Part shown: piece by piece, positions 1-64,000 of the stretch
Layout: every line of letters begins with the position of its first letter
Position numbering within the stretch: the first letter of the stretch is position 1
From: an uncultured Rikenellaceae bacterium
GTDB lineage: Bacteria; Bacteroidota; Bacteroidia; Bacteroidales; VadinHA17
Length of the DNA: 64,000 nucleotides
NCBI GenBank assembly: GCA_964639725.1
Contig: CAZXFB010000016.1
Location: 2,054-66,053, forward strand
Reading direction: 5' to 3'
Notes under the pieces: generated by a model
Database searches by the model: none
Seen by the model: the letters and a program-made list of their open reading frames with translations, nothing else
What the model was told of the DNA's origin: nothing
Position numbers and translations under genes: made by a program

Positions 1-6
1 TGATAA

Positions 7-669
7 ATGGAGCCAATAAAAAAATCTACATTAGATTTCCTGAAAAATTTAAAAAATAACAACAACCGTGATTGGTTTATTATCAATAAGTCAGTATACA
101 ATGAAGCGAGGAATAACTTTGAAACTTTCATCCAGATAATACTTAATGAAGTAATTGAATTTGAACCTATTATGAAAGGATTAGAAGTTAAGAGCTGTGT
201 TTACAGACTTAACCGCGATATCCGATTCTCAAATGATAAAACACCATACAAATCATATTTTGGAGCATTTATTGTCAGAGGAGGTAAAAAGAATGGAGAT
301 AAATTTTCCGGATATTATATACATGTAGAACCAGGAAACAGTATGATTGCCGGTGGGGCTTATATGCCTCCGGCTCAATGGCTTTCTGAAATAAGAGAAA
401 AAATAAGCCATAATGGTGACGAACTTATTAAAATAATAAATGATAAAGAATTTGTCAGATACTTTAAAGAAATTGAGGGAGAAAAACTTAAAACAACTCC
501 AAAAGGATATCCAAAAGATCATCCCTTTATTGACTTACTGAGATTCAAGAGTTTTCTGGTAATGAAATCTATTTCAGATAAAGAAATATGCGATACAGGC
601 AGCATAGATCTTATTATCAGGGCATCAAAGGCTATGAAACCATTTAATGATTTTTTGAACAGTTTTTGA
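7..669 (+). CDS. DUF2461 family protein (TIGR02453-like)
   Basis: N-terminal FLKNLKNNNNRDWF, plus RLNRDIRFSNDKTPYK and PKGYPKDHP motifs typical of the family. Confidence 0.85.
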   Translation: MEPIKKSTLDFLKNLKNNNNRDWFIINKSVYNEARNNFETFIQIILNEVIEFEPIMKGLEVKSCVYRLNRDIRFSNDKTPYKSYFGAFIVRGGKKNGDKFSGYYIHVEPGNSMIAGGAYMPPAQWLSEIREKISHNGDELIKIINDKEFVRYFKEIEGEKLKTTPKGYPKDHPFIDLLRFKSFLVMKSISDKEICDTGSIDLIIRASKAMKPFNDFLNSF

Positions 670-737
670 TAAAAGTCAACATCTGTCCGGTTACTTTTCC
701 GATTGCAGAATATTATTAACATATATACAGTTAAACT

Positions 738-1754
738 ATGACAGGCCTTGAAAGAACTTTATCTTTTATCAAAGGGGAAACAGTCGACCGCATTCCATTC
801 CACCCGATCATCATGCGCTGGGCAGCAAAATATGCAGGAATAAAATACCGTGATTTTTGCCTCGATCCACTTTCCAAGTGCAAAGCAATGTTGAAATGTG
901 CTGAAGATTTTGATATTGACTGGGTTACAGTAATGTCTGATCCGTGGGCGGAGGCATCAGCCTTTGGGATACAGGTTGAATATCCCGAAGATAATCTGCC
1001 AATTGACACGGGAGGTCATTTCCCGGATGCAATCTCAGCAGCTATGATTCACCATTATGATCCTCTTTCCAATGTCCGTTGTATGGGAAGACTAAAAGAA
1101 ATACAAGAATTTAAGAGGCAGGCAGGAGATCATTTGTTCATTGTCGGATGGGTTGAAGGACCAGTTGCTGAATATGTCGATTTAAGAAGAGCCACTAATG
1201 CATCTCTGGATTTTTACCTTGATCCTTTATCCGTTGGAAAGGCAATGGACACTATTGTTGAAAGCGCTCTGGATTTCATAACTCTCCAGGTTAAAGAAGG
1301 AGCTCATTGCATCGGTATTGGGGATGCTTTCTGTTCTCAAATTGGACCAGAGCTTTATAACAATTTTGCTTTTCACAGACAAAAGCAAATGGTTAATCAT
1401 ATACATAATCTTGGTGCTCTGGCAAAACTACATATATGTGGAAATACAGAATCAATTTTGCAATCAATGATTGCAACAGGTGCTGATATAGTTGATATCG
1501 ACCACCTTGTACCATCTATGGCCGATTTTTCAGGACTTCTTGGCCCCTGTCAGGTCTTTTCGGGAAAAGCTGATCCAGTTACAGTTATTCAGGACGGAAC
1601 AGCTGAATTAATAAGTGAGTCGGTTATCAGAGATTTTACAGAAGCTGGAAAAAGGAGTATCATTTCGGCAGGTTGTGAGATTACACCTGGAACATCAGTT
1701 AATAATATGAATTCATACAGACAAGCTGTAACTCATATTAATCTCGGTGCTTAA
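738..1754 (+). CDS. Uroporphyrinogen decarboxylase-like / MtaA-CmuA methyltransferase family protein
   Basis: URO-D fold motifs (GWVEGP, IGDA) and putative Zn ligands LHICG and SAGCE. Confidence 0.75.
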   Translation: MTGLERTLSFIKGETVDRIPFHPIIMRWAAKYAGIKYRDFCLDPLSKCKAMLKCAEDFDIDWVTVMSDPWAEASAFGIQVEYPEDNLPIDTGGHFPDAISAAMIHHYDPLSNVRCMGRLKEIQEFKRQAGDHLFIVGWVEGPVAEYVDLRRATNASLDFYLDPLSVGKAMDTIVESALDFITLQVKEGAHCIGIGDAFCSQIGPELYNNFAFHRQKQMVNHIHNLGALAKLHICGNTESILQSMIATGADIVDIDHLVPSMADFSGLLGPCQVFSGKADPVTVIQDGTAELISESVIRDFTEAGKRSIISAGCEITPGTSVNNMNSYRQAVTHINLGA

Positions 1755-1814
1755 ATAGTGTTAAGGTAAACAATAATATTCTGACCTTATCATCCAGAAA
1801 ATTTCCTGAGATAT

Positions 1815-3596
1815 TTAGCTAAATTTATAGGAGGGTACTTTCCTCATCCTGAGGTTCAAAGGGGTCACTTCAAGATATTCGTCATCCTTGATCTGTTCCA
1901 TTGATTCTTCAAGAGAAAACTTGAGCTTAGGAGATATTTTAAGACCCTCGTCAGAACCGGATGCCCGCATATTTGTAAGCTTTTTACCTTTTACTACATT
2001 GACTTCAACATCCCCCTGACGGGTATATTCACCAACAACCTGGCCTTTATAAACCTGTTCTCCCGGATCAATATAAAATCTTCCCCTGTCCTGTAGTCTG
2101 TCAATTGCGTAACCAGTTGCCATTCCATGTTCAAGTGAGATCAGCGAACCATTTTGTTTTGGCATAAGATCATCACCTTTATATTTATCATATGCCCTCA
2201 ACCGATGATGCATGACAGCTTCACCTGATGTAGCTGTAAGCATATTATTTCTTAATCCTATCAGACCGCGTGCCGGAATGTCAAATTCAAGGTGAATAAG
2301 ATCACCTTTGGGTTCAATGATTATCATTTCCCCTTTTCTCTGGGTCACAAGCTCAATAGCTTTACCTGAATACTCTGCAGGAACATCGATAGTCAAAGTC
2401 TCATAAGGTTCTGATTTTATTCCATTTACGTCTTTAATAATGACTTTGGGCTTTCCTACCTGAAATTCATAACCCTCCCGGCGCATCGTTTCAATAAGAA
2501 TTGAAAGATGTAATATCCCCCGGCCATAAACATTAAAAGTATCTTCCGAGGAGGTCTCCTCAACCTTCATTGCCAGATTCTTTTCAGTTTCCCTTAATAA
2601 TCTTGTTCTCAAATGTCTTGACGTAACAAACTTACCTTCCTTGCCAAATAGTGGAGAATTATTAATAGTGAAAACCATACTCATTGTTGGTTCATCGACT
2701 TCAATTCTTTGAAGAGCCTCAGGATTAAGAAGGTCTGCCAATGTATCCCCTATTTCAAAATCTTCAAGTCCAACAACTGCACAAAGATCCCCGCATCTCA
2801 CACTGTCTGTCCTCACCCGCCCTAGTCCCTCAAATACATAAAGTTCTTTTACCCTGACTTTTTTTACTGCTCCGTCCTTTTTACATAAAGTATAATCCAC
2901 ACCAATATGTATATCACCTCTGAATACTCTTCCAATAGCAATACGTCCCACGTAACTTGAAAAATCAAGTGACGCAACCTGCATCTGCGCAGTACCTTCA
3001 ACATATAATGGCTCGGGAATCTCTTCAAGTATTGTATCAAGCAGAAAAGTAATGTCTGTTGCAGGAACCTTCCAGTCTCTGCTCATCCAGCCAAGCTTTG
3101 ATGATCCGAAAACAGTTTCAAAATCAAGTTGTTCGTCAGATGCATCAAGATTGAACATAAGTTCAAATATATCCTGCTGAACTTCATCTGGTCTGCAGTT
3201 TTCCTTATCAACTTTATTAACAACCACAATTGGTTTCAGACCAAGATTAATTGCCTTTCCGAGTACAAACCTGGTTTGTGGCATAGGTCCTTCAAATGCA
3301 TCGACAAGGAGTAAAACTCCATCAGCCATTTTAAGAACCCTTTCAACCTCACCACCAAAATCAGCATGACCAGGTGTATCTATGATATTAATTTTAACTC
3401 CTTTGTAGGTTACTGAGACGTTTTTTGAGATAATTGTAATACCCCTTTCCCTCTCCAGATCATTACTATCGAGAATAAGGTCCCCCGCTTCTTTCCTCTG
3501 ATCCAGAACCTTACACTCCTGAATGATCCGGTCAACAAGAGTAGTTTTTCCATGATCAACATGAGCAATGATCGCAATATTTCTAATTGATTGCAT
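1815..3596 (-). CDS. typA: Translational GTPase TypA/BipA
   Basis: [27 protein letters not shown] and C-terminal [10 protein letters not shown]. Start moved to ATG 3596 because a TACTTTTG -7 element lies at 3622-3615. Confidence 0.97.
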
Positions 3597-3713
3597 AATG
3601 AAAATTAAGAGTTGCAAAAGTAATATAGTTGGCGGGATTAATGATAAAAACGATGAAAATTAATTTATAATAAAAATTTCATATATTTCGAACTTAATTA
3701 TAAATATAAGTCT

Positions 3714-4253
3714 ATGAAAAAGATGATCTTCACTATTCTCTTCACATCGTTAACTATGTTATCGATTTATGGTCAGGCAGGCTCAAAGCTTGAAGTTGGC
3801 ATGAAAGCACCTGAATGGATGTTTACTGACGCAGATAAACAGGAATTTACTATGAATTCATGGGCAGGAAAAGTGCTCCAGATCAATTATGTTGATCCTG
3901 ATGTATCAGATCTGAATGATCCATTTAATGATGCTGTAAATAAAGCAGCTGATGTAGATAAAATAATTAACCGTGATTTTTTCAAGGGATTTGGTGTGGT
4001 TGACTGCAAGTCAACATGGAAACCAAATGGGTTGATCAGAATGATTGCCGGAAATAAAGCAAAGAAATACAAAACAACCATTCTTTTCGATTATGATGCC
4101 TACCTTCAGGATAAATGGGGCCTGCCAAAAGACAACTACAGTGTTGTGATTGTTGACAAGAATAGAATTTGCAGGGCAATCTATGAAGGTAAAATCGCAG
4201 AATCAGAAAACCAGAAGATCATCCAGTTGATAATAGCTTTGACAAAGGAATAA
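3714..4253 (+). CDS. Secreted YtfJ-like (thioredoxin-fold) protein
   Basis: Signal peptide; peroxiredoxin-like start (GMKAPEW..TD), WAGKV and WGL..VVIVDK, without CxxC. Confidence 0.55.
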   Translation: MKKMIFTILFTSLTMLSIYGQAGSKLEVGMKAPEWMFTDADKQEFTMNSWAGKVLQINYVDPDVSDLNDPFNDAVNKAADVDKIINRDFFKGFGVVDCKSTWKPNGLIRMIAGNKAKKYKTTILFDYDAYLQDKWGLPKDNYSVVIVDKNRICRAIYEGKIAESENQKIIQLIIALTKE

Positions 4254-4275
4254 ACTGCATATCAGCATTTTAATC

Positions 4276-4363
4276 ATCTCTGTGGTCCCATGAATTCCTG
4301 GTGGTACTCCGTGCATTAGAATTGTACAGAGGATCATTGTGAAGAACTGATGACTACAGAGAT
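4276..4363. repeat. Long imperfect inverted repeat (REP/MITE-like hairpin)
   Basis: ATCTCTGTGGTC (4276-4287) pairs with GACTACAGAGAT (4352-4363); inner arms 4301-4315 and 4323-4337 also pair with G-U wobbles. Confidence 0.55.
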
Positions 4364-4388
4364 TTTAGTTAGTAAATAATTGATAATT

Positions 4389-4916
4389 ATGATTGTTCCA
4401 AATCTTCTTATCGTTGCCGGAACAGGAACCAAGTCAGGAAAGACAACCATAACATGCAGGTTAATTGACCAACTCAAGAATACTGGAATTGTGGGTATAA
4501 AGATTACTCCTCATTTTCATGAAACAACACCGGGTCTTATTTTAATTTCAGAGAAGCCAGGTTATTCAATATTCAAAGAAACTAACCCAGATACTAATAA
4601 GGACACCTCCCGCATGTTGAATGCCGGAGCTTCATTTGTTTATTTTGTGAAAGTAACTGATGGTAGTCTTTTAAAGGCGTTTATTGAGATCACAGAAAAT
4701 ATTCCGGGGAGTTGTCCCATTATTTGTGAATCACCTGCATTAAGATACTTTATTGAACCTGGTCTATTTATCATTATGTCATCAGTTGCTGTAAACAAAC
4801 AAAAGGATATCAATAATTTAACATTATTACCTCATGTAACATTTACGATGGAAGAACTGGAAAAGACAAGATACCTTCCAATTAATTTCAATAAGGGTAA
4901 ATGGAAATACAAATAA
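4389..4916 (+). CDS. Small P-loop NTPase-like hypothetical protein
   Basis: N-terminal Walker A-like AGTGTKSGKTT; IICES as possible Walker B. ATG 4389 preferred to TTG 4380. Confidence 0.6.
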   Translation: MIVPNLLIVAGTGTKSGKTTITCRLIDQLKNTGIVGIKITPHFHETTPGLILISEKPGYSIFKETNPDTNKDTSRMLNAGASFVYFVKVTDGSLLKAFIEITENIPGSCPIICESPALRYFIEPGLFIIMSSVAVNKQKDINNLTLLPHVTFTMEELEKTRYLPINFNKGKWKYK

Positions 4917-4927
4917 GTAAAACCAGA

Positions 4928-5755
4928 TTAGTTTATCTCTTTTACATCATAAATATCTTTCCCCAATTTTGCCTTAATCCTCTCCAGATCGTTCTTCATG
5001 ACCGCAATTGACTGAATAATCTGCTTTTCAGGAAGAACAGGTTCCGGAAGTTCACTGCTAATATAATTAATGAATTTCCATATCTCTTTGACTTCATTAA
5101 CATGTACTTCATATGGTTCATATACAGGGTTAAGAGAATACAGAACAAGTTTTCCATCTTTGTTGATATTGTTTTCCACTACTTTGAAAACTATACCATC
5201 ATTTATAGTGAATACAATATAGGCTTTACCACTGATAATATCACGCCAGTCCTGCAGAAACTCCCCTGTAACCCATGATCCATCAGGTATAGGGGCCATT
5301 GAATCACCCTTAAGCTGAAAAGTTCTGTATTTTCTTTTATCAGACAAAAATGGCAATCTGAACCTGGGGAGTTCACCAATATATTCAGGATCAGCATAAC
5401 CAGTTGCATACCCGGCTTTGGCCTTTTCCGGCACCAGCTCAATGTTCTCCTGATTGTCTGAAGTCACTGTTGTCGTTAGTACTCTCAGATTACTTCCCCT
5501 TACATAAGCATCATATCCCCGTTCCAGTTCTCCAAGCTGACTCTCTGATAATTCTGATATATTCACTTTCAACAAAGTATCTATTGATAAGTTGAAATAG
5601 CGGGAAAATGAGATAAGAATCTCAATTCCAGGCTGAGCTACGCCATTCTCATAACCACTTAGGGTGGAACGTTTCAGATTAAGGGCTACAGAAACATCAT
5701 CCTGTGTTCTGCCCCTTCTTTTTCTTAAAAATTTTATGTTGGATGTAAAATACAT
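4928..5755 (-). CDS. XRE/CI-type HTH + S24 peptidase repressor (Bacteroidota non-canonical LexA-like)
   Basis: N-terminal HTH (TQDDVS..LKRSTLSGYENG), Ala-Gly cleavage site (KAKAGY), catalytic Ser (GDSM) and Lys (VFKV); divergent from dinB-dnaE2. Confidence 0.85.
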   Translation of the reverse strand: MYFTSNIKFLRKRRGRTQDDVSVALNLKRSTLSGYENGVAQPGIEILISFSRYFNLSIDTLLKVNISELSESQLGELERGYDAYVRGSNLRVLTTTVTSDNQENIELVPEKAKAGYATGYADPEYIGELPRFRLPFLSDKRKYRTFQLKGDSMAPIPDGSWVTGEFLQDWRDIISGKAYIVFTINDGIVFKVVENNINKDGKLVLYSLNPVYEPYEVHVNEVKEIWKFINYISSELPEPVLPEKQIIQSIAVMKNDLERIKAKLGKDIYDVKEIN

Positions 5756-5763
5756 AAGAAAAT

Positions 5764-5803
5764 TGATTATATTGTAATCACTATATTGATTAATTTCTAA
5801 TCA
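5764..5803. promoter_or_regulatory. Two tandem palindromic operators TGATTA-N5-TAATCA (putative SOS boxes)
   Basis: TGATTA-TATTG-TAATCA at 5764-5780 and TGATTA-ATTTC-TAATCA at 5787-5803, between the repressor and dinB. Confidence 0.75.
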
Positions 5804-5896
5804 AAAGTAAGATATGTTTTTGAAATAACCAAAACAATTAACAAAAAAATTTAGAGTGACTAAACTTCAGTCGCTTTAAAATTTTTCAATATACAA

Positions 5897-7162
5897 ATGA
5901 TTATCTCTGGTAATATAGACAGATCCGTACTTCACCTCGACCTCGATACATTTTTTGTATCGGTTGAGAGGCTTAAAAACAGCAGACTAAACGACAAACC
6001 GGTGATAATTGGCGGAATGTCTGACCGTGGTGTGGTATCGAGTTGCAGTTATGAGGCACGGAAATATGGAGTAAACTCTGCAATGCCTATGAAGATGGCA
6101 AGAAATATGTGTCCGGATGCAATTATTATACGTGGTGATATGGAATTGTACAGCAACTATTCAAACATTGTAACAGGTATAATCGCTGAAAGATCACCTC
6201 TGTACGAGAAATCATCAATTGATGAGCATTACGTTGACCTTACAGGAATGGATCGTTTCTACGGATGTTATAAATGGTCTCACGAATTACGGCAGCATAT
6301 AATGAAGGAGACCGGATTGCCCATATCCATAGGTCTTTCTATAAATAAAACAGTATCAAAGATAGCTACAGGTGAAGCAAAACCAAATGGTGAGATAGAG
6401 GTAAAAAAAGAGATAGTTCTCCCTTTCCTCGACCCGCTTTCAATAAATAAAATACCAATGATTGGTCAGAAGATCTATCATTCGCTTCGTTCAATGGGCA
6501 TTGCAACAATATTCACTCTCAGGCATATTCCCCCTGAGATGCTCGAAAAAATGATGGGGAAAAATGGAATCGAGATATGGAAAAGAGCAAACGGAATAGA
6601 CTCCAACCCGGTTATCAGCTATTCGGAACAAAAATCTATCAGTACGGAACATACGTTTGAGAAAGATACCACCGACATGGCAAGGCTTAACCAGTTACTG
6701 GTGAGTATGGTAGAAAAGATTGCATTTGAACTCAGAAAACAGGAGAAGCTAACATCATGCATTACAATAAAAATAAGATACTCCAACTTTGATACCCATA
6801 CTCTTCAGAAACGGATACCATATACCTCATTCGATCATGTTCTGACAGATATCGCAAAAGAACTATTTGGACGCTTGTACCAGCGACGCATGCTCATAAG
6901 GCTCATCGGTGTCAGATTGAGTCATATGGTTCGTGGCGTTCAGCAACTTGACATGTTTGATGATACACCTGAAAAAGTAAACCTGTATATGGCTATGGAC
7001 ACTCTCAGAAAGCGTTTCGGGCGGAATGCTGTCAGAAGAGCTGCCGGAGTGATGACAGTCAATGAAAGAGAGGAGAAGGCTCTTAAACAGCTCGAAAATG
7101 CTCTTAAAGAGCAGAATATGATGGAAGAACGACTCAAAAAGTATATGATGTACGGACATTAG
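5897..7162 (+). CDS. dinB: DNA polymerase IV (Y family)
   Basis: HLDLDTFF, SCSYEAR, SIDEHYVD catalytic motifs; QLDMF beta-clamp motif. Confidence 0.93.
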   Translation: MIISGNIDRSVLHLDLDTFFVSVERLKNSRLNDKPVIIGGMSDRGVVSSCSYEARKYGVNSAMPMKMARNMCPDAIIIRGDMELYSNYSNIVTGIIAERSPLYEKSSIDEHYVDLTGMDRFYGCYKWSHELRQHIMKETGLPISIGLSINKTVSKIATGEAKPNGEIEVKKEIVLPFLDPLSINKIPMIGQKIYHSLRSMGIATIFTLRHIPPEMLEKMMGKNGIEIWKRANGIDSNPVISYSEQKSISTEHTFEKDTTDMARLNQLLVSMVEKIAFELRKQEKLTSCITIKIRYSNFDTHTLQKRIPYTSFDHVLTDIAKELFGRLYQRRMLIRLIGVRLSHMVRGVQQLDMFDDTPEKVNLYMAMDTLRKRFGRNAVRRAAGVMTVNEREEKALKQLENALKEQNMMEERLKKYMMYGH

Positions 7163-7214
7163 CAGGTCATAGGTGACGGAAAGAGCAATGCTGATGCCTG
7201 ATGCAAAAAAAAAT

Positions 7215-10151
7215 ATGTATTTGAACTGTCACACATATTATAGTCTCCGCTACGGAACCATGTCCGTGGAACAGCTTGTGCAGAAAGCGCTGGCTGCGGG
7301 AACTGATACCATTGTCCTTACCGATATCAACAACTCAACAGCCATACCTGAATTTGCCGGAGAGTGCAGCAAACACAATATCAGACCCATTGCCGGCATA
7401 GAATTCAGAAACAATAACGAGTTGCAGTACATAGCAATAGCACGCAATAATAAAGGACTTATGGAGCTGAATGAGTTTCTTTCAAAGCTCAATTCTCAAA
7501 AGGAAGCAGTACCATTTCCTGCACCTCATTTCTCAGAATCTTATGTAATTTATTCCCTTAACAAGATAGCTGATCGTAAACTTTTTGATAATGAACGTAT
7601 TGGTATTCGCAGGAATGAAATGAACCGGCTGCTTACGCTATCTTCATCTATTGACAGAAACATGATGGTTCTGCTTCATCCTGTAACATTTTCAGATAGT
7701 AACGACATTTTCATTCATAAGAGCCTCCGGGCAGTCGACAATAATATTCTCCTGAGTCATCTTAAACCATCTCAGTGTGCCGGGGAAGATGAATTCTTCA
7801 GAACTGTATCAAGCAACGAGAGAACGTTGAAAGATTTTCAATGGCTGGTTATTAATACACGAAAACTACTGGAAGAGTGCTCTTTACAATTTGACAGGGA
7901 CAGTTTGAAGAATAAGAAGATCTATTCCGCCAGCAGGTATGATGATAAGTTACTTCTCGAAAAACTTGCATGGGACGGAATGATTTACAGGTACGGCCGT
8001 GAGAATAGTGAAGCAAAAAAAAGAGTTCAGCACGAACTTGCCATAATCGATAAACTTGGATTCTCTGCCTACTTTCTTATTACCTGGGATATCGTACGCT
8101 ATTCAATGGCAAGAGGTTTTTATCATGTCGGACGTGGTAGCGGTGCAAATTCAGTGGTTGCTTACTGTCTGAAGATCACCAATGTTGACCCAATTGACCT
8201 AAACCTTTACTTTGAGAGATTTATAAATCCCAAAAGGAGCTCTCCACCCGACTTCGACATCGACTATTCATGGAAAGAGAGAGATGAAGTAATAGATTAC
8301 ATTTTCAAGAGATACGGAAATAAACATACTGCACTGCTAGGTACAATGAGTACATTCAGAGGTAAATCAATAGTAAGGGAGCTGGGAAAAATTCATGGGT
8401 TACCTAAGGAAGAGATTGATTTGCTTATTGAAAATCCATCAGCAGAGAGTAACAGGAGTGAGATAACCAATACAATATTTTCTACTGGCCTGAAGATCGC
8501 TGATTTCCCCAATATGAGGAGCATTCATGCCGGAGGAATTCTCATATCCGAAGAGCCGATAACATGCTATACTGCACTGGATATGCCCCCGAAAGGTTTT
8601 CCGACGACCCAGTGGGATATGTACACAGCCGAGGAGATCGGTTTTGAAAAGCTCGATATACTGAGTCAGAGGGGTATCGGACATATTAAAGAGAGTGCTG
8701 AGATAATACTGAGAAACCGCGGAATAGATGTGGATGTTCACGCGGTTCAGAAGTTCAAAACGGATGAGAAAGTCAGAGAGTATCTGAAAATCGGTCAGAC
8801 AAAAGGGTGTTTTTATATTGAAAGCCCTGCTATGCGGGGGCTTCTGCAAAAACTGAAATGCGATAATTACACTACACTGGTGGCAGCAAGTTCTGTTATC
8901 AGACCAGGAGTCGCGCGTTCAGGCATGATGAAAGAATATATTTATCGGTTTCATAATCCTCATGATTTCAAGTATATACATCCTGTAATGAAAGAACAAC
9001 TTGAGGAGACTTTCGGGGTTATGGTTTACCAGGAGGATGTATTAAAAGTGTGCCACCACTTTGCCGGTCTTGATCTGGCTGACGCTGACACACTGCGTCG
9101 TGCCATGAGTGGGAAACACAGGTCAAAACAGGAGATGCAACGAATAGTAGAAAAATTTTTCTCAAACTGCAGAGAGAGGGATTATGGCGAGGAAGTTACA
9201 AAAGAGGTATGGAGACAGATCGAGTCTTTTGCAGGTTATTCATTCTCGAAGGCACACTCTGCCTCATATGCCGTTGAGAGCTACCAGAGCCTGTATCTGA
9301 AAGCACATTATCCGCTTGAGTTCATGGTTGCTGTAATAAATAATTTCGGAGGCTTTTACAGGACCTGGGTCTATGTACATGAAGCCAGAAGGTTCGGAGC
9401 AAAGATCCAACTGCCTTGTGTGAATAAAAGTACCTATAAAACGACAATTTATGGTACAGATGTCTATATCGGGTTTGTACATATTATGAGTCTGGAGTAC
9501 AAAGTGGCCCAGTCAATTGAGGTGATTCGCAATGAAGATGGACCTTTTGCAGACTTGAATGATTTCGTTACAAGAGTTAACCCAGGTCTGGAACATCTGA
9601 TCCTGCTGATAAGGGCTGGCGCATTCAGGTTTACCGGGAAGAAGAAGGCTGTACTATTATGGGAGGCTCATATGATGATAAACAAAAGCAAACATGAGGA
9701 GACCAGACCGCTCTTCTCCTCCCCTGTCCGCAACTTTTCACTACCCGATCTTGTTCAGGGAGAAACCGAAGATGTGTATGATGAGATTGAATTATTCGGG
9801 TTCCCGGTAACAATGAGCTGGTTTGATATGCTTATAACACCATTCCGGGGAGAGGTCCAGTCCAGAGAACTGCTTAAATACAAAGGGGAAAAAGTAAGGA
9901 TGGTCGGGCATCTTGTTACAATAAAGTACATCAAGACAATTAAAAAAGACTGGATGAATTTCGGATGCTTTATAGATGCTGAAGGTAATTTTTTTGACAC
10001 CATACATTTTTCTCAATCACTTAAATACTACCCTTTTAAAGGAAGTGGTACTTATCTTATACTCGGAAAAGTTGTCGAAGAGTTCGGATTTCCGTCACTG
10101 GAGGTTGAGAAAATGGCAAAGTTGCCTGTAAAACCTGACCAGAGGTATTAA
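7215..10151 (+). CDS. dnaE2: Error-prone DNA polymerase III alpha subunit (DnaE2-like)
   Basis: PHP N-terminus, GRGSGANS, PDFDID, KLDILS, FSKAHSASY; short C-terminus; directly follows dinB. ATG 7215 preferred to GTG 7173. Confidence 0.88.
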   Translation: MYLNCHTYYSLRYGTMSVEQLVQKALAAGTDTIVLTDINNSTAIPEFAGECSKHNIRPIAGIEFRNNNELQYIAIARNNKGLMELNEFLSKLNSQKEAVPFPAPHFSESYVIYSLNKIADRKLFDNERIGIRRNEMNRLLTLSSSIDRNMMVLLHPVTFSDSNDIFIHKSLRAVDNNILLSHLKPSQCAGEDEFFRTVSSNERTLKDFQWLVINTRKLLEECSLQFDRDSLKNKKIYSASRYDDKLLLEKLAWDGMIYRYGRENSEAKKRVQHELAIIDKLGFSAYFLITWDIVRYSMARGFYHVGRGSGANSVVAYCLKITNVDPIDLNLYFERFINPKRSSPPDFDIDYSWKERDEVIDYIFKRYGNKHTALLGTMSTFRGKSIVRELGKIHGLPKEEIDLLIENPSAESNRSEITNTIFSTGLKIADFPNMRSIHAGGILISEEPITCYTALDMPPKGFPTTQWDMYTAEEIGFEKLDILSQRGIGHIKESAEIILRNRGIDVDVHAVQKFKTDEKVREYLKIGQTKGCFYIESPAMRGLLQKLKCDNYTTLVAASSVIRPGVARSGMMKEYIYRFHNPHDFKYIHPVMKEQLEETFGVMVYQEDVLKVCHHFAGLDLADADTLRRAMSGKHRSKQEMQRIVEKFFSNCRERDYGEEVTKEVWRQIESFAGYSFSKAHSASYAVESYQSLYLKAHYPLEFMVAVINNFGGFYRTWVYVHEARRFGAKIQLPCVNKSTYKTTIYGTDVYIGFVHIMSLEYKVAQSIEVIRNEDGPFADLNDFVTRVNPGLEHLILLIRAGAFRFTGKKKAVLLWEAHMMINKSKHEETRPLFSSPVRNFSLPDLVQGETEDVYDEIELFGFPVTMSWFDMLITPFRGEVQSRELLKYKGEKVRMVGHLVTIKYIKTIKKDWMNFGCFIDAEGNFFDTIHFSQSLKYYPFKGSGTYLILGKVVEEFGFPSLEVEKMAKLPVKPDQRY

Positions 10152-10157
10152 ACGGGT

Positions 10158-12362
10158 TTATGCATTATCAATCCTGGATGCTTTCAATATCCCTTTTATT
10201 GCCTGAATTTTTCTTATAATTCCATAAAGAACATCATGGTTAGGTACCATTATATACAGTATTCCTTCAAATATTCCATCTTCCATTTTGTAATTGAAAC
10301 TACGTATACTTACCTTTTGATCAGATATTACATCAGCAATTTTATTTACCATACCAATATCTTCAACACCTGAAATTTTTATCGCAGCAACAGATGATGG
10401 ACTACTCTTTGACTTTGTCCATCTGGCAACCACTACCCTGTATGGATACCTTGCAATCATATTATGGGCGTTCGGGCAGTTCACCCTGTGTATTTTAATA
10501 CCCTCCGATATTGTCACAAAACCAAAAACAGCATCCCCGAAAACCGGATTGCAGCATCTTGACAATCTGTAATCAAGGCCTTCCACACTATCTTCAATAA
10601 CCAGGTAATCTGAATACTGAACATCAGATACATCTTTTATTTCTTTATCAGGAACAGTTGCAACCGGTGTAATTGGCAAATTGGTCCCTTCGTTCTGTAA
10701 GACTCCCTTAAGATCCAGAAGTTCAATCTTTCCAAGTGTAATCAGATAATAAAGGTCCTGTGAAGTTTTTAAACTGTAGAAATTCAGAAGCTTCTGAATC
10801 ACTAAATCACTGTAAGGCATTTTCCAGTTCTTAAACCTTCGCATTAGCATCTCCTTTCCTTCTGCAGCAGCTTTTGTCTTCTCCTCATTCAGAACCTGCC
10901 TTATCTTTGTTTTTGCTTTATTCGTGATTACGAATGATAGCCAATCCTGCTTAGGTTTCTGATTCTTTGACCTGATTATGGAAACATGATCCCCATTCTG
11001 TAAAACATACCTGATTGTAACATTTTTGCCATTTACTTTTGCACCGACACATGATGCCCCAACCAGAGTATGAATATCAAAAGCGAAATCAAGAACTGTT
11101 GACCCTGCCGGCAATTGTCGTAAATCGCCTTTTGGTGTAAAAACGAAAACCTCATCAGTATATAAACCTGACCTTACCTGATCTAAAAATGCTGTATCTT
11201 CTTTTTCAGAAGATTCAAGAATTTCACGCATTTTTGTAAGCCAGGTGTCGAGCCCCCCTTCACCCTTAATTCCCTTATACTTAAAATGTGCTGCAAGTCC
11301 CTTTTCAGCAATCTCATCCATTCTGAAGGACCTTATCTGCACTTCAACCCATTTCCCTCGTGGGCCTACAACTGTTGTGTGAAGCGACTCATATCCGTTT
11401 GATTTTGGAACTGATATCCAGTCGCGAAGTCTGCTTGGATTTGGTTGATACAGGTCTGCAACTATTGAATATGCCTTCCAGCAATCTGATTTTTCATTCT
11501 CCCCCTGACTCTCTAATATTATCCTTACTGCAAAAAGATCATAAATCTCTTCAAAATCCACACCCTGCTTCTTCATTTTCAGCATTATGGAATGTATTGA
11601 TTTTGTGCGGCTTTTAATAGTGAAGTTCAATCCTGCTTTTTCAAGTTTCGCCTTTAAAGGAGTAGAAAAGTCTCTGATAAGCTTGTTTCTTGATGCTGTT
11701 GTCTGCTTAATTTTCCCGGCTACTTCACTATATTGTTCAGGTTCCAGATATTTTACAGCAAGATCCTCCATTTCCGATTTTATATTATAGAATCCTAATC
11801 TGTGGGCCAGCGGAGCGTACAGAAAATAAGTCTCAGATGCTATCGGGATTCTCTCTTTTTCAGGTGCCATTTCCAGGTTGCGCATATCATCAAGTCGTTC
11901 AACAAGCTTTATAAGAATGACTCTTACATCATCAGCCAGGCTTAATAAGAGTTTCCTGAAATTTTCAGCCTGATAGGAAGACTGCATTGAATCTATACTG
12001 GATATCCTTGAAAAACCATTGAGTATCTCAACAACTTTTTTCCCAAACTCCTGTTCAATTTCCCTTGAATCGAGCCTTATCTTATTGAATGAATCATGGA
12101 GCAGCGCAGTTATGATGGAAGTAAGCCCAAGACCCATCTCTCCAGCAATTATCTTAGCAACTGACAATGCATGTATGATCAAAGGTTGTCCTGCACTTGT
12201 AACCTCTCCTGCACAAGCTTGTACAGCAAGGTCCAGAGCCCTTCGAATTTTAACATTATCTTCAGCTGCAACTGTATTTTTTGCGACTTGCAGCAGAGAC
12301 CTGTAACTGGAATATATTTTTCTTGATTCCACTTGTGCCAAATTAATATTAATATGATACAA
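10158..12362 (-). CDS. Long RelA/SpoT homolog ((p)ppGpp synthetase/hydrolase)
   Basis: HD (ALLHD), synthetase (YESLHT, EVQIR), TGS (FTPKG..DFAF) and ACT domains; start uncertain. Confidence 0.93.
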   Translation of the reverse strand: MYHININLAQVESRKIYSSYRSLLQVAKNTVAAEDNVKIRRALDLAVQACAGEVTSAGQPLIIHALSVAKIIAGEMGLGLTSIITALLHDSFNKIRLDSREIEQEFGKKVVEILNGFSRISSIDSMQSSYQAENFRKLLLSLADDVRVILIKLVERLDDMRNLEMAPEKERIPIASETYFLYAPLAHRLGFYNIKSEMEDLAVKYLEPEQYSEVAGKIKQTTASRNKLIRDFSTPLKAKLEKAGLNFTIKSRTKSIHSIMLKMKKQGVDFEEIYDLFAVRIILESQGENEKSDCWKAYSIVADLYQPNPSRLRDWISVPKSNGYESLHTTVVGPRGKWVEVQIRSFRMDEIAEKGLAAHFKYKGIKGEGGLDTWLTKMREILESSEKEDTAFLDQVRSGLYTDEVFVFTPKGDLRQLPAGSTVLDFAFDIHTLVGASCVGAKVNGKNVTIRYVLQNGDHVSIIRSKNQKPKQDWLSFVITNKAKTKIRQVLNEEKTKAAAEGKEMLMRRFKNWKMPYSDLVIQKLLNFYSLKTSQDLYYLITLGKIELLDLKGVLQNEGTNLPITPVATVPDKEIKDVSDVQYSDYLVIEDSVEGLDYRLSRCCNPVFGDAVFGFVTISEGIKIHRVNCPNAHNMIARYPYRVVVARWTKSKSSPSSVAAIKISGVEDIGMVNKIADVISDQKVSIRSFNYKMEDGIFEGILYIMVPNHDVLYGIIRKIQAIKGILKASRIDNA

Positions 12363-12409
12363 AAAAAGATAACTCTGGTAAATGTTTATTTTTTAAAATT
12401 ATCTATATC

Positions 12410-12451
12410 AAAAAAAATCCCCGGATGAACTTGCTATTCCCGGGGATTTTT
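12410..12451 (-). terminator. Intrinsic terminator (possibly bidirectional)
   Basis: AAAAATCCCCGG...CCGGGGATTTTT stem with A/T tracts, downstream of the 12469-13551 gene. Confidence 0.8.
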
Positions 12452-12468
12452 GAGTTTTATTAAATTTT

Positions 12469-13551
12469 CTATCTGAAAGATATCCCCAATCCGGCGGAAG
12501 CAACATTATAATGAGCTTTTGTATAATCTGCATGAATTGTGATAACTGCAAGCTTTATCCTGAAACCGATATTGGCTCGTAATCCGGAAAAATCTTCCAT
12601 ATCAGCGATCACAAAATCTTTTCCTTTTTTCACACCACTATCATTATAATCTACATAAGGCGCACTGGTTGCTGGTTGCACCAGCACCGGAGTCGGAAAA
12701 TTTCCCGAAAAATCCATTTCAGTATTGTTCTTACAATAACCAAGTCCTCCATAAAAAGTAATTACCTTCAGGTCAAGTGACGCAATTGCGCTTACATTTA
12801 ATGCTTCAATACTCAATGCTAAATTCTGATCATCGAATGCAGTGGAAGGGTATGCTTGTGTATAATGCGAAGTAATTGATGGATCAGGTTTCAGGTTTAA
12901 TGGTATATTTCCCTGAAGTTTAGTATAACCTGCAAAAATCGATACATCAACCGGAATTAATTTATTCCCAGGAATATATTGCATTACGCTATGCATAAGT
13001 CCAACGCCCCAGAGCGAAATATCTCCATCTTTTATCCTTATCTTGGGTATAAATCTTCCTTTAATTTCTGTTCCTAACGGTAACCCTATTCCGATTTGAG
13101 CCGTTGGTACCGGGATATATCCCCAGGCGGTACCCGGAGGAGTCTGAAAAGAGGCAAGTGTTACATTCCCGTTTTTATAAGTCATCGTTGGTCCTATTTT
13201 ATCAGGACCAGCAATTGTAGATGCTGAGCCAGTGCCGGAAATTGAAGATGAAAGTCCAATGGTTGAAATATCAAACGTCTCAGCAGCAGATGGAACAATT
13301 CCAACATTCATACCTGTTGTTATATCAAATCCACCAAATTTATGCGGTTTTGCTGTATTATACCAGCTACCATTCAGTCCTGCACCAAATGCATTTACCC
13401 ATGGTCCAATATAAGCCTGAATGATTTTAACTCCATCTGCAGGGCCACTTCTTAAAAAATCGACATTGTCAATTTGTGAAAATGCTGAAGATGACATAAG
13501 TAATACGGAGGTAAGAAGAACTCCAAATCGTTTATTGAATGTATTGTTCAT
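12469..13551 (-). CDS. Secreted/outer-membrane protein, DUF6588-like
   Basis: Signal peptide; GWYNTAKPHK..GFD motif; alternating beta-strands ending ISFR. Confidence 0.6.
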   Translation of the reverse strand: MNNTFNKRFGVLLTSVLLMSSSAFSQIDNVDFLRSGPADGVKIIQAYIGPWVNAFGAGLNGSWYNTAKPHKFGGFDITTGMNVGIVPSAAETFDISTIGLSSSISGTGSASTIAGPDKIGPTMTYKNGNVTLASFQTPPGTAWGYIPVPTAQIGIGLPLGTEIKGRFIPKIRIKDGDISLWGVGLMHSVMQYIPGNKLIPVDVSIFAGYTKLQGNIPLNLKPDPSITSHYTQAYPSTAFDDQNLALSIEALNVSAIASLDLKVITFYGGLGYCKNNTEMDFSGNFPTPVLVQPATSAPYVDYNDSGVKKGKDFVIADMEDFSGLRANIGFRIKLAVITIHADYTKAHYNVASAGLGISFR

Positions 13552-13636
13552 ATTAGTTTATTTGGTTTATATTGGAATTATATACAAATATAAAAAAAAC
13601 TTAACACCCAAAACATAAGGGCGTCTGACATATTCT

Positions 13637-13666
13637 ATATAACAACATCAAAACGACAAAGGTTGC
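13637..13666 (-). promoter_or_regulatory. Putative ECF sigma promoter for the DUF6588-like gene
   Basis: Minus strand GCAAC-ctttgtcgttttgatgt-TGTTATAT, resembling the element upstream of 15839. Confidence 0.35.
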
Positions 13667-13691
13667 GTGAGAGAATTATATTTATCATTGA

Positions 13692-14219
13692 TCACTCTTC
13701 AGGTTTTTTCTTTTCAAGTTCCTCCAGCGTTTTAAGTTCCTGAATTCCAATGTTTTTAGAAAGATCTGAAATATTCTTCATACTAAGGTCGCCTTTTATC
13801 GAAATTAATGAGTTACCCCCTGGACCGCCTTTCACAACAAGCAACTCAGTAATAATACCTCCTGTTTCACGGATAAGAAACTTGGTGATATCACGTCCTT
13901 CTTTTACAACCATAAGTTCTTCAAAAACAGACAAATCGAGCTTCCTGCTTAGCTCAGAATAGAAGTTAAGATTCAGGTTCAGCAAGGAATCTTCCACTGA
14001 AAGTATCCTGATAGATTTCAATCTTTTGATCAGATTATCAGCATCCGGATTCTCAGAATCCAGGTTAGCAAACATACTAAACATCCTGCTTGAGATTGTA
14101 ACCAGAGTAAATCCGTCCTTCTCAGAGTATTTATTAAACATCTCATCTACAGGATTCGTCTGAGCCTGAATCGTGATAGTCAGGAATAATACAGTTAAAA
14201 ACAAAAAAGACTTTTTCAT
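13692..14219 (-). CDS. DUF4252 family secreted protein
   Basis: Signal peptide; FNKYSEKDGFTLVTIS, EELMVVK, ISIKGDL. Confidence 0.8.
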   Translation of the reverse strand: MKKSFLFLTVLFLTITIQAQTNPVDEMFNKYSEKDGFTLVTISSRMFSMFANLDSENPDADNLIKRLKSIRILSVEDSLLNLNLNFYSELSRKLDLSVFEELMVVKEGRDITKFLIRETGGIITELLVVKGGPGGNSLISIKGDLSMKNISDLSKNIGIQELKTLEELEKKKPEE

Positions 14220-14239
14220 ATCATAAATATTATATTATA

Positions 14240-14788
14240 TTATTTTTTCCCATCGGAAACCCTTGTTAAATCTATTGCAGTTTGTATATACTCAAGGTTC
14301 CTGAGGTTTTTCCCGATTTCCTTTGATTTCACTTCATTGATTATGCCAACCGGCTCCAGTGATCTTGTTCCTTTATTGAGCTGTGCAGAGACATTCAAAA
14401 GGATTTTAATAGTCTCTGCATATGCAATCTCAGGATCATTGAAAGTATCCTCCAGTCCTTCTTTATCAGCGAAGAAAAAATATGAACCAACCATGACTAG
14501 CAATCCGGCTGCTGTGCTCATAATCCAAAGAGCAAAAGTTCTGTTTCTTCCTGGCTTTTTCATTCTATCGGATTCATCAATCCCTTTTAGAATCCTGCTC
14601 TCGAAGTCAGCTGATGGTTCCGGAATTATTACCGAAGAGGAATAATAATTGAAGAGGGCCTTTTCAGTATCAAAGCCCTGAGGGATATCATCTTCCCTAA
14701 AGAAAACCTTCAGTAATTCTTCCTCCTCTTCAGTACTCTCTACGCTGTAAAACTTTTCGAGTAACCTGTTTAATTCCTCTTTATTCAT
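14240..14788 (-). CDS. Putative membrane anti-sigma factor
   Basis: LLEKFY..ESTEEEE N-terminus, one TM helix, DTFNDPEIAY motif; overlaps the ECF sigma stop. ATG 14788 used. Confidence 0.7.
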   Translation of the reverse strand: MNKEELNRLLEKFYSVESTEEEEELLKVFFREDDIPQGFDTEKALFNYYSSSVIIPEPSADFESRILKGIDESDRMKKPGRNRTFALWIMSTAAGLLVMVGSYFFFADKEGLEDTFNDPEIAYAETIKILLNVSAQLNKGTRSLEPVGIINEVKSKEIGKNLRNLEYIQTAIDLTRVSDGKK

Positions 14789-15287
14789 TATTGTACCTTT
14801 TATATTCATCTCTTATAAATCCCCTTGCTCTTGATAATGTAACCCTTATAGTGTTAATGTTTTGTCCGGTTTTTGCTGCTATCTCTTCATATGATAAACC
14901 CTCAATATCTCTCAGCTCAATCACCAACCTGTATTTTTCATCAAGGTCCCCGATTAACCTATGGACAATTGCATCTGATTCAGCATGTTCCATTTGGTCT
15001 TGCGGAGACGGGCTAGTCTTCAACTGATAATTATTAATATCATAAGAACCATCAGCTGCATGTTTTTGTTTCCGTATCTGATCGATACAATAGTTTTTGG
15101 TCATTGTAGTGGCAAGTGCATCTATGCTGGTATAATTTTCAAGTCTGTCACCCATTTTCCACAGTTTAATTAATACCTCCTGAACAGCATCTTCCGCTTC
15201 CTCCTGATTATGAAGGATCCGATATGCAAATCCGTATAGTGTGCGGCTCTGTTGCAGAACGTACTCATTAAACTTCTCCCTGGTCAT
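14781..15287 (-). CDS. ECF RNA polymerase sigma factor
   Basis: Region 2 EAEDAVQEVLIKLW; region 4 GLSYEEIA..TIRVTLSRAR. Confidence 0.93.
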   Translation of the reverse strand: MTREKFNEYVLQQSRTLYGFAYRILHNQEEAEDAVQEVLIKLWKMGDRLENYTSIDALATTMTKNYCIDQIRKQKHAADGSYDINNYQLKTSPSPQDQMEHAESDAIVHRLIGDLDEKYRLVIELRDIEGLSYEEIAAKTGQNINTIRVTLSRARGFIRDEYKRYNNE

Positions 15288-15335
15288 TTGCAGAAAAGTA
15301 ACTAATTATAGCTTTAAAGATAGTTACATTAGTTA

Positions 15336-15839
15336 TTACTTATGGACCGCTACTATATTCAAACCATGGTTTTTCTTTGCATCCTCAGAGAATTTTTTTG
15401 CTTCCTTAAATGTCATTTCACCTTTTATCTGAACTACTGCGTTATCCTCACCACCGGCAATCAGAAGAAATTCCCTGAACTTGTTCCCTTCCGCACGTAC
15501 ATACATTTTGAGATCCTGATGCGTTTTCTTTACACTCATAAACTCCTCATAATCGCCGACTTTAATACCTTTTATAACTAGATCATAAAAGTTTTCAACC
15601 TGCATGTTATCATTCTCCTGTGCCAGGATACGAATCTCAGTAACATTTGCAGGTATCGAATTATCATCATCATCATCATCATCAAGGCAGGATGCAAATT
15701 TAAGAAGGTCGCCGCTTATTGTAACCGTCACAAATCCTTCTTTTCCGGCATACTTATCGAATAATGCATCAATTGATCTCTGTGCATGTAAAGATGTGAT
15801 TGATAAAGAAATAACAACAATAAATAGTAATTTTTTCAT
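15336..15839 (-). CDS. DUF4252 family secreted protein
   Basis: Signal peptide; FDKYAGKEGFVTVTIS; paralog of 13692-14219. Confidence 0.8.
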   Translation of the reverse strand: MKKLLFIVVISLSITSLHAQRSIDALFDKYAGKEGFVTVTISGDLLKFASCLDDDDDDDNSIPANVTEIRILAQENDNMQVENFYDLVIKGIKVGDYEEFMSVKKTHQDLKMYVRAEGNKFREFLLIAGGEDNAVVQIKGEMTFKEAKKFSEDAKKNHGLNIVAVHK

Positions 15840-15873
15840 GGCTTAATCTTTTTAATTATGAACTGTTTCATTG

Positions 15874-15903
15874 ATATGACGTATCAAACGAAAATTCATT
15901 ACA
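15874..15903 (-). promoter_or_regulatory. Putative ECF sigma promoter (autoregulatory)
   Basis: Minus strand TGTAAT-gaattttcgtttgata-CGTCATAT upstream of the DUF4252-sigma operon. Confidence 0.45.
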
Positions 15904-15979
15904 AAAAAGCCATTTACCGAAATGGTCGCAAAGACTTATCGCAAAGAGTGCAAAGTAAATACAATGATAAAGAGTATGA

Positions 15980-16798
15980 TTATTTAATCGGCGATTTTGG
16001 CTCTCTGGACATTTCGTAGTAATATACCCAGTCGACGAATGTAGGCACAATCCTCTGAAAAAGAGCTGTCAAGCGACCGTCCCAGGTAAGAAGTTTGTTA
16101 CGTTTCTTCTTTTTTATACCTTTAAGAACCCATCGGGCTACATACTCGGGGGACATCAGTTTTCGTTCATCACGCGGTGACTCCCCCTGTTCTTCCCCGC
16201 TGGCAGTCAATGCATGTCTTCTGATCTCTGTTGATGTAAAACCTGGTGCAATGATCATAACATGTAATCCCTTTTTTAGATTTTCAATTCTAATAGTCTC
16301 AAGGAAACCATGTATTGCAAATTTTGAAGCAGAATAGCCTGTTCTTCCTGGTAATCCATGAAAACCGGCAACTGAGGATACCCCTATCAGGGAACCTTTC
16401 TGTTCAACCAGGTATGGCAATGCATACTTTGTACAATAGACTGTTCCCCAAAAATTTACATTCATAAGCCGATGAAGTACTTTCAGATCAACTTCGGGAA
16501 ATGTAGCTCTCATTGAAATTCCTGCGTTATTCACAAGAATATTAATTGTACCATATATTTCGATAGTTTTTTCAATAAGATTTTTACACTCCTCTTCAAT
16601 ACTCACATCAGTTTTAATATAAGTTGCCTCACAATCTGAAGTTTTTAACTCGTTAACTATCTCAGCAAGCCGCGCCACAGAACGGGCTGCCAGAACAACC
16701 TTACTGCCATTCATTGCAAACTCGCGGGCGATTGCTTCTCCGATTCCTGAGGAAGCCCCTGTGATTATCACAACTTTGTCTTTAAATAGTTTGTTCAT
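15980..16798 (-). CDS. SDR family oxidoreductase
   Basis: TGASSGIG, NNAG, YSASK. Confidence 0.92.
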   Translation of the reverse strand: MNKLFKDKVVIITGASSGIGEAIAREFAMNGSKVVLAARSVARLAEIVNELKTSDCEATYIKTDVSIEEECKNLIEKTIEIYGTINILVNNAGISMRATFPEVDLKVLHRLMNVNFWGTVYCTKYALPYLVEQKGSLIGVSSVAGFHGLPGRTGYSASKFAIHGFLETIRIENLKKGLHVMIIAPGFTSTEIRRHALTASGEEQGESPRDERKLMSPEYVARWVLKGIKKKKRNKLLTWDGRLTALFQRIVPTFVDWVYYYEMSREPKSPIK

Positions 16799-16922
16799 AG
16801 TTTTAACTTTGTAATAACCTTCAGTCTTTAAAGTTATAATAAAAGATCAAAAAAAAGTTAAAAAAAAAAGACTTTATGTAATGAAAAACGATTCTATTAT
16901 TTGTATAGAAATAAATTTATGG

Positions 16923-16930
16923 TACATTTG
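16923..16930 (+). promoter_or_regulatory. Bacteroidota -7 promoter element for tRNA-Lys
   Basis: TACATTTG about 20 nt upstream of the tRNA, with TTTG about 20 nt further upstream. Confidence 0.65.
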
Positions 16931-16949
16931 CACTCGCAAATTTAAGAAG

Positions 16950-17022
16950 GATTCAGTAGCTCAGCTGGTAGAGCACATCCCTTTTAAGGATGGGGTCCTG
17001 GGTTCGAGCCCCAGCTGGATCA
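16950..17022 (+). tRNA. tRNA-Lys (anticodon TTT)
   Basis: Acceptor GATTCAG/CTGGATC, D-arm AGCTCAGCTGGTAGAGC, anticodon arm CATCC-CTTTTAA-GGATG, T-arm GGTTCGAGCC; CCA not encoded. Confidence 0.97.
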
Positions 17023-17031
17023 CAAAATGAG

Positions 17032-17060
17032 AAAAGAAATTAGAAATAATTTCTTTTTTT
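17032..17060 (+). terminator. AT-rich terminator after tRNA
   Basis: AAAAGAAATTA-GAAA-TAATTTCTTTT followed by a T run. Confidence 0.55.
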
Positions 17061-17397
17061 GTTTGGAATAGTTTGTACTTCATTTCAGATAATCACTGTA
17101 ATTGGATTTACAAAGACCAAGTGGTTTCTACCTCTTATATGAGAGTATATTGCCTTATAATATTAAGGTAAACTACACATTTACAAATATATACATTTCG
17201 CGGATTTAATCCTGCATTAATTTTTTTCTTTCATGGTAATTTAGAACCAGGACGGAAAGGTCAGGATAAATACTTTTTGATAAAATAAGTATTACTAATT
17301 AATTTTTGATTAATTTGGATGTAATAAAAAGGTTTCAATACACGGTCATACTGTTAAATATTAAGATAATACAATTTTGGTGTAATTAAGAATTCAA

Positions 17398-18501
17398 ATG
17401 AAACAAAGTATTATACTGCTCTTCACTTCTTTTTTTCTGGTGAGTGGATGCACCAGCAATATTAAAAACTCAAAATATGACAATATTAAAGCTTTTAATA
17501 TTGATTATAACTGGGGCCCTGGAGGTCCACACGGCTTTGCTAAACCAGGTTTATGGTCTGATGCAAATCCCGATACACTAATGAAATGGTATAGCGATCT
17601 GGGCTGCAATGTTGTACATTCATTTGGCGTTTCATGTAACGGGTTTGCCTGGTATAAAAACGGGATTGTTCCTGAACAGCCGGGGTTAAAATATGATCTC
17701 CTTAGTGAGATGGTTAAAATCGGACGCAAAAAAAATATGAAAGTTTTCGGCTATTTCTGTGTTGGGGCGAATAATAAATGGGAGGCAGATCATCCCGATT
17801 TGTGCTACCAGATGGATGGGCAACAGATTCCTCTTACAGCCCAATATATCAGCTACTTATGCTCATCAATTGAAGATGCCATAAAAAAAACAGATATGGA
17901 TGGTATAATGTTGGATTGGTTTTATAATCCTGGAGGTGGCAGGAGTCCGCTTCCTTCATTGAGATGGATGAAATGTGAAGAGGTAATGTATTATGAATTA
18001 ATGAACCAACCTTTCCCTGGAAAAGATAAAATTACACCTGAAATTGAATTGGATTTCCGTCGGAAATCTATTGACAGGGCCTGGAAACAGATTAAAGAAA
18101 CAACTAAGAATACAAAGTCAGATTGTATCATCTGGTTGACAGCATATGATGTTAACAGTTTGGAGTATAAAGGTTCAGCACTGCTACAGGAAACTGATTG
18201 GTTAATGAATGAAGCCGGAGATATCTCAAGAACTGCTGCTATGCGTGGATCGGTGGGTAGTGAGACCAAACTTATCACTTGCCTTGCAAATTGGAACAAA
18301 CAGGATCCTTCAGTAATAGTCCCTGCAGCAATTAAAGAGAAAGTCGGGCTTTATGGTTTTACAAAACCAGTGGTTGGTTATATGTTGCCACCAGTAAGTT
18401 ACTATCTGTCAAAATCTGTAGATAGCTTAAGAGGTGATGAAAGGAATATTGCAGTTTTGGCTCGTGTTTATAATAATCTCTCCCTTGATTATATTAAATA
18501 A
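17398..18501 (+). CDS. Lipoprotein, putative TIM-barrel glycoside hydrolase of unclear family
   Basis: Lipobox LVSGC; KVFGYFCV..W..HP and DGIMLDW resemble GH29/GHL-type barrels; upstream of a GH29. Confidence 0.55.
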   Translation: MKQSIILLFTSFFLVSGCTSNIKNSKYDNIKAFNIDYNWGPGGPHGFAKPGLWSDANPDTLMKWYSDLGCNVVHSFGVSCNGFAWYKNGIVPEQPGLKYDLLSEMVKIGRKKNMKVFGYFCVGANNKWEADHPDLCYQMDGQQIPLTAQYISYLCSSIEDAIKKTDMDGIMLDWFYNPGGGRSPLPSLRWMKCEEVMYYELMNQPFPGKDKITPEIELDFRRKSIDRAWKQIKETTKNTKSDCIIWLTAYDVNSLEYKGSALLQETDWLMNEAGDISRTAAMRGSVGSETKLITCLANWNKQDPSVIVPAAIKEKVGLYGFTKPVVGYMLPPVSYYLSKSVDSLRGDERNIAVLARVYNNLSLDYIK

Positions 18502-18563
18502 TAGCTTATAACATTAAAAATTTTACGAGATAACTTTGGAACGATTGGATTATACTGTTAGAA

Positions 18564-19931
18564 ATGAAAAGACGCAATTTTCTGCATACCCTTGCATACA
18601 GTTCGCTGGTCGCAGGTACTGGATCATCATTCAAAATTTCTACTTCTACAGAAAACAAAGTATCTCAAAATATTTCCGGGGAAATTAAATATTTTGGTGA
18701 TGGCCGCGACTGGTTTTTTGAGAAGCGTTTTGGAATGTTCATTCACTGGGGTATTTACTCGGTCCATGGCTGGCATGAGCAGCATATGTTCCGTAAGAAA
18801 CTCAGCCGCGGGTCATATGAACCGTTGATGAAGTTGTTCAACCCGGTGAAGTTTAATCCAGACCAATGGATAGATCTCGCAGAAGAGGCAGGGATGAAGT
18901 ATCTCACCTTTACGACCAAACATGTGGACGGATTCTGTATGTGGGATACTAAACAAACTTCATATAATGTTACACGCACCCCTTACGCTAAGGACACCCT
19001 TGAGCTTATCGCCGAAACTTGTCACAGACGTAACTTTCCACTCTGCTTATACTATTCATTAGCAGACATGCATCAACCCAACTACCCGAACGCCGGTCGA
19101 TCATATGAGTTACCTGCACCGGAACCAGGTGATAAGCCTGACCTTGCCCGTTATATTGAGTATGTAAAGGCTCAGGTGAGTGAATTATGTACCAATTACG
19201 GTACTATACATGGTTTCTGGTGGGACGCTAACGTTATTAAGTACCACGACCCTTCCATCAATGAACTGATCCGTCATCTTCAGCCCAACGCAATCATTAA
19301 TAACCGAGGTTGCGACGATGGCGATTTTGGCACTCCTGAACGTGACTACCAGAAAGATGATTACCTTTCCTTTGATCGTCCTATCGAGGCTTGTCAGTCT
19401 GTTGGGATTGAAAGCTGGGGTTACCGTAAAAATGAAGACTATTACAACGATCGTCATTTAATGAGCTGCATAGACAAGTATTTATCTCGAAATGCAAATT
19501 ATCTGCTCAATGTCGGACCTGACCCATTGGGTGTTATACCTGATAAAAGCCAGCAAATATTAAAGAACATTGGAAAGTGGTATAAGACGGTAAGTGAGTC
19601 ATTCGTTCAGGTTGAACCTGCATCAAATCTTACTTCGAATAAAGATGTTATGCTTACCAGAAGAAAAAATATTTTATATGTACATTTAAACAAAAACCCT
19701 GAATGCAATGTTGTTAAGCTCAGACCGTTTACCGTAAAGCCTTTAAGTGCTTTTTTACTCAATACAGGGCAAAAGGTAGAATTTGAACTTGAATTTGCAC
19801 CTCAGGATTATGTGAAGCAACAATCATATCTGCGGTTAGTCAACTTACCAACCAATGAACTGTTTAATACAGTTTTGGTAATAAAACTTGAGTTTGACCG
19901 ATCAGTGGAGGAATATAGTTCCCTGATTTAA
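18564..19931 (+). CDS. Alpha-L-fucosidase (GH29) with Tat-like signal
   Basis: MKRRNFL signal; FGMFIHWG, TTKHVDGFCMW, GFWWD nucleophile region, NYLLNVGP. Confidence 0.9.
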   Translation: MKRRNFLHTLAYSSLVAGTGSSFKISTSTENKVSQNISGEIKYFGDGRDWFFEKRFGMFIHWGIYSVHGWHEQHMFRKKLSRGSYEPLMKLFNPVKFNPDQWIDLAEEAGMKYLTFTTKHVDGFCMWDTKQTSYNVTRTPYAKDTLELIAETCHRRNFPLCLYYSLADMHQPNYPNAGRSYELPAPEPGDKPDLARYIEYVKAQVSELCTNYGTIHGFWWDANVIKYHDPSINELIRHLQPNAIINNRGCDDGDFGTPERDYQKDDYLSFDRPIEACQSVGIESWGYRKNEDYYNDRHLMSCIDKYLSRNANYLLNVGPDPLGVIPDKSQQILKNIGKWYKTVSESFVQVEPASNLTSNKDVMLTRRKNILYVHLNKNPECNVVKLRPFTVKPLSAFLLNTGQKVEFELEFAPQDYVKQQSYLRLVNLPTNELFNTVLVIKLEFDRSVEEYSSLI

Positions 19932-19993
19932 AATCATAAGAAGTATAAGCTGCACATCGGGCAGTTTTGGTGTCAATCAGAAAAATATATACT

Positions 19994-20464
19994 TTATTTT
20001 GAAAGAACAGGGATCTGTCTGTTAATTGACTCTTCAAGAGATATAAGTGTCTCTGTGCGTGTAATACCGGAGATATTCTGTATCTTATCAGTAAGAATCT
20101 CACGTAGATGTTCATTATCACGGGTATAAACCTTAATGAAGAGTGAATAATTACCCGTGGTGTAATGACATTCTATTATCTCAGGAATATCTTTAAACCT
20201 GGCAATCACATCCCTGTAATGACCGGGATGTTCAAGAAAAATACCAATATAAGCACAGGTTTTGAATCCGACCATCACAGGATCGACTTTAAACTCAGAT
20301 CCTCTGACTACACCTATTCTTATAAGCCGTTGTACACGCTGATGAATAGCTGCACCTGAAACACCGCACTCTCGGGCTACCTCCAGATAAGGGATCCTTG
20401 CATTTTTTGTAATAATATCCAGGATCTTTCTATCAAGGTCATCTATTTGCAAGTTTTCTATCAT
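19994..20464 (-). CDS. asnC: Lrp/AsnC family transcriptional regulator
   Basis: IDDLDRKIL..NARIPYLEVARECGVSGAAIHQRV; ECHYTTGNY. Confidence 0.88.
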   Translation of the reverse strand: MIENLQIDDLDRKILDIITKNARIPYLEVARECGVSGAAIHQRVQRLIRIGVVRGSEFKVDPVMVGFKTCAYIGIFLEHPGHYRDVIARFKDIPEIIECHYTTGNYSLFIKVYTRDNEHLREILTDKIQNISGITRTETLISLEESINRQIPVLSK

Positions 20465-20580
20465 GTCAATAAATTTATTTAGTGCAAATACTCTTAAACT
20501 TTAGTAAAAGGTAGATAAAATTTACCTGAATAACAATTTTTTCTTTGTGTAAAAAAGATCTTAAATTTATTTTTACTCAA

Positions 20581-21501
20581 TTAAAGATCTTTTCTGTTAA
20601 TAAATCCAATGATTTCCTTAACATCAGAAAAACCTTTGTTAATAAGGTAGTTATTAATACCATCAAGGATTTTAACAGAGATCTGGGGATCAATAAATGA
20701 TGCAGTACCTATCTGAACTGCTGAAGCGCCTGCAAGAAAGAATTCGATGGCATCAGAAGTTGTCATAATTCCTCCCATTCCTATGACAGGAATTTTAACA
20801 GCTTTTGCAACCTGCCACACCATCCTTAGCGCAACCGGCCTCACTGCAGGCCCGGATAATCCTCCGGTAATTGTAGAAAGAGCTGGAATCATCTTCTCAG
20901 TATCAACCGACATCCCAAGGATTGTATTGATCAAAGATACTGAATCAGCTCCCTCTTCTTCTGCAATTCTGGCAAAATCAACAATATTTGTCACATTGGG
21001 TGATAATTTGACAATGACTTTTTTCGAATATACTTTCCTTACCTCTCTGGTTACATCTCGTGCTGAATCTGGATTAGTCCCAAAAGCCATACCTCCCATC
21101 TTTACATTAGGACAGGAAATATTAAGCTCTATAGCCGGAATTTTTTCCAGCTTGTTAATTCTTTCTGCCAGAGCAACATATTCCTCAATATAACTACCAT
21201 TTATATTTACAATAATGTTAGTATCAAAACCTGATATACGCGGGTATATATTTTTCTCAAAATAATCGATCCCTTTGTTCTGCAAACCAACAGAATTTAG
21301 CATTCCCGAAGGTGTCTCGACCATTCTGGGATATGGATTACCCTCTCTGGCTTCAAGAGTAGTTCCCTTAACCACAATCCCTCCTAACTTTGCAATATCA
21401 ATAAAATCAGTAAATTCCGGACCATAACCAAATGTTCCGGATGCAGTAAGCACCGGATTTTTAAAATTAAGATCGCCGATTGCAAAACCAAGGTTCACCA
21501 T
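20581..21501 (-). CDS. pyrD: Dihydroorotate dehydrogenase B, catalytic subunit
   Basis: [33 protein letters not shown]. Confidence 0.96.
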
Positions 21502-22262
21502 TTCAGTTCATTTATGTTGAAAACAGGCCCGTCAATACATGAACATAGATTTCCTTTAACAGTGTCAACAACGCAGCATAAACATGCTCCTATTCCACAA
21601 GCCATAAGGTTTTCAAGAGATACTTCACAGTCGATTGATTGTTTACCGCAGTAAGTGGCAATTGCTTTCATCATTGATTCAGGTCCGCAGCAATATATTT
21701 TAGAATAAGGAAGTTTTTTCATCTGGGAATGATCAGTCACGTACCCTTTTTCACCTAAAGAACCATCTTCTGTTGAGATGAAAACATTCCCAATTTTATT
21801 GTACTCCTCATACTCAATAATCCGTTCTTTGTTTCTGAAGCCGAGAAGTATATCAAATTGATAATCATTATTTTTCAAAAAGTTACCTAAGAACAATAAA
21901 GGAGCTATGCCACAACCACCACCAATAAGTAATGATCTTCCTTCATTCGGAGGAAGTGTGAAAGAATTTCCAAGAGGGTATATAAGGTTAAGGTAATCGC
22001 CTTTATGAAGCATAGAGAGAGATTTTGTTCCTTTACCGGCAATCTGGATAAGCAGTTTAAAAGTATTACGTTCATAATCAACATTATGAATGGAGACAGG
22101 TCTTCTAAGAAATGTTTCAGGACTCCCTTCTACTTTCACCTGAACAAATTGTCCAGGCCGCATTTCAGGGATCTTACTTTCTGCAATCAGTTCCAGTACA
22201 AAGAAATCTTTATTAAGATGTCTGTTTTCAATAATTTTCAGATTCTCGATACGCTTAGTCAT
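21495..22262 (-). CDS. pyrK: Dihydroorotate dehydrogenase electron transfer subunit
   Basis: [18 protein letters not shown] and [16 protein letters not shown] 2Fe-2S motif. Confidence 0.95.
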
Positions 22263-22345
22263 CAACCTCTATTTAACACAAAGATAATTTTAAAGCTTGA
22301 TTTTTTAAAGTTTTATGCAAAGTGACACGTAAATTTATTCTGTAT

Positions 22346-22783
22346 TTAATCATTTACAGGGAAAAACTCTTTATAACGATTATTATCATAAAACCATATA
22401 ATGCTTCTGACTGAAGTATTTTTGTCTTTTACAGCCCTTTTTTCATCAGGTTCATTTTTTATTTCATCAATTAATTCAGAATTGAATGATCTATCTTTTA
22501 TATCCTGATCCCTCTGTATACTAATGGTTTCTTTCTTAATATCATCATCCTCAAAAAGTGAATGCATAGAGTTATCCCTGTACATATGTCCTTTTCCGAA
22601 CAAGAGCCAATCGGTTGAAAGAAATGAGTATTTCTCCAGCATTTTAATTACAAAATCGAGGCTTGGATTATTTCTACCGGAAAGAATGTGGGAGATACCA
22701 GAAGGCTGAACACCAATATCTTCAGCCAACTGAGCAGAAGATTTATTTTCCGCTTTTAAAAATTCCAATATTCGTTCTTTCAT
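22346..22783 (-). CDS. XRE-family HTH DNA-binding protein with charged linker and short C-terminal beta motif
   Basis: HTH SAQLAEDIGVQPSGISHILSGRNNPS, DWLLFGKG, C-terminal SIIWFYDNNRYKEF. Confidence 0.85.
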   Translation of the reverse strand: MKERILEFLKAENKSSAQLAEDIGVQPSGISHILSGRNNPSLDFVIKMLEKYSFLSTDWLLFGKGHMYRDNSMHSLFEDDDIKKETISIQRDQDIKDRSFNSELIDEIKNEPDEKRAVKDKNTSVRSIIWFYDNNRYKEFFPVND

Positions 22784-22798
22784 ACTTTCGAATTTGAA

Positions 22799-23232
22799 TT
22801 ACAAATGTAAACATAAAAAACTTTACATGTGTCATATTGTGTAATTACATTTGTAAATCACATAAACAGATACTCAATTAATGGAATAAAATTAAATATT
22901 ATAAATTTGATATATAAGCTGTTACAAATGTTATTATCTTAACATGCACCACAGATTAGGCGTATATATATCTGGCAATAAGCACTTTATATATGATTTC
23001 TAAACAATACTTATCGATTTACAGTTGATAACTGATATTATATCCTCACCAGTACTTGATTTAAAGAACATATAGCACTGATTTTGTGATTTATATAACC
23101 TTTATTAAATTTCTGCTAAAATAAATTAATTATGTAAAGAAAGAAGCATTAATAATTAGATACAATTGTAATCATTTGGGATTGATCTTGAGATTTACAT
23201 GTGTAACCATACAACTTAGTTTACATTTGTAT
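22799..23232. repeat. Array of palindromic TTACA-NN-TGTAA sites (putative operators)
   Basis: Perfect copies at 22799, 22845, 23195; one-mismatch copies at 22823, 22922, 23160, 23221; weaker copies at 23019 and 23126. Confidence 0.85.
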
Positions 23233-23549
23233 TCTTATTGCGCTTTTGTAACCCTGTTGAGGATTATTAGTTACAGATCTCCAGTAAGGATCGTACAAAA
23301 CGGACTGCTCTACTGATCAGTGGCAAATATTCAATTCTCATATAGATGAGCTATTTTAAGAAATAATGAATGAACAGAAATGACGAATCAATGCTCCTAC
23401 TCTCAATTTGATAAGTATCTACTGATCTGCTGATACGGAAGTGACAATTGACAAATCGTGAATAAATACAGTATTAGTTCATAACTGATTGTCATCTGAA
23501 TGAATCAGAAGTGTTATTTCATGAATAAATGAGATCTGATATTAATTCA

Positions 23550-24935
23550 CTACTCCGGTTTATAGTTTCTTGCTGCATTATCATCTAATTCGTTCTCTGA
23601 ACGTGCAATTACTGCTGTTGCCAGGCAGTTTCCTATAACATTTACTGCAGTACGTGCCATATCCATAAGAACATCAATGCCAAGAATAATGAAAATAGGT
23701 TCTACCGGGAGTCCGAAACTTACAGCTGTACCCATCAAAATAACAAGTGAAGCTCTGGAAACCCCTGCAACACCTTTACTTGTAAGCATTAAGGTAAAGC
23801 ATATAAGCAATTGTTTATCCAGGGGAAGATCTATCCCTGCAGCCTGAGCAACAAATATTGTTGCAAGTGAAAGATATAATGTAGTGCCATCAAGATTAAA
23901 GCTATATCCCGTTGGAATAACAAATGCAACGATCTTTCTGGGAATGCCAAACTTTTCCATAGACTCCATTGCAGAAGGTAATGCAGATTCAGAATTAGAT
24001 GTTGCGAATGCAATAGTTGCCGGTTCGGATACTGCTTTTATAAATTGCTTTATCGGAATACGGAATATAAGAGCAACAGGAACTAAAACAAAGAGAAGAA
24101 AAACTATAAGAGCCACATATAAAGTTGCCAGAAGTTTAAATAAGTTATATAAAATGTCAAGGCCCATATGCCCCACTGTATATGCTATTGCTGAAAATAC
24201 TGCAATTGGTGCCATATACATAACGATATTGGTGAACTTGAACATGGTTTCAGCAAGACTTTCACTGAATCTAATCATTGGGGACCTGTATCTTTCTTTT
24301 ATCATTGCGACAGCAATTCCAAAAATAATACTGAAAATCACTATCTGTAGTATTTGCCCGTCGAATATTGCCTTAGCAATGTTTTCAGGGAAAATATGAA
24401 GAAAAAAATCACTGGTCGATTGAGCTTTAATAGAAGTGATTGCAGGCACATCAGGGTTTGGAGGCAAAACAACTCCTACTCCTGCTTTTCCGATATTAAT
24501 TGCCAGAAGTCCAATAAATAAAGCGATAGTTGAAACTATTTCGAAATAAAGAAGCGATTTCCAGCCCATTCTCCCTATCTGTTTTATATCAGCATGTCCT
24601 GCAATACCCACTACAAGAGTTGAAAAAAGAAGCGGTGCAATAATAGTTTTTATCAATCTCAGAAATATATCGCTGAACACCTGAAGTTTTTTTGCTACAA
24701 CTGGTACATCATATCCAAATTCGGCTCCGGCTACCATACATACAAGTATCCAAGTTGTGAGAGACTTTTTACGAAATGCAAAAATAAACAAAACTACAAC
24801 ACTTAATATCCTGAATAAAAATAGAATATCAGGTGATATATCAAGTAAATGATTAGCTTGAATAACAAGTAATACCAAAGTAATACTTATAATACCGAAA
24901 AGAAGGTAGGGAAAATATTTCCAGACTTTAAGCAT
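23550..24935 (-). CDS. Dicarboxylate/amino acid:cation symporter (GltP-like, DAACS)
   Basis: AFATSNSESALP, PTGYSFNLDG, DMARTAVNVIGN. Confidence 0.92.
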   Translation of the reverse strand: MLKVWKYFPYLLFGIISITLVLLVIQANHLLDISPDILFLFRILSVVVLFIFAFRKKSLTTWILVCMVAGAEFGYDVPVVAKKLQVFSDIFLRLIKTIIAPLLFSTLVVGIAGHADIKQIGRMGWKSLLYFEIVSTIALFIGLLAINIGKAGVGVVLPPNPDVPAITSIKAQSTSDFFLHIFPENIAKAIFDGQILQIVIFSIIFGIAVAMIKERYRSPMIRFSESLAETMFKFTNIVMYMAPIAVFSAIAYTVGHMGLDILYNLFKLLATLYVALIVFLLFVLVPVALIFRIPIKQFIKAVSEPATIAFATSNSESALPSAMESMEKFGIPRKIVAFVIPTGYSFNLDGTTLYLSLATIFVAQAAGIDLPLDKQLLICFTLMLTSKGVAGVSRASLVILMGTAVSFGLPVEPIFIILGIDVLMDMARTAVNVIGNCLATAVIARSENELDDNAARNYKPE

Positions 24936-24979
24936 AGAATCAGATATCTAAAAAAGGTTTAATTAATCGAGTCTATTCA

Positions 24980-25516
24980 TCAGCCGCAACCACCGGCACA
25001 ACCTGAATGCTTATTTTCGCCACAGCCAGAACAAGAGTGACTGGTTGCTGCCTTTTCCTCATCAGTAGCATCACGGACATCAATAATTTTTCCTGAAAAG
25101 AATAGATCTGTACCTGCCATAGGATGATTAAAATCCATCTTTACAAATGTGTCAGTAATTTCATTAATAGTCCCTTTAATTGTATTCCCATTGGGATCTG
25201 TCATAGGAACTTCGTTACCTACCTGGCAAATCTCTTCATCTATTTTTCCATCAATTTCAAAAACGGAAATGGGGACATTAATTACCATATCCTCCCTCTT
25301 CTCCCCATAAGCGAGGTCAGAATTCAAAGTGAAGCTGAAACTGTCCCCATTCTTTAAAGAATACAGATTACTCTCGAAACCAGGAAGCAATCTACCTGAT
25401 CCATAGATAAAAGTAAGTGGTTTATTTTCATCAAGTGCTTCAATTATAATCCCTTCTGAATTATTTTCCCTAAGTTCATATAATAATGAGACAACTCTAT
25501 TATTTTCAATATTCAT
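24980..25516 (-). CDS. slyD: FKBP-type peptidyl-prolyl isomerase, SlyD-like
   Basis: PLTFIYG..LLPGFE, AYGE, DFNHPMAG, Cys/His-rich tail. Confidence 0.88.
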   Translation of the reverse strand: MNIENNRVVSLLYELRENNSEGIIIEALDENKPLTFIYGSGRLLPGFESNLYSLKNGDSFSFTLNSDLAYGEKREDMVINVPISVFEIDGKIDEEICQVGNEVPMTDPNGNTIKGTINEITDTFVKMDFNHPMAGTDLFFSGKIIDVRDATDEEKAATSHSCSGCGENKHSGCAGGCG

Positions 25517-25733
25517 AACTCTGATTTTTTTCGGTTCAAATATAATTTATTTTCCGAGCTATTATGAAAGAATTTATTAAATCCACCAACCGGTAAAGTG
25601 ATTCATCGGTAGAAAAATATATCACGTATGGTCAGTGCAATATTTAAATCATTGATAAATAAATATTTACATATGCTTCTTTGATTTTAATAAATTATAA
25701 GTGTTTAGTTATTGAAATAAGGATAAGCATCTC

Positions 25734-26306
25734 CTAAAATATAAAACTTACCCTGATTTCAGGATCACTATAAATGTCATAATATGAATCATTTAATGCC
25801 CATAGTACCATAAAATTAAGTGATGATCTTCTGCCAAAATGCTGACTTATACCAGCACCTGTCAGCACTGTATTCAGATAGAACCGGGAAGAAGAATAAG
25901 GTGGATTCTTCCAGAATGATGATTCAAGACTCAGAAGTTCGTTTTCACAATGCAGAAATATGCCTGTATTTGATCCAATAGGGAGGAATGAATTAATATC
26001 CTGAATTATAACAAACTGCAGATATGTTCTTAAGCCGTATATATCAGTACTCAGATAATGGTTTTTATAGAACCTGTAATTTGGTCCTGCAGCAACTGCC
26101 AGACGGGGTAATACCCATATTCCGACGACTGGTGATACCTGGATATCAGTAATAGAACCAAGTTGAAGGCCAAAACTTCCACCATAGAACAACCTGTCTT
26201 TCAAAGGTGGGATTTCACTTCTTACCCTTTGAGCACTTAATTCCGGCACTGAAATGATAAAAAGAAATATAATTATTCTTATAAAAGTAATTTTTCGATG
26301 TAACAT
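25734..26306 (-). CDS. Hypothetical outer-membrane beta-barrel protein
   Basis: Signal peptide from ATG 26306; FYGGSFGLQLG; C-terminal RVSFIF. Confidence 0.6.
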   Translation of the reverse strand: MLHRKITFIRIIIFLFIISVPELSAQRVRSEIPPLKDRLFYGGSFGLQLGSITDIQVSPVVGIWVLPRLAVAAGPNYRFYKNHYLSTDIYGLRTYLQFVIIQDINSFLPIGSNTGIFLHCENELLSLESSFWKNPPYSSSRFYLNTVLTGAGISQHFGRRSSLNFMVLWALNDSYYDIYSDPEIRVSFIF

Positions 26307-26435
26307 ATTCAAACCATATTTTAATATCATATCAATATTTTTACAATCGGAGAAGGCAATTAAATAAAATTTTTGCTTTCTGAAGATCTTTAAAAGTGCG
26401 TTCTTCCTATATTCCAAAGGAAACAAAAGAGAGAG

Positions 26436-27242
26436 TTATTTTTCTATTTTATCATAAGAAGCAACAATTCCTTTTATTAAAGATGAGCTAAAACCATTAT
26501 GTTCCATTTCGTTTAATCCAACAATTGTACATCCTTTTGGAGTGGTTACTTTATCAATTTCAAATTCAGGATGCTCATTTCTTTCAATAAGCAATTCTGC
26601 AGCTCCCTTAACTGTTTGATTTACTATTGCACTAGCCGTTTTAGCATCAAATCCGATCTGGATACCTCCCTGTACCATAGCTCGTATAAATCTTAAGACA
26701 TAAGCAATCCCACATGATCCCAATATTGTTGCTGACTGCATTAACTCCTCATCAATAATCATTGTAGTACCAATTATATCAAATAAGTACTTTACAAACT
26801 CTATCCCGTTAATATTGGCTCCTGTATGGGAGATACACGAAACAGACCGTCCAACACTGGCAGAAATATTTGGCATTACCCTGAATATAGGTACAGAAAT
26901 CCGAACTACTTCCTGTATCTGACTGATTGAAATCCCTGCAGTTACAGAAACCAGAATATGTTTTGAAGGATCAAGGTAATCTCTTATTTCTTCCAGGACA
27001 CTAACAATATTATATGGCTTAACAGCAATTATTATAAGATGTGACTCTTTAATTGCCTTAGTATTATCAGTAGTTAACTGGACTCCATATTCTTCCAGGT
27101 GAGCTAATTCTTCTATGTTTCTCCTCGTTGCAATAATATTCCCGGGAGGGAAAGCCTCATTCTTTATAAGTCCCTGCAATAATGATAAGCCTATATTTCC
27201 ACATCCGATTATTGATACTTTTTTATCTATCATCTCTCTCAT
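26436..27242 (-). CDS. proC: Pyrroline-5-carboxylate reductase
   Basis: IIGCGNIG, AVKP, RVMPN, VTTPKGCT. Confidence 0.95.
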   Translation of the reverse strand: MREMIDKKVSIIGCGNIGLSLLQGLIKNEAFPPGNIIATRRNIEELAHLEEYGVQLTTDNTKAIKESHLIIIAVKPYNIVSVLEEIRDYLDPSKHILVSVTAGISISQIQEVVRISVPIFRVMPNISASVGRSVSCISHTGANINGIEFVKYLFDIIGTTMIIDEELMQSATILGSCGIAYVLRFIRAMVQGGIQIGFDAKTASAIVNQTVKGAAELLIERNEHPEFEIDKVTTPKGCTIVGLNEMEHNGFSSSLIKGIVASYDKIEK

Positions 27243-27474
27243 TTTAATTCGTTAACTAGTGAGCTTAATAATTAAAAATATGTTCACAAATATATGACAA
27301 ATGATAAATATATTAGTTTTGAATGTGGTGAATCAATTAATCTTTTCTGCTTTAAAATCCCAACATCAATTATACCCCGGAAAAAAAGTCCCAATCCCTG
27401 AGCAATAAAGGAAATAATAAATGAATATCTTAGTAAAAAAATAGTTGTTAAACAAATGCTAATCTATAAACAAA

Positions 27475-28176
27475 ATGAACATAATAGTTAACGGAGGGAC
27501 AAAGGGTATTGGAAAAGAGATCGTTACTATTCTTGCCTCTGAAAAAACCAACAAAATTCTGGTGACAGGAAGAGATAAGCTTGCATTAGAAAGCATCAAA
27601 GATGTGGCTTCCCATAAAAACATACTGACTCAAGAAATTGATCTGTCACGATTTGATACTTATTCAGAAGCATTTAAAACATATGTTTATACTCATTTTC
27701 AAAGCATTGACATTCTTATTAATAATGCCGGATCACTCATTAATAAAGAATTCATGTGTTTTTCAGATTCAGAAGCCAGAGAGATGATGGAAACCAATTT
27801 TTTTGGACCTGCTTCCATTATACGAATTATCAGCCCGTTGATGGAAAAAGGTTCACATATAGTAAATATTTCCAGTATGGGTGGTTTTCAGGGAAGCCAG
27901 AAGTATAATGGACTCTCCTATTACAGTGCCTCAAAAGCTGCATTAGCATCACTTACAGAATCACTTGCAAATGAATTTTCAGAGAAGGGAATTATTGTCA
28001 ATTGTCTCTCTCTTGGCGCAGTTCAGACCAAGATGTTTGAGAAAGCATTTCCTGGATTCAGGGCCCCGGTTAATGCAATTGAAATGGCTGAATTCATTAC
28101 CTATTTTGCAATAAACGGAAACAAATATTTTAACGGGATGATCCTGCCAGTAGCAAAAAATAATCCTCATGAATAG
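27475..28176 (+). CDS. SDR family oxidoreductase
   Basis: GGTKGIG, NNAG, YSASK; 3' end overlaps buk by 10 bp. Confidence 0.9.
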   Translation: MNIIVNGGTKGIGKEIVTILASEKTNKILVTGRDKLALESIKDVASHKNILTQEIDLSRFDTYSEAFKTYVYTHFQSIDILINNAGSLINKEFMCFSDSEAREMMETNFFGPASIIRIISPLMEKGSHIVNISSMGGFQGSQKYNGLSYYSASKAALASLTESLANEFSEKGIIVNCLSLGAVQTKMFEKAFPGFRAPVNAIEMAEFITYFAINGNKYFNGMILPVAKNNPHE

Positions 28177-29243
28177 GATTTGATCTCAATCTTACCATCG
28201 AGAGCAAGTAATCCATTAAAAGCCAGTGCTTTGATTTCATCTTCACCAGGGTATATTATAACTTCAGCAATATACTCTACCATAGCTTTTATTTTATCTA
28301 CATGGGCTTTCTGATAAGCCATCCCACCTGTAAGAATAATTGCATTAACTTTCCCATTTAGAACAGATGCCATTGCACCTATTTCTTTTCCAACCTGATA
28401 AGATGCAGCATCACTAATCAAAATTGCCATCTGATCCCCACTTTCAGCCATCCTACACACCTCCTGAAAATCGTTAGTACCCAGATAGGCTACCATTCCT
28501 CCCTTACCTGTTATCATAGCCTGAATCTCTTCCCTGGTGAACCTTCCGCTAAAACAAAGATCAACAAGCTGTCCGGCAGGCAAACCACCTGAACGTTCGG
28601 GAGAGAACGGTCCATCACCATTCAGAGCATTATTTACATCGACAACCTTACCTTTATAATGTGCACCAACACTTATACCTCCACCCATGTGAGCAATAAT
28701 AAGGTTTATATCTTCATATTTTTTCCCAACTGAAGAAGCATACATTCTGGCAACAGCTTTCTGATTCAGTGCATGAAATATTGATATACGTTCAAATTCA
28801 GGATGACCTGATATCCTGGCTTCAGCTTTTAGTTCGTCAACAACAACCGGATCAACAATATATGCAACAGCATGAGGTAATGAAGCTGCAATATCATCAG
28901 CAATTAATCCTCCCAGATTACTTGCATGCTGACCTAAAATACCCTTGACAAGGTCATCTTTCATCTGTTCATTAACGATATAAATACCTGATTCAATAGG
29001 TTTTATTAAGCCTCCCCTTCCAACAACTGCAGCAATCCTCCTGACATTTATTTTCCGGGACTGAAGCTCATTCATAATCAGGTTTTTCCGGAAGTGAAAC
29101 TGATCTGTGATCTTTGCAAACGACAGCAATTCTTCCACAGAGTGTCGCAAAGTCTTTTCAAATATCATTTTCTCTTCCTCAAAAATGGAGAATTTAGTAG
29201 ATGTAGATCCGGGATTGACTGCCAGAATTAGTCTATTTGTCAT
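28167..29243 (-). CDS. buk: Butyrate kinase
   Basis: NPGSTSTK, GRGG, HASNLG, HALNQKA, GPFSPERSG. Confidence 0.95.
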   Translation of the reverse strand: MTNRLILAVNPGSTSTKFSIFEEEKMIFEKTLRHSVEELLSFAKITDQFHFRKNLIMNELQSRKINVRRIAAVVGRGGLIKPIESGIYIVNEQMKDDLVKGILGQHASNLGGLIADDIAASLPHAVAYIVDPVVVDELKAEARISGHPEFERISIFHALNQKAVARMYASSVGKKYEDINLIIAHMGGGISVGAHYKGKVVDVNNALNGDGPFSPERSGGLPAGQLVDLCFSGRFTREEIQAMITGKGGMVAYLGTNDFQEVCRMAESGDQMAILISDAASYQVGKEIGAMASVLNGKVNAIILTGGMAYQKAHVDKIKAMVEYIAEVIIYPGEDEIKALAFNGLLALDGKIEIKSYS

Positions 29244-29284
29244 AAGGAATTAGTTGATGACATTCACAATAAGAGTCTTATTCA

Positions 29285-30187
29285 TCAGGTCATAAGGCAA
29301 GAGAGTGCAATGCAAAAATACTTTGATTTCTCACTTTCACTTCTTGACATTACAATTACAGGCTTTTGGGTACCCCTTATGAGACCTGCTATCTCCCCGT
29401 TTGCAAAAAGCATAAGTCCCTTGTAGAAAGGATTACATGATTCGAGGGAAGGGAACAGAAGAATATCTGCATCACCATTAATTGGTGTTTCAACACCTTT
29501 AATCTCAGCACTTTTTTTATCGCAGGCCAGAAATATATCAAGGGGACCGTCCATGGTGCAGTTTTTAATCTGTCCGCGCTGAGCCATTTTACACATTATT
29601 GCATAATCAATTGAATTCTGAAAATGACGGCTCATTTTTTCTGATGCCCCAATCAGTGCTATTTTCGGCTTTTCAATTCCAAATCTTCCAGCCATTTCAA
29701 TAGCGTAACCAGTCATTGCTATTTTCTGTTCAAGATCAGGGAAAGGTATTACAGCCGGATCAGTAATAAAAATAAGTTTATGGTATGCTGGTATTTCAAG
29801 AGCGGCAACATAACTTAAAACTGCATCTGGAAGCATTAAGCCGGAGTCCTTATCCATTACAGCTTTTAGAAATTTATCAGTACTGACGACCCCTTTCATT
29901 ACAATATCCGCCTCACCTGACTTAGCAAGTCTGACAGCCTCTCTTGAGGCAGAATTCTCATTTCCAGCATCAATTATTGTGAATTTTTTAACATCAAATC
30001 CTGATGATTGACATAATTTAACTATTTCAGTTGAGTTTCCCACTAATAAAGCGTCAATGAAACCAGCGCTTACTGCCTGATTAACAGCACCAAGAGTATT
30101 AATATCCTGAGCCCAGGCAACTGCGATTCGATGCTTCTTCTTAATTGATAGCACTTTATCCACCAATTGGTCAAAAGTTTTGATCAT
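29285..30187 (-). CDS. ptb: Phosphate butyryltransferase-like acyltransferase (divergent paralog)
   Basis: ADIVMKG, TDPAV..P, DGPLD, PVIVMSRS; ATG 30187 follows the upstream stop. Confidence 0.8.
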   Translation of the reverse strand: MIKTFDQLVDKVLSIKKKHRIAVAWAQDINTLGAVNQAVSAGFIDALLVGNSTEIVKLCQSSGFDVKKFTIIDAGNENSASREAVRLAKSGEADIVMKGVVSTDKFLKAVMDKDSGLMLPDAVLSYVAALEIPAYHKLIFITDPAVIPFPDLEQKIAMTGYAIEMAGRFGIEKPKIALIGASEKMSRHFQNSIDYAIMCKMAQRGQIKNCTMDGPLDIFLACDKKSAEIKGVETPINGDADILLFPSLESCNPFYKGLMLFANGEIAGLIRGTQKPVIVMSRSESEKSKYFCIALSCLMT

Positions 30188-30188
30188 A

Positions 30189-31097
30189 TTAAGTCTGTTT
30201 GCTTGCTGCTGCAGAGAGGAGAATACTATCGTATTTTGCTTGTTCAGAATCTGATCTGGATGTAAGGACAATAGGAACCTGTGCTCCGAGAATTAAAGAA
30301 GCGACTTTTGCTTTTGCAAAGAATACAAGCGATTTATACAAAACATTTCCTACCTCTATATCCGGCATTATAAGAAGGTCAGTATCGCCTGCTACTTCAC
30401 TTTTAATTCCCTTATAATGAGCACTTTCATAACTTACTGCATTGTCAAAAGCAAGTGGTCCGTCAATAATACAATTCTTAATCTGATCACGTTGATTCAT
30501 CTTTGAGAGTAAGGCAGCATGAAGAGTTGCTTCCATGTTCTCATTAACCATTTCCACAGCTCCCAGAACAGCAACTTTTGGCATCTCATAACCTAACCTG
30601 TTAAGGCATGAAACTGCATTATTTACAATAGCTATCTTATCCTTCAGATTAGGTGCAATATTCATTGCCACATCTGTTACAGCAATAAGTTTATGATATG
30701 TTTCAACCTCAAAAAATGCAAAATGAGAAAGCAAGTGACCTGTTCTCAAACCCCAATCTTTATTCAGAGCACATTTCAGCAGTGTAGAAGTACCAACCTT
30801 TCCTTTCATCAGGACATCAGCCTGCTTATTATTTGCCATTTTTACTGCTATCTCAACCGATACTTCAGTAATAGGTTCATGAATTACTTTAAGTCCAGTT
30901 ATATCATAATTATTCGCATCACAAATATTCTCTATTTCTTCCTGGTCTCCAACAAGAATGGGTTCAATGATGTTATCCTTCCATGCTCTGATAACTGCAC
31001 TTAATGAATGCTGGTCCTGTGCTGCTGCCAGAACCAGTTTTCTTCTTGGTCCTATTAAGATACTTTCCTTTAGATCAGATAGTTTACGCAACACCAT
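30189..31097 (-). CDS. ptb: Phosphate butyryltransferase
   Basis: DVLMKG, TDVAMNIAP, DGPLAFDNA, GNVLYK, PIVLTSRSD. Confidence 0.9.
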   Translation of the reverse strand: MVLRKLSDLKESILIGPRRKLVLAAAQDQHSLSAVIRAWKDNIIEPILVGDQEEIENICDANNYDITGLKVIHEPITEVSVEIAVKMANNKQADVLMKGKVGTSTLLKCALNKDWGLRTGHLLSHFAFFEVETYHKLIAVTDVAMNIAPNLKDKIAIVNNAVSCLNRLGYEMPKVAVLGAVEMVNENMEATLHAALLSKMNQRDQIKNCIIDGPLAFDNAVSYESAHYKGIKSEVAGDTDLLIMPDIEVGNVLYKSLVFFAKAKVASLILGAQVPIVLTSRSDSEQAKYDSILLSAAASKQT

Positions 31098-31119
31098 TAT
31101 TTCTCTATTAGATTAATTT

Positions 31120-32331
31120 TTAAATTGTTTGATGTTCAACAATATAACGTGTATCGTTAGCTATAACACATTCTTCGTCCGTAGTAATGCACATGACTTT
31201 AACTTTGGATTTTGGTTTGGATATCGTTATATCTTTTCCCCTGGCATCCTGATTTGTTTTATCATCAAAGATAATTCCCAGGTTTTCCATATCTGAGCAG
31301 ATAAGCTTTCTCATGTTAAAGTCATTTTCCCCAACCCCGCCAGTAAATACAAGAAGATCGAGGCCATCGAGGACGGCAATATAAGAGCCAATGAATTTCT
31401 TTACCCTGTAAGCATACATTTTAAGTGCTAGAGTCGCTTTTTCATTACCCTCAGCTGATGCTTTCTCAAGGTCGCGCATATCGGATGATAACTGGGAAAT
31501 ACCTGCCACACCACTCTTCTTATTAATAAGATTATTTACACCCGTTACATTAAGATGTTCTTTATCTGCAATATAAATCAGAACACCTGGATCAATTTCT
31601 CCTGTTCGGGTACCCATAATAAGTCCGTCTACGGGTGTAAAACCCATTGAAGTATCGACTGATTGGCCATTTTTAATAGCAGTTATTGAGGCTCCATTAC
31701 CAAGATGACAGGTAATAATCTTGAGGTCTTTAATATTCTTCCCAAGGATTCTTGATGCTTTTAGTGCAACAAATTTATGACTGGTCCCATGATAACCATA
31801 TTTTCTGATCTTATATTTTTCATAATATTCATATGGAAGAGCATACATATAGGCATAATCTGGCATAGTCTGATGAAATGAGGTATCAAAAACAGCAACC
31901 TGAGGAACACCTGGAATTAGCCTCTCAACTGAGAGTATACCCTTAAGGTTGGCAGGATTATGAAGTGGTGCCAGGTCACTGCACATTTCAATATCTCTTT
32001 TAACATCATTATCAATAAGTACACTCTCTTTGTAATTTTCTCCTCCATTTACCACTCTGTGGCCAACGGCTTTTATTTCATTTATATTCTTAATAACCCC
32101 ATTCTTTTTGTCTGTAAGAACAGCCATTACCATATTGATACCTGTTGTATGATCGGGGATATCACTAATAGTTTTGTAAGTATCCCTACCTGTGGGTTTA
32201 TGGGTTAATACACTATCATTAAGGCCTATACGTTCCAGAAGACCTTTGGCAAGCAGAGCACACTCTTTACCCATATTAAAAATCTGATATTTTATCGAGG
32301 AGCTACCGCAGTTTAAAACTAGGATGATCAT
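31120..32331 (-). CDS. ackA: Acetate kinase
   Basis: LNCGSSSIKYQ, GHRVV, LAPLHNP, HGTSH, HLGNGAS. Confidence 0.97.
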   Translation of the reverse strand: MIILVLNCGSSSIKYQIFNMGKECALLAKGLLERIGLNDSVLTHKPTGRDTYKTISDIPDHTTGINMVMAVLTDKKNGVIKNINEIKAVGHRVVNGGENYKESVLIDNDVKRDIEMCSDLAPLHNPANLKGILSVERLIPGVPQVAVFDTSFHQTMPDYAYMYALPYEYYEKYKIRKYGYHGTSHKFVALKASRILGKNIKDLKIITCHLGNGASITAIKNGQSVDTSMGFTPVDGLIMGTRTGEIDPGVLIYIADKEHLNVTGVNNLINKKSGVAGISQLSSDMRDLEKASAEGNEKATLALKMYAYRVKKFIGSYIAVLDGLDLLVFTGGVGENDFNMRKLICSDMENLGIIFDDKTNQDARGKDITISKPKSKVKVMCITTDEECVIANDTRYIVEHQTI

Positions 32332-32363
32332 ATTTCTTATGAATAATATTATATAAAAGAAGA

Positions 32364-33368
32364 TTATTTATTACCAGCAGCCTGGTTTGATGTGATAGCA
32401 ATCATGCTTACAATGTCACTTACGGAACATCCACGGGAAAGATCGTTAATTGGAGCAGCCATTCCCTGAAGAATTGGACCGATAGCCTCAGCATGAGCAA
32501 GGCGCTGTACAAGTTTATAAGCAATATTACCTGAATTAAGATCAGGGAAGATAAGAACATTGGCTTTGCCGGCAATAGAGCTTCCGGGAGCTTTGCTCTT
32601 ACCTATAGCCTCTATAAGAGCAGCATCGCCCTGAAGTTCACCGTCAATCATAATATCAGGAGCCATCTGCTTGGCAATTCTTGTAGCATTTACAACTTTG
32701 TCAACTGATTCATGTTTTGCACTTCCTTTGGTTGAGAAGCTTAGAAGAGCTACCTTAGGCTCAAATCCTCCAATGGCTTTTGCAGTATGGGCAGTAGCAA
32801 CAGCAATTTCAGCTAACTCTTTTTCATTTGGATTCGGATGAACAGCTCCATCTGCAAATATTAAAACTCCGTTCTCCCCAAAATTTTTATCAGGAAGTAT
32901 CATAATAAATGCTCCGGAAACAACTGAAATCCCCGGAGCTGTTTTTACATAGTGAAAAGCAGGTCTCAAAACATCACCGGTAGAATGATCTGCTCCTGAA
33001 ACCTCACCATCTGCATCACCATTTTTTATCATCAGAACACCCAGATAAAGAGGGTCCTCAATTAATTTAGAGGCCTCCTCTATTGTCATTCCTTTACTTT
33101 TCCGAAGTTCGACCATAAGGTCAATATAATGTGCTTTTTTTGCATGAGACTTTGGGTTAATTATGGTAGCTTTCCCGATATTTGATAAGCCGAGTTTCGC
33201 TGCATGTGATTTAATTTCATCGGGATCTCCTATTAAAATAATCTGAGCAAGTCCATCTTTTATAGCTATATCAGCTGCCTGAATTGTCCTCTCTTCATAC
33301 CCTTCTGGCAGTACAATACGTTTGTTATGTTTTTTTGCATTAAGTTTGATTCTGTCTAATAATTCCAT
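32364..33368 (-). CDS. pta: Phosphate acetyltransferase
   Basis: RIVLPEG, LSFSTKGS, DGELQGDAA, GNIAYK, NDLSRGC. Confidence 0.97.
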   Translation of the reverse strand: MELLDRIKLNAKKHNKRIVLPEGYEERTIQAADIAIKDGLAQIILIGDPDEIKSHAAKLGLSNIGKATIINPKSHAKKAHYIDLMVELRKSKGMTIEEASKLIEDPLYLGVLMIKNGDADGEVSGADHSTGDVLRPAFHYVKTAPGISVVSGAFIMILPDKNFGENGVLIFADGAVHPNPNEKELAEIAVATAHTAKAIGGFEPKVALLSFSTKGSAKHESVDKVVNATRIAKQMAPDIMIDGELQGDAALIEAIGKSKAPGSSIAGKANVLIFPDLNSGNIAYKLVQRLAHAEAIGPILQGMAAPINDLSRGCSVSDIVSMIAITSNQAAGNK

Positions 33369-33556
33369 TGTATATCAATATTTTAATAAGTTCGAAAAAT
33401 CTTCATAAATGTACGGAAATAAAGTTCGATTAAAAAATTTTGAAATACATGATTAATATCAGTATTAGGATTATTTACATAAAAATATTTTTAGATAGAA
33501 ATAACCTTAAAACTTTAATAAATCATTTTCCTAAATTAGCGCAATTTTAAAACTAT

Positions 33557-36493
33557 ATGGGAAAGACTACATTTAACTTGAGGCTGGATGAACTCAGCAG
33601 AAATCTTGATGGTGATCTGAAGTACGACAATATCACAACAACAATTTATTCGACAGATGCTTCTGTATACAAAGAGCTACCACTTGCAGTAGCCTGGCCA
33701 AAGAATAAATCGGATATAAAAAAGATTTTACACTTCGCTGCGGAAGAGAAAATCAGTGTGACAATGAGAGCTGCAGGGACCTCATTGGCAGGTCAGGTTG
33801 TCAGTTCTGGTATCATAGTTGACATATCAAAGTATTTGAACAGGATACTTGAGATTAATATAGATGAGAAATGGGTCAGGGTTGAGCCGGGAGTAGTGCT
33901 TGATGAACTGAACTTAAAGCTCAGGGAAACCGGACTCTTTTTTGGGCCTGAAACTTCAACATCCAACCGGTGCAATATTGGCGGCATGGTTGGCAATAAT
34001 GCATGTGGCTCACATTCTGTGATTTACGGATCAACAAGAGACCACACGATTGAACTCGAGACTTTACTCAGTGATGGTAGTGAAGTGATTTTTGGTCCTA
34101 TTAATAAGGATAAGTTTAATGAAAAATGCAACCTTAAAAATCTTGAAGGAACTATTTACCGTAACATAAGAAATATCCTGAGTGATCCTGATAACAGGCA
34201 GAGTATAACTGATCAATATCCTGATCCATCCATCCCACGGAGAAACACAGGATATGCTTTAGATCTTTTACTGAAATCTGAGATATTTGATGAAAAGTCA
34301 GATACAAAATTTAATTTCTGCAAACTCCTCGCGGGATCCGAAGGGACATTGGCTGTTACGACTGGAATTAAACTGAATCTGGTATCTGTTCCTGCTCCTA
34401 ATAAAGCTGTAGTCTGTATTCACCTTAAAAAAAGAAACGAAGCTTTTAAAGCAAATCTGATCGCATTAAAATATAAGCCTTCAGCTGTTGAAATGATGGA
34501 TGACAGAATCCTTGAATTAACTGAAGATAACATAAGCCAGAGAAAAAACCGGTTCTTCCTGGAGGGGAAACCTGCTGCTATTGTTATTGTAGAATTTGTA
34601 AGGGAACGATCAGAAGAGATTGAGTCAGATTCCAACGGAATGATTAGTGAACTTAAAAATGCAGGTTACGGGTATGCATTTCCTGTGATCAGAGGAAAGG
34701 ATATTTCACGAGTCTGGGATCTCAGAAAAGCTGGTCTTGGTGTACTCGCCAACATGAAAGGTGATTCAAAACCTGTTTCACTTATCGAAGATACTGCAAT
34801 AAATGTTGAGCAGATGCCAGAATATATTGAAGAGTTTGAGAAAATGCTTGCTGTTTACGATAAAGAGGTTGTTTATCATGCACATATCGGCACCGGGGAG
34901 CTGCATATAAGACCTATCCTAAATCTTAAAAGTCCGGAAGATGTGGAGCTCTTCAGGGTCCTTGGAAGAGAGACGGCAAAACTTGTAAAAAGGTTCAGGG
35001 GATCAATGAGCGGGGAACATGGTGACGGAAGGCTTAGGGGGGAATTCATACCAATAATACTGGGCGATCACAACTATGAGTTGCTTAAAGAAGTAAAGTC
35101 ATCATGGGATCCTGAAGGAATTCTTAATCCTGGAAAGATCACCGATACGGTACCGATGAATACTTTTCTGAGGTATATACCCGGGAAGATCATTCCTGAG
35201 ATTGAAACTATTTTTGACTTCTCAGCAACTGGGGGGATACTCAGAGCAGCAGAAAAATGTAATGGATCAGGCGATTGTCGAAAATCAAAGATTATCGGTG
35301 GGACAATGTGTCCAAGTTTCATGGCGACAGATGATGAAAAAAACAGTACACGTGCCAGAGCTAATATTTTAAGAGAGTTCCTTGACAAGGAAGACAATAA
35401 TTACTGGGACCACCAGGAGATATACGAAATACTTGACCTGTGTCTTGGTTGTAAAGGTTGCAAATCAGAGTGCCCTTCAGGAGTTGATATTGCTAAAATG
35501 AAATCTGAATTTCTTCAACACTGGTATGACAGGCATGGTATTCCTATAAGAACAAAATTAATAGCATACATATCAGTTTTTAACCGTATAGGATCTTATT
35601 TTCCAATTGTTTATAACTTTTTTCTAAAGAACAGGATTACTTCAGGGTTGCTTAAAAAAACTATTGGTTTTGCTTCTGCAAGGAGTATACCTTTATTATA
35701 TAGAACCACTCTTAAAAGATGGATAAACCAAAATCTTCAGCAAATTAACCCTAAGGATCCAAGAGGATCTGTCTGTCTTTTTATTGATGAATTCACTGAC
35801 TATAATGATACGGAGATTGGAATTATTTCAATCAAACTCCTTACATCCTTAGGGTATAAAGTCGAAGTTATTAAACACGAAGTAAGTGCAAGGACATTTC
35901 TGTCAAAAGGTTTGTTACGCAGTGCAAAAAAGATCATTATCAAAAATATTGAATTATTGAGTAGAAAGGTCTCTGAGGATCTGCCTCTGGTTGGAATAGA
36001 ACCTTCAGCTATTCTAGGATTCCGGGATGAATATCCTGAGCTTGCAGGCGAAGGTTTGAGGGAATCTGCTAAAAAACTGGCAGGTAACAGTTACTTATTT
36101 GAAGAATTCATATCAAAAGAATTCAAATCCGGAAATATAACTAGAAATATGTTTAATGAAGAAAAGGTTCAAATTCTTCTTCATGCGCATTGCCAGCAAA
36201 AAGCAATCTCTTCCTCAGCCTGTTCCATTGAAATGCTTTCTATTCCAAAGAATTTTACTGTAAAGGAAATACCATCAGGTTGTTGCGGTATGGCGGGATC
36301 GTTTGGATACGAAAAGGAGCACTTTGATCTATCTAATAAAATCGGGGAGTTAATCCTATTCCCGGAGATACGTGAAAGTTCAATAGATACAGTCATAGTG
36401 GCACCTGGAACAAGTTGCAGGCACCATATTAAAGATGGAACAGGAAGGAGGGCATTACATCCGGTAGAAGTACTATATAAAGCGCTTAAATAA
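33557..36493 (+). CDS. FAD-linked oxidase with 4Fe-4S and CCG domains (D-lactate/glycolate dehydrogenase-like)
   Basis: AGTSLAGQ, GSEGTL, SGEHGDG, CxxCxxCxxxCP, HAHCQQ, CCGMAG. Confidence 0.88.
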   Translation: MGKTTFNLRLDELSRNLDGDLKYDNITTTIYSTDASVYKELPLAVAWPKNKSDIKKILHFAAEEKISVTMRAAGTSLAGQVVSSGIIVDISKYLNRILEINIDEKWVRVEPGVVLDELNLKLRETGLFFGPETSTSNRCNIGGMVGNNACGSHSVIYGSTRDHTIELETLLSDGSEVIFGPINKDKFNEKCNLKNLEGTIYRNIRNILSDPDNRQSITDQYPDPSIPRRNTGYALDLLLKSEIFDEKSDTKFNFCKLLAGSEGTLAVTTGIKLNLVSVPAPNKAVVCIHLKKRNEAFKANLIALKYKPSAVEMMDDRILELTEDNISQRKNRFFLEGKPAAIVIVEFVRERSEEIESDSNGMISELKNAGYGYAFPVIRGKDISRVWDLRKAGLGVLANMKGDSKPVSLIEDTAINVEQMPEYIEEFEKMLAVYDKEVVYHAHIGTGELHIRPILNLKSPEDVELFRVLGRETAKLVKRFRGSMSGEHGDGRLRGEFIPIILGDHNYELLKEVKSSWDPEGILNPGKITDTVPMNTFLRYIPGKIIPEIETIFDFSATGGILRAAEKCNGSGDCRKSKIIGGTMCPSFMATDDEKNSTRARANILREFLDKEDNNYWDHQEIYEILDLCLGCKGCKSECPSGVDIAKMKSEFLQHWYDRHGIPIRTKLIAYISVFNRIGSYFPIVYNFFLKNRITSGLLKKTIGFASARSIPLLYRTTLKRWINQNLQQINPKDPRGSVCLFIDEFTDYNDTEIGIISIKLLTSLGYKVEVIKHEVSARTFLSKGLLRSAKKIIIKNIELLSRKVSEDLPLVGIEPSAILGFRDEYPELAGEGLRESAKKLAGNSYLFEEFISKEFKSGNITRNMFNEEKVQILLHAHCQQKAISSSACSIEMLSIPKNFTVKEIPSGCCGMAGSFGYEKEHFDLSNKIGELILFPEIRESSIDTVIVAPGTSCRHHIKDGTGRRALHPVEVLYKALK

Positions 36494-36522
36494 TAATACA
36501 AAGAACAATTTGGGCAATTGAA

Positions 36523-36593
36523 GATCCTCACCGTAAGCTGCCGAAGGAAACCGAGCTTGTGAGCTCGGCTAAGCCAATGCTCTCGCTGGGATT
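36523..36593 (-). ncRNA. Structured intergenic RNA, probably Flavo-1-like
   Basis: GC-rich island between convergent genes; minus strand ATCCC..AGAGCATTGG-[AGCCGAGC TCACAA GCTCGGTT]-TTCGGCAGCT..GGAT nested stems; family assignment from memory only. Confidence 0.5.
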
Positions 36594-36623
36594 ATGAAGA
36601 GTAACTCGGATATAATGACTTAA

Positions 36624-37394
36624 TTAAGATTTAATAGTAAAATCATCTGAATCCAGTAAAACAGGAAACTTAATGCGGCATTCTGATAAGTAATCCATTG
36701 ATATTTCATCAGTTACCATACATTCTATGTTTTGATCCGCTGAGATGCAAAGCATACCGTTTGGATCAAAGATCAGTGAATCACCACAATACTTAACACC
36801 AATTCCATCCATACCGATTCTGTTTGAACCTGCAACATAACATTGATTCTCTATAGCTCTAGCTTTTAAAAGAGCAATCCAGATATCTCGCCTAGATTCA
36901 GGCCAGTTAGCAGAATTAATGAGCAGGTCATATTCATTTCTGTTGCGGCACCAGACAGGGAAGCGGAGGTCATAGCAAACAATAGCACATATTCTTACTC
37001 CTCTGAATGTGAATACCTGTTTTTCATTCCCACGACAAAAGTATTTATCCTCACTACTCATGCTGAATAGATGTCGTTTATTATAATACCACGACTCTCT
37101 ATCAGGGGAAACAAAGATCCATCTGTTATAAAAGCAATCATTTTCCTTTACTATATAGCTGCCACATATTGCTGAGTTAGTTTTTTTTGTGATACTGATC
37201 ATCCAATCAAAAGTTATTGATTCAGGTGATTCATACAATATTTCAGGATTCATCGAGAAGCCTGTATTAAACATTTCAGGAAGGATTATAATGTCAGTTT
37301 CAACAGTTGTTGAAGATATTATCTTTTCGAGATTACGAAAATTAGCTTTTTTATCATGCCATATAATATCGGGTTGGATAATTGATAACTTCAT
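36624..37394 (-). CDS. Carbon-nitrogen hydrolase (YafV/omega-amidase-like)
   Basis: LPEMF, YNKRHLF, VCYDLRFP catalytic E-K-C triad; ARAIENQ. Confidence 0.9.
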   Translation of the reverse strand: MKLSIIQPDIIWHDKKANFRNLEKIISSTTVETDIIILPEMFNTGFSMNPEILYESPESITFDWMISITKKTNSAICGSYIVKENDCFYNRWIFVSPDRESWYYNKRHLFSMSSEDKYFCRGNEKQVFTFRGVRICAIVCYDLRFPVWCRNRNEYDLLINSANWPESRRDIWIALLKARAIENQCYVAGSNRIGMDGIGVKYCGDSLIFDPNGMLCISADQNIECMVTDEISMDYLSECRIKFPVLLDSDDFTIKS

Positions 37395-37427
37395 GTTTCT
37401 AGATTAAGGTTTGAATAGGCATAATAT

Positions 37428-37456
37428 AAAAAAGTACAGGTGAAACACCTGTACTT
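37428..37456 (-). terminator. Intrinsic terminator
   Basis: Perfect stem AAGTACAGGTG-AAA-CACCTGTACTT with a U-tract on the minus strand. Confidence 0.8.
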
Positions 37457-37478
37457 CAGATATGGAAGGTCAGGATTT

Positions 37479-38633
37479 CTATTTCTTTTCTAATGAATTA
37501 TAGTAATCTGTAAAAATCCCATTTATCAGCGGCTTATAATAGAGCCAGAAGAATCTTCTAATATCATCTGGTTTATCCGAATAGAGGATACCTTTAAGTT
37601 TATCCACTCCTTTGAAACGGGATGTCCAAACCGGAACATCCGTATTGGCAAAATCTCCTGAAAAATAATATGTCCGCTGAGAGGAAGGCTCCTGTATCAC
37701 GGCGGGAAATTTGCTGAGAAGATTATTACTGAGGAGCAGTGTATCGCCAATGCTGGTTGTTTCCAGTTTGAAACTGGAAATAACATTACTTGACATTGGA
37801 TCAATTATATCAAACCATTTGTCAAAAGCCACAGACTCTGTTAATCCCCATTTTGCTATGAACAGCGAATCAGTAAGAATATGAGGCATAGCATTTTTAA
37901 GATGGACTCCCTCTTCCAGAACAATTATCTCTTTCTCCTTAAGAAGAACAATTCCTGGTTTGGAAAAATCCCATGTTTTCTTATACTGCTTTTTATACAT
38001 TGCAGTCATCCAGATTGGGAAATTTTCACCTGTTGTGTCGAGTGTGGCAAAGTACTTACCAGTCCAACCTGAGAATGTGATCCCAAGTTTCTCCTGTGTC
38101 CTTACGGATTCGTATTGTGCAGTGGGATAGTCAAAAGTATTATATTCAAGAATTATCAGTTTATTGCGGTCTTTCATCTCTTTAATGAGCAGGTTGTCGT
38201 TATTATTCAGCCCTCCATAAATCTTTCTTGATTTTCTGCTTTTGTTGACGCCCATATACCAGTCATTGAAGAATATTCCGTAAGTATCAGTGAAATAAAT
38301 AGCATCATTTTTCTGGGCAAGTTCAAGAATATCAGTTAAACGATATTCATTTTTTTTACTTCCTTTTTCCCTGAGGGGTCTGGTTGGTGAGAAACCATAG
38401 TAATCCTTAATATATGAATAGCTGCGCTTATTATCTTTTTTTACAAATCTTTCATTGGTCAGAATCCAGTTAAATGATTTGTGTTTTTCACGTTCAAGAG
38501 TTGGGACAGTTTTGTCAACGATCACAATATCCATTGGCTTCTTCTGTTGAAAAGTCCAACGGATCAGATTAACTACCGGCAACGCGATTATTACTGCCAG
38601 GATGATAATTACAATTAGAAGAGGTTTTTTCAT
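37479..38633 (-). CDS. Membrane-anchored hypothetical protein
   Basis: 384-aa ORF, N-terminal TM; motifs VDKTVP..REKH, YFTDTYG, WTGKYF, YYFSGDF. Confidence 0.7.
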   Translation of the reverse strand: MKKPLLIVIIILAVIIALPVVNLIRWTFQQKKPMDIVIVDKTVPTLEREKHKSFNWILTNERFVKKDNKRSYSYIKDYYGFSPTRPLREKGSKKNEYRLTDILELAQKNDAIYFTDTYGIFFNDWYMGVNKSRKSRKIYGGLNNNDNLLIKEMKDRNKLIILEYNTFDYPTAQYESVRTQEKLGITFSGWTGKYFATLDTTGENFPIWMTAMYKKQYKKTWDFSKPGIVLLKEKEIIVLEEGVHLKNAMPHILTDSLFIAKWGLTESVAFDKWFDIIDPMSSNVISSFKLETTSIGDTLLLSNNLLSKFPAVIQEPSSQRTYYFSGDFANTDVPVWTSRFKGVDKLKGILYSDKPDDIRRFFWLYYKPLINGIFTDYYNSLEKK

Positions 38634-38785
38634 AACTGAATATATATCTGAAAGTATTCAAATACAATTATTATTATAATCAATTTTTTTCTAAAACAAT
38701 TTCAGTTGTTAAAAGTATTAATTTATTTTTTTTAAAGAAAATAAATTTGAAGCAATTTAGTAAAAATTATTTAACCACAAAACTA

Positions 38786-40495
38786 TCAGTATCCGCAAGC
38801 TATATTATTTCCTCTATTATCTGCACCCCCTGTTTTTTTGCCATCTGATAATATTTGTATCGCATTCACTCTGCCTATTGAAGTGCGGGATACTAGTTCA
38901 TGTCCGATTTGTTGTAATTTCAGAACTGTAGCAGAATCAATGGAATGTTCCTCATAGCTTATCAGATCGGGGAGCCATTGGTGGTGAAACCTGCCTTTAT
39001 CAACTGCTTCCTGAATGTTCATACTGAAATCAATAGAATTGATCAGAACCTGAAAAACTGAAGTAGGAATTGTCGATCCCCCGGGGGAACCAAGTATAAG
39101 AAAGAGTTTTCCCTCTTTTTCAACTATAACAGGAGTCATAGAGCTTAACATTCTTTTTCCGGGTTTAACAGAGTTTGCTTCCCCTCCCACTAATCCAAAC
39201 ATATTCGGAAATCCGGGTTTAATGGAGAAGTCGTCCATTTGATTATTGAGAATGAAACCAGCGCTGTCAACAACGATACTTGAACCAAAAGTACCATTTA
39301 ATGTGGTTGTAGCTGAAACAGCATTGCCTGAAGCATCAACAACTGAATAATGTGTTGTCTCAGTACTCTCATTTATAGAAGGAAGACCAAATGAAATATC
39401 TTTTGATAATGAGGCTTTCTGTTTATTGAATGTTGACATCCGGTCAGAGATATATTTTTTATCAATCAGGCCTTTAACAGGAATTTTTACAAAATCCGGA
39501 TCTCCCATATATTCAGCACGATCGGCAAATGCTCTTCTTTCTGCTTCAGCAATAAGATGGATATTCTGCCAGGAATGGAAACCAATTTCTTTCAGATTAT
39601 AAGGTTCAACCATCCCCAGCAACTGGGCAAGTATTAAGCCCCCTGAAGAAGGAGGTGGTACTGTAATTATCTTATATCCCCTGTAATCTGTTTTTAATGG
39701 ATTCCTGAATTGAGCCCGGTAGTCCAAAAGATCCTTTTCTGCAATAATACCGTTACCGCGTTTCATTTCATTTACTATATACCTTGCAGTAGTACCTGAA
39801 TAAAAACCAGCTCTTCCCAAATCTCTAATGAGTTTCAGAGTATTAGCAAGAAACGGCTGACGCAGAGTATCTCCTTCTCTCCATAAAGAGTCTTTTACAA
39901 AAGCAGGCCTGGTTGCATTTCTCAATATAAAATTTTTCCTGTTGGCATTTAAATCTAAAGCCTGAAGCTTAGAAACAGGAAATCCTTTCTCAGCCAGGTC
40001 AATTGCAGGTTGTATTACATCCTTAAAGGAAATCATCCCGTATTTTGAATGTGCTGTTATCATTCCATCCACTGTACCAGGGACTCCACTTGCCAGATGT
40101 GTATCAGTACTATATCCTTCCCTGACATTTCCATTGGGATCAAGATACATATCTCTTGAAGCTTTCATTGGAGCCTTCTCCCTGTAGTCAATTACTTCAG
40201 TCCTTCCATCATTTGTACGAATAACCATAAAACCACCACCGCCAATATTACCAGCTTCAGGATAACAGACTGCAAGTGCAAACTCTGTTGCAACAGCAGC
40301 ATCTATTGCATTCCCTCCTTTCTGTAATATGGAGACCCCTATCCTGGAACTCTCTGCAATTGCAGATGAAACCATACCACTATTTGCAACTATGTTACGC
40401 CCTTCAACAGTTCCTGAGTTTGTAACCTTTTCGTTACTTACACATCCTGAAAGGATTAATGCAAAAGAAAATAAATAACCCAAATATCTTTTCAT
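38786..40495 (-). CDS. ggt: Gamma-glutamyltransferase (lipoprotein)
   Basis: GGNAIDAAVA, DYRE.AP, ETTHYS autocleavage Thr, LSSMTP, GSPGG; lipobox LSGC from ATG 40495. Confidence 0.95.
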   Translation of the reverse strand: MKRYLGYLFSFALILSGCVSNEKVTNSGTVEGRNIVANSGMVSSAIAESSRIGVSILQKGGNAIDAAVATEFALAVCYPEAGNIGGGGFMVIRTNDGRTEVIDYREKAPMKASRDMYLDPNGNVREGYSTDTHLASGVPGTVDGMITAHSKYGMISFKDVIQPAIDLAEKGFPVSKLQALDLNANRKNFILRNATRPAFVKDSLWREGDTLRQPFLANTLKLIRDLGRAGFYSGTTARYIVNEMKRGNGIIAEKDLLDYRAQFRNPLKTDYRGYKIITVPPPSSGGLILAQLLGMVEPYNLKEIGFHSWQNIHLIAEAERRAFADRAEYMGDPDFVKIPVKGLIDKKYISDRMSTFNKQKASLSKDISFGLPSINESTETTHYSVVDASGNAVSATTTLNGTFGSSIVVDSAGFILNNQMDDFSIKPGFPNMFGLVGGEANSVKPGKRMLSSMTPVIVEKEGKLFLILGSPGGSTIPTSVFQVLINSIDFSMNIQEAVDKGRFHHQWLPDLISYEEHSIDSATVLKLQQIGHELVSRTSIGRVNAIQILSDGKKTGGADNRGNNIACGY

Positions 40496-40755
40496 ACAAA
40501 TAAAATTAAGTAGATGCTCATTCTGGTTTAATGCAGTAGTAAATTCTTTCATTCTTTAAATTTGATAAAATTCATCCATTATGGTATTAACTGAAGAATA
40601 TCTAAATATTTAAAATGAATGTCAAAAGAAACAAAGGTATCATATATATCAAAACTATTGCAGCCCAGATTTGGGGAAAATTATAATTAAAACACCAGGT
40701 GAAGTTGAATCATAGAACTGAGATTGTTTTATTACTTTTGCATAAAATTTTCAAT

Positions 40756-42057
40756 ATGTTTTCAAATCAACCGCTGGCAGAAAGATTAAGGCCAAAAGGT
40801 CTGGAGGATTTTAGCGGACAGGAACATCTTGTTGGCACAAGTGGCGTATTAAGAAAGGTTATAGAATCGGGCAATATACCATCTTTTATTCTATGGGGCC
40901 CTCCTGGGGTAGGGAAAACTACACTTGCCGGGATCATAGCCCAAAATCTTAAAAGGCCTTTCTTCCATCTAAGTGCAGTTCATTCTGGAGTAAAGGATGT
41001 AAGAGAAACTATTGATAAGGCAAAGAAACTACAATTTTTCAACCAGCCTAATCCTATTCTGTTCATTGATGAGATACACCGGTTTAACAAATCCCAGCAG
41101 GATTCACTCTTAAGTGCAGTTGAACAGGGAACCATTACACTTATTGGTGCCACGACAGAGAATCCATCTTTTGAAGTTATCTCTCCTCTCCTCTCAAGAT
41201 GTCAGGTATATGTTATGACCCCACTGGAAGAGACTGATCTTATTGAGTTATTAAAGAGAGCATTGATAAAGGATAGTTACCTGGCTTCACTTTCAATTGA
41301 AATTACAGAATATGAAGCTTTTATAAGAGTATCAGGCGGAGATGCCCGAAAATTGTATAATGCTCTTGAACTGGTTGTAAGTTCTGAGGCAGAGGAAGGA
41401 AATGCGGAAAAAATCCTCATTAATAATGAAAAAGTACTGAAACATGTCCAGAAGAACCTGGCTATGTATGATAAAAACGGGGAACAGCATTATGATATCA
41501 TCTCAGCATTTATTAAATCATTAAGGGGAAGTGACCCAAATGCATCAATATACTGGCTTGCCAGGATGGTTGAAGGTGGTGAGGATCCAAAATTTATTGC
41601 CAGAAGAATGTTAATACTTGCTGCTGAAGATATAGGTCTGGCAAATCCTAATGCCCTGCTACTGGCTCAGGCATGTTTCGAAGCTGTAAATGTAGTTGGA
41701 TGGCCTGAGTCCAGGATCATTCTGTCAGAGGCTGCACTCTACCTGGCTACTTCTCCAAAAAGCAATTCTTCCTATCTTGCAATTGACAGTGCAATTGCAA
41801 GTGTAAAGAGAGATGGAGACCTGCCAGTACCGTTGCATATCAGAAATGCTCCTACCAGGCTTATGAAGGAACTTGGTTACAGTAAAGAATACAAATATGC
41901 CCACAGTTTTGAAGGTAATTTTATTATGGATAACTTTCTGCCGGAAGAGTTAAAGGGAACTGTTTTTTATACACCTGGATCAAATCCTAAAGAAGAGGAT
42001 ATTAGAAAAAGATTATCAGGAATGTGGAAAGATATTTACAATTACAATAATAAATAG
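40756..42057 (+). CDS. rarA: Replication-associated recombination protein A (RarA/MgsA)
   Basis: PLAERLRP, GPPGVGKTT, DEIHRFNK, SAFIKSLRGSD; TACTTTTG at 40733-40740 supports ATG 40756. Confidence 0.95.
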   Translation: MFSNQPLAERLRPKGLEDFSGQEHLVGTSGVLRKVIESGNIPSFILWGPPGVGKTTLAGIIAQNLKRPFFHLSAVHSGVKDVRETIDKAKKLQFFNQPNPILFIDEIHRFNKSQQDSLLSAVEQGTITLIGATTENPSFEVISPLLSRCQVYVMTPLEETDLIELLKRALIKDSYLASLSIEITEYEAFIRVSGGDARKLYNALELVVSSEAEEGNAEKILINNEKVLKHVQKNLAMYDKNGEQHYDIISAFIKSLRGSDPNASIYWLARMVEGGEDPKFIARRMLILAAEDIGLANPNALLLAQACFEAVNVVGWPESRIILSEAALYLATSPKSNSSYLAIDSAIASVKRDGDLPVPLHIRNAPTRLMKELGYSKEYKYAHSFEGNFIMDNFLPEELKGTVFYTPGSNPKEEDIRKRLSGMWKDIYNYNNK

Positions 42058-42207
42058 AAGATCGGGATAAATTAAACTGATAGCCATAATAATAAATATT
42101 GTTATATTAAATAAGAGGTATTAAAATAATTTTCACAATAAATAATTAGCAATCAGAATTATAGTTGTCTTTAATTATGCAAAGAATAATTTTTAACTTT
42201 TTTTGAA

Positions 42208-43038
42208 ATGTTAAAATCTGGAATAAATATTCCCGGGCTGAAGTTCGGTGATACATTAAATTTTCTCCTGATTGCAGGCCCTTGTGTTATAGAAAGTGAA
42301 AGAATTGTATTTAAGACAGCAGAACATATTTTATTGCTTTCAGAAAAATACAAGTTACCATTTGTATTCAAAGCATCATACAGGAAAGCCAACAGGTCCA
42401 AATCGGATTCATTTACCGGTATTGGTGATTTAAAAGCTCTCAAAATACTTTCTGAGGTAAAAAGAGAGTTTTCAATCCCTGTTGTAACTGATATCCACAA
42501 TCCTGATGAAGCAGAGATTGCAGCCCAGTATGTTGATATCCTTCAGATACCAGCATTTCTGTGCAGGCAAACAGATTTATTGCTGGCTGCCGGAAAAACA
42601 GGGAAATGGGTAAATATAAAAAAAGGACAATTTTTATCAGGTGCTTCAATGAAATTTGCATCGGAGAAAGTGAGGGAGACAGGAAATAATAATATTATGC
42701 TTACTGACCGGGGTAACATGTATGGTTATCAGGATATTGTTGTTGATTTCAGAAATATTCCTGAAATGCAGAAATCAGGTTACCCCGTAATTATGGATAT
42801 TACTCATTCACTCCAACAACCAAACCAGGAAAAAGGAGTTTCAGGTGGAAGACCAGAAATGATTGAAACAATTGGAAGGGCAGCTATTAGCATTGGCGCT
42901 GACGGAATTTTTATTGAAACACATCCTGATCCTTCAGTTGCAAAATCAGATGGGGAAAACATGCTTAAGTTATCAGAACTTGATAATTTATTATATAAAC
43001 TTGTTACGCTAAGAAAAACCATTAATTCATTTATTTAA
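42208..43038 (+). CDS. kdsA: KDO 8-phosphate synthase
   Basis: AGPCVIE, KANRS, QIPAFLCRQT, KKGQF, DITHS, ETHPDP. Confidence 0.97.
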   Translation: MLKSGINIPGLKFGDTLNFLLIAGPCVIESERIVFKTAEHILLLSEKYKLPFVFKASYRKANRSKSDSFTGIGDLKALKILSEVKREFSIPVVTDIHNPDEAEIAAQYVDILQIPAFLCRQTDLLLAAGKTGKWVNIKKGQFLSGASMKFASEKVRETGNNNIMLTDRGNMYGYQDIVVDFRNIPEMQKSGYPVIMDITHSLQQPNQEKGVSGGRPEMIETIGRAAISIGADGIFIETHPDPSVAKSDGENMLKLSELDNLLYKLVTLRKTINSFI

Positions 43039-43060
43039 TTCAACTCTTAATAAGTACCGT

Positions 43061-43762
43061 ATGAAAAAAATGTTTCTGTTATTTTCAGGTTTCATTATTG
43101 CTTCAGTTATCAATGCTCAAACTCTTGAAGAGATTGTTAATAAATATTCTGCAGCCAATAAACTGGATAAATTAGGTAATCTGACTTCTGTGAAGATCAC
43201 AGCTAAAATGTCAATGATGGGTATGGAAGTGCCAATGGTAATGTACATGAAAAATCCGAACAAAATCAAAACAGTTACCAGTATGGGTGGTCAGGAAATT
43301 ATAAACGTTTATGACGGTGTCAAAGGTTATCTAATTAATCCAATGACTGGATCAGCGCAACCAGTTGAAATGAGTCCGGAACAGGTAAAACAAACAGTCA
43401 ATAGTAATATTTTACAGAATTATATTAAAAACTACTTCAGGAATGGTCAGCTTACACTTGTTGGTGAAGAGAAGGTAAATGAGCGACCTGCATTCAAATT
43501 GAAGGCGATGCTTGATGGTGTGAATAGTGCCTTCCTGTTTATTGACAAAGGGTCGTACCAGCTAATTAAAACCACCACTTCAGCCAGTCAGGGAGGAGTT
43601 CCTATGACAATTGATTCTTACATGACAGATTTCAGGGACAATGACGGAGTTATTCTACCTATGAAGACTACAAATTCAGCCAGTGGAATGGAATTTGTAA
43701 TTTCATTTGAAAAAGTTGAGGTAAATATACCAATGGATGACAGTATATTTAAGGTTAAATAA
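43061..43762 (+). CDS. Secreted LolA-like fold / lipoprotein-sorting family protein
   Basis: Signal peptide; TLEEIVNKY, YDGVKG, C-terminal VEVNIPMDDSIFK. Confidence 0.6.
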   Translation: MKKMFLLFSGFIIASVINAQTLEEIVNKYSAANKLDKLGNLTSVKITAKMSMMGMEVPMVMYMKNPNKIKTVTSMGGQEIINVYDGVKGYLINPMTGSAQPVEMSPEQVKQTVNSNILQNYIKNYFRNGQLTLVGEEKVNERPAFKLKAMLDGVNSAFLFIDKGSYQLIKTTTSASQGGVPMTIDSYMTDFRDNDGVILPMKTTNSASGMEFVISFEKVEVNIPMDDSIFKVK

Positions 43763-43857
43763 TGGACTTCATTTCATTCACAATAAGTTGATAATTGAAT
43801 GATTTATTGAGTACCCTCATAAATAGTAATAAGCAGGGATTGGAAGTTAGAAAAAAT

Positions 43858-43888
43858 AAAAGAGACGGACTAATTGCCCGTCTCTTTT
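43858..43888. terminator. Bidirectional intrinsic terminator (rnpB and 43061-43762)
   Basis: AAAAGAGACGG...CCGTCTCTTTT. Confidence 0.8.
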
Positions 43889-43891
43889 AAG

Positions 43892-44271
43892 GCAGCGGAT
43901 CTATAAGCCGGTTTCTGTATCCTGTTCCTGTATCTGCAAAAGAAATTGGAACCGGTTTCCATCATTTATCTTGTCCAGCCATCACTGACTGGATCATACG
44001 ACCCACCCCCCGGCAACGTACGAGCAGTACTTAAAGCCGGTATACATGGTCTTTCAGCCCATAAGGTGTACGGCTCATGATGTTACCACCATGACCGGTA
44101 AGCTCTTACCTCACCTTTTCACCCTTTTCCATGACACAATTGTCAGGGATGGTTATTTTCTGTTACACTACTATACCCTTACGGATATCTTCCGGTTAGG
44201 AAATATGGTGCTCTGTGCTGCCCGGACTTTCCTTACTCCGCTAATCGGAGCACGATGGAACAACCTGCTGC
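43892..44271 (-). ncRNA. rnpB: RNase P RNA
   Basis: Minus strand AGGAAAGTCCGGGC and 3' ACAGAAACCGGCTTA (P4); P1 GCAGCAGGTT/GATCCGCTGC; TACCTTTG -7 element at 44283-44276. Confidence 0.95.
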
Positions 44272-44371
44272 GCAACAAAGGTAATAAATATGTTGTAAAT
44301 TGAAGTCAGACTTTAATTTTGGTTACTTTTGCCGATATTTTAAAAGGGATAAGTGAAAAACTGAGGATTTT

Positions 44372-45580
44372 ATGATAAATATTGACCTTGGAGAATATAA
44401 CTATAATCTGCCGGAGGAAAGGATAGCACAGTACCCTGTTGGGGAAAGGGATTTATCAAAATTATTGTTATATAAAGGTGGAAAAGTCTCAGAAGACATT
44501 TTCAGGAATATTGACAATTACCTTCCACCGGAATCACTTCTTGTGTTCAACAATACAAGCGTAATAAAAGCAAGAATTCTGTTCAGAAAAACTACAGGTG
44601 CAGCTATTGAGGTTCTATGCATTGAACCAATAGCTCCATTGGATTATATGAGTGCATTTATATCAGGAACTCCTGTAGTGTGGAAATGTATTGTCGGAAA
44701 TCTCAAGAAATGGAAAAACGGTTCAGTCTCTAAACCCTTTATGTATAATGGTAAGCAGTATGAACTCAAAGCAGAAAAGCTTCACCAATACAACGATGCA
44801 TGGAGTATCCGGTTCAGTTGGAACTGCAATGAAATAAATTTTGGAGAAGTAATTGATATTGTTGGACATGTGCCTCTCCCTCCATATATAAACAGAGAGG
44901 ATGGGGAGGAAGATACTAAAAGGTACCAGACCGTTTATTCATGTTATAAGGGATCAGTGGCAGCCCCTACCGCCGGATTACACTTTACAAAAATGAATCT
45001 TGACCGGTTACAGGTAAAAGGAATAAAAAGGGCAGATTTGACCTTGCATGTAGGTGCAGGTACTTTTCAACCAATAAAAACAGAAAACATCACAGATCAC
45101 CAGATGCATAATGAACACTTTTTTGTTTCTGACAAAACTGTTAAAATGCTTATTGAAAACCTTGGCAATGTAATTCCAGTAGGAACAACCTCTGTCAGAA
45201 CAATTGAGAGTCTATACTGGTTGGGAGTAAAAACCTTAACTGCTGACCAGGTCTTTGAAAGTGATCTTAAATTGGAGCAGTGGGAACCTTACAGGATGAA
45301 GGCAACGATCAATCCGGCTGAGGCGCTGGAATCTTTACTGGAATTAATGAAAAAGAGAAATACTACTTCGATAGATGCATCAACAAGTATAATTATAGTT
45401 CCGGGATATAATTTTAAAATAATTAACGGAATGATCACTAATTTTCATCAACCCCGCAGTACACTCCTGCTTCTTATTTCAGCCTGGGTTGGACAAGACT
45501 GGAAAAATATTTACAGTTTTGCCCTTGATAGGAAATTCAGGTTCTTAAGTTATGGCGATTGCTCTCTGCTACTGAAATAA
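44372..45580 (+). CDS. queA: S-adenosylmethionine:tRNA ribosyltransferase-isomerase
   Basis: YNLPEERIAQYP, PLPPYI.R, RYQTVY, AAPTAGLHF, TNFHQP, FLSYGD. Confidence 0.95.
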   Translation: MINIDLGEYNYNLPEERIAQYPVGERDLSKLLLYKGGKVSEDIFRNIDNYLPPESLLVFNNTSVIKARILFRKTTGAAIEVLCIEPIAPLDYMSAFISGTPVVWKCIVGNLKKWKNGSVSKPFMYNGKQYELKAEKLHQYNDAWSIRFSWNCNEINFGEVIDIVGHVPLPPYINREDGEEDTKRYQTVYSCYKGSVAAPTAGLHFTKMNLDRLQVKGIKRADLTLHVGAGTFQPIKTENITDHQMHNEHFFVSDKTVKMLIENLGNVIPVGTTSVRTIESLYWLGVKTLTADQVFESDLKLEQWEPYRMKATINPAEALESLLELMKKRNTTSIDASTSIIIVPGYNFKIINGMITNFHQPRSTLLLLISAWVGQDWKNIYSFALDRKFRFLSYGDCSLLLK

Positions 45581-45674
45581 TAAAGGTTATTTTCTTTTTA
45601 AGATTATATATATCTTTTATTTCTTTGTTTATAGGTTGATTTTTTGTTTATTTGGCACCTAAATTTTATTCGTT

Positions 45675-45908
45675 ATGAATGAGAACAGAATAATGGATCA
45701 GTTCACCGCAATTTTTTCAATTTTTATGGTTTTATTTTATATTGGGGTTGGCTGTTATCTATTATTTTTTGCAGATATGAGTTATATAAATAAATCCCTG
45801 CGTGTAATAATGGGTTCAACATTTATCTTTTATGGCATTTACAGGGCATACCGAGGATATTTAAAAATTGTTGAGGTTTTCTTTACTGATAATAAAGACA
45901 AGGACTGA
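45675..45908 (+). CDS. Small two-TM membrane protein
   Basis: Two hydrophobic helices, YGIYRAYR motif; lies upstream of the PstS-like gene. Confidence 0.65.
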   Translation: MNENRIMDQFTAIFSIFMVLFYIGVGCYLLFFADMSYINKSLRVIMGSTFIFYGIYRAYRGYLKIVEVFFTDNKDKD

Positions 45909-46106
45909 ATCACTTTTTTTTTACACCTGGAAAATAAAAAAAAAGGATTATTCACTTTTAACAGAGCCTTGGCATATACTTTGCAGTAATGCAAATAGTA
46001 TATTTTAAACTTTAACATAATTTTTTTGACTATGAAATTAGTTGCGGTTATTCAAAATTTTATTATTATTGCGTTCCGGATTAAATTTTACAGAACCAGA
46101 TCAATA

Positions 46107-47066
46107 GTGAGAAAACATATTCTACATAGTTTCTATACAGGTACACACTTATTCACGGTACTTTCTCTGGTTTTTTTTGTTTCCTGCAAAACCGGTGGAA
46201 AACAGGAGTTAAATGAAACTCCTACCCGTGGAAACATAACTATTTCAGTTGATGAGTCATTTCAACCACTTATAGATACAGAGATTTTTACTTTTACTCA
46301 TTTATATAAGTCTGCAAATATTAAACCTGAATATAAACCTGAGTATGATGTTATAAATGATTTTATGAATGACTCAGTAAGGAATATGGTAACCAGTAAG
46401 AAACTCTCTGATTATCAGATACAGATACTGCGTGATTCACTTTTTATTGCACGGACCACAACATTTGCTTATGATGCACTTGCCCTAATAATTAATAAAG
46501 AGAACACTGATACTCTGATTAAGTACACTACAATACAAGATCTGTTTCTTGGTAAAATCAAAAGATGGAAGGAGATTAATCCAAAATCGAAACTAAGTAA
46601 AGTAAGTGTTATTTTTGATAATACAAGATCGGGGAATATTCGTTATTTTAAAGAACTATTTGAAATTAAAGATACTCTTGGTGAAAATTTCTTCGCAGTA
46701 AAAAGCAACCAGGAAGTAATTGAATATATTTCAAAAAATCCAGATGCTTTAGGAATCATCAGTGTAAACTGGATTAGTGATAAAGATGATTCATTGAGCA
46801 GAAGTTTTATTAACAGAGTAAACGTAGTGGCTGTATCACAGAAATACATTAATGATGGATATTATTACAGGCCGCTTCAGGGATCAATTTATGACAAGTC
46901 ATATCCTTTTGTCAGGGAGATATACCTGGTATCGCGGGAAACATTTCCCGGATTGGGATCAGGATTTATTCAATGGGCAACAGCAGAACAGGGACAGAGA
47001 ATAGTACTTAAATCAGGTCTTGTACCGGCAACAATGCCGATAAGGCTGGTGCAAATCAGAAAATAG
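46107..47066 (+). CDS. PstS-like (PBP2 fold) substrate-binding lipoprotein
   Basis: Lipobox FVSC; GNITISVDESFQP, FAYDALALI, YPFVREIY, GQRIVLKSGL; GTG 46107 chosen, start uncertain. Confidence 0.8.
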   Translation: MRKHILHSFYTGTHLFTVLSLVFFVSCKTGGKQELNETPTRGNITISVDESFQPLIDTEIFTFTHLYKSANIKPEYKPEYDVINDFMNDSVRNMVTSKKLSDYQIQILRDSLFIARTTTFAYDALALIINKENTDTLIKYTTIQDLFLGKIKRWKEINPKSKLSKVSVIFDNTRSGNIRYFKELFEIKDTLGENFFAVKSNQEVIEYISKNPDALGIISVNWISDKDDSLSRSFINRVNVVAVSQKYINDGYYYRPLQGSIYDKSYPFVREIYLVSRETFPGLGSGFIQWATAEQGQRIVLKSGLVPATMPIRLVQIRK

Positions 47067-47267
47067 AAAGTGAATAACAGGTAAGAGAGATAAAGAGATT
47101 GAAAGTAGATTACTGAGTAAATATTTTTCGCCTGCGGGTAAATTCAGTGTTGAACAAGATTGCAGGGGTGGCTTTAAAATAAAAGAGTAAAGAGAAAAGA
47201 GATAATAATAAAAATTGAAAATAAGAATTAAATTTATAAACCTTTATTGAATTCAAATAAAAAAGCT

Positions 47268-49511
47268 ATGAAACGTTCAATTTTAAAACAGGTCGTTGTT
47301 CTTACAGGATTGTTTACCTTAATTGTGTGTAGTATCCGGGCCCAGGATCTGAATAACGCAATCCAATTAACAAGGAGTGAACAATATGATAAAGCTGAAG
47401 CAGTATTACAACAGCTTATTCAGAAAGAACCGGCTAACAGTAAAAACTATTTTTATCTCGGTGAGAATTATCTTTTGGATTACTTTGCTGATACAATTTC
47501 CAATTCATTGACTGTAGCTTTAAAAGCAGCAAAAGAAATTTATCAGAAAGGTATTAATGCAAATCCAAATGATCCCCTTAACTATATTGGTCTTGCCAAG
47601 GCTGCTTTCTATGAAGGAGACGATAAAACTGCCTCTGAAATGCGTATAAAAGCCAAGAGTTTTTTATTACCGTATAAAAATATTAAGAAGATCAATCCAC
47701 CTGCCAAGGATTACGCTTTTACTCTGGCCAAGATAGCAGAATCTTATATAAAGGAGGGAGATGTTGATACTTCAATTGCTCTTCCACTGATCAGGGAAGC
47801 AATTAAAATTGATAATAAAAACCGTGATATCTTTTTAATTGCAGGAGATATTTATATCCTGGCTACTGATGGGTCAAATGCAATACAGAATTACAAGCTT
47901 GCACAGTTTGCAGATCCACAGTCTCCTACTGCAGCAATGAAGATAGGTTATATATATGTCAGAGGAAAAAACCTCTCTGTGGCTATACCAAATTTCGAGG
48001 AGGCAATAAGTCTGAATGCTAACTATGCTCCGGCTTACAGGGAGTTAGGACAGGTATACTGGCTGGCTGGCCGGTTAGAACAATCCAAGGCCAACTTTAA
48101 GAAATATCTGGAACTTACAGAAGGCAATGTTCCTGCAAAAACCAGGTATGTTAACTCACTTTTCTATGCCGGTGATTATGATGAAGTAATCAAAAATGTT
48201 GAAGAGATTCTGGCGGTTGACAAATCACGATCATACATGAATCGTCTTGCAGGTTATTCGAGCTTTGAAAAGAAAAATGCTGATTATGATAAGGCACTGT
48301 TATATATGGAAGAACTTTTTAAAACAGTACCTGTTGAGAGAATTCTTTGGAAAGATTATCATTATATGGCAAGGATACTACTTAAGAAGAATCAGAATTA
48401 TCCAAAACTGGTTACTGAGCTTTCAAATCTCGAGCAGCAGCTTGATCGTGAAAAGTCAAGGTCTTCTTCTGCATCCAATGCTGCTGAGAGAGCAAAATAT
48501 AAGGTTACAATTGATGACCTTACCGGGAAAGTAAATAATCTGAAGAAAGAGATAACAAAAGCGGATATTGAGATTGACAGGGCATTCGGAGAGTATCAGA
48601 AAGTGCTTAATCTTAAGCCACAGGACAAAAACCTTCTCAGCGAAATTGCCAGTAACTATTACACATACAGGAGGTATGAGGGAGCTGCCAGAACATGGAG
48701 TAAGCTTATCGATCCGAATAATGAAAAGATGGAAGACTATATGCAGATCGGAAGAGCATATTACAATGGCGAGAAATATAAAACAGCTGATTCAATATTC
48801 AATCTGGTTGTTAAAAAATCTCCTTCCTATATTCCTGCCTATCTTTACATGGCCCGTACTTATTCAAAGATGGATCCTGACACAAAACTGGGACTTGCAA
48901 AACCTAAGTTTGAAAAGATGATTGAGATAGCAAAGACTGATTCGGTAAAATATGATAATGAATTAATGGAAGCATATGGATACTTAAGTTATTATCATAT
49001 GATGAACGACAACTATAGTGAATCAAAGGATTATTATACCAGGATGATTAATCTTGATGCCAACAATAAGGATTACAAGATCAGAGGATATAACGGACTT
49101 GGAAGTTTGGATTATAATATGGCAGGCAAGGAAAAAACTATTGAAGGAAGACTGCCTTACCTTGCAAAAGCACAAGATTCATATAATAAGACACTTGCAT
49201 TGGATCCAAATAATGCCTCAGCAAAGAATATGCTTAAAGTTGTCCAGGATTTTGAAGCCCAGGTAAAGAAAGGTATCAATCCTAATGAAATCAAAGGAGT
49301 AGTAAAAAATTCAGCTGGAGCTCCGATTGCCTATGCATCAATAAGGGTTAAAGACACTGCTGTTGAAAACTATTCAAATGCAAAAGGTGAATATAAATTT
49401 GAGATTCCGCAGAGTTCTGAAATTCTGTTAATCACTGCCAAGGGATACAAGGCAAAAGAAATTCCAATAACTAAGGTTCAGAGAACATATAATGTGGTAC
49501 TTGAACAATAA
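47268..49511 (+). CDS. Secreted TPR-repeat protein with C-terminal CarboxypepD_reg-like domain
   Basis: Signal peptide, many TPR-like repeats, C-terminal IKGVV..GAPIAYASI..GEYKF..ITAKGY. Confidence 0.85.
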   Translation: MKRSILKQVVVLTGLFTLIVCSIRAQDLNNAIQLTRSEQYDKAEAVLQQLIQKEPANSKNYFYLGENYLLDYFADTISNSLTVALKAAKEIYQKGINANPNDPLNYIGLAKAAFYEGDDKTASEMRIKAKSFLLPYKNIKKINPPAKDYAFTLAKIAESYIKEGDVDTSIALPLIREAIKIDNKNRDIFLIAGDIYILATDGSNAIQNYKLAQFADPQSPTAAMKIGYIYVRGKNLSVAIPNFEEAISLNANYAPAYRELGQVYWLAGRLEQSKANFKKYLELTEGNVPAKTRYVNSLFYAGDYDEVIKNVEEILAVDKSRSYMNRLAGYSSFEKKNADYDKALLYMEELFKTVPVERILWKDYHYMARILLKKNQNYPKLVTELSNLEQQLDREKSRSSSASNAAERAKYKVTIDDLTGKVNNLKKEITKADIEIDRAFGEYQKVLNLKPQDKNLLSEIASNYYTYRRYEGAARTWSKLIDPNNEKMEDYMQIGRAYYNGEKYKTADSIFNLVVKKSPSYIPAYLYMARTYSKMDPDTKLGLAKPKFEKMIEIAKTDSVKYDNELMEAYGYLSYYHMMNDNYSESKDYYTRMINLDANNKDYKIRGYNGLGSLDYNMAGKEKTIEGRLPYLAKAQDSYNKTLALDPNNASAKNMLKVVQDFEAQVKKGINPNEIKGVVKNSAGAPIAYASIRVKDTAVENYSNAKGEYKFEIPQSSEILLITAKGYKAKEIPITKVQRTYNVVLEQ

Positions 49512-49685
49512 TTATTGTTTATAATTACAAAGCAAAATAATTTAGGAGTACAGATGATAATAAAGATCAATTAATTAAGATAATTAATCTAAATAAATCA
49601 AATATTAGTTGCTCTATTGGAAAAGAATAATTCAAAGTATATATTTGCAAATCGTAAAATCTTAAACCTAAACAAATCGATAAAA

Positions 49686-50504
49686 ATGAGTAAACAAGGA
49701 AGTTCGTTCAAAGATGCGTTGCAGAACATATTTGCAACTAGTGCTATTTTAATAGCTTTTATTGTATCCTATATTTTGTTTGTGCAAATTATGGGTAATC
49801 CGGTTAACTTCGAAGGTGGAAATCCCAAAGGAGCTGCACTGGAAGGTAACTATCTGGGAATTATATACAAAGGTGGTTATATTGTTCCTATCCTTATGAC
49901 ATGCGTTCTGGTACTTCTCATCTTTATGTTTGAGAGAGCAATTACCCTTTCAAGAGCAAAAGGAAAAGGCAGGTTAAACACATTTGTCCGTACTCTTCAG
50001 GGCCTTCTTGCAGAAGACAAGATTGAAGAAGCTATGGAAGCTTGTGATAAGCAAAAAGGTTCACTTGCAAATGTTATGAAAGCTGGTCTGTTACGTTATC
50101 GTGACCTCCAGAAAGACAAAGACTTGGAAAAAGATCAAAAGATCTTATCAATCCAGAAATCATTTGAAGAAGCTACAGCTCTTGAGTTACCAATGTTATC
50201 AAGAAACATGGTAATATTCTCCACACTGGCTTCAATCTCAGTGTTAATCGGTCTTATTGGTACAGTACTCGGAATGATCCGTGCATTTGCTGCTCTTGCC
50301 CAGGCAGGCGCTCCTGATGCTCTTGCTCTTGCAACTGGTATTTCTGAAGCACTTATTAATACAGCATTTGGTATCACAGGATCAACACTTTCAATTATTG
50401 CCTTTAATTATTTTTCATCAACAATCGACTCTTATACATTTAAGATTGATGAAGCAGGCTTTAGTCTGACACAGACTTTTGCTGCATCACTGAAGGCAAA
50501 CTAA
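49686..50504 (+). CDS. exbB: MotA/TolQ/ExbB proton channel protein
   Basis: GLIGTVLGMIRAF, GISEALINTAFG; TATATTTG -7 at 49640-49647 supports ATG 49686. Confidence 0.92.
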   Translation: MSKQGSSFKDALQNIFATSAILIAFIVSYILFVQIMGNPVNFEGGNPKGAALEGNYLGIIYKGGYIVPILMTCVLVLLIFMFERAITLSRAKGKGRLNTFVRTLQGLLAEDKIEEAMEACDKQKGSLANVMKAGLLRYRDLQKDKDLEKDQKILSIQKSFEEATALELPMLSRNMVIFSTLASISVLIGLIGTVLGMIRAFAALAQAGAPDALALATGISEALINTAFGITGSTLSIIAFNYFSSTIDSYTFKIDEAGFSLTQTFAASLKAN

Positions 50505-50548
50505 TTTAGAATTTATCTTTTGGTTATAAACATAAAATAAAAACTACA

Positions 50549-51187
50549 ATGCCAAAGATTAAATTACCGACAAAGTCGCCTCATATCGACATGACGCCGA
50601 TGGTTGACTTATTCTCAGTAGTATTGACATTCCTTATGTTAACTACTACCATGAGGCAACCTGAACCTGCTCCTGTTGATACGCCCTATTCTATATCAGA
50701 AAAACCGACACCTGATTTTAATATGATGACGTTCCTTTTGTCAGTTGATGATAAAGTATTTCTCAATATGGATAACGGACCCGATACTCTGTTAAAATAC
50801 AGACCTAAGATTCTGGAGGAGATGGGAAAAAGATACGGTATTGAATTTACTCCGACAGAATTGCGGGAGTTTGAGAAATATCCATCCTCAATTGGAGTCC
50901 CGATACTTAAAATGAAGGAATTTTTATCAGCAAAAGATGCAAAGGATAAAGCTGTCTTTCAAACCGGTATTCCTATTGATTCAGCTGATAACCAGCTTGC
51001 AATGTGGATCCTGTATACACGTCAGGTAAATCCGAATGTTCAGGCTTGTTTAAAAGGAGACTCTAAGACAGGATTCCAGATAGTTGAAAAAGTTCTGGAC
51101 ATACTTCAGGATAAAAACGTTAATAAGTTTAATCTGATAACAAGTCTTGAAGCAGCTAAAATAAACCTTGAAGAAATACAAAAGTGA
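50549..51187 (+). CDS. exbD: ExbD/TolR family protein
   Basis: IDMTPMVDL..FLMLTT. Confidence 0.9.
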   Translation: MPKIKLPTKSPHIDMTPMVDLFSVVLTFLMLTTTMRQPEPAPVDTPYSISEKPTPDFNMMTFLLSVDDKVFLNMDNGPDTLLKYRPKILEEMGKRYGIEFTPTELREFEKYPSSIGVPILKMKEFLSAKDAKDKAVFQTGIPIDSADNQLAMWILYTRQVNPNVQACLKGDSKTGFQIVEKVLDILQDKNVNKFNLITSLEAAKINLEEIQK

Positions 51188-51188
51188 T

Positions 51189-51854
51189 ATGGCAGAAATA
51201 ATTCAAGAGGAAAAAGCAGGCGGGAAGAAGAAAGCCAAAAAGCACGCACCGCATATTGATATGACACCGATGGTTGACCTAATGTGTCTGCTCATCACAT
51301 TTTTTATGTTAACTACCGCTTTCAGCAAGGCTAAGATTATGGAGATAAATCTTCCGGAGAAGATCAAGGATCCTAATGCTGACCCTCCAAAGATTTCAGC
51401 AAGTCGTACCCTGAATATCATACTGGGTCAGGATAATAAGATTTACTGGTACCCCGGAGTTGTTAAGCCTGAGGAATTTAATAATCTACCTCCACTTCAG
51501 GAAACAGACTTTAGCGCAACAGGTATTCGCTCGATGCTTCTGGAAAGAAACAGAACTTTGTTTAAAAAGATTGATGATTTTAATAAGGATGTTATTTCCG
51601 GGAAAATCAACATTAAGCAAGATTCGGTTCAAGGAGCAATAAAGCAGCTTAAGAAAGATGACGACACTGGTCCCATTGTTCTTATCAAAGCCTATAAGAA
51701 AGCAAATTACGGTAACTTCGTTGATATTCTGGATGAGATGAATATTTGCGGAATAGCCCGTTATACGTTTGTTAAAATAGCCTGGTACGAAGAAAAGATG
51801 GTGGAAACAGCCTCTGGCATACCTTCCGCTACTACAACTTCAGCCAGAAATTAA
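51189..51854 (+). CDS. exbD: ExbD/TolR family protein (second copy)
   Basis: IDMTPMVDL..LLITFFMLTT; VDILDEM. Confidence 0.9.
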   Translation: MAEIIQEEKAGGKKKAKKHAPHIDMTPMVDLMCLLITFFMLTTAFSKAKIMEINLPEKIKDPNADPPKISASRTLNIILGQDNKIYWYPGVVKPEEFNNLPPLQETDFSATGIRSMLLERNRTLFKKIDDFNKDVISGKINIKQDSVQGAIKQLKKDDDTGPIVLIKAYKKANYGNFVDILDEMNICGIARYTFVKIAWYEEKMVETASGIPSATTTSARN

Positions 51855-51872
51855 CCCGTAAACCTTGAAAAA

Positions 51873-52649
51873 ATGGCAAAACAGAAAATAAAAGCTCCTG
51901 CCTTTGATGATATCGTTTTTGAATGGAGAAATAAGGAGTACGGTGCTTACACTATGCGCAAGAAATACAATCGTACAATATTACTTGCATTGCTTGTAGG
52001 AATTATTATTTTATCTACAGCAATCATAACTCCCTACCTTAATGCAAAAGCTCTGGAGAACAGACAGAAACGTGCAGAGAGACAAGTTGAGCTTAAGATG
52101 GAGAATCTTGATGCACCAACAGAAAATGTTGCTCCACCTCCGCCACCACCTCCTCCTCCTGCAGAAGTTATACAGCAGCAGAAATATATTCCGCCTGTAG
52201 TTGTTGACTCTGTAAAACCAGAGGAAATAAAACAGTTTATGACTGCTGACGAGGCACAGGTTGAAGTAAGGAACGAAGAGGTAACTGAAGTAGTTGCTGT
52301 TAAAGAAGAGATTCAGGAAGTAGAAGCTGAACCAGAACCATTTGTTGTGGTTGAGGAGATGCCAATGTATCCTGGAGGTGATGTTGAACTTCTGAAGTAT
52401 ATTGCAGCAAATACTCAATATCCTGAAGTTGCTAAAGAAAACAATATTCAGGGAAGAGTTATCGTCAGATTTTGCGTAACTGCAAAAGGTGGTGTAAGTC
52501 AGGTAAATATACTGAAAGGTGTAGACCCTGAACTTGATAAAGAAGCTATTAGAGTTGTATCCGGACTTCCTCCGTTTAAACCAGGGAAACAGGGAGGAAA
52601 ACCTGTTCCTGTATGGTATATGGTACCAATCACCTTTACCCTTAAGTAA
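51873..52649 (+). CDS. tonB: Energy transducer TonB
   Basis: N-terminal TM, poly-Pro linker, TonB C-domain (YPEVAKENNIQGRVIVRF..PITFTL). Confidence 0.93.
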   Translation: MAKQKIKAPAFDDIVFEWRNKEYGAYTMRKKYNRTILLALLVGIIILSTAIITPYLNAKALENRQKRAERQVELKMENLDAPTENVAPPPPPPPPPAEVIQQQKYIPPVVVDSVKPEEIKQFMTADEAQVEVRNEEVTEVVAVKEEIQEVEAEPEPFVVVEEMPMYPGGDVELLKYIAANTQYPEVAKENNIQGRVIVRFCVTAKGGVSQVNILKGVDPELDKEAIRVVSGLPPFKPGKQGGKPVPVWYMVPITFTLK

Positions 52650-52669
52650 AATCGTACTTAAAGCTATAG

Positions 52670-52703
52670 AAAAAAGCCGGATCCATGAGTTCCGGCTTTT
52701 TTT
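52670..52703. terminator. Bidirectional intrinsic terminator
   Basis: AAAAAAGCCGGA...TCCGGCTTTTTT between convergent tonB and the aldolase gene. Confidence 0.85.
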
Positions 52704-52773
52704 ATTTACCCTACAAGTACTATGAATAAACGAGACCAGTAGTGAAAAATAAATTTTACTTCCTGAATGTTAT

Positions 52774-53823
52774 CTATTTTGCTTTATTTATCTCCCCTTT
52801 CAGAAGTTTAATAAAGTCTTCTATTTCAGATTCTGTTGTATCCCAGCTCGTCATCAGACGGTATTCAGATGTCAATTTATTCCATGGATAGAAGAAATAG
52901 TGTTCCATCATTCGTTCTGCAATCTCTGCAGGGATAGTGATAAAGATCCCATTAGCCTGGACCGCTTGTGTAATCTTAACCTCTTTTATCTTCTGAAGTT
53001 CACCAGCCATAATAGATGCCATTGCATTAGAATGTGATGAACACAATTTCCAAAGATCATTACGAAAATATGCAATATACTGAGCTGATATAAACCTCAT
53101 CTTTGAAGCGAGCTGCATAGCCTGTTTCCTTATATATTTAAAATCATTTGCCAGTCCCGGTGTTAAAAAGCATACTGCTTCCCCAAACATCATCCCGTTC
53201 TTAGTCCCCCCAAATGAAAGAATGTCAACACCTGCATCTGAAGTAAAAGCTCTGAAGGGAAGATTTAATGATATAGCTGCATTTGCAATTCTGGCTCCAT
53301 CCATATGAAGTAACATTCCATTAGAATGTGCAAAATCTGCAATATTTTTTATTTCTGAAACACTATACACTGTACCCATTTCAGTTGATTGAGTCAATGA
53401 TATGACTTTAGGTTGTGAATGATGTTCAAAATCAATTCCATGTATATGCCTCCTAATGGATTCTATTGATATCTTTCCATCAGAGGTATCAACAGTTAGT
53501 ACTTTGCATCCCGTAAATTTTTCAGGAGCACCGCATTCATCCTGTTCGATATGTGCAGAAAAAGCAGTTATAACAGAGTTCCACGGCCTGGTAACAGCTG
53601 ATAAACATAGCACATTGGCAGCAGTTCCGGTAAAAACAAAATAAGTATCAACATGTTCTCCAAAATGATCCCTGAAAAGCTGTCTGGCATGATCAGTATA
53701 AATATCTGATCCATAACCTAATACATGACCTGAATTAGCTTTTGTCAATTCGCTGAGTATTTCAGGATGAATCCCAGCATTATTGTCACTCGCGAATCCT
53801 CTTCTAACAGGTTTATCTTGCAT
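52774..53823 (-). CDS. Low-specificity L-threonine aldolase
   Basis: FASDN, GTAAN, ECGAPE, HMDGAR, SFGGTKNG (PLP Lys); ATG 53823 used. Confidence 0.9.
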   Translation of the reverse strand: MQDKPVRRGFASDNNAGIHPEILSELTKANSGHVLGYGSDIYTDHARQLFRDHFGEHVDTYFVFTGTAANVLCLSAVTRPWNSVITAFSAHIEQDECGAPEKFTGCKVLTVDTSDGKISIESIRRHIHGIDFEHHSQPKVISLTQSTEMGTVYSVSEIKNIADFAHSNGMLLHMDGARIANAAISLNLPFRAFTSDAGVDILSFGGTKNGMMFGEAVCFLTPGLANDFKYIRKQAMQLASKMRFISAQYIAYFRNDLWKLCSSHSNAMASIMAGELQKIKEVKITQAVQANGIFITIPAEIAERMMEHYFFYPWNKLTSEYRLMTSWDTTESEIEDFIKLLKGEINKAK

Positions 53824-53963
53824 AATAATGATATTCATTAAGAAAATAACCGCAAAGGTCACATTGGATTGAAGCCAGGTCTCAAATCAAAAGATTCACT
53901 CTTTTTCTTTAAGTTCTTCGTCTAATCTTTGTGCTCTTTGCGGTTAAAATCTGTTATTTATAC

Positions 53964-54164
53964 CTAGATCTTTTTCTTCCTTCTTGCAAAAAAGAGCATT
54001 ACCAGTCCAAATAAAAGCATCAGTAAACCCATTACAATATTTACATTGATGCCAAGTGACTTCTGATACATTTCAGTATTTGAAACTGTAAAAATGCCAA
54101 ATCCGGTAATTAATACACCCAGAATTGAAAACATCAGACCTATTGGAATTCTTATATCTACCAT
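53964..54164 (-). CDS. Small two-TM protein associated with SSS transporter
   Basis: DIRIPIG..G.NVN..G pattern; 12 bp downstream of the SSS gene. Confidence 0.7.
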   Translation of the reverse strand: MVDIRIPIGLMFSILGVLITGFGIFTVSNTEMYQKSLGINVNIVMGLLMLLFGLVMLFFARRKKKI

Positions 54165-54176
54165 ATTATTTTCCTC

Positions 54177-55907
54177 CTACCAGAATAAAATGCTTAAAAC
54201 AATACAAACCACACCTACAATTACGGCAAGACCAGCAGGACGCTGATACCAGGGACCCACCTCTGCCAAAGAACGTGGAGTCAGTGAATAAACAAGTCCA
54301 TGCAGTTCTTCATCTGACTTTTGTTGCTTAGTCATAAAAGTTAATCCTACAGTAACAAATGTACTAACAGTAAATGCAATAATTGCAGTCCAGAAGTTCT
54401 GAGCCATTTCAACAGGATATGTATGCAGAGTTGCAATCCATCCACCTTTTACAAGTGTGGTTGCTCCTGCCGGAATTGTAAGCCCATGATGAAGCAATGC
54501 AAGCAGGAATCCTGATAGTAATCCTGTAAAGGCAGCATGACCTGTTGTCCGTTTCCAGAACATTCCGAGGAATATAACTGCAAACAGAGGTGCATTAATC
54601 ATTGAGAATATAGTCTGAAGGAAGTCCATTATATTTCCGAACTTGCTGGCAATATAAGCAGAGGCAATACTGGCAAGAACACCTACAACGGTGGATATAC
54701 GTCCAACATTAAGGTAATGTTTACCGTCAGCCTCTTCGTTACCGGTTCTTCTACGTATATAACTCTGGTAAATATCGTAAGTCCATACTGTATTAAACGC
54801 AGAGACATTGCCAGCCATTCCTGACATAAATGACGCCAATAAAGCTGTAATACCAAGTCCAAGTACTCCAGCTGGCAGATACTCCTTCAGAAGCATGATA
54901 ATTGTATAATCATAAATGGGTTTTCCTCCGGCATCAAGAGGAAATGTATCTTTAAATGTTGTTCCCGTTTTATTAAAAAGAACCAAGGCTATGATACCCG
55001 GAACAATGATCAGGAATGGAATAAACATTTTTGGCAAAGCACCAATCAATGGAACTTTTCTGGCAGCAGATACAGATTCTGCAGCAAAAGCGCGCTGTAC
55101 TATAAGAAAGTTTGTACACCAGTATCCGAATGAAAGTACAAAGCCAAGGCCAAATAGAATTCCAAACCATTCAACTCCTAAAGGATTAGCGCCAGCTTCA
55201 CCTGAATATTTCCATGTAGTAGTCCAGGTATCGGCAGCATATCCATTTGCTGTGGTAATCGGGGCCAGACTCTCTTTGAGTCCACTCCAGCCACCAACAT
55301 CTTTTAAACTCAAAAAAACAAGAGGCAGCAATCCGATGACAATAATGAAGAACTGCAAAACCTCATTATAAATAGCAGAAGATAATCCTCCAAGGTATGT
55401 ATAACCTAATACGATCAGTGCAGATACCCATAGACTCAAATTAAAATCCCATCCAAGCACTTTTTCCATTAGAATAGCAAGAGCATACATTGATATTCCT
55501 GAAGCAAGAATGGTCATAACTGCAAAGAGAATTGCATTAAGACCTCTGGTTTTCTCATCATACCTGAGCTTAAGAAATTCAGGCACTGACCTGGCTTTTG
55601 ATCCATAATAGAATGGCATCATAAACAGGGCAAGAAAGATCATTGCAGGGATCGCTCCAATCCAGTAAAAATGTGTTGTTAGCATCCCGTATTTCATTCC
55701 TGAACCGGTCATTCCCATGACTTCAAGCGCACCAAGATTTGTTGAAATAAATGCCAGTCCTGCAACCCATGCAGGCATTGACCTTCCGGCCTCAAGAAAT
55801 GCATTGGCATTCTTCATGAATTTTCGGAGGAACCAACCAATTCCTAAAACAAAAATAAAATAGATTATCATAATCAGATAATCTATCCAACTCAGATCAA
55901 CTCTCAT
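54177..55907 (-). CDS. Sodium:solute symporter (SSS family, probably sugar)
   Basis: FLEAGRSMP, SVPEFL..RY, YTYLGGL, YWCTNF..VQR, ASFMSG. Confidence 0.92.
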   Translation of the reverse strand: MRVDLSWIDYLIMIIYFIFVLGIGWFLRKFMKNANAFLEAGRSMPAWVAGLAFISTNLGALEVMGMTGSGMKYGMLTTHFYWIGAIPAMIFLALFMMPFYYGSKARSVPEFLKLRYDEKTRGLNAILFAVMTILASGISMYALAILMEKVLGWDFNLSLWVSALIVLGYTYLGGLSSAIYNEVLQFFIIVIGLLPLVFLSLKDVGGWSGLKESLAPITTANGYAADTWTTTWKYSGEAGANPLGVEWFGILFGLGFVLSFGYWCTNFLIVQRAFAAESVSAARKVPLIGALPKMFIPFLIIVPGIIALVLFNKTGTTFKDTFPLDAGGKPIYDYTIIMLLKEYLPAGVLGLGITALLASFMSGMAGNVSAFNTVWTYDIYQSYIRRRTGNEEADGKHYLNVGRISTVVGVLASIASAYIASKFGNIMDFLQTIFSMINAPLFAVIFLGMFWKRTTGHAAFTGLLSGFLLALLHHGLTIPAGATTLVKGGWIATLHTYPVEMAQNFWTAIIAFTVSTFVTVGLTFMTKQQKSDEELHGLVYSLTPRSLAEVGPWYQRPAGLAVIVGVVCIVLSILFW

Positions 55908-56089
55908 GTTTAGTGGATTTTAGATTTTCGTTCATTATTAATTTACAGTATTCAATTTTAAGATATAACCAGTTATTTCGATGAAAGTAAAAATACTGTT
56001 TAAGATCGATTTTCAAACAGATTGTAAACAATAATTATCAATAATCTGATCTTTTCTTTAATATTTAGTCGATTAGCTATATTTGCATT

Positions 56090-56854
56090 ATGACGACTTT
56101 GAATACGCGATACTTTATATTTATCTCATATAAAGGTACATTATATCATGGATGGCAGATTCAACCTAATTCTGTAACCGTACAGATGATCCTTGATAAA
56201 ACGCTGAGTACCATCCTGAATGAAAAAATTTCAACAATTGGTGCAGGAAGAACTGATACCGGGGTTCATGCTCAGTTTTTCTGTGCTCATTTTGACAGCA
56301 AAGCGGAGAACCTGTCATCCAAAAAAGATCTCAAATACAGGCTAAACAGATACCTGCCTCCAGATATATCAGTATCAGCTATCCGCAAAGTAAAACCTGA
56401 TTCAAATGCCAGATTCAGTGCATTATCAAGAACCTATAAGTATTATGTCTCAATAATCAAAGATCCGTTTTGTATTGACTATAGTTGGTATATTCACAGG
56501 AAACTTGATATTAATGCAATGAATAAAGCATCTGAGATATTAATCAACAATTCAGATTTTACGAGTTTCAGCAAATTGCATTCCAATACAAAGACCAATA
56601 TCTGCAATATTATGAGTGCGAATTGGGAGATTACAGGTAATCACCTGGTATTTACAATCAAAGCAGACCGGTTCCTTAGAAATATGGTCAGAGCTATTGT
56701 GGGTACAATGATTGAGATTGGTTATGGGAAGATGGATCTAAAGGACTTTGAAGATGTGATCGCTGCCAGAAATCGTTGTAAAGCCGGAAAATCAGCACCG
56801 GCCAAAGGTTTATTTCTAATGGATATTGATTATCCAGAGGAATTATTTATCTGA
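56090..56854 (+). CDS. truA: tRNA pseudouridine(38-40) synthase
   Basis: YHGWQ.Q, GRTDTGVHA, FLRNMVRAIVG. Confidence 0.97.
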   Translation: MTTLNTRYFIFISYKGTLYHGWQIQPNSVTVQMILDKTLSTILNEKISTIGAGRTDTGVHAQFFCAHFDSKAENLSSKKDLKYRLNRYLPPDISVSAIRKVKPDSNARFSALSRTYKYYVSIIKDPFCIDYSWYIHRKLDINAMNKASEILINNSDFTSFSKLHSNTKTNICNIMSANWEITGNHLVFTIKADRFLRNMVRAIVGTMIEIGYGKMDLKDFEDVIAARNRCKAGKSAPAKGLFLMDIDYPEELFI

Positions 56855-56978
56855 AACCTCAATCATACCCTTCGGTAAGTTGCTTCACTTCCGGTTCGGG
56901 AAAAAAGCTAAAACTTTAATTCTTTTTCTAATATTCAATAATTGTTGTACGGTAAAACATCACTTTAAGTTTTCATTT

Positions 56979-57086
56979 AATATTCAGCTGCGCTGCAGCT
57001 TTGAGACATCTGTGCAATTACCTCATTACAAATATTTTGCTGCTCTGCAGTATATTTAGGCAACAGCGCTGTGAAAATATATATAG
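56979..57086. repeat. Cluster of REP-like short palindromic repeats
   Basis: AATATTCAGCTGCGCTGCAGCT (56979-57000), TACAAATATTTTGCTGCTCTGCAGT (57027-57051) and a degenerate inverted copy (57059-57086). Confidence 0.55.
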
Positions 57087-57332
57087 AAATTAGGGTAATC
57101 GCAAAAAATAAATCCCCCGCTTAGGCGGGAGGCAAAATATTCGTTAAAGAGTTTTATATAGCCGTGTTCAAACGATTGGAAAATATTTTACCGGACACCA
57201 ATGATATTTTATAAGAATATTTAGGGCTATACAGAGTGATAATTATCATTTAATAATAGTGTTATTTGTTTCACAATAAATTAAATATAATTTACTTTTG
57301 TGCCAAACGAAAGATTCTAATCTGTTTGCAAA

Positions 57333-57683
57333 ATGAGCAATGAATTTCTGATATTGTTTTTTCTTGTCGGAGCTATATTTGTAGGATTAGTCCTAATACT
57401 TTCCGGCATAATAGCACCCAGGTCGATAAACCCTCAAAAGTTCGAACCATACGAATGTGGTATTCCAACCAAGGGAGTAACCTGGCTTCAATTCAATATA
57501 GGGTATTACATTTTTGCTATTCTCTTTCTCATTTTTGATGTTGAAACAGTACTCGTGTTTCCATGGGCTGTTGTAATGAAGGAAGTCGGGATGACAGCAT
57601 TTATTGAAATCCTTATATTTTTCTTCATTCTGGGTTTGGGATTATTATATGCCTGGAAAAAACATGCCTTGGTATGGGAATAA
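57333..57683 (+). CDS. nuoA: NADH-quinone oxidoreductase subunit A
   Basis: [13 protein letters not shown]; TACTTTTG -7 at 57293-57300. Confidence 0.95.
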
Positions 57684-58234
57684 AAGGAATGAGGCGTGAG
57701 GAATTCGGGGATAATGAAAGCCTTGATCTTCTGAAAGAATCAGGTACAAATATCCTGTTAACAACTATTGATGATGTTATTAACTGGGGAAGAAAAAACT
57801 CCCTTTGGCCATTGACATTTGCAACAAGTTGTTGTGGAATTGAAATGATGGCTGCAGGAGCACCACGGCATGACTTCGCAAGATTTGGAATGGAGGTTTA
57901 CCGGGCAAGTCCCCGCCAGGCTGATGTTATTGTTGTTGCCGGTACAATTGTAAACAAGATGGCTCCTGTTTTAAAGCGCCTGTATGATCAGATGTCTGAA
58001 CCAAAATATGTAGTGGCAATGGGCGCCTGTGCAATCTCAGGGGGGCCATTTTTCCTGAATTCGTACAATGTAATAAAAGGAGTTGAACATGTTATTCCGG
58101 TTGATGTATATGTACCAGGGTGTCCTCCCCGACCTGAAGCATTATTATATGGCATGCTTCAGTTGCAGCGCCTGATTGAAACAGAAAGCATTAGTTCGCG
58201 GAAGAAGCGCAATGAAAAGCATTCTTCACAATAG
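57674..58234 (+). CDS. nuoB: NADH-quinone oxidoreductase subunit B
   Basis: [30 protein letters not shown]. Confidence 0.96.
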
Positions 58235-58262
58235 GTTGTATCACTCTGTAATCTGGTTTGCA

Positions 58263-58718
58263 ATGGATAATATAAAACTTGTGGAATTTATAAAAACTCT
58301 CAATCAGGATGTTGATATAAAAGAAGGTAACCAGTATGTTGAAATTAGCGTTCCTTCCCATCTGCTCCATTCCCTGGCAAAACTTTTAAGGGATAATGAT
58401 GAGACTAGGTTCGATTTTCTCTTTTGTCTCACAGGGGTTGATTACGGACAGGATCTTGGCGTTATATATCATATACGCTCAACCTTTTATGGACATACTA
58501 TTGTTCTGAAAACCCGAACATCAGACAGGAAAAATCCCCTACTCGATTCAGTATCTGATTTATGGGTAACTGCCGATTTTCATGAAAGAGAGGTATTCGA
58601 TCTTCTCGGAATCAGATTTGAGAATCATCCAGATATGAGAAGGCTTTTCCTGGATGATTCATGGGGATATCCCTTAAGAAAGGACTATGTTGACGATATA
58701 AATATTGTTTCCAAATAA
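58263..58718 (+). CDS. nuoC: NADH-quinone oxidoreductase subunit C
   Basis: HEREVFDLLGI.F.NHPD.RR, GYPLRKDY; ATG 58263 used. Confidence 0.93.
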   Translation: MDNIKLVEFIKTLNQDVDIKEGNQYVEISVPSHLLHSLAKLLRDNDETRFDFLFCLTGVDYGQDLGVIYHIRSTFYGHTIVLKTRTSDRKNPLLDSVSDLWVTADFHEREVFDLLGIRFENHPDMRRLFLDDSWGYPLRKDYVDDINIVSK

Positions 58719-58722
58719 TATT

Positions 58723-59847
58723 ATGGTAGATAAGGTAGAAAATATTATTTCTGAAGACCAGGAGGATTATATTATCAATATGGGGCCACAGCATCCTTCA
58801 ACGCATGGAGTGCTGAGGCTTGTTGTCTCCCTTAAAGGAGAAACTGTAAAAAACGTAGAACCGCATATTGGATATATACATCGTGGAATTGAAAAAATGT
58901 GTGAAAGCATTACTTATCCTCAGATTATACATCTTACTGACAGAATGGATTATCTTTCAGCCCATATCAACAATGAAGCTGTTTGCCTTAATGTTGAGAA
59001 AGCACTTGAGGTTGATATTCCTGACAGAATTAAAGTTATCCGTACAATTATGTCAGAACTTACCCGTATCCAGTCACATCAACTCTGGTGGGCCTCATTT
59101 GGAATGGATCTGGGTGGATTGACCTGTTTTTTTTACGGTCTGCGCGACAGGGAAAAGATTCTTGATATTTTTGAGGAGACCTGTGGAAGCCGTATGATAG
59201 TAAGTTACAACTGCCCCGGAGGACTCATGTATGATATACATCCAGAGTTTCAGAAGAGAGTAAAAGAATTTATAAAGTATTTCCGGAAAATTTTACCTGA
59301 ATATGATGATTTGCTCACAGGAAATATAATTTTTGAAGAGAGAAGTAAAGGGATTGGAAAACTAACTCTCGAAGATGCCATTTCTTATGGTATTACCGGA
59401 CCATCTGGCAGGGCATCAGGATTCTCATGCGATGTCAGGAAGCATGAACCATATAGTGCATATGACAGAGTCGTTTTTAATGAAGTTCTGTATACTGAAG
59501 GTGATACTTACCACAGGTACCTTGCCAGAATTGAGGAGATGAGGGAATCGATGAATATCATCGAACACCTTATTGATAATATTCCTGAAGGCCCCTTCGC
59601 AGTGAAGATGAAGCCAATCATTAAACTACCCGAAGGAGAATATTATCAGAGAGTTGAGACTGCAAGAGGTGAGCTTGGAGTATTTATCATAAGCGATGGG
59701 AACAAAAATCCCTATCGGGTTAAGTTCAGATCACCAAATTTTGTTAATCTCTCAGTGCTTAACAGAATAGCGAGCGGATTCAAGATTGCTGATCTGGTAG
59801 CAATCGGAGGATCTCTTGATCTGGTTATACCGGATATTGACAGATAA
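58723..59847 (+). CDS. nuoD: NADH-quinone oxidoreductase subunit D
   Basis: NMGPQHPSTHGVLRL, GYIHRG.EK, DRMDY, PDIDR; ATG 58723 used. Confidence 0.95.
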   Translation: MVDKVENIISEDQEDYIINMGPQHPSTHGVLRLVVSLKGETVKNVEPHIGYIHRGIEKMCESITYPQIIHLTDRMDYLSAHINNEAVCLNVEKALEVDIPDRIKVIRTIMSELTRIQSHQLWWASFGMDLGGLTCFFYGLRDREKILDIFEETCGSRMIVSYNCPGGLMYDIHPEFQKRVKEFIKYFRKILPEYDDLLTGNIIFEERSKGIGKLTLEDAISYGITGPSGRASGFSCDVRKHEPYSAYDRVVFNEVLYTEGDTYHRYLARIEEMRESMNIIEHLIDNIPEGPFAVKMKPIIKLPEGEYYQRVETARGELGVFIISDGNKNPYRVKFRSPNFVNLSVLNRIASGFKIADLVAIGGSLDLVIPDIDR

Positions 59848-59964
59848 GAATGGGATGAAGTGCTGGATAAAGGGTAAACTATTTGAAAAAAAAGCGTAAA
59901 GTTCAGAGGTTGCATAAATGTTACATAAGTCAGGAATAAAGATCAGTAATTAAAGAAATAGAAA

Positions 59965-61053
59965 ATGCCATTTGATATTTATGATTTTACATCCCTTACA
60001 GACTGGATAGACTCCGGCCTGAAAAATATAATGTCTCCATTCTGGACAACTATAATTGAGATGCTGATTATTGGGGTCTTAATTCTGATATTCTATGCTC
60101 TTGTTGGATTGTTTCTTGTATATGCCGAACGCAAAGTATGTGCTTTTATGCAAAACAGGCTTGGGCCAAACAGAGTCGGACCTTTTGGTATCTTCCAGAC
60201 TATTGCGGACCTTATAAAACTTTTGCTTGAAGAACTGATCCCAATAAAAAATGCTGATAAGTTTCTTTTTAACCTTGCTCCATTTATAGTAATTATAGCA
60301 TCATTCATGGCAATAGCGGCAATTCCTTTTGCAAGGGGACTTCATGCTATAGATTTGAATATTGGAGTCCTTTATGTAATTGCCGTATCTTCAATGGGAG
60401 TTATTGGCATTCTGCTTGCTGGCTGGTCGAGTAATAACAAGTATTCACTCATAGGTGCTTTACGGAGTGGTGCGCAGATAGTAAGTTATGAATTATCAGT
60501 TGGACTTTCGCTCATTACTATTGTTGTGCTCGCAGGTTCTATGCAATTATCAGTCATTGTTGAAGCACAAAGCAACGGATGGTTCATTTTCAAGGGTCAT
60601 ATTCCTGCTTTTATTGCATTTATTGTTTTCCTTATTTCGAGTACTGCAGAAACCAATCGAGGTCCGTTTGACCTGGCTGAAGCAGAATCAGAACTGACAG
60701 CGGGATACCATACTGAATATTCTGGTATCAAGTTTGCTTTTTTCTTCCTGGCCGAATATATGAACATGTTCATTGTGGCATCTATAGCTGCAACTGTTTT
60801 TCTTGGCGGATGGATGCCATTTCATGTAAGTAACTGGGATGGATTTAACCATGTAATGGATATTATCCCTCCTTTTGTCTGGTATATTGGAAAAACAGCA
60901 TTCGTTATTTTTATGATGATGTGGTTCAAATGGACGTTTCCTCGATTAAGGATTGATCAGTTGCTTACGCTTGAATGGAAATATTTACTTCCGATAAATT
61001 TGGTTAATGTATTGATAATGGCATTTATAGTCCTGATGGGATGGCATTTTTAA
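59965..61053 (+). CDS. nuoH: NADH-quinone oxidoreductase subunit H
   Basis: [34 protein letters not shown]. Confidence 0.96.
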
Positions 61054-61085
61054 CTTAGTAAAATCAATTAAAAGGATATCTCTCA

Positions 61086-61565
61086 ATGAGAAGTATAATA
61101 GATTATCTGAATGAAATAATAAGAGCAGTCTGGTCACTCCTTAAGGGGATGAAAGTAACCGGCTCATATTTTATCAGACCAGGAACCATTGTAACTCAAA
61201 AATATCCCAATAACAGGAAAGATCTGGTTATGTTCAATCGCTTTAAAGGTGAGGTTATAATGCCACATAATGAAAAGAATGAACATAAGTGCACCGGTTG
61301 CGGGATCTGTGAGATAAATTGTCCAAATGGGTCCATCGAAGTGATCTCAAAAGTTATTATCACAGAAGAGGGAAAAAAGAAAAGAATAATTGACAAACAT
61401 ATTTACCGGTTAAGTATGTGCACATTTTGTGCCTTATGTGTAAAGACCTGTCCGTCTAACGCACTTGCATTTTCACAGAAGTTTGAACATGCTGTTTTTA
61501 ACAGGGAACTTCTGATAAAAATCTCTAATAAGCCCGGGTCTCAATTAATGAAAGGAGTTGAATAA
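61086..61565 (+). CDS. nuoI: NADH-quinone oxidoreductase subunit I
   Basis: Two CxxCxxCxxxCP ferredoxin motifs; position in the operon. Confidence 0.93.
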   Translation: MRSIIDYLNEIIRAVWSLLKGMKVTGSYFIRPGTIVTQKYPNNRKDLVMFNRFKGEVIMPHNEKNEHKCTGCGICEINCPNGSIEVISKVIITEEGKKKRIIDKHIYRLSMCTFCALCVKTCPSNALAFSQKFEHAVFNRELLIKISNKPGSQLMKGVE

Positions 61566-62104
61566 TGACATTAAATCAGTTTATGTTTATTCTGTTTTCA
61601 GCTATGATCGTCGTGTTTTCGATCCTGACTGTAACAAGCCGGAAAATATTGAGAGCTTCTGTCTATTTGTTATTTGTACTGGTTTCCACATCAGGGCTCT
61701 ATTTTATGCTGAACTACCAGTTCCTGGCAGCCGTTCAGTTAACACTTTATGCAGGAGGTATAGTTGTTCTGATAATATTTTCCATTCTTCTTACAAGTCA
61801 TATTGATCAGAAATTTGAGAGTGTTGGCGTTAAGAAATCTGTATTTTCTGCAGTCGCAGCAAGTGCCGGAGCTATTCTTTCTGTCATTACAATTCTTGAT
61901 TACAAATTTTCAGCCAATATCAAGGCTGCCCGGGAGATTGATATGCAAGTGATAGGAAAAAGTCTTCTGTCGGTTGATTATGATGGATATGTGCTTCCAT
62001 TTGAAGTAATCTCAATATTACTTATTGCTGCTATGGTTTCAGCAATTATAATTGCTAAAAAGGGAGGTCCTAAGATATCTCAAACACGAACTTTTAATCA
62101 GTAA
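61565..62104 (+). CDS. nuoJ: NADH-quinone oxidoreductase subunit J
   Basis: FLAAVQ..YAGGIVVL, PFEVISILL. Confidence 0.93.
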   Translation: MTLNQFMFILFSAMIVVFSILTVTSRKILRASVYLLFVLVSTSGLYFMLNYQFLAAVQLTLYAGGIVVLIIFSILLTSHIDQKFESVGVKKSVFSAVAASAGAILSVITILDYKFSANIKAAREIDMQVIGKSLLSVDYDGYVLPFEVISILLIAAMVSAIIIAKKGGPKISQTRTFNQ

Positions 62105-62108
62105 TAAT

Positions 62109-62426
62109 ATGAATACAGGTATTCCATTACAATTTTTCCTGGTTCTGGCTACTATAATGTTCTTTATCGGAGTATATGGTTTCCTGACACGTAGGAATCT
62201 GATTACCATCTTAATGTCTGTAGAACTAATTCTCAACTCGGTGAATATTAATTTTCTCGCTTTTAACAGATACCTATACCCTGATAAAATTGAAGGTATG
62301 ATATTCAGTCTTTTTGTTATAGCAGTTGCTGCTGCTGAAGCGGCTGTAGCCATTGCCATAATAATAAATATTTACAGGCGGTTCACAACAATAAATGTGG
62401 AAGATGTTAACGAAATGAAGTTTTAA
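62109..62426 (+). CDS. nuoK: NADH-quinone oxidoreductase subunit K
   Basis: RRNLI..LMSVELILN, AAAEAAV; ATG 62109 used. Confidence 0.94.
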   Translation: MNTGIPLQFFLVLATIMFFIGVYGFLTRRNLITILMSVELILNSVNINFLAFNRYLYPDKIEGMIFSLFVIAVAAAEAAVAIAIIINIYRRFTTINVEDVNEMKF

Positions 62427-62453
62427 TTATTACAATTCTAGGACACTATTGAT

Positions 62454-64000
62454 ATGATAAATTTCAGTTATACCGTCTGGATCCTTCTGATTCCATTTTT
62501 GATGTTTATCCTTATTGGTCTTGCAGGTCATAAGTTAAGATCGAAGATCTCAGGATTGCTTGGTACCGCTGGTCTGGCATTAATTACAGTTCTTTCATAT
62601 TTTACAGCTTACTCCTACTTCTTTAGCAGCGATAAAATTGATGGGGCTTTTCAAAAGATAACTGCATTCACAATAAACTGGCTCCAACTTACTGATCAAC
62701 TTAATATTGATATTGGAATACTTCTTGATCCGATATCTGTAATGATGCTTGTAGTTATTAGCACAGTATCATTTATGGTTCATATCTACACTCTTGGTTA
62801 CATGAAAGGTGTAAAAGGATTTGAAAGGTTTTTTGCATTTCTCTCACTCTTTAGTTTTTCAATGCTTGGCCTTGTATTGGCGACAAATATTTTCCAGATG
62901 TATATTTTCTGGGAACTGGTTGGAGTATCTTCTTACCTGCTTATAGGATTTTACTATGAGAAACCATCTGCTGTCAGGGCAGCTAAGAAAGCCTTTATTG
63001 TTACCCGGTTTGCAGACCTTGGTTTTCTTATCGGGATTCTCATGCTGTCTTTTAATACCGGGACATTTGATTTTATTACTCTTACCGATCCTGATGGACC
63101 TGCAATTACTCAGAGCGGAGGTACAATGTTTATGGGTCTATCTGTTATTACCTGGTCTATGATCTTTGTATACATGGGAGGAATAGGAAAATCGGCAATG
63201 TTCCCGTTCCATATCTGGCTTCCGGATGCAATGGAGGGTCCCACACCTGTTTCAGCACTTATTCACGCGGCTACGATGGTGGTAGCTGGAGTTTACCTGG
63301 TTGCCAGAATGTTTCCTGTTTATGCCCTGGCTGCGCCTGCTGCTCTTGAAGTTGTTGCTTATGTTGGTGCTTTTTCATCACTCTTTGCAGCAGTTATTGC
63401 CTGTACGCAGACAGACATTAAAAGAGTTCTTGCCTTCTCAACCATGTCACAGATCGGGTATATGATGCTCGCACTTGGAATCTCAGGTTACGGAGGACAT
63501 GAGGGCCTTGGTTATATGGCTTCAATGTTCCATCTCTTTACTCATGCGATGTTCAAAGCACTTCTTTTTCTTGGTGCAGGTGCAATAATCCATGCTGTCC
63601 ACAGCAATTTTATGACAGACATGGGTGGCTTACGAAAATATCTTCCAATAACTCATCTTACTTTCCTAATAGCATGTCTTACCATCTCAGGGATTCCACC
63701 TTTCTCGGGTTTTTACAGTAAGGATGAGATATTGGCTGCAGCATTTCACAGCAATAAATTGCTTTTTGGGATTGAATATTTAGTTGCTGGGCTCACTGCA
63801 TTCTATATGTTCAGACTTTATTTCAATATTTTCTGGGGAAAAGAGACTCATTATCATCACACCCCCCACGAAGCTCCTGCGACAATGACAATTCCACTTA
63901 TTATTCTTGCTTTAGGCTCAGTTTTTTCAGGTTTTATACCTTTCAATGAACTGGTAACAACAGACGGAAAAGCTTTTGAAACCGAGATCGAATGGATAAT
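62454..64000 (+). CDS. nuoL: NADH-quinone oxidoreductase subunit L (partial, runs off the window; absent from the ORF track)
   Basis: Read from ATG 62454 (MINFSYTVWILLIP); contains FWELVG, WLPDAMEGPTPVSALIHAATMV, HAMFKALLFL. Confidence 0.95.
   Translation, partial: MINFSYTVWILLIPFLMFILIGLAGHKLRSKISGLLGTAGLALITVLSYFTAYSYFFSSDKIDGAFQKITAFTINWLQLTDQLNIDIGILLDPISVMMLVVISTVSFMVHIYTLGYMKGVKGFERFFAFLSLFSFSMLGLVLATNIFQMYIFWELVGVSSYLLIGFYYEKPSAVRAAKKAFIVTRFADLGFLIGILMLSFNTGTFDFITLTDPDGPAITQSGGTMFMGLSVITWSMIFVYMGGIGKSAMFPFHIWLPDAMEGPTPVSALIHAATMVVAGVYLVARMFPVYALAAPAALEVVAYVGAFSSLFAAVIACTQTDIKRVLAFSTMSQIGYMMLALGISGYGGHEGLGYMASMFHLFTHAMFKALLFLGAGAIIHAVHSNFMTDMGGLRKYLPITHLTFLIACLTISGIPPFSGFYSKDEILAAAFHSNKLLFGIEYLVAGLTAFYMFRLYFNIFWGKETHYHHTPHEAPATMTIPLIILALGSVFSGFIPFNELVTTDGKAFETEIEWI

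Follow-up and report, generated by a model that had tools for sequence, protein, structure and literature searches.

What so many copies of one palindrome are doing in front of a single small regulator gene is the question raised by this locus. It lies in a window of 64,000 nt, the whole stretch of DNA analysed here, from an uncultured Rikenellaceae bacterium. The region upstream of the gene (22784-23549; 766 nt, 27.5% G+C) had been described in an earlier note as gene-free, and no ORF of 60 aa or more was found in it, the longest being of 44 and 46 aa. Every one of the seven sites proposed there was recovered (starting at 22799, 22823, 22845, 22922, 23160, 23195 and 23221). From the two weak copies also suggested, the one at 23126 was retained, since it aligns with a conserved site position (D3), and the one at 23019 was dropped, since it scored under 4 bits and is not conserved. 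Sites were scored in bits with a matrix derived from the sites of orthologs (324 ortholog sites for the genome scan). The features of the locus are as follows.

22346..22783, minus strand: HTH gene, encoding a 145-aa Cro/CI-type (XRE) protein (from ORF, Pfam and AlphaFold2)
22799..22810: putative operator O1, reading TTACATTTGTAA toward the gene; 19.7 bits; present in 60 of 60 aligned relatives
22823..22834: putative operator O2, 24 nt from O1; 11.2 bits; position filled in 55 of 60
22845..22856: putative operator O3; 19.9 bits; position filled in 59 of 60
22922..22933: sporadic further site O4; 9.3 bits; matched in just 6 of the 60 relatives
23126..23137: site at the conserved D3 position, degenerate in this genome; 4.6 bits; 37 of 60 relatives have a site of at least 8 bits there
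23160..23171: putative distal operator D2; 14.7 bits; position filled in 37 of 60
23195..23206: putative distal operator D1; 18.3 bits; position filled in 60 of 60
23221..23232: D0, an additional distal site 26 nt past D1; 14.4 bits; at the same offset in three relatives (L043, L048 and L054)
23550-24935, same direction as the HTH gene: sodium:dicarboxylate symporter (SDF) gene, with its 3' end at 23550

Seven TTACA-NN-TGTAA sites with at most one mismatch were thus contained within 434 nt (22799-23232), out of 14 such matches in the window, and all three exact TTACANNTGTAA matches of the window were located inside the array. Shuffling of the whole window gave a mean of 4.0 matches, and none of 100 shuffles reached 14; 5000 dinucleotide shuffles of the 766-nt region gave a mean of 0.14 sites and a maximum of 3, so that none reached seven. 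The complete genome sequence (4,985,015 nt) contained 21 exact matches and 500 with at most one mismatch, and the array was its only cluster of 4 or more, the runner-up having 3. The array is therefore real and far beyond chance, and a similar density of the motif in random AT-rich intergenic DNA, which the earlier note had named among the findings that would speak against its proposal, was not observed.

Comparison of orthologs, which had been suggested as a check, showed that the array is conserved. A scan with one genome per species covered 594 relatives, from which 80 loci were kept, and sites were counted in the 650 nt before the start codon at 107 distinct species-level loci with enough upstream DNA. 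These upstream regions contained 519 sites in 69,243 nt (7.5 per kb) versus 63 sites in 420,524 nt (0.15 per kb) for the remaining sequence of the same loci. Three or more upstream sites were present in 101 of the 107 loci, both a proximal and a distal site in 94, and a proximal site holding TAnnTTTG toward the gene likewise in 94. Alignment of 60 close relatives placed the centres of the proximal sites near -24 (60 sequences), -48 (55) and -70 (59), and those of the distal sites near -352 (37), -387 (37) and -421 (60). Spacings were nearly invariant within the clusters: O2 and O1 were 24 nt apart in 55/55 sequences, O3 and O2 22-23 nt in 52/54, and D1 and D2 34-35 nt in 34/37, with D2 and D3 about 35 nt apart. 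Since protein identity among the aligned relatives was only 42-63%, this conservation reflects selection on the array and not recent common descent. The genes upstream of the array varied between genomes, and the array stayed with the HTH gene across more than 100 species. The proposal that the array is the binding site of the adjacent protein is strengthened by this association under changing neighbours and by the location of one site on a promoter box, and we infer from both that the HTH protein binds these sites.

According to PMC7366714, promoters of Bacteroidota carry the sequence TAnnTTTG at -7. O1 read TTACATTTGTAA toward the gene, with TT as its central dinucleotide, in 60 of 60 relatives, and therefore it always contains a match to this box:

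22802..22809, minus strand: putative -7 promoter box of the HTH gene, TACATTTG, matching TAnnTTTG, inside O1

The centres of the other five site positions varied (AA, TA, CA, GA and others), and no other conserved -7 box was found within 600 nt upstream on either strand of the 60 relatives. Occupancy of O1 and O2 on this promoter would be the classical geometry of negative autoregulation. Repressor dimers would bind O1, O2 and O3; with O1 covering the gene's own -7 box and O2 lying 24 nt further upstream, RNA polymerase would be blocked, and negative autoregulation of the HTH gene is proposed because of this block. About 350 nt upstream, the distal sites D1-D3, joined in this genome by D0, would contribute binding energy, most likely via protein contacts that loop the spacer. 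In our judgement it is likely that the palindromes serve the adjacent Cro/CI-type repressor as operators for its cooperative self-repression, through three proximal sites and a distal triplet. There are indeed more sites than simple autorepression needs, as had been noticed from the letters alone, and the conservation of the distal triplet fits looping. The distance between D1 and O1 spanned 385-402 nt, with a mode of 395-398, and showed no helical periodicity when this was sought over that range, so that looping gains nothing from phasing. Occupation of the distal positions was uneven, which counts against this model: only 37 of the 60 relatives have a site at D2, and likewise 37 at D3, the latter being degenerate in the window.

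The same module was found in another order of the class. In family f22, the HTH gene was present in 12 of 13 genomes, with the same motif upstream and the same C-terminal motif in the protein. There the HTH gene and a divergent Peptidase_M14-like gene are separated by about 270-340 nt. An operator covered the -7 box toward the divergent gene in 10 of 11 loci, 6-22 nt from the start of that gene; a -7 box toward the HTH gene was located near -47 to -66 in 9 of 11, in 8 of them inside a listed operator. The two-cluster design is thus common to both orders, and in f22 the second cluster sits on the promoter of the divergent gene. No M14-like homolog was found in the genome of the window with the f22 protein as query. 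The second cluster of the clade of the window may have lost a recognisable promoter or may never have had one. That both clusters are promoter-bound in the other order sits less easily with a purely auxiliary distal triplet, and because of it the distal cluster of the window might be no more than a relic, or might belong to a promoter that has gone unseen.

This opens an alternative to which we assign a small share of probability, namely that the distal cluster represents operators of a second promoter, belonging to a divergent gene or to an unannotated transcript, and is not a looping partner. It would agree with the operator placement on the divergent peptidase-like gene in f22, with the divergent SDF-family gene located about 620-670 nt upstream in many genomes of the genus, and with a conserved inverted repeat beyond D1. 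The gene upstream in the window is, however, codirectional and ends at 23550. Of the 60 relatives, 18 have a -7 box within D1 pointing toward the gene and 13 have one pointing the other way; no other box was conserved. Moreover, neither a conserved small ORF nor a consensus RNA structure on either strand was found, and no Rfam family was detected in the window or in 20 relatives. We retained self-repression by proximal operators assisted from a distance as the preferred reading.

The DNA between and beyond the clusters is not featureless. Three elements other than operators were recognised:

22933..23005 (approximate): conserved non-operator block, TTTAGAnAT .. TAA .. ACCAG .. ATA .. ATCTAAAC .. 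cAgaTA (from the 60-sequence profile)
23059..23095: conserved non-operator block, with a core at 23071-23083 reading WATCAR-N4-WTA toward the gene (from column counts)
23324..23338: left arm, shared by 44 of 60 relatives, of a conserved inverted repeat; it reads AGAATTGAATATTTG toward the gene, and the right arm is degenerate here

The first block holds TTTAGAT and its complement about 37 nt apart. The core of the second resembles the IHF consensus, and the strict form WATCARNNNNTTR was present in 22 of 60 sequences; the block is a possible site for a bending protein, and under the preferred reading the conserved spacer blocks could assist the loop in this manner. At the inverted repeat beyond D1 many relatives fold a 12-14-bp hairpin, and the arms co-vary (for example in L053 versus L006). 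A search with the spacer profile returned close relatives only and a single copy in the genome. An RNA embedded in the region gained no support: RNAalifold in 120-nt windows on both strands gave no consensus structure, only the operator palindromes, and Rfam returned no family for 22000-24000 and 20 orthologous loci. No conserved small ORF was found between the clusters in 15 distant loci.

The genome scan gave no support to a wider regulon. Fourteen matches reached 15 bits or more, three of them in the locus, and 9 of the other 11 were inside open frames of over 1 kb. Weaker intergenic matches were found 20-60 nt before start codons, where promoter boxes resembling half-sites are expected, and the two strongest intergenic sites elsewhere (C24:33553 and C20:60836) had centres rich in G/C and neighbours that offered no clue. 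If its own gene is the one clear target of the repressor, the physiological output is left unexplained, and this counts as a difficulty for self-repression as the whole account.

The protein itself was described in the earlier note as an HTH domain followed by a charged linker and a short beta motif, and this layout was confirmed by Pfam, by the alignment of the linker and by an AlphaFold2 model:

Residues 1-70: HTH domain
Residues 71-78: short helix
Residues 79-121: disordered charged linker
Residues 128-140: C-terminal beta-hairpin

Pfam HTH_3 (PF01381) matched residues 7-60 with 38.6 bits (cut-off 23) and HTH_19 was also above its cut-off (31.8 versus 30.2); no family was found past the HTH, including any S24 peptidase or dimerisation domain. 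In the AlphaFold2 model, built on a 27-row alignment, helices at 2-12, 16-23, 27-35, 42-51 and 57-62 had pLDDT over 90, and the domain has the five-helix DNA-binding fold (Z 9.3-8 against 20 solved HTH domains). The hairpin was predicted with pLDDT of about 90 and formed beta-bridges to residues 55 and 68 of the HTH domain, in a model where docking within a chain and between chains is indistinguishable. Its motif, approximately I-V-x-F-Y-x-D-x-x-F-x-E-Y/F-x-P, was kept in 27 of 27 aligned relatives and in every family examined, including proteins of 190-220 residues; the charged linker was poorly conserved and varied among orthologs in both length and sequence. Conservation of the C-terminal motif throughout the class is what a cooperativity module would show, and this pattern supports such a role. 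The disordered linker and the hairpin probably give cooperativity or looping, and the hairpin of one dimer may dock on the HTH domain of a neighbour. A homodimer prediction with the full protein scored 0.21 against a mark of 0.42, a value that speaks neither for nor against dimerisation.

The HTH gene is a single copy in the 4.99-Mb genome. It was present in 36 of 41 sampled genomes of the order, that of the window included, and 23 of 24 further genomes from the genus likewise carried it, in both sets nearly always as one copy. Cultured bacteria with the module include Parabacteroides gordonii DSM 23371 and Labilibaculum sp. K2S. Contigs from two metatranscriptome libraries covered 22344-22781, the coding region only, which shows only that the sequence of this region occurs in RNA libraries; the lack of contigs over the spacer and pyrK carries no weight. 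Assignment to the RstR family or to HigA-type antitoxins was not obtained: the protein scored 28.1 bits against the cut-off of 80 for the former (NCBIfam NF041951) and 19.1 bits against 47.7 for the latter (TIGR02607), and it has no adjacent toxin gene, being flanked by the genes for the SDF symporter and PyrK. With a threshold of E 0.001, Foldseek found no match in PDB, and a search of the ESM Atlas returned generic Bacteroidota HTH clusters only.

Among known systems a close parallel is the CI repressor of phage lambda, which acts on OR1-3 and OL1-3: operators about 23-24 nt apart cover its own promoter and a distant triplet is joined by a loop. The locus described here shares with it a repressor with a Cro/CI-fold HTH, three adjacent operators over its own promoter and a second triplet at a distance, so that the operator architecture is lambda-CI-like. 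It differs in several respects. Instead of an S24 or other C-terminal dimerisation domain, the protein has a hairpin of roughly 15 residues on a disordered linker; the gene is chromosomal, single-copy, conserved across orders and not in a prophage; the clusters are about 350 nt apart, in contrast to 2.4 kb in lambda; and there is no divergent lytic promoter in the clade of the window. The best structural matches of the HTH domain were TP901-1 CI (Z 9.3), SinR (9.2), 434 repressor (9.1) and P22 c2 (9.1), with rmsd of 1.6-2.4 over 62-67 residues for these proteins (6tri_A, 1b0n_A, 1per_L, 2r1j_L), whereas sequence identity was 13-32%. The phage repressors and SinR oligomerise via helical domains, none of which matches the linker or the hairpin.

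Similarity was also found to an HTH protein in the repressor position of Mu-like Bacteroides phages (PV107408.1, OY725603.1), with 28.6% identity over residues 1-126. The phage gene runs divergently from early genes and a Mu A-like transposase. Unlike the protein of the window, this relative lacks the C-terminal motif, and the 3.7 kb examined around its gene contain no TTACANNTGTAA site; a phage origin was rejected on these two counts. The record MT836585.1, labelled as phage, turned out to be an ortholog with its own array and was discarded as evidence for such an origin.

Downstream, the HTH gene is followed on the same strand by genes for dihydroorotate dehydrogenase:

21495..22265, minus strand: pyrK-like gene, for the electron-transfer subunit of class 1B dihydroorotate dehydrogenase, separated by 80 nt from the HTH gene
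22279-22286: own -7 box of the pyrK-like gene, TATCTTTG (read from the sequence)
20581..21501, minus strand: pyrD-like gene, catalytic subunit of class 1B dihydroorotate dehydrogenase (from ORF)

The pyrK-like product contains the Pfam domains DHODB_Fe-S_bind, NAD_binding_1 and FAD_binding_6, and the pyrD-like translation was 64-68% identical to DHO_dh-type genes located behind pyrK in two relatives (L137 and L142). The next same-strand gene was pyrK in 77 of 109 distinct loci, and in 10 it was a class-2-like dihydroorotate dehydrogenase gene (343-361 aa) within 400 nt, with 2 more in which the latter lies further away; the remaining loci had a convergent ndk (5) or other genes (13) or were too short to tell (2). 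A dihydroorotate dehydrogenase gene was directly downstream of the HTH gene in 87 of 107 loci of the order, and this linkage was not seen in f22. The HTH gene has been kept before an enzyme gene of either type, class 1B pyrK-pyrD or class-2-like pyrD. In a tree of the HTH protein, which was quick, short and weakly resolved, the two types were interspersed among distant families, with at least two changes per type (starred branches). Since no terminator-like site was found between the HTH gene and pyrK in the window, read-through from the controlled promoter may add to pyrK-pyrD expression in this order; it is not required, because pyrK has its own promoter box, as do the enzyme genes in 58 of 67 loci with a short gap (TAnnTTTG).

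A bolder reading of this linkage is speculative and, in our opinion, improbable: in Bacteroidales the module would provide the first transcription factor with a link to pyrimidine synthesis, its hairpin would dock a partner, possibly the enzyme, and metabolic or redox state would set the closure of a looped six-operator complex. A parallel exists in Bacillus, where GlnR and TnrA, small DNA-binding proteins with a short conserved C-terminal tail, act with glutamine synthetase, the gene of the regulator lying before that of the enzyme. The locus resembles that system in having a small regulator gene directly before an enzyme gene and in the short conserved C-terminal tail, and a docking hairpin would amount to the same arrangement on a phage-repressor fold; GlnR and TnrA, however, have a MerR-type fold.

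Two further explanations question the part played by the HTH protein or the purpose of the array. According to the first, another factor binds the sites, such as a winged-helix repressor of the BlaI/MecI/CopY type, and the HTH gene is merely its target. The core of the array equals that of the cop box and the BlaI operator, since the operators of CopY/CopR and BlaI/MecI are described as having the palindromic core TACANNTGTA with a 2-nt centre (PMC7253601), and the genome has three Penicillinase_R genes. None of the three, though, carries TACANNTGTA in the 220 nt upstream, and none is at the locus. CopY and BlaI are winged-helix Penicillinase_R proteins of Firmicutes, in contrast to the adjacent protein, which has HTH_3 only. 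As the array co-occurs with the HTH gene in more than 100 species of two orders with different neighbours, we find an outside factor very unlikely.

The second explanation, prompted by the mention in the earlier note of a centromere-like or nucleoid-organising function, regards the array as a structural cis locus, which might also be part of an origin or terminus, and the protein as an organiser for which autoregulation is a side effect. The genes for Tus and RTP lie next to their Ter sites. The single cluster per genome with no wider regulon would suit this idea, as would the long non-coding stretch upstream (gaps mostly of 550-1100 nt) and a distance of 65-110 kb (about 2-3% of genome size) to dnaA in four genomes of the genus. 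This proximity was not maintained, however: dnaA was 307 kb away (7%) in a genome of another family of the order (G042) and about 0.42 Mb, 0.95 Mb and 0.21 Mb away in three genomes of the other order (5%, 16% and 22% of genome size). DnaA boxes occurred at 0.33 per kb upstream and elsewhere alike, and no GC-skew switch was detected at the locus, whether on the contig of the window or over 400 kb of sequence from a complete relative. The locus thus lacks the constant position, the enrichment in DnaA boxes and the skew switch looked for in ParB/parS-type loci or origins, and its palindromic sites lie exactly on promoters, in f22 also on that of the second gene. The structural function was abandoned on these grounds and is, in our estimate, scarcely probable. 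Finally, that the sites are mere -7 boxes or AT-rich chance matches with no dedicated binding protein, as might be thought because TTACATTTGTAA contains TAnnTTTG and weak genome matches occur at promoter positions, is hardly credible, since the box is kept only in O1, the other five positions keep the palindrome with a varying centre, and local shuffles give 0.14 sites.

Judged from its sequence, the system probably belongs to an ordinary kind, that of Cro/CI-type regulators which repress themselves, and its form is unusual and, as far as we found, unreported. The gene lies on the chromosome and occurs widely in the class, with six to eight operators in two clusters; its product is predicted to carry a disordered tether and a hairpin where known relatives carry a folded oligomerisation domain; and the regulator appears to have no evident target besides its own gene, plus the divergent peptidase-like gene in one order. 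The earlier note knew of no characterised system of this kind, and no description was found in the literature searched: no paper with TTACANNTGTAA was returned by searches of articles apart from their supplementary files, matches to spelled-out sites were unrelated or concerned CopY/BlaI, and searches on XRE autoregulation in Bacteroidetes and on a regulator of Bacteroides pyrD gave nothing relevant.

Transcription factors of Bacteroidia beyond those for polysaccharide use are poorly known. The locus provides a clear and testable cis-code, namely a palindrome of 12 bp, spacings fixed at 24 and 34-35 nt, and an overlap with the -7 box, which would serve promoter engineering in these bacteria. 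It would also offer a compact case in which to study the replacement of a folded oligomerisation domain by a short hairpin on a disordered tether. Should the linkage with dihydroorotate dehydrogenase prove functional, the question arises of how this order controls pyrimidine synthesis.

Features of the window outside the operators and the coding region of the HTH gene include:

23324-23338: conserved inverted repeat AGAATTGAATATT .. AATATTCAATTCT, found at about -555 to -500 from the HTH gene start in L006, L036, L053 and other orthologous loci
23071-23083: conserved core WATCAR-N4-WTA, in the mid-part of a 37-nt conserved block
22279-22286, minus strand: -7 box TATCTTTG of pyrK, about 20 nt 5' of the pyrK start
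19994-20464, minus strand: 156-aa ORF just past pyrD

The arms of the inverted repeat, which lies beyond the distal operators, carry compensating changes from species to species, and in many cases a T run comes after the repeat in the direction of the HTH gene. The repeat is retained with either orientation of the upstream gene, co-directional or divergent. Across the genus, either of two SDF-family symporter genes occupies the position upstream of the HTH gene: one of 461 aa that is co-oriented with it (23550-24935 in the window), or a paralog of about 411 aa on the opposite strand, the two sharing 25-31% identity. The core at 23071-23083 is similar to the IHF consensus.

All five upstream sites of the Candidatus Onthomorpha sp. 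locus (L106) are the variant TTACAAAAGTAA, which is frequent in distant families and, in the second order of Bacteroidia, is the divergent gene's promoter-bearing site. In loci L138-L152 of that order, a near-invariant site, TTACAATGGTAA, occurs 23-32 nt 5' of the start codon; it lies downstream of the promoter-bearing operator and is therefore probably located within the 5' leader. In three relatives (L012, L023 and L039), an extra 95-117 nt or so separates the proximal operator O1 from the coding region. The L012 insert starts directly after ATGAAA, is followed by a second ATGAAA and contains a long inverted repeat (CCCACATGT .. ACATGTGGG); the insert resembles a small mobile hairpin element with target duplication.

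One complete ortholog, with the C-terminal motif and the two-cluster array, was found in a record labelled 'Bacteriophage sp.' (L112; MT836585.1, 8971-14432). The genes around it are of housekeeping type (HIT, Rce1-like and ZnuA), and the record may be a bacterial fragment.

On the other side of the HTH gene, the 156-aa ORF past pyrD looks, judged from its translation, like an AsnC/Lrp-type regulator. A -7 box belonging to pyrK itself is also present in 58 of 67 relatives, and in these genomes it often lies just 25 nt past the HTH gene stop, so that the enzyme promoter abuts the 3' end of the regulator gene.
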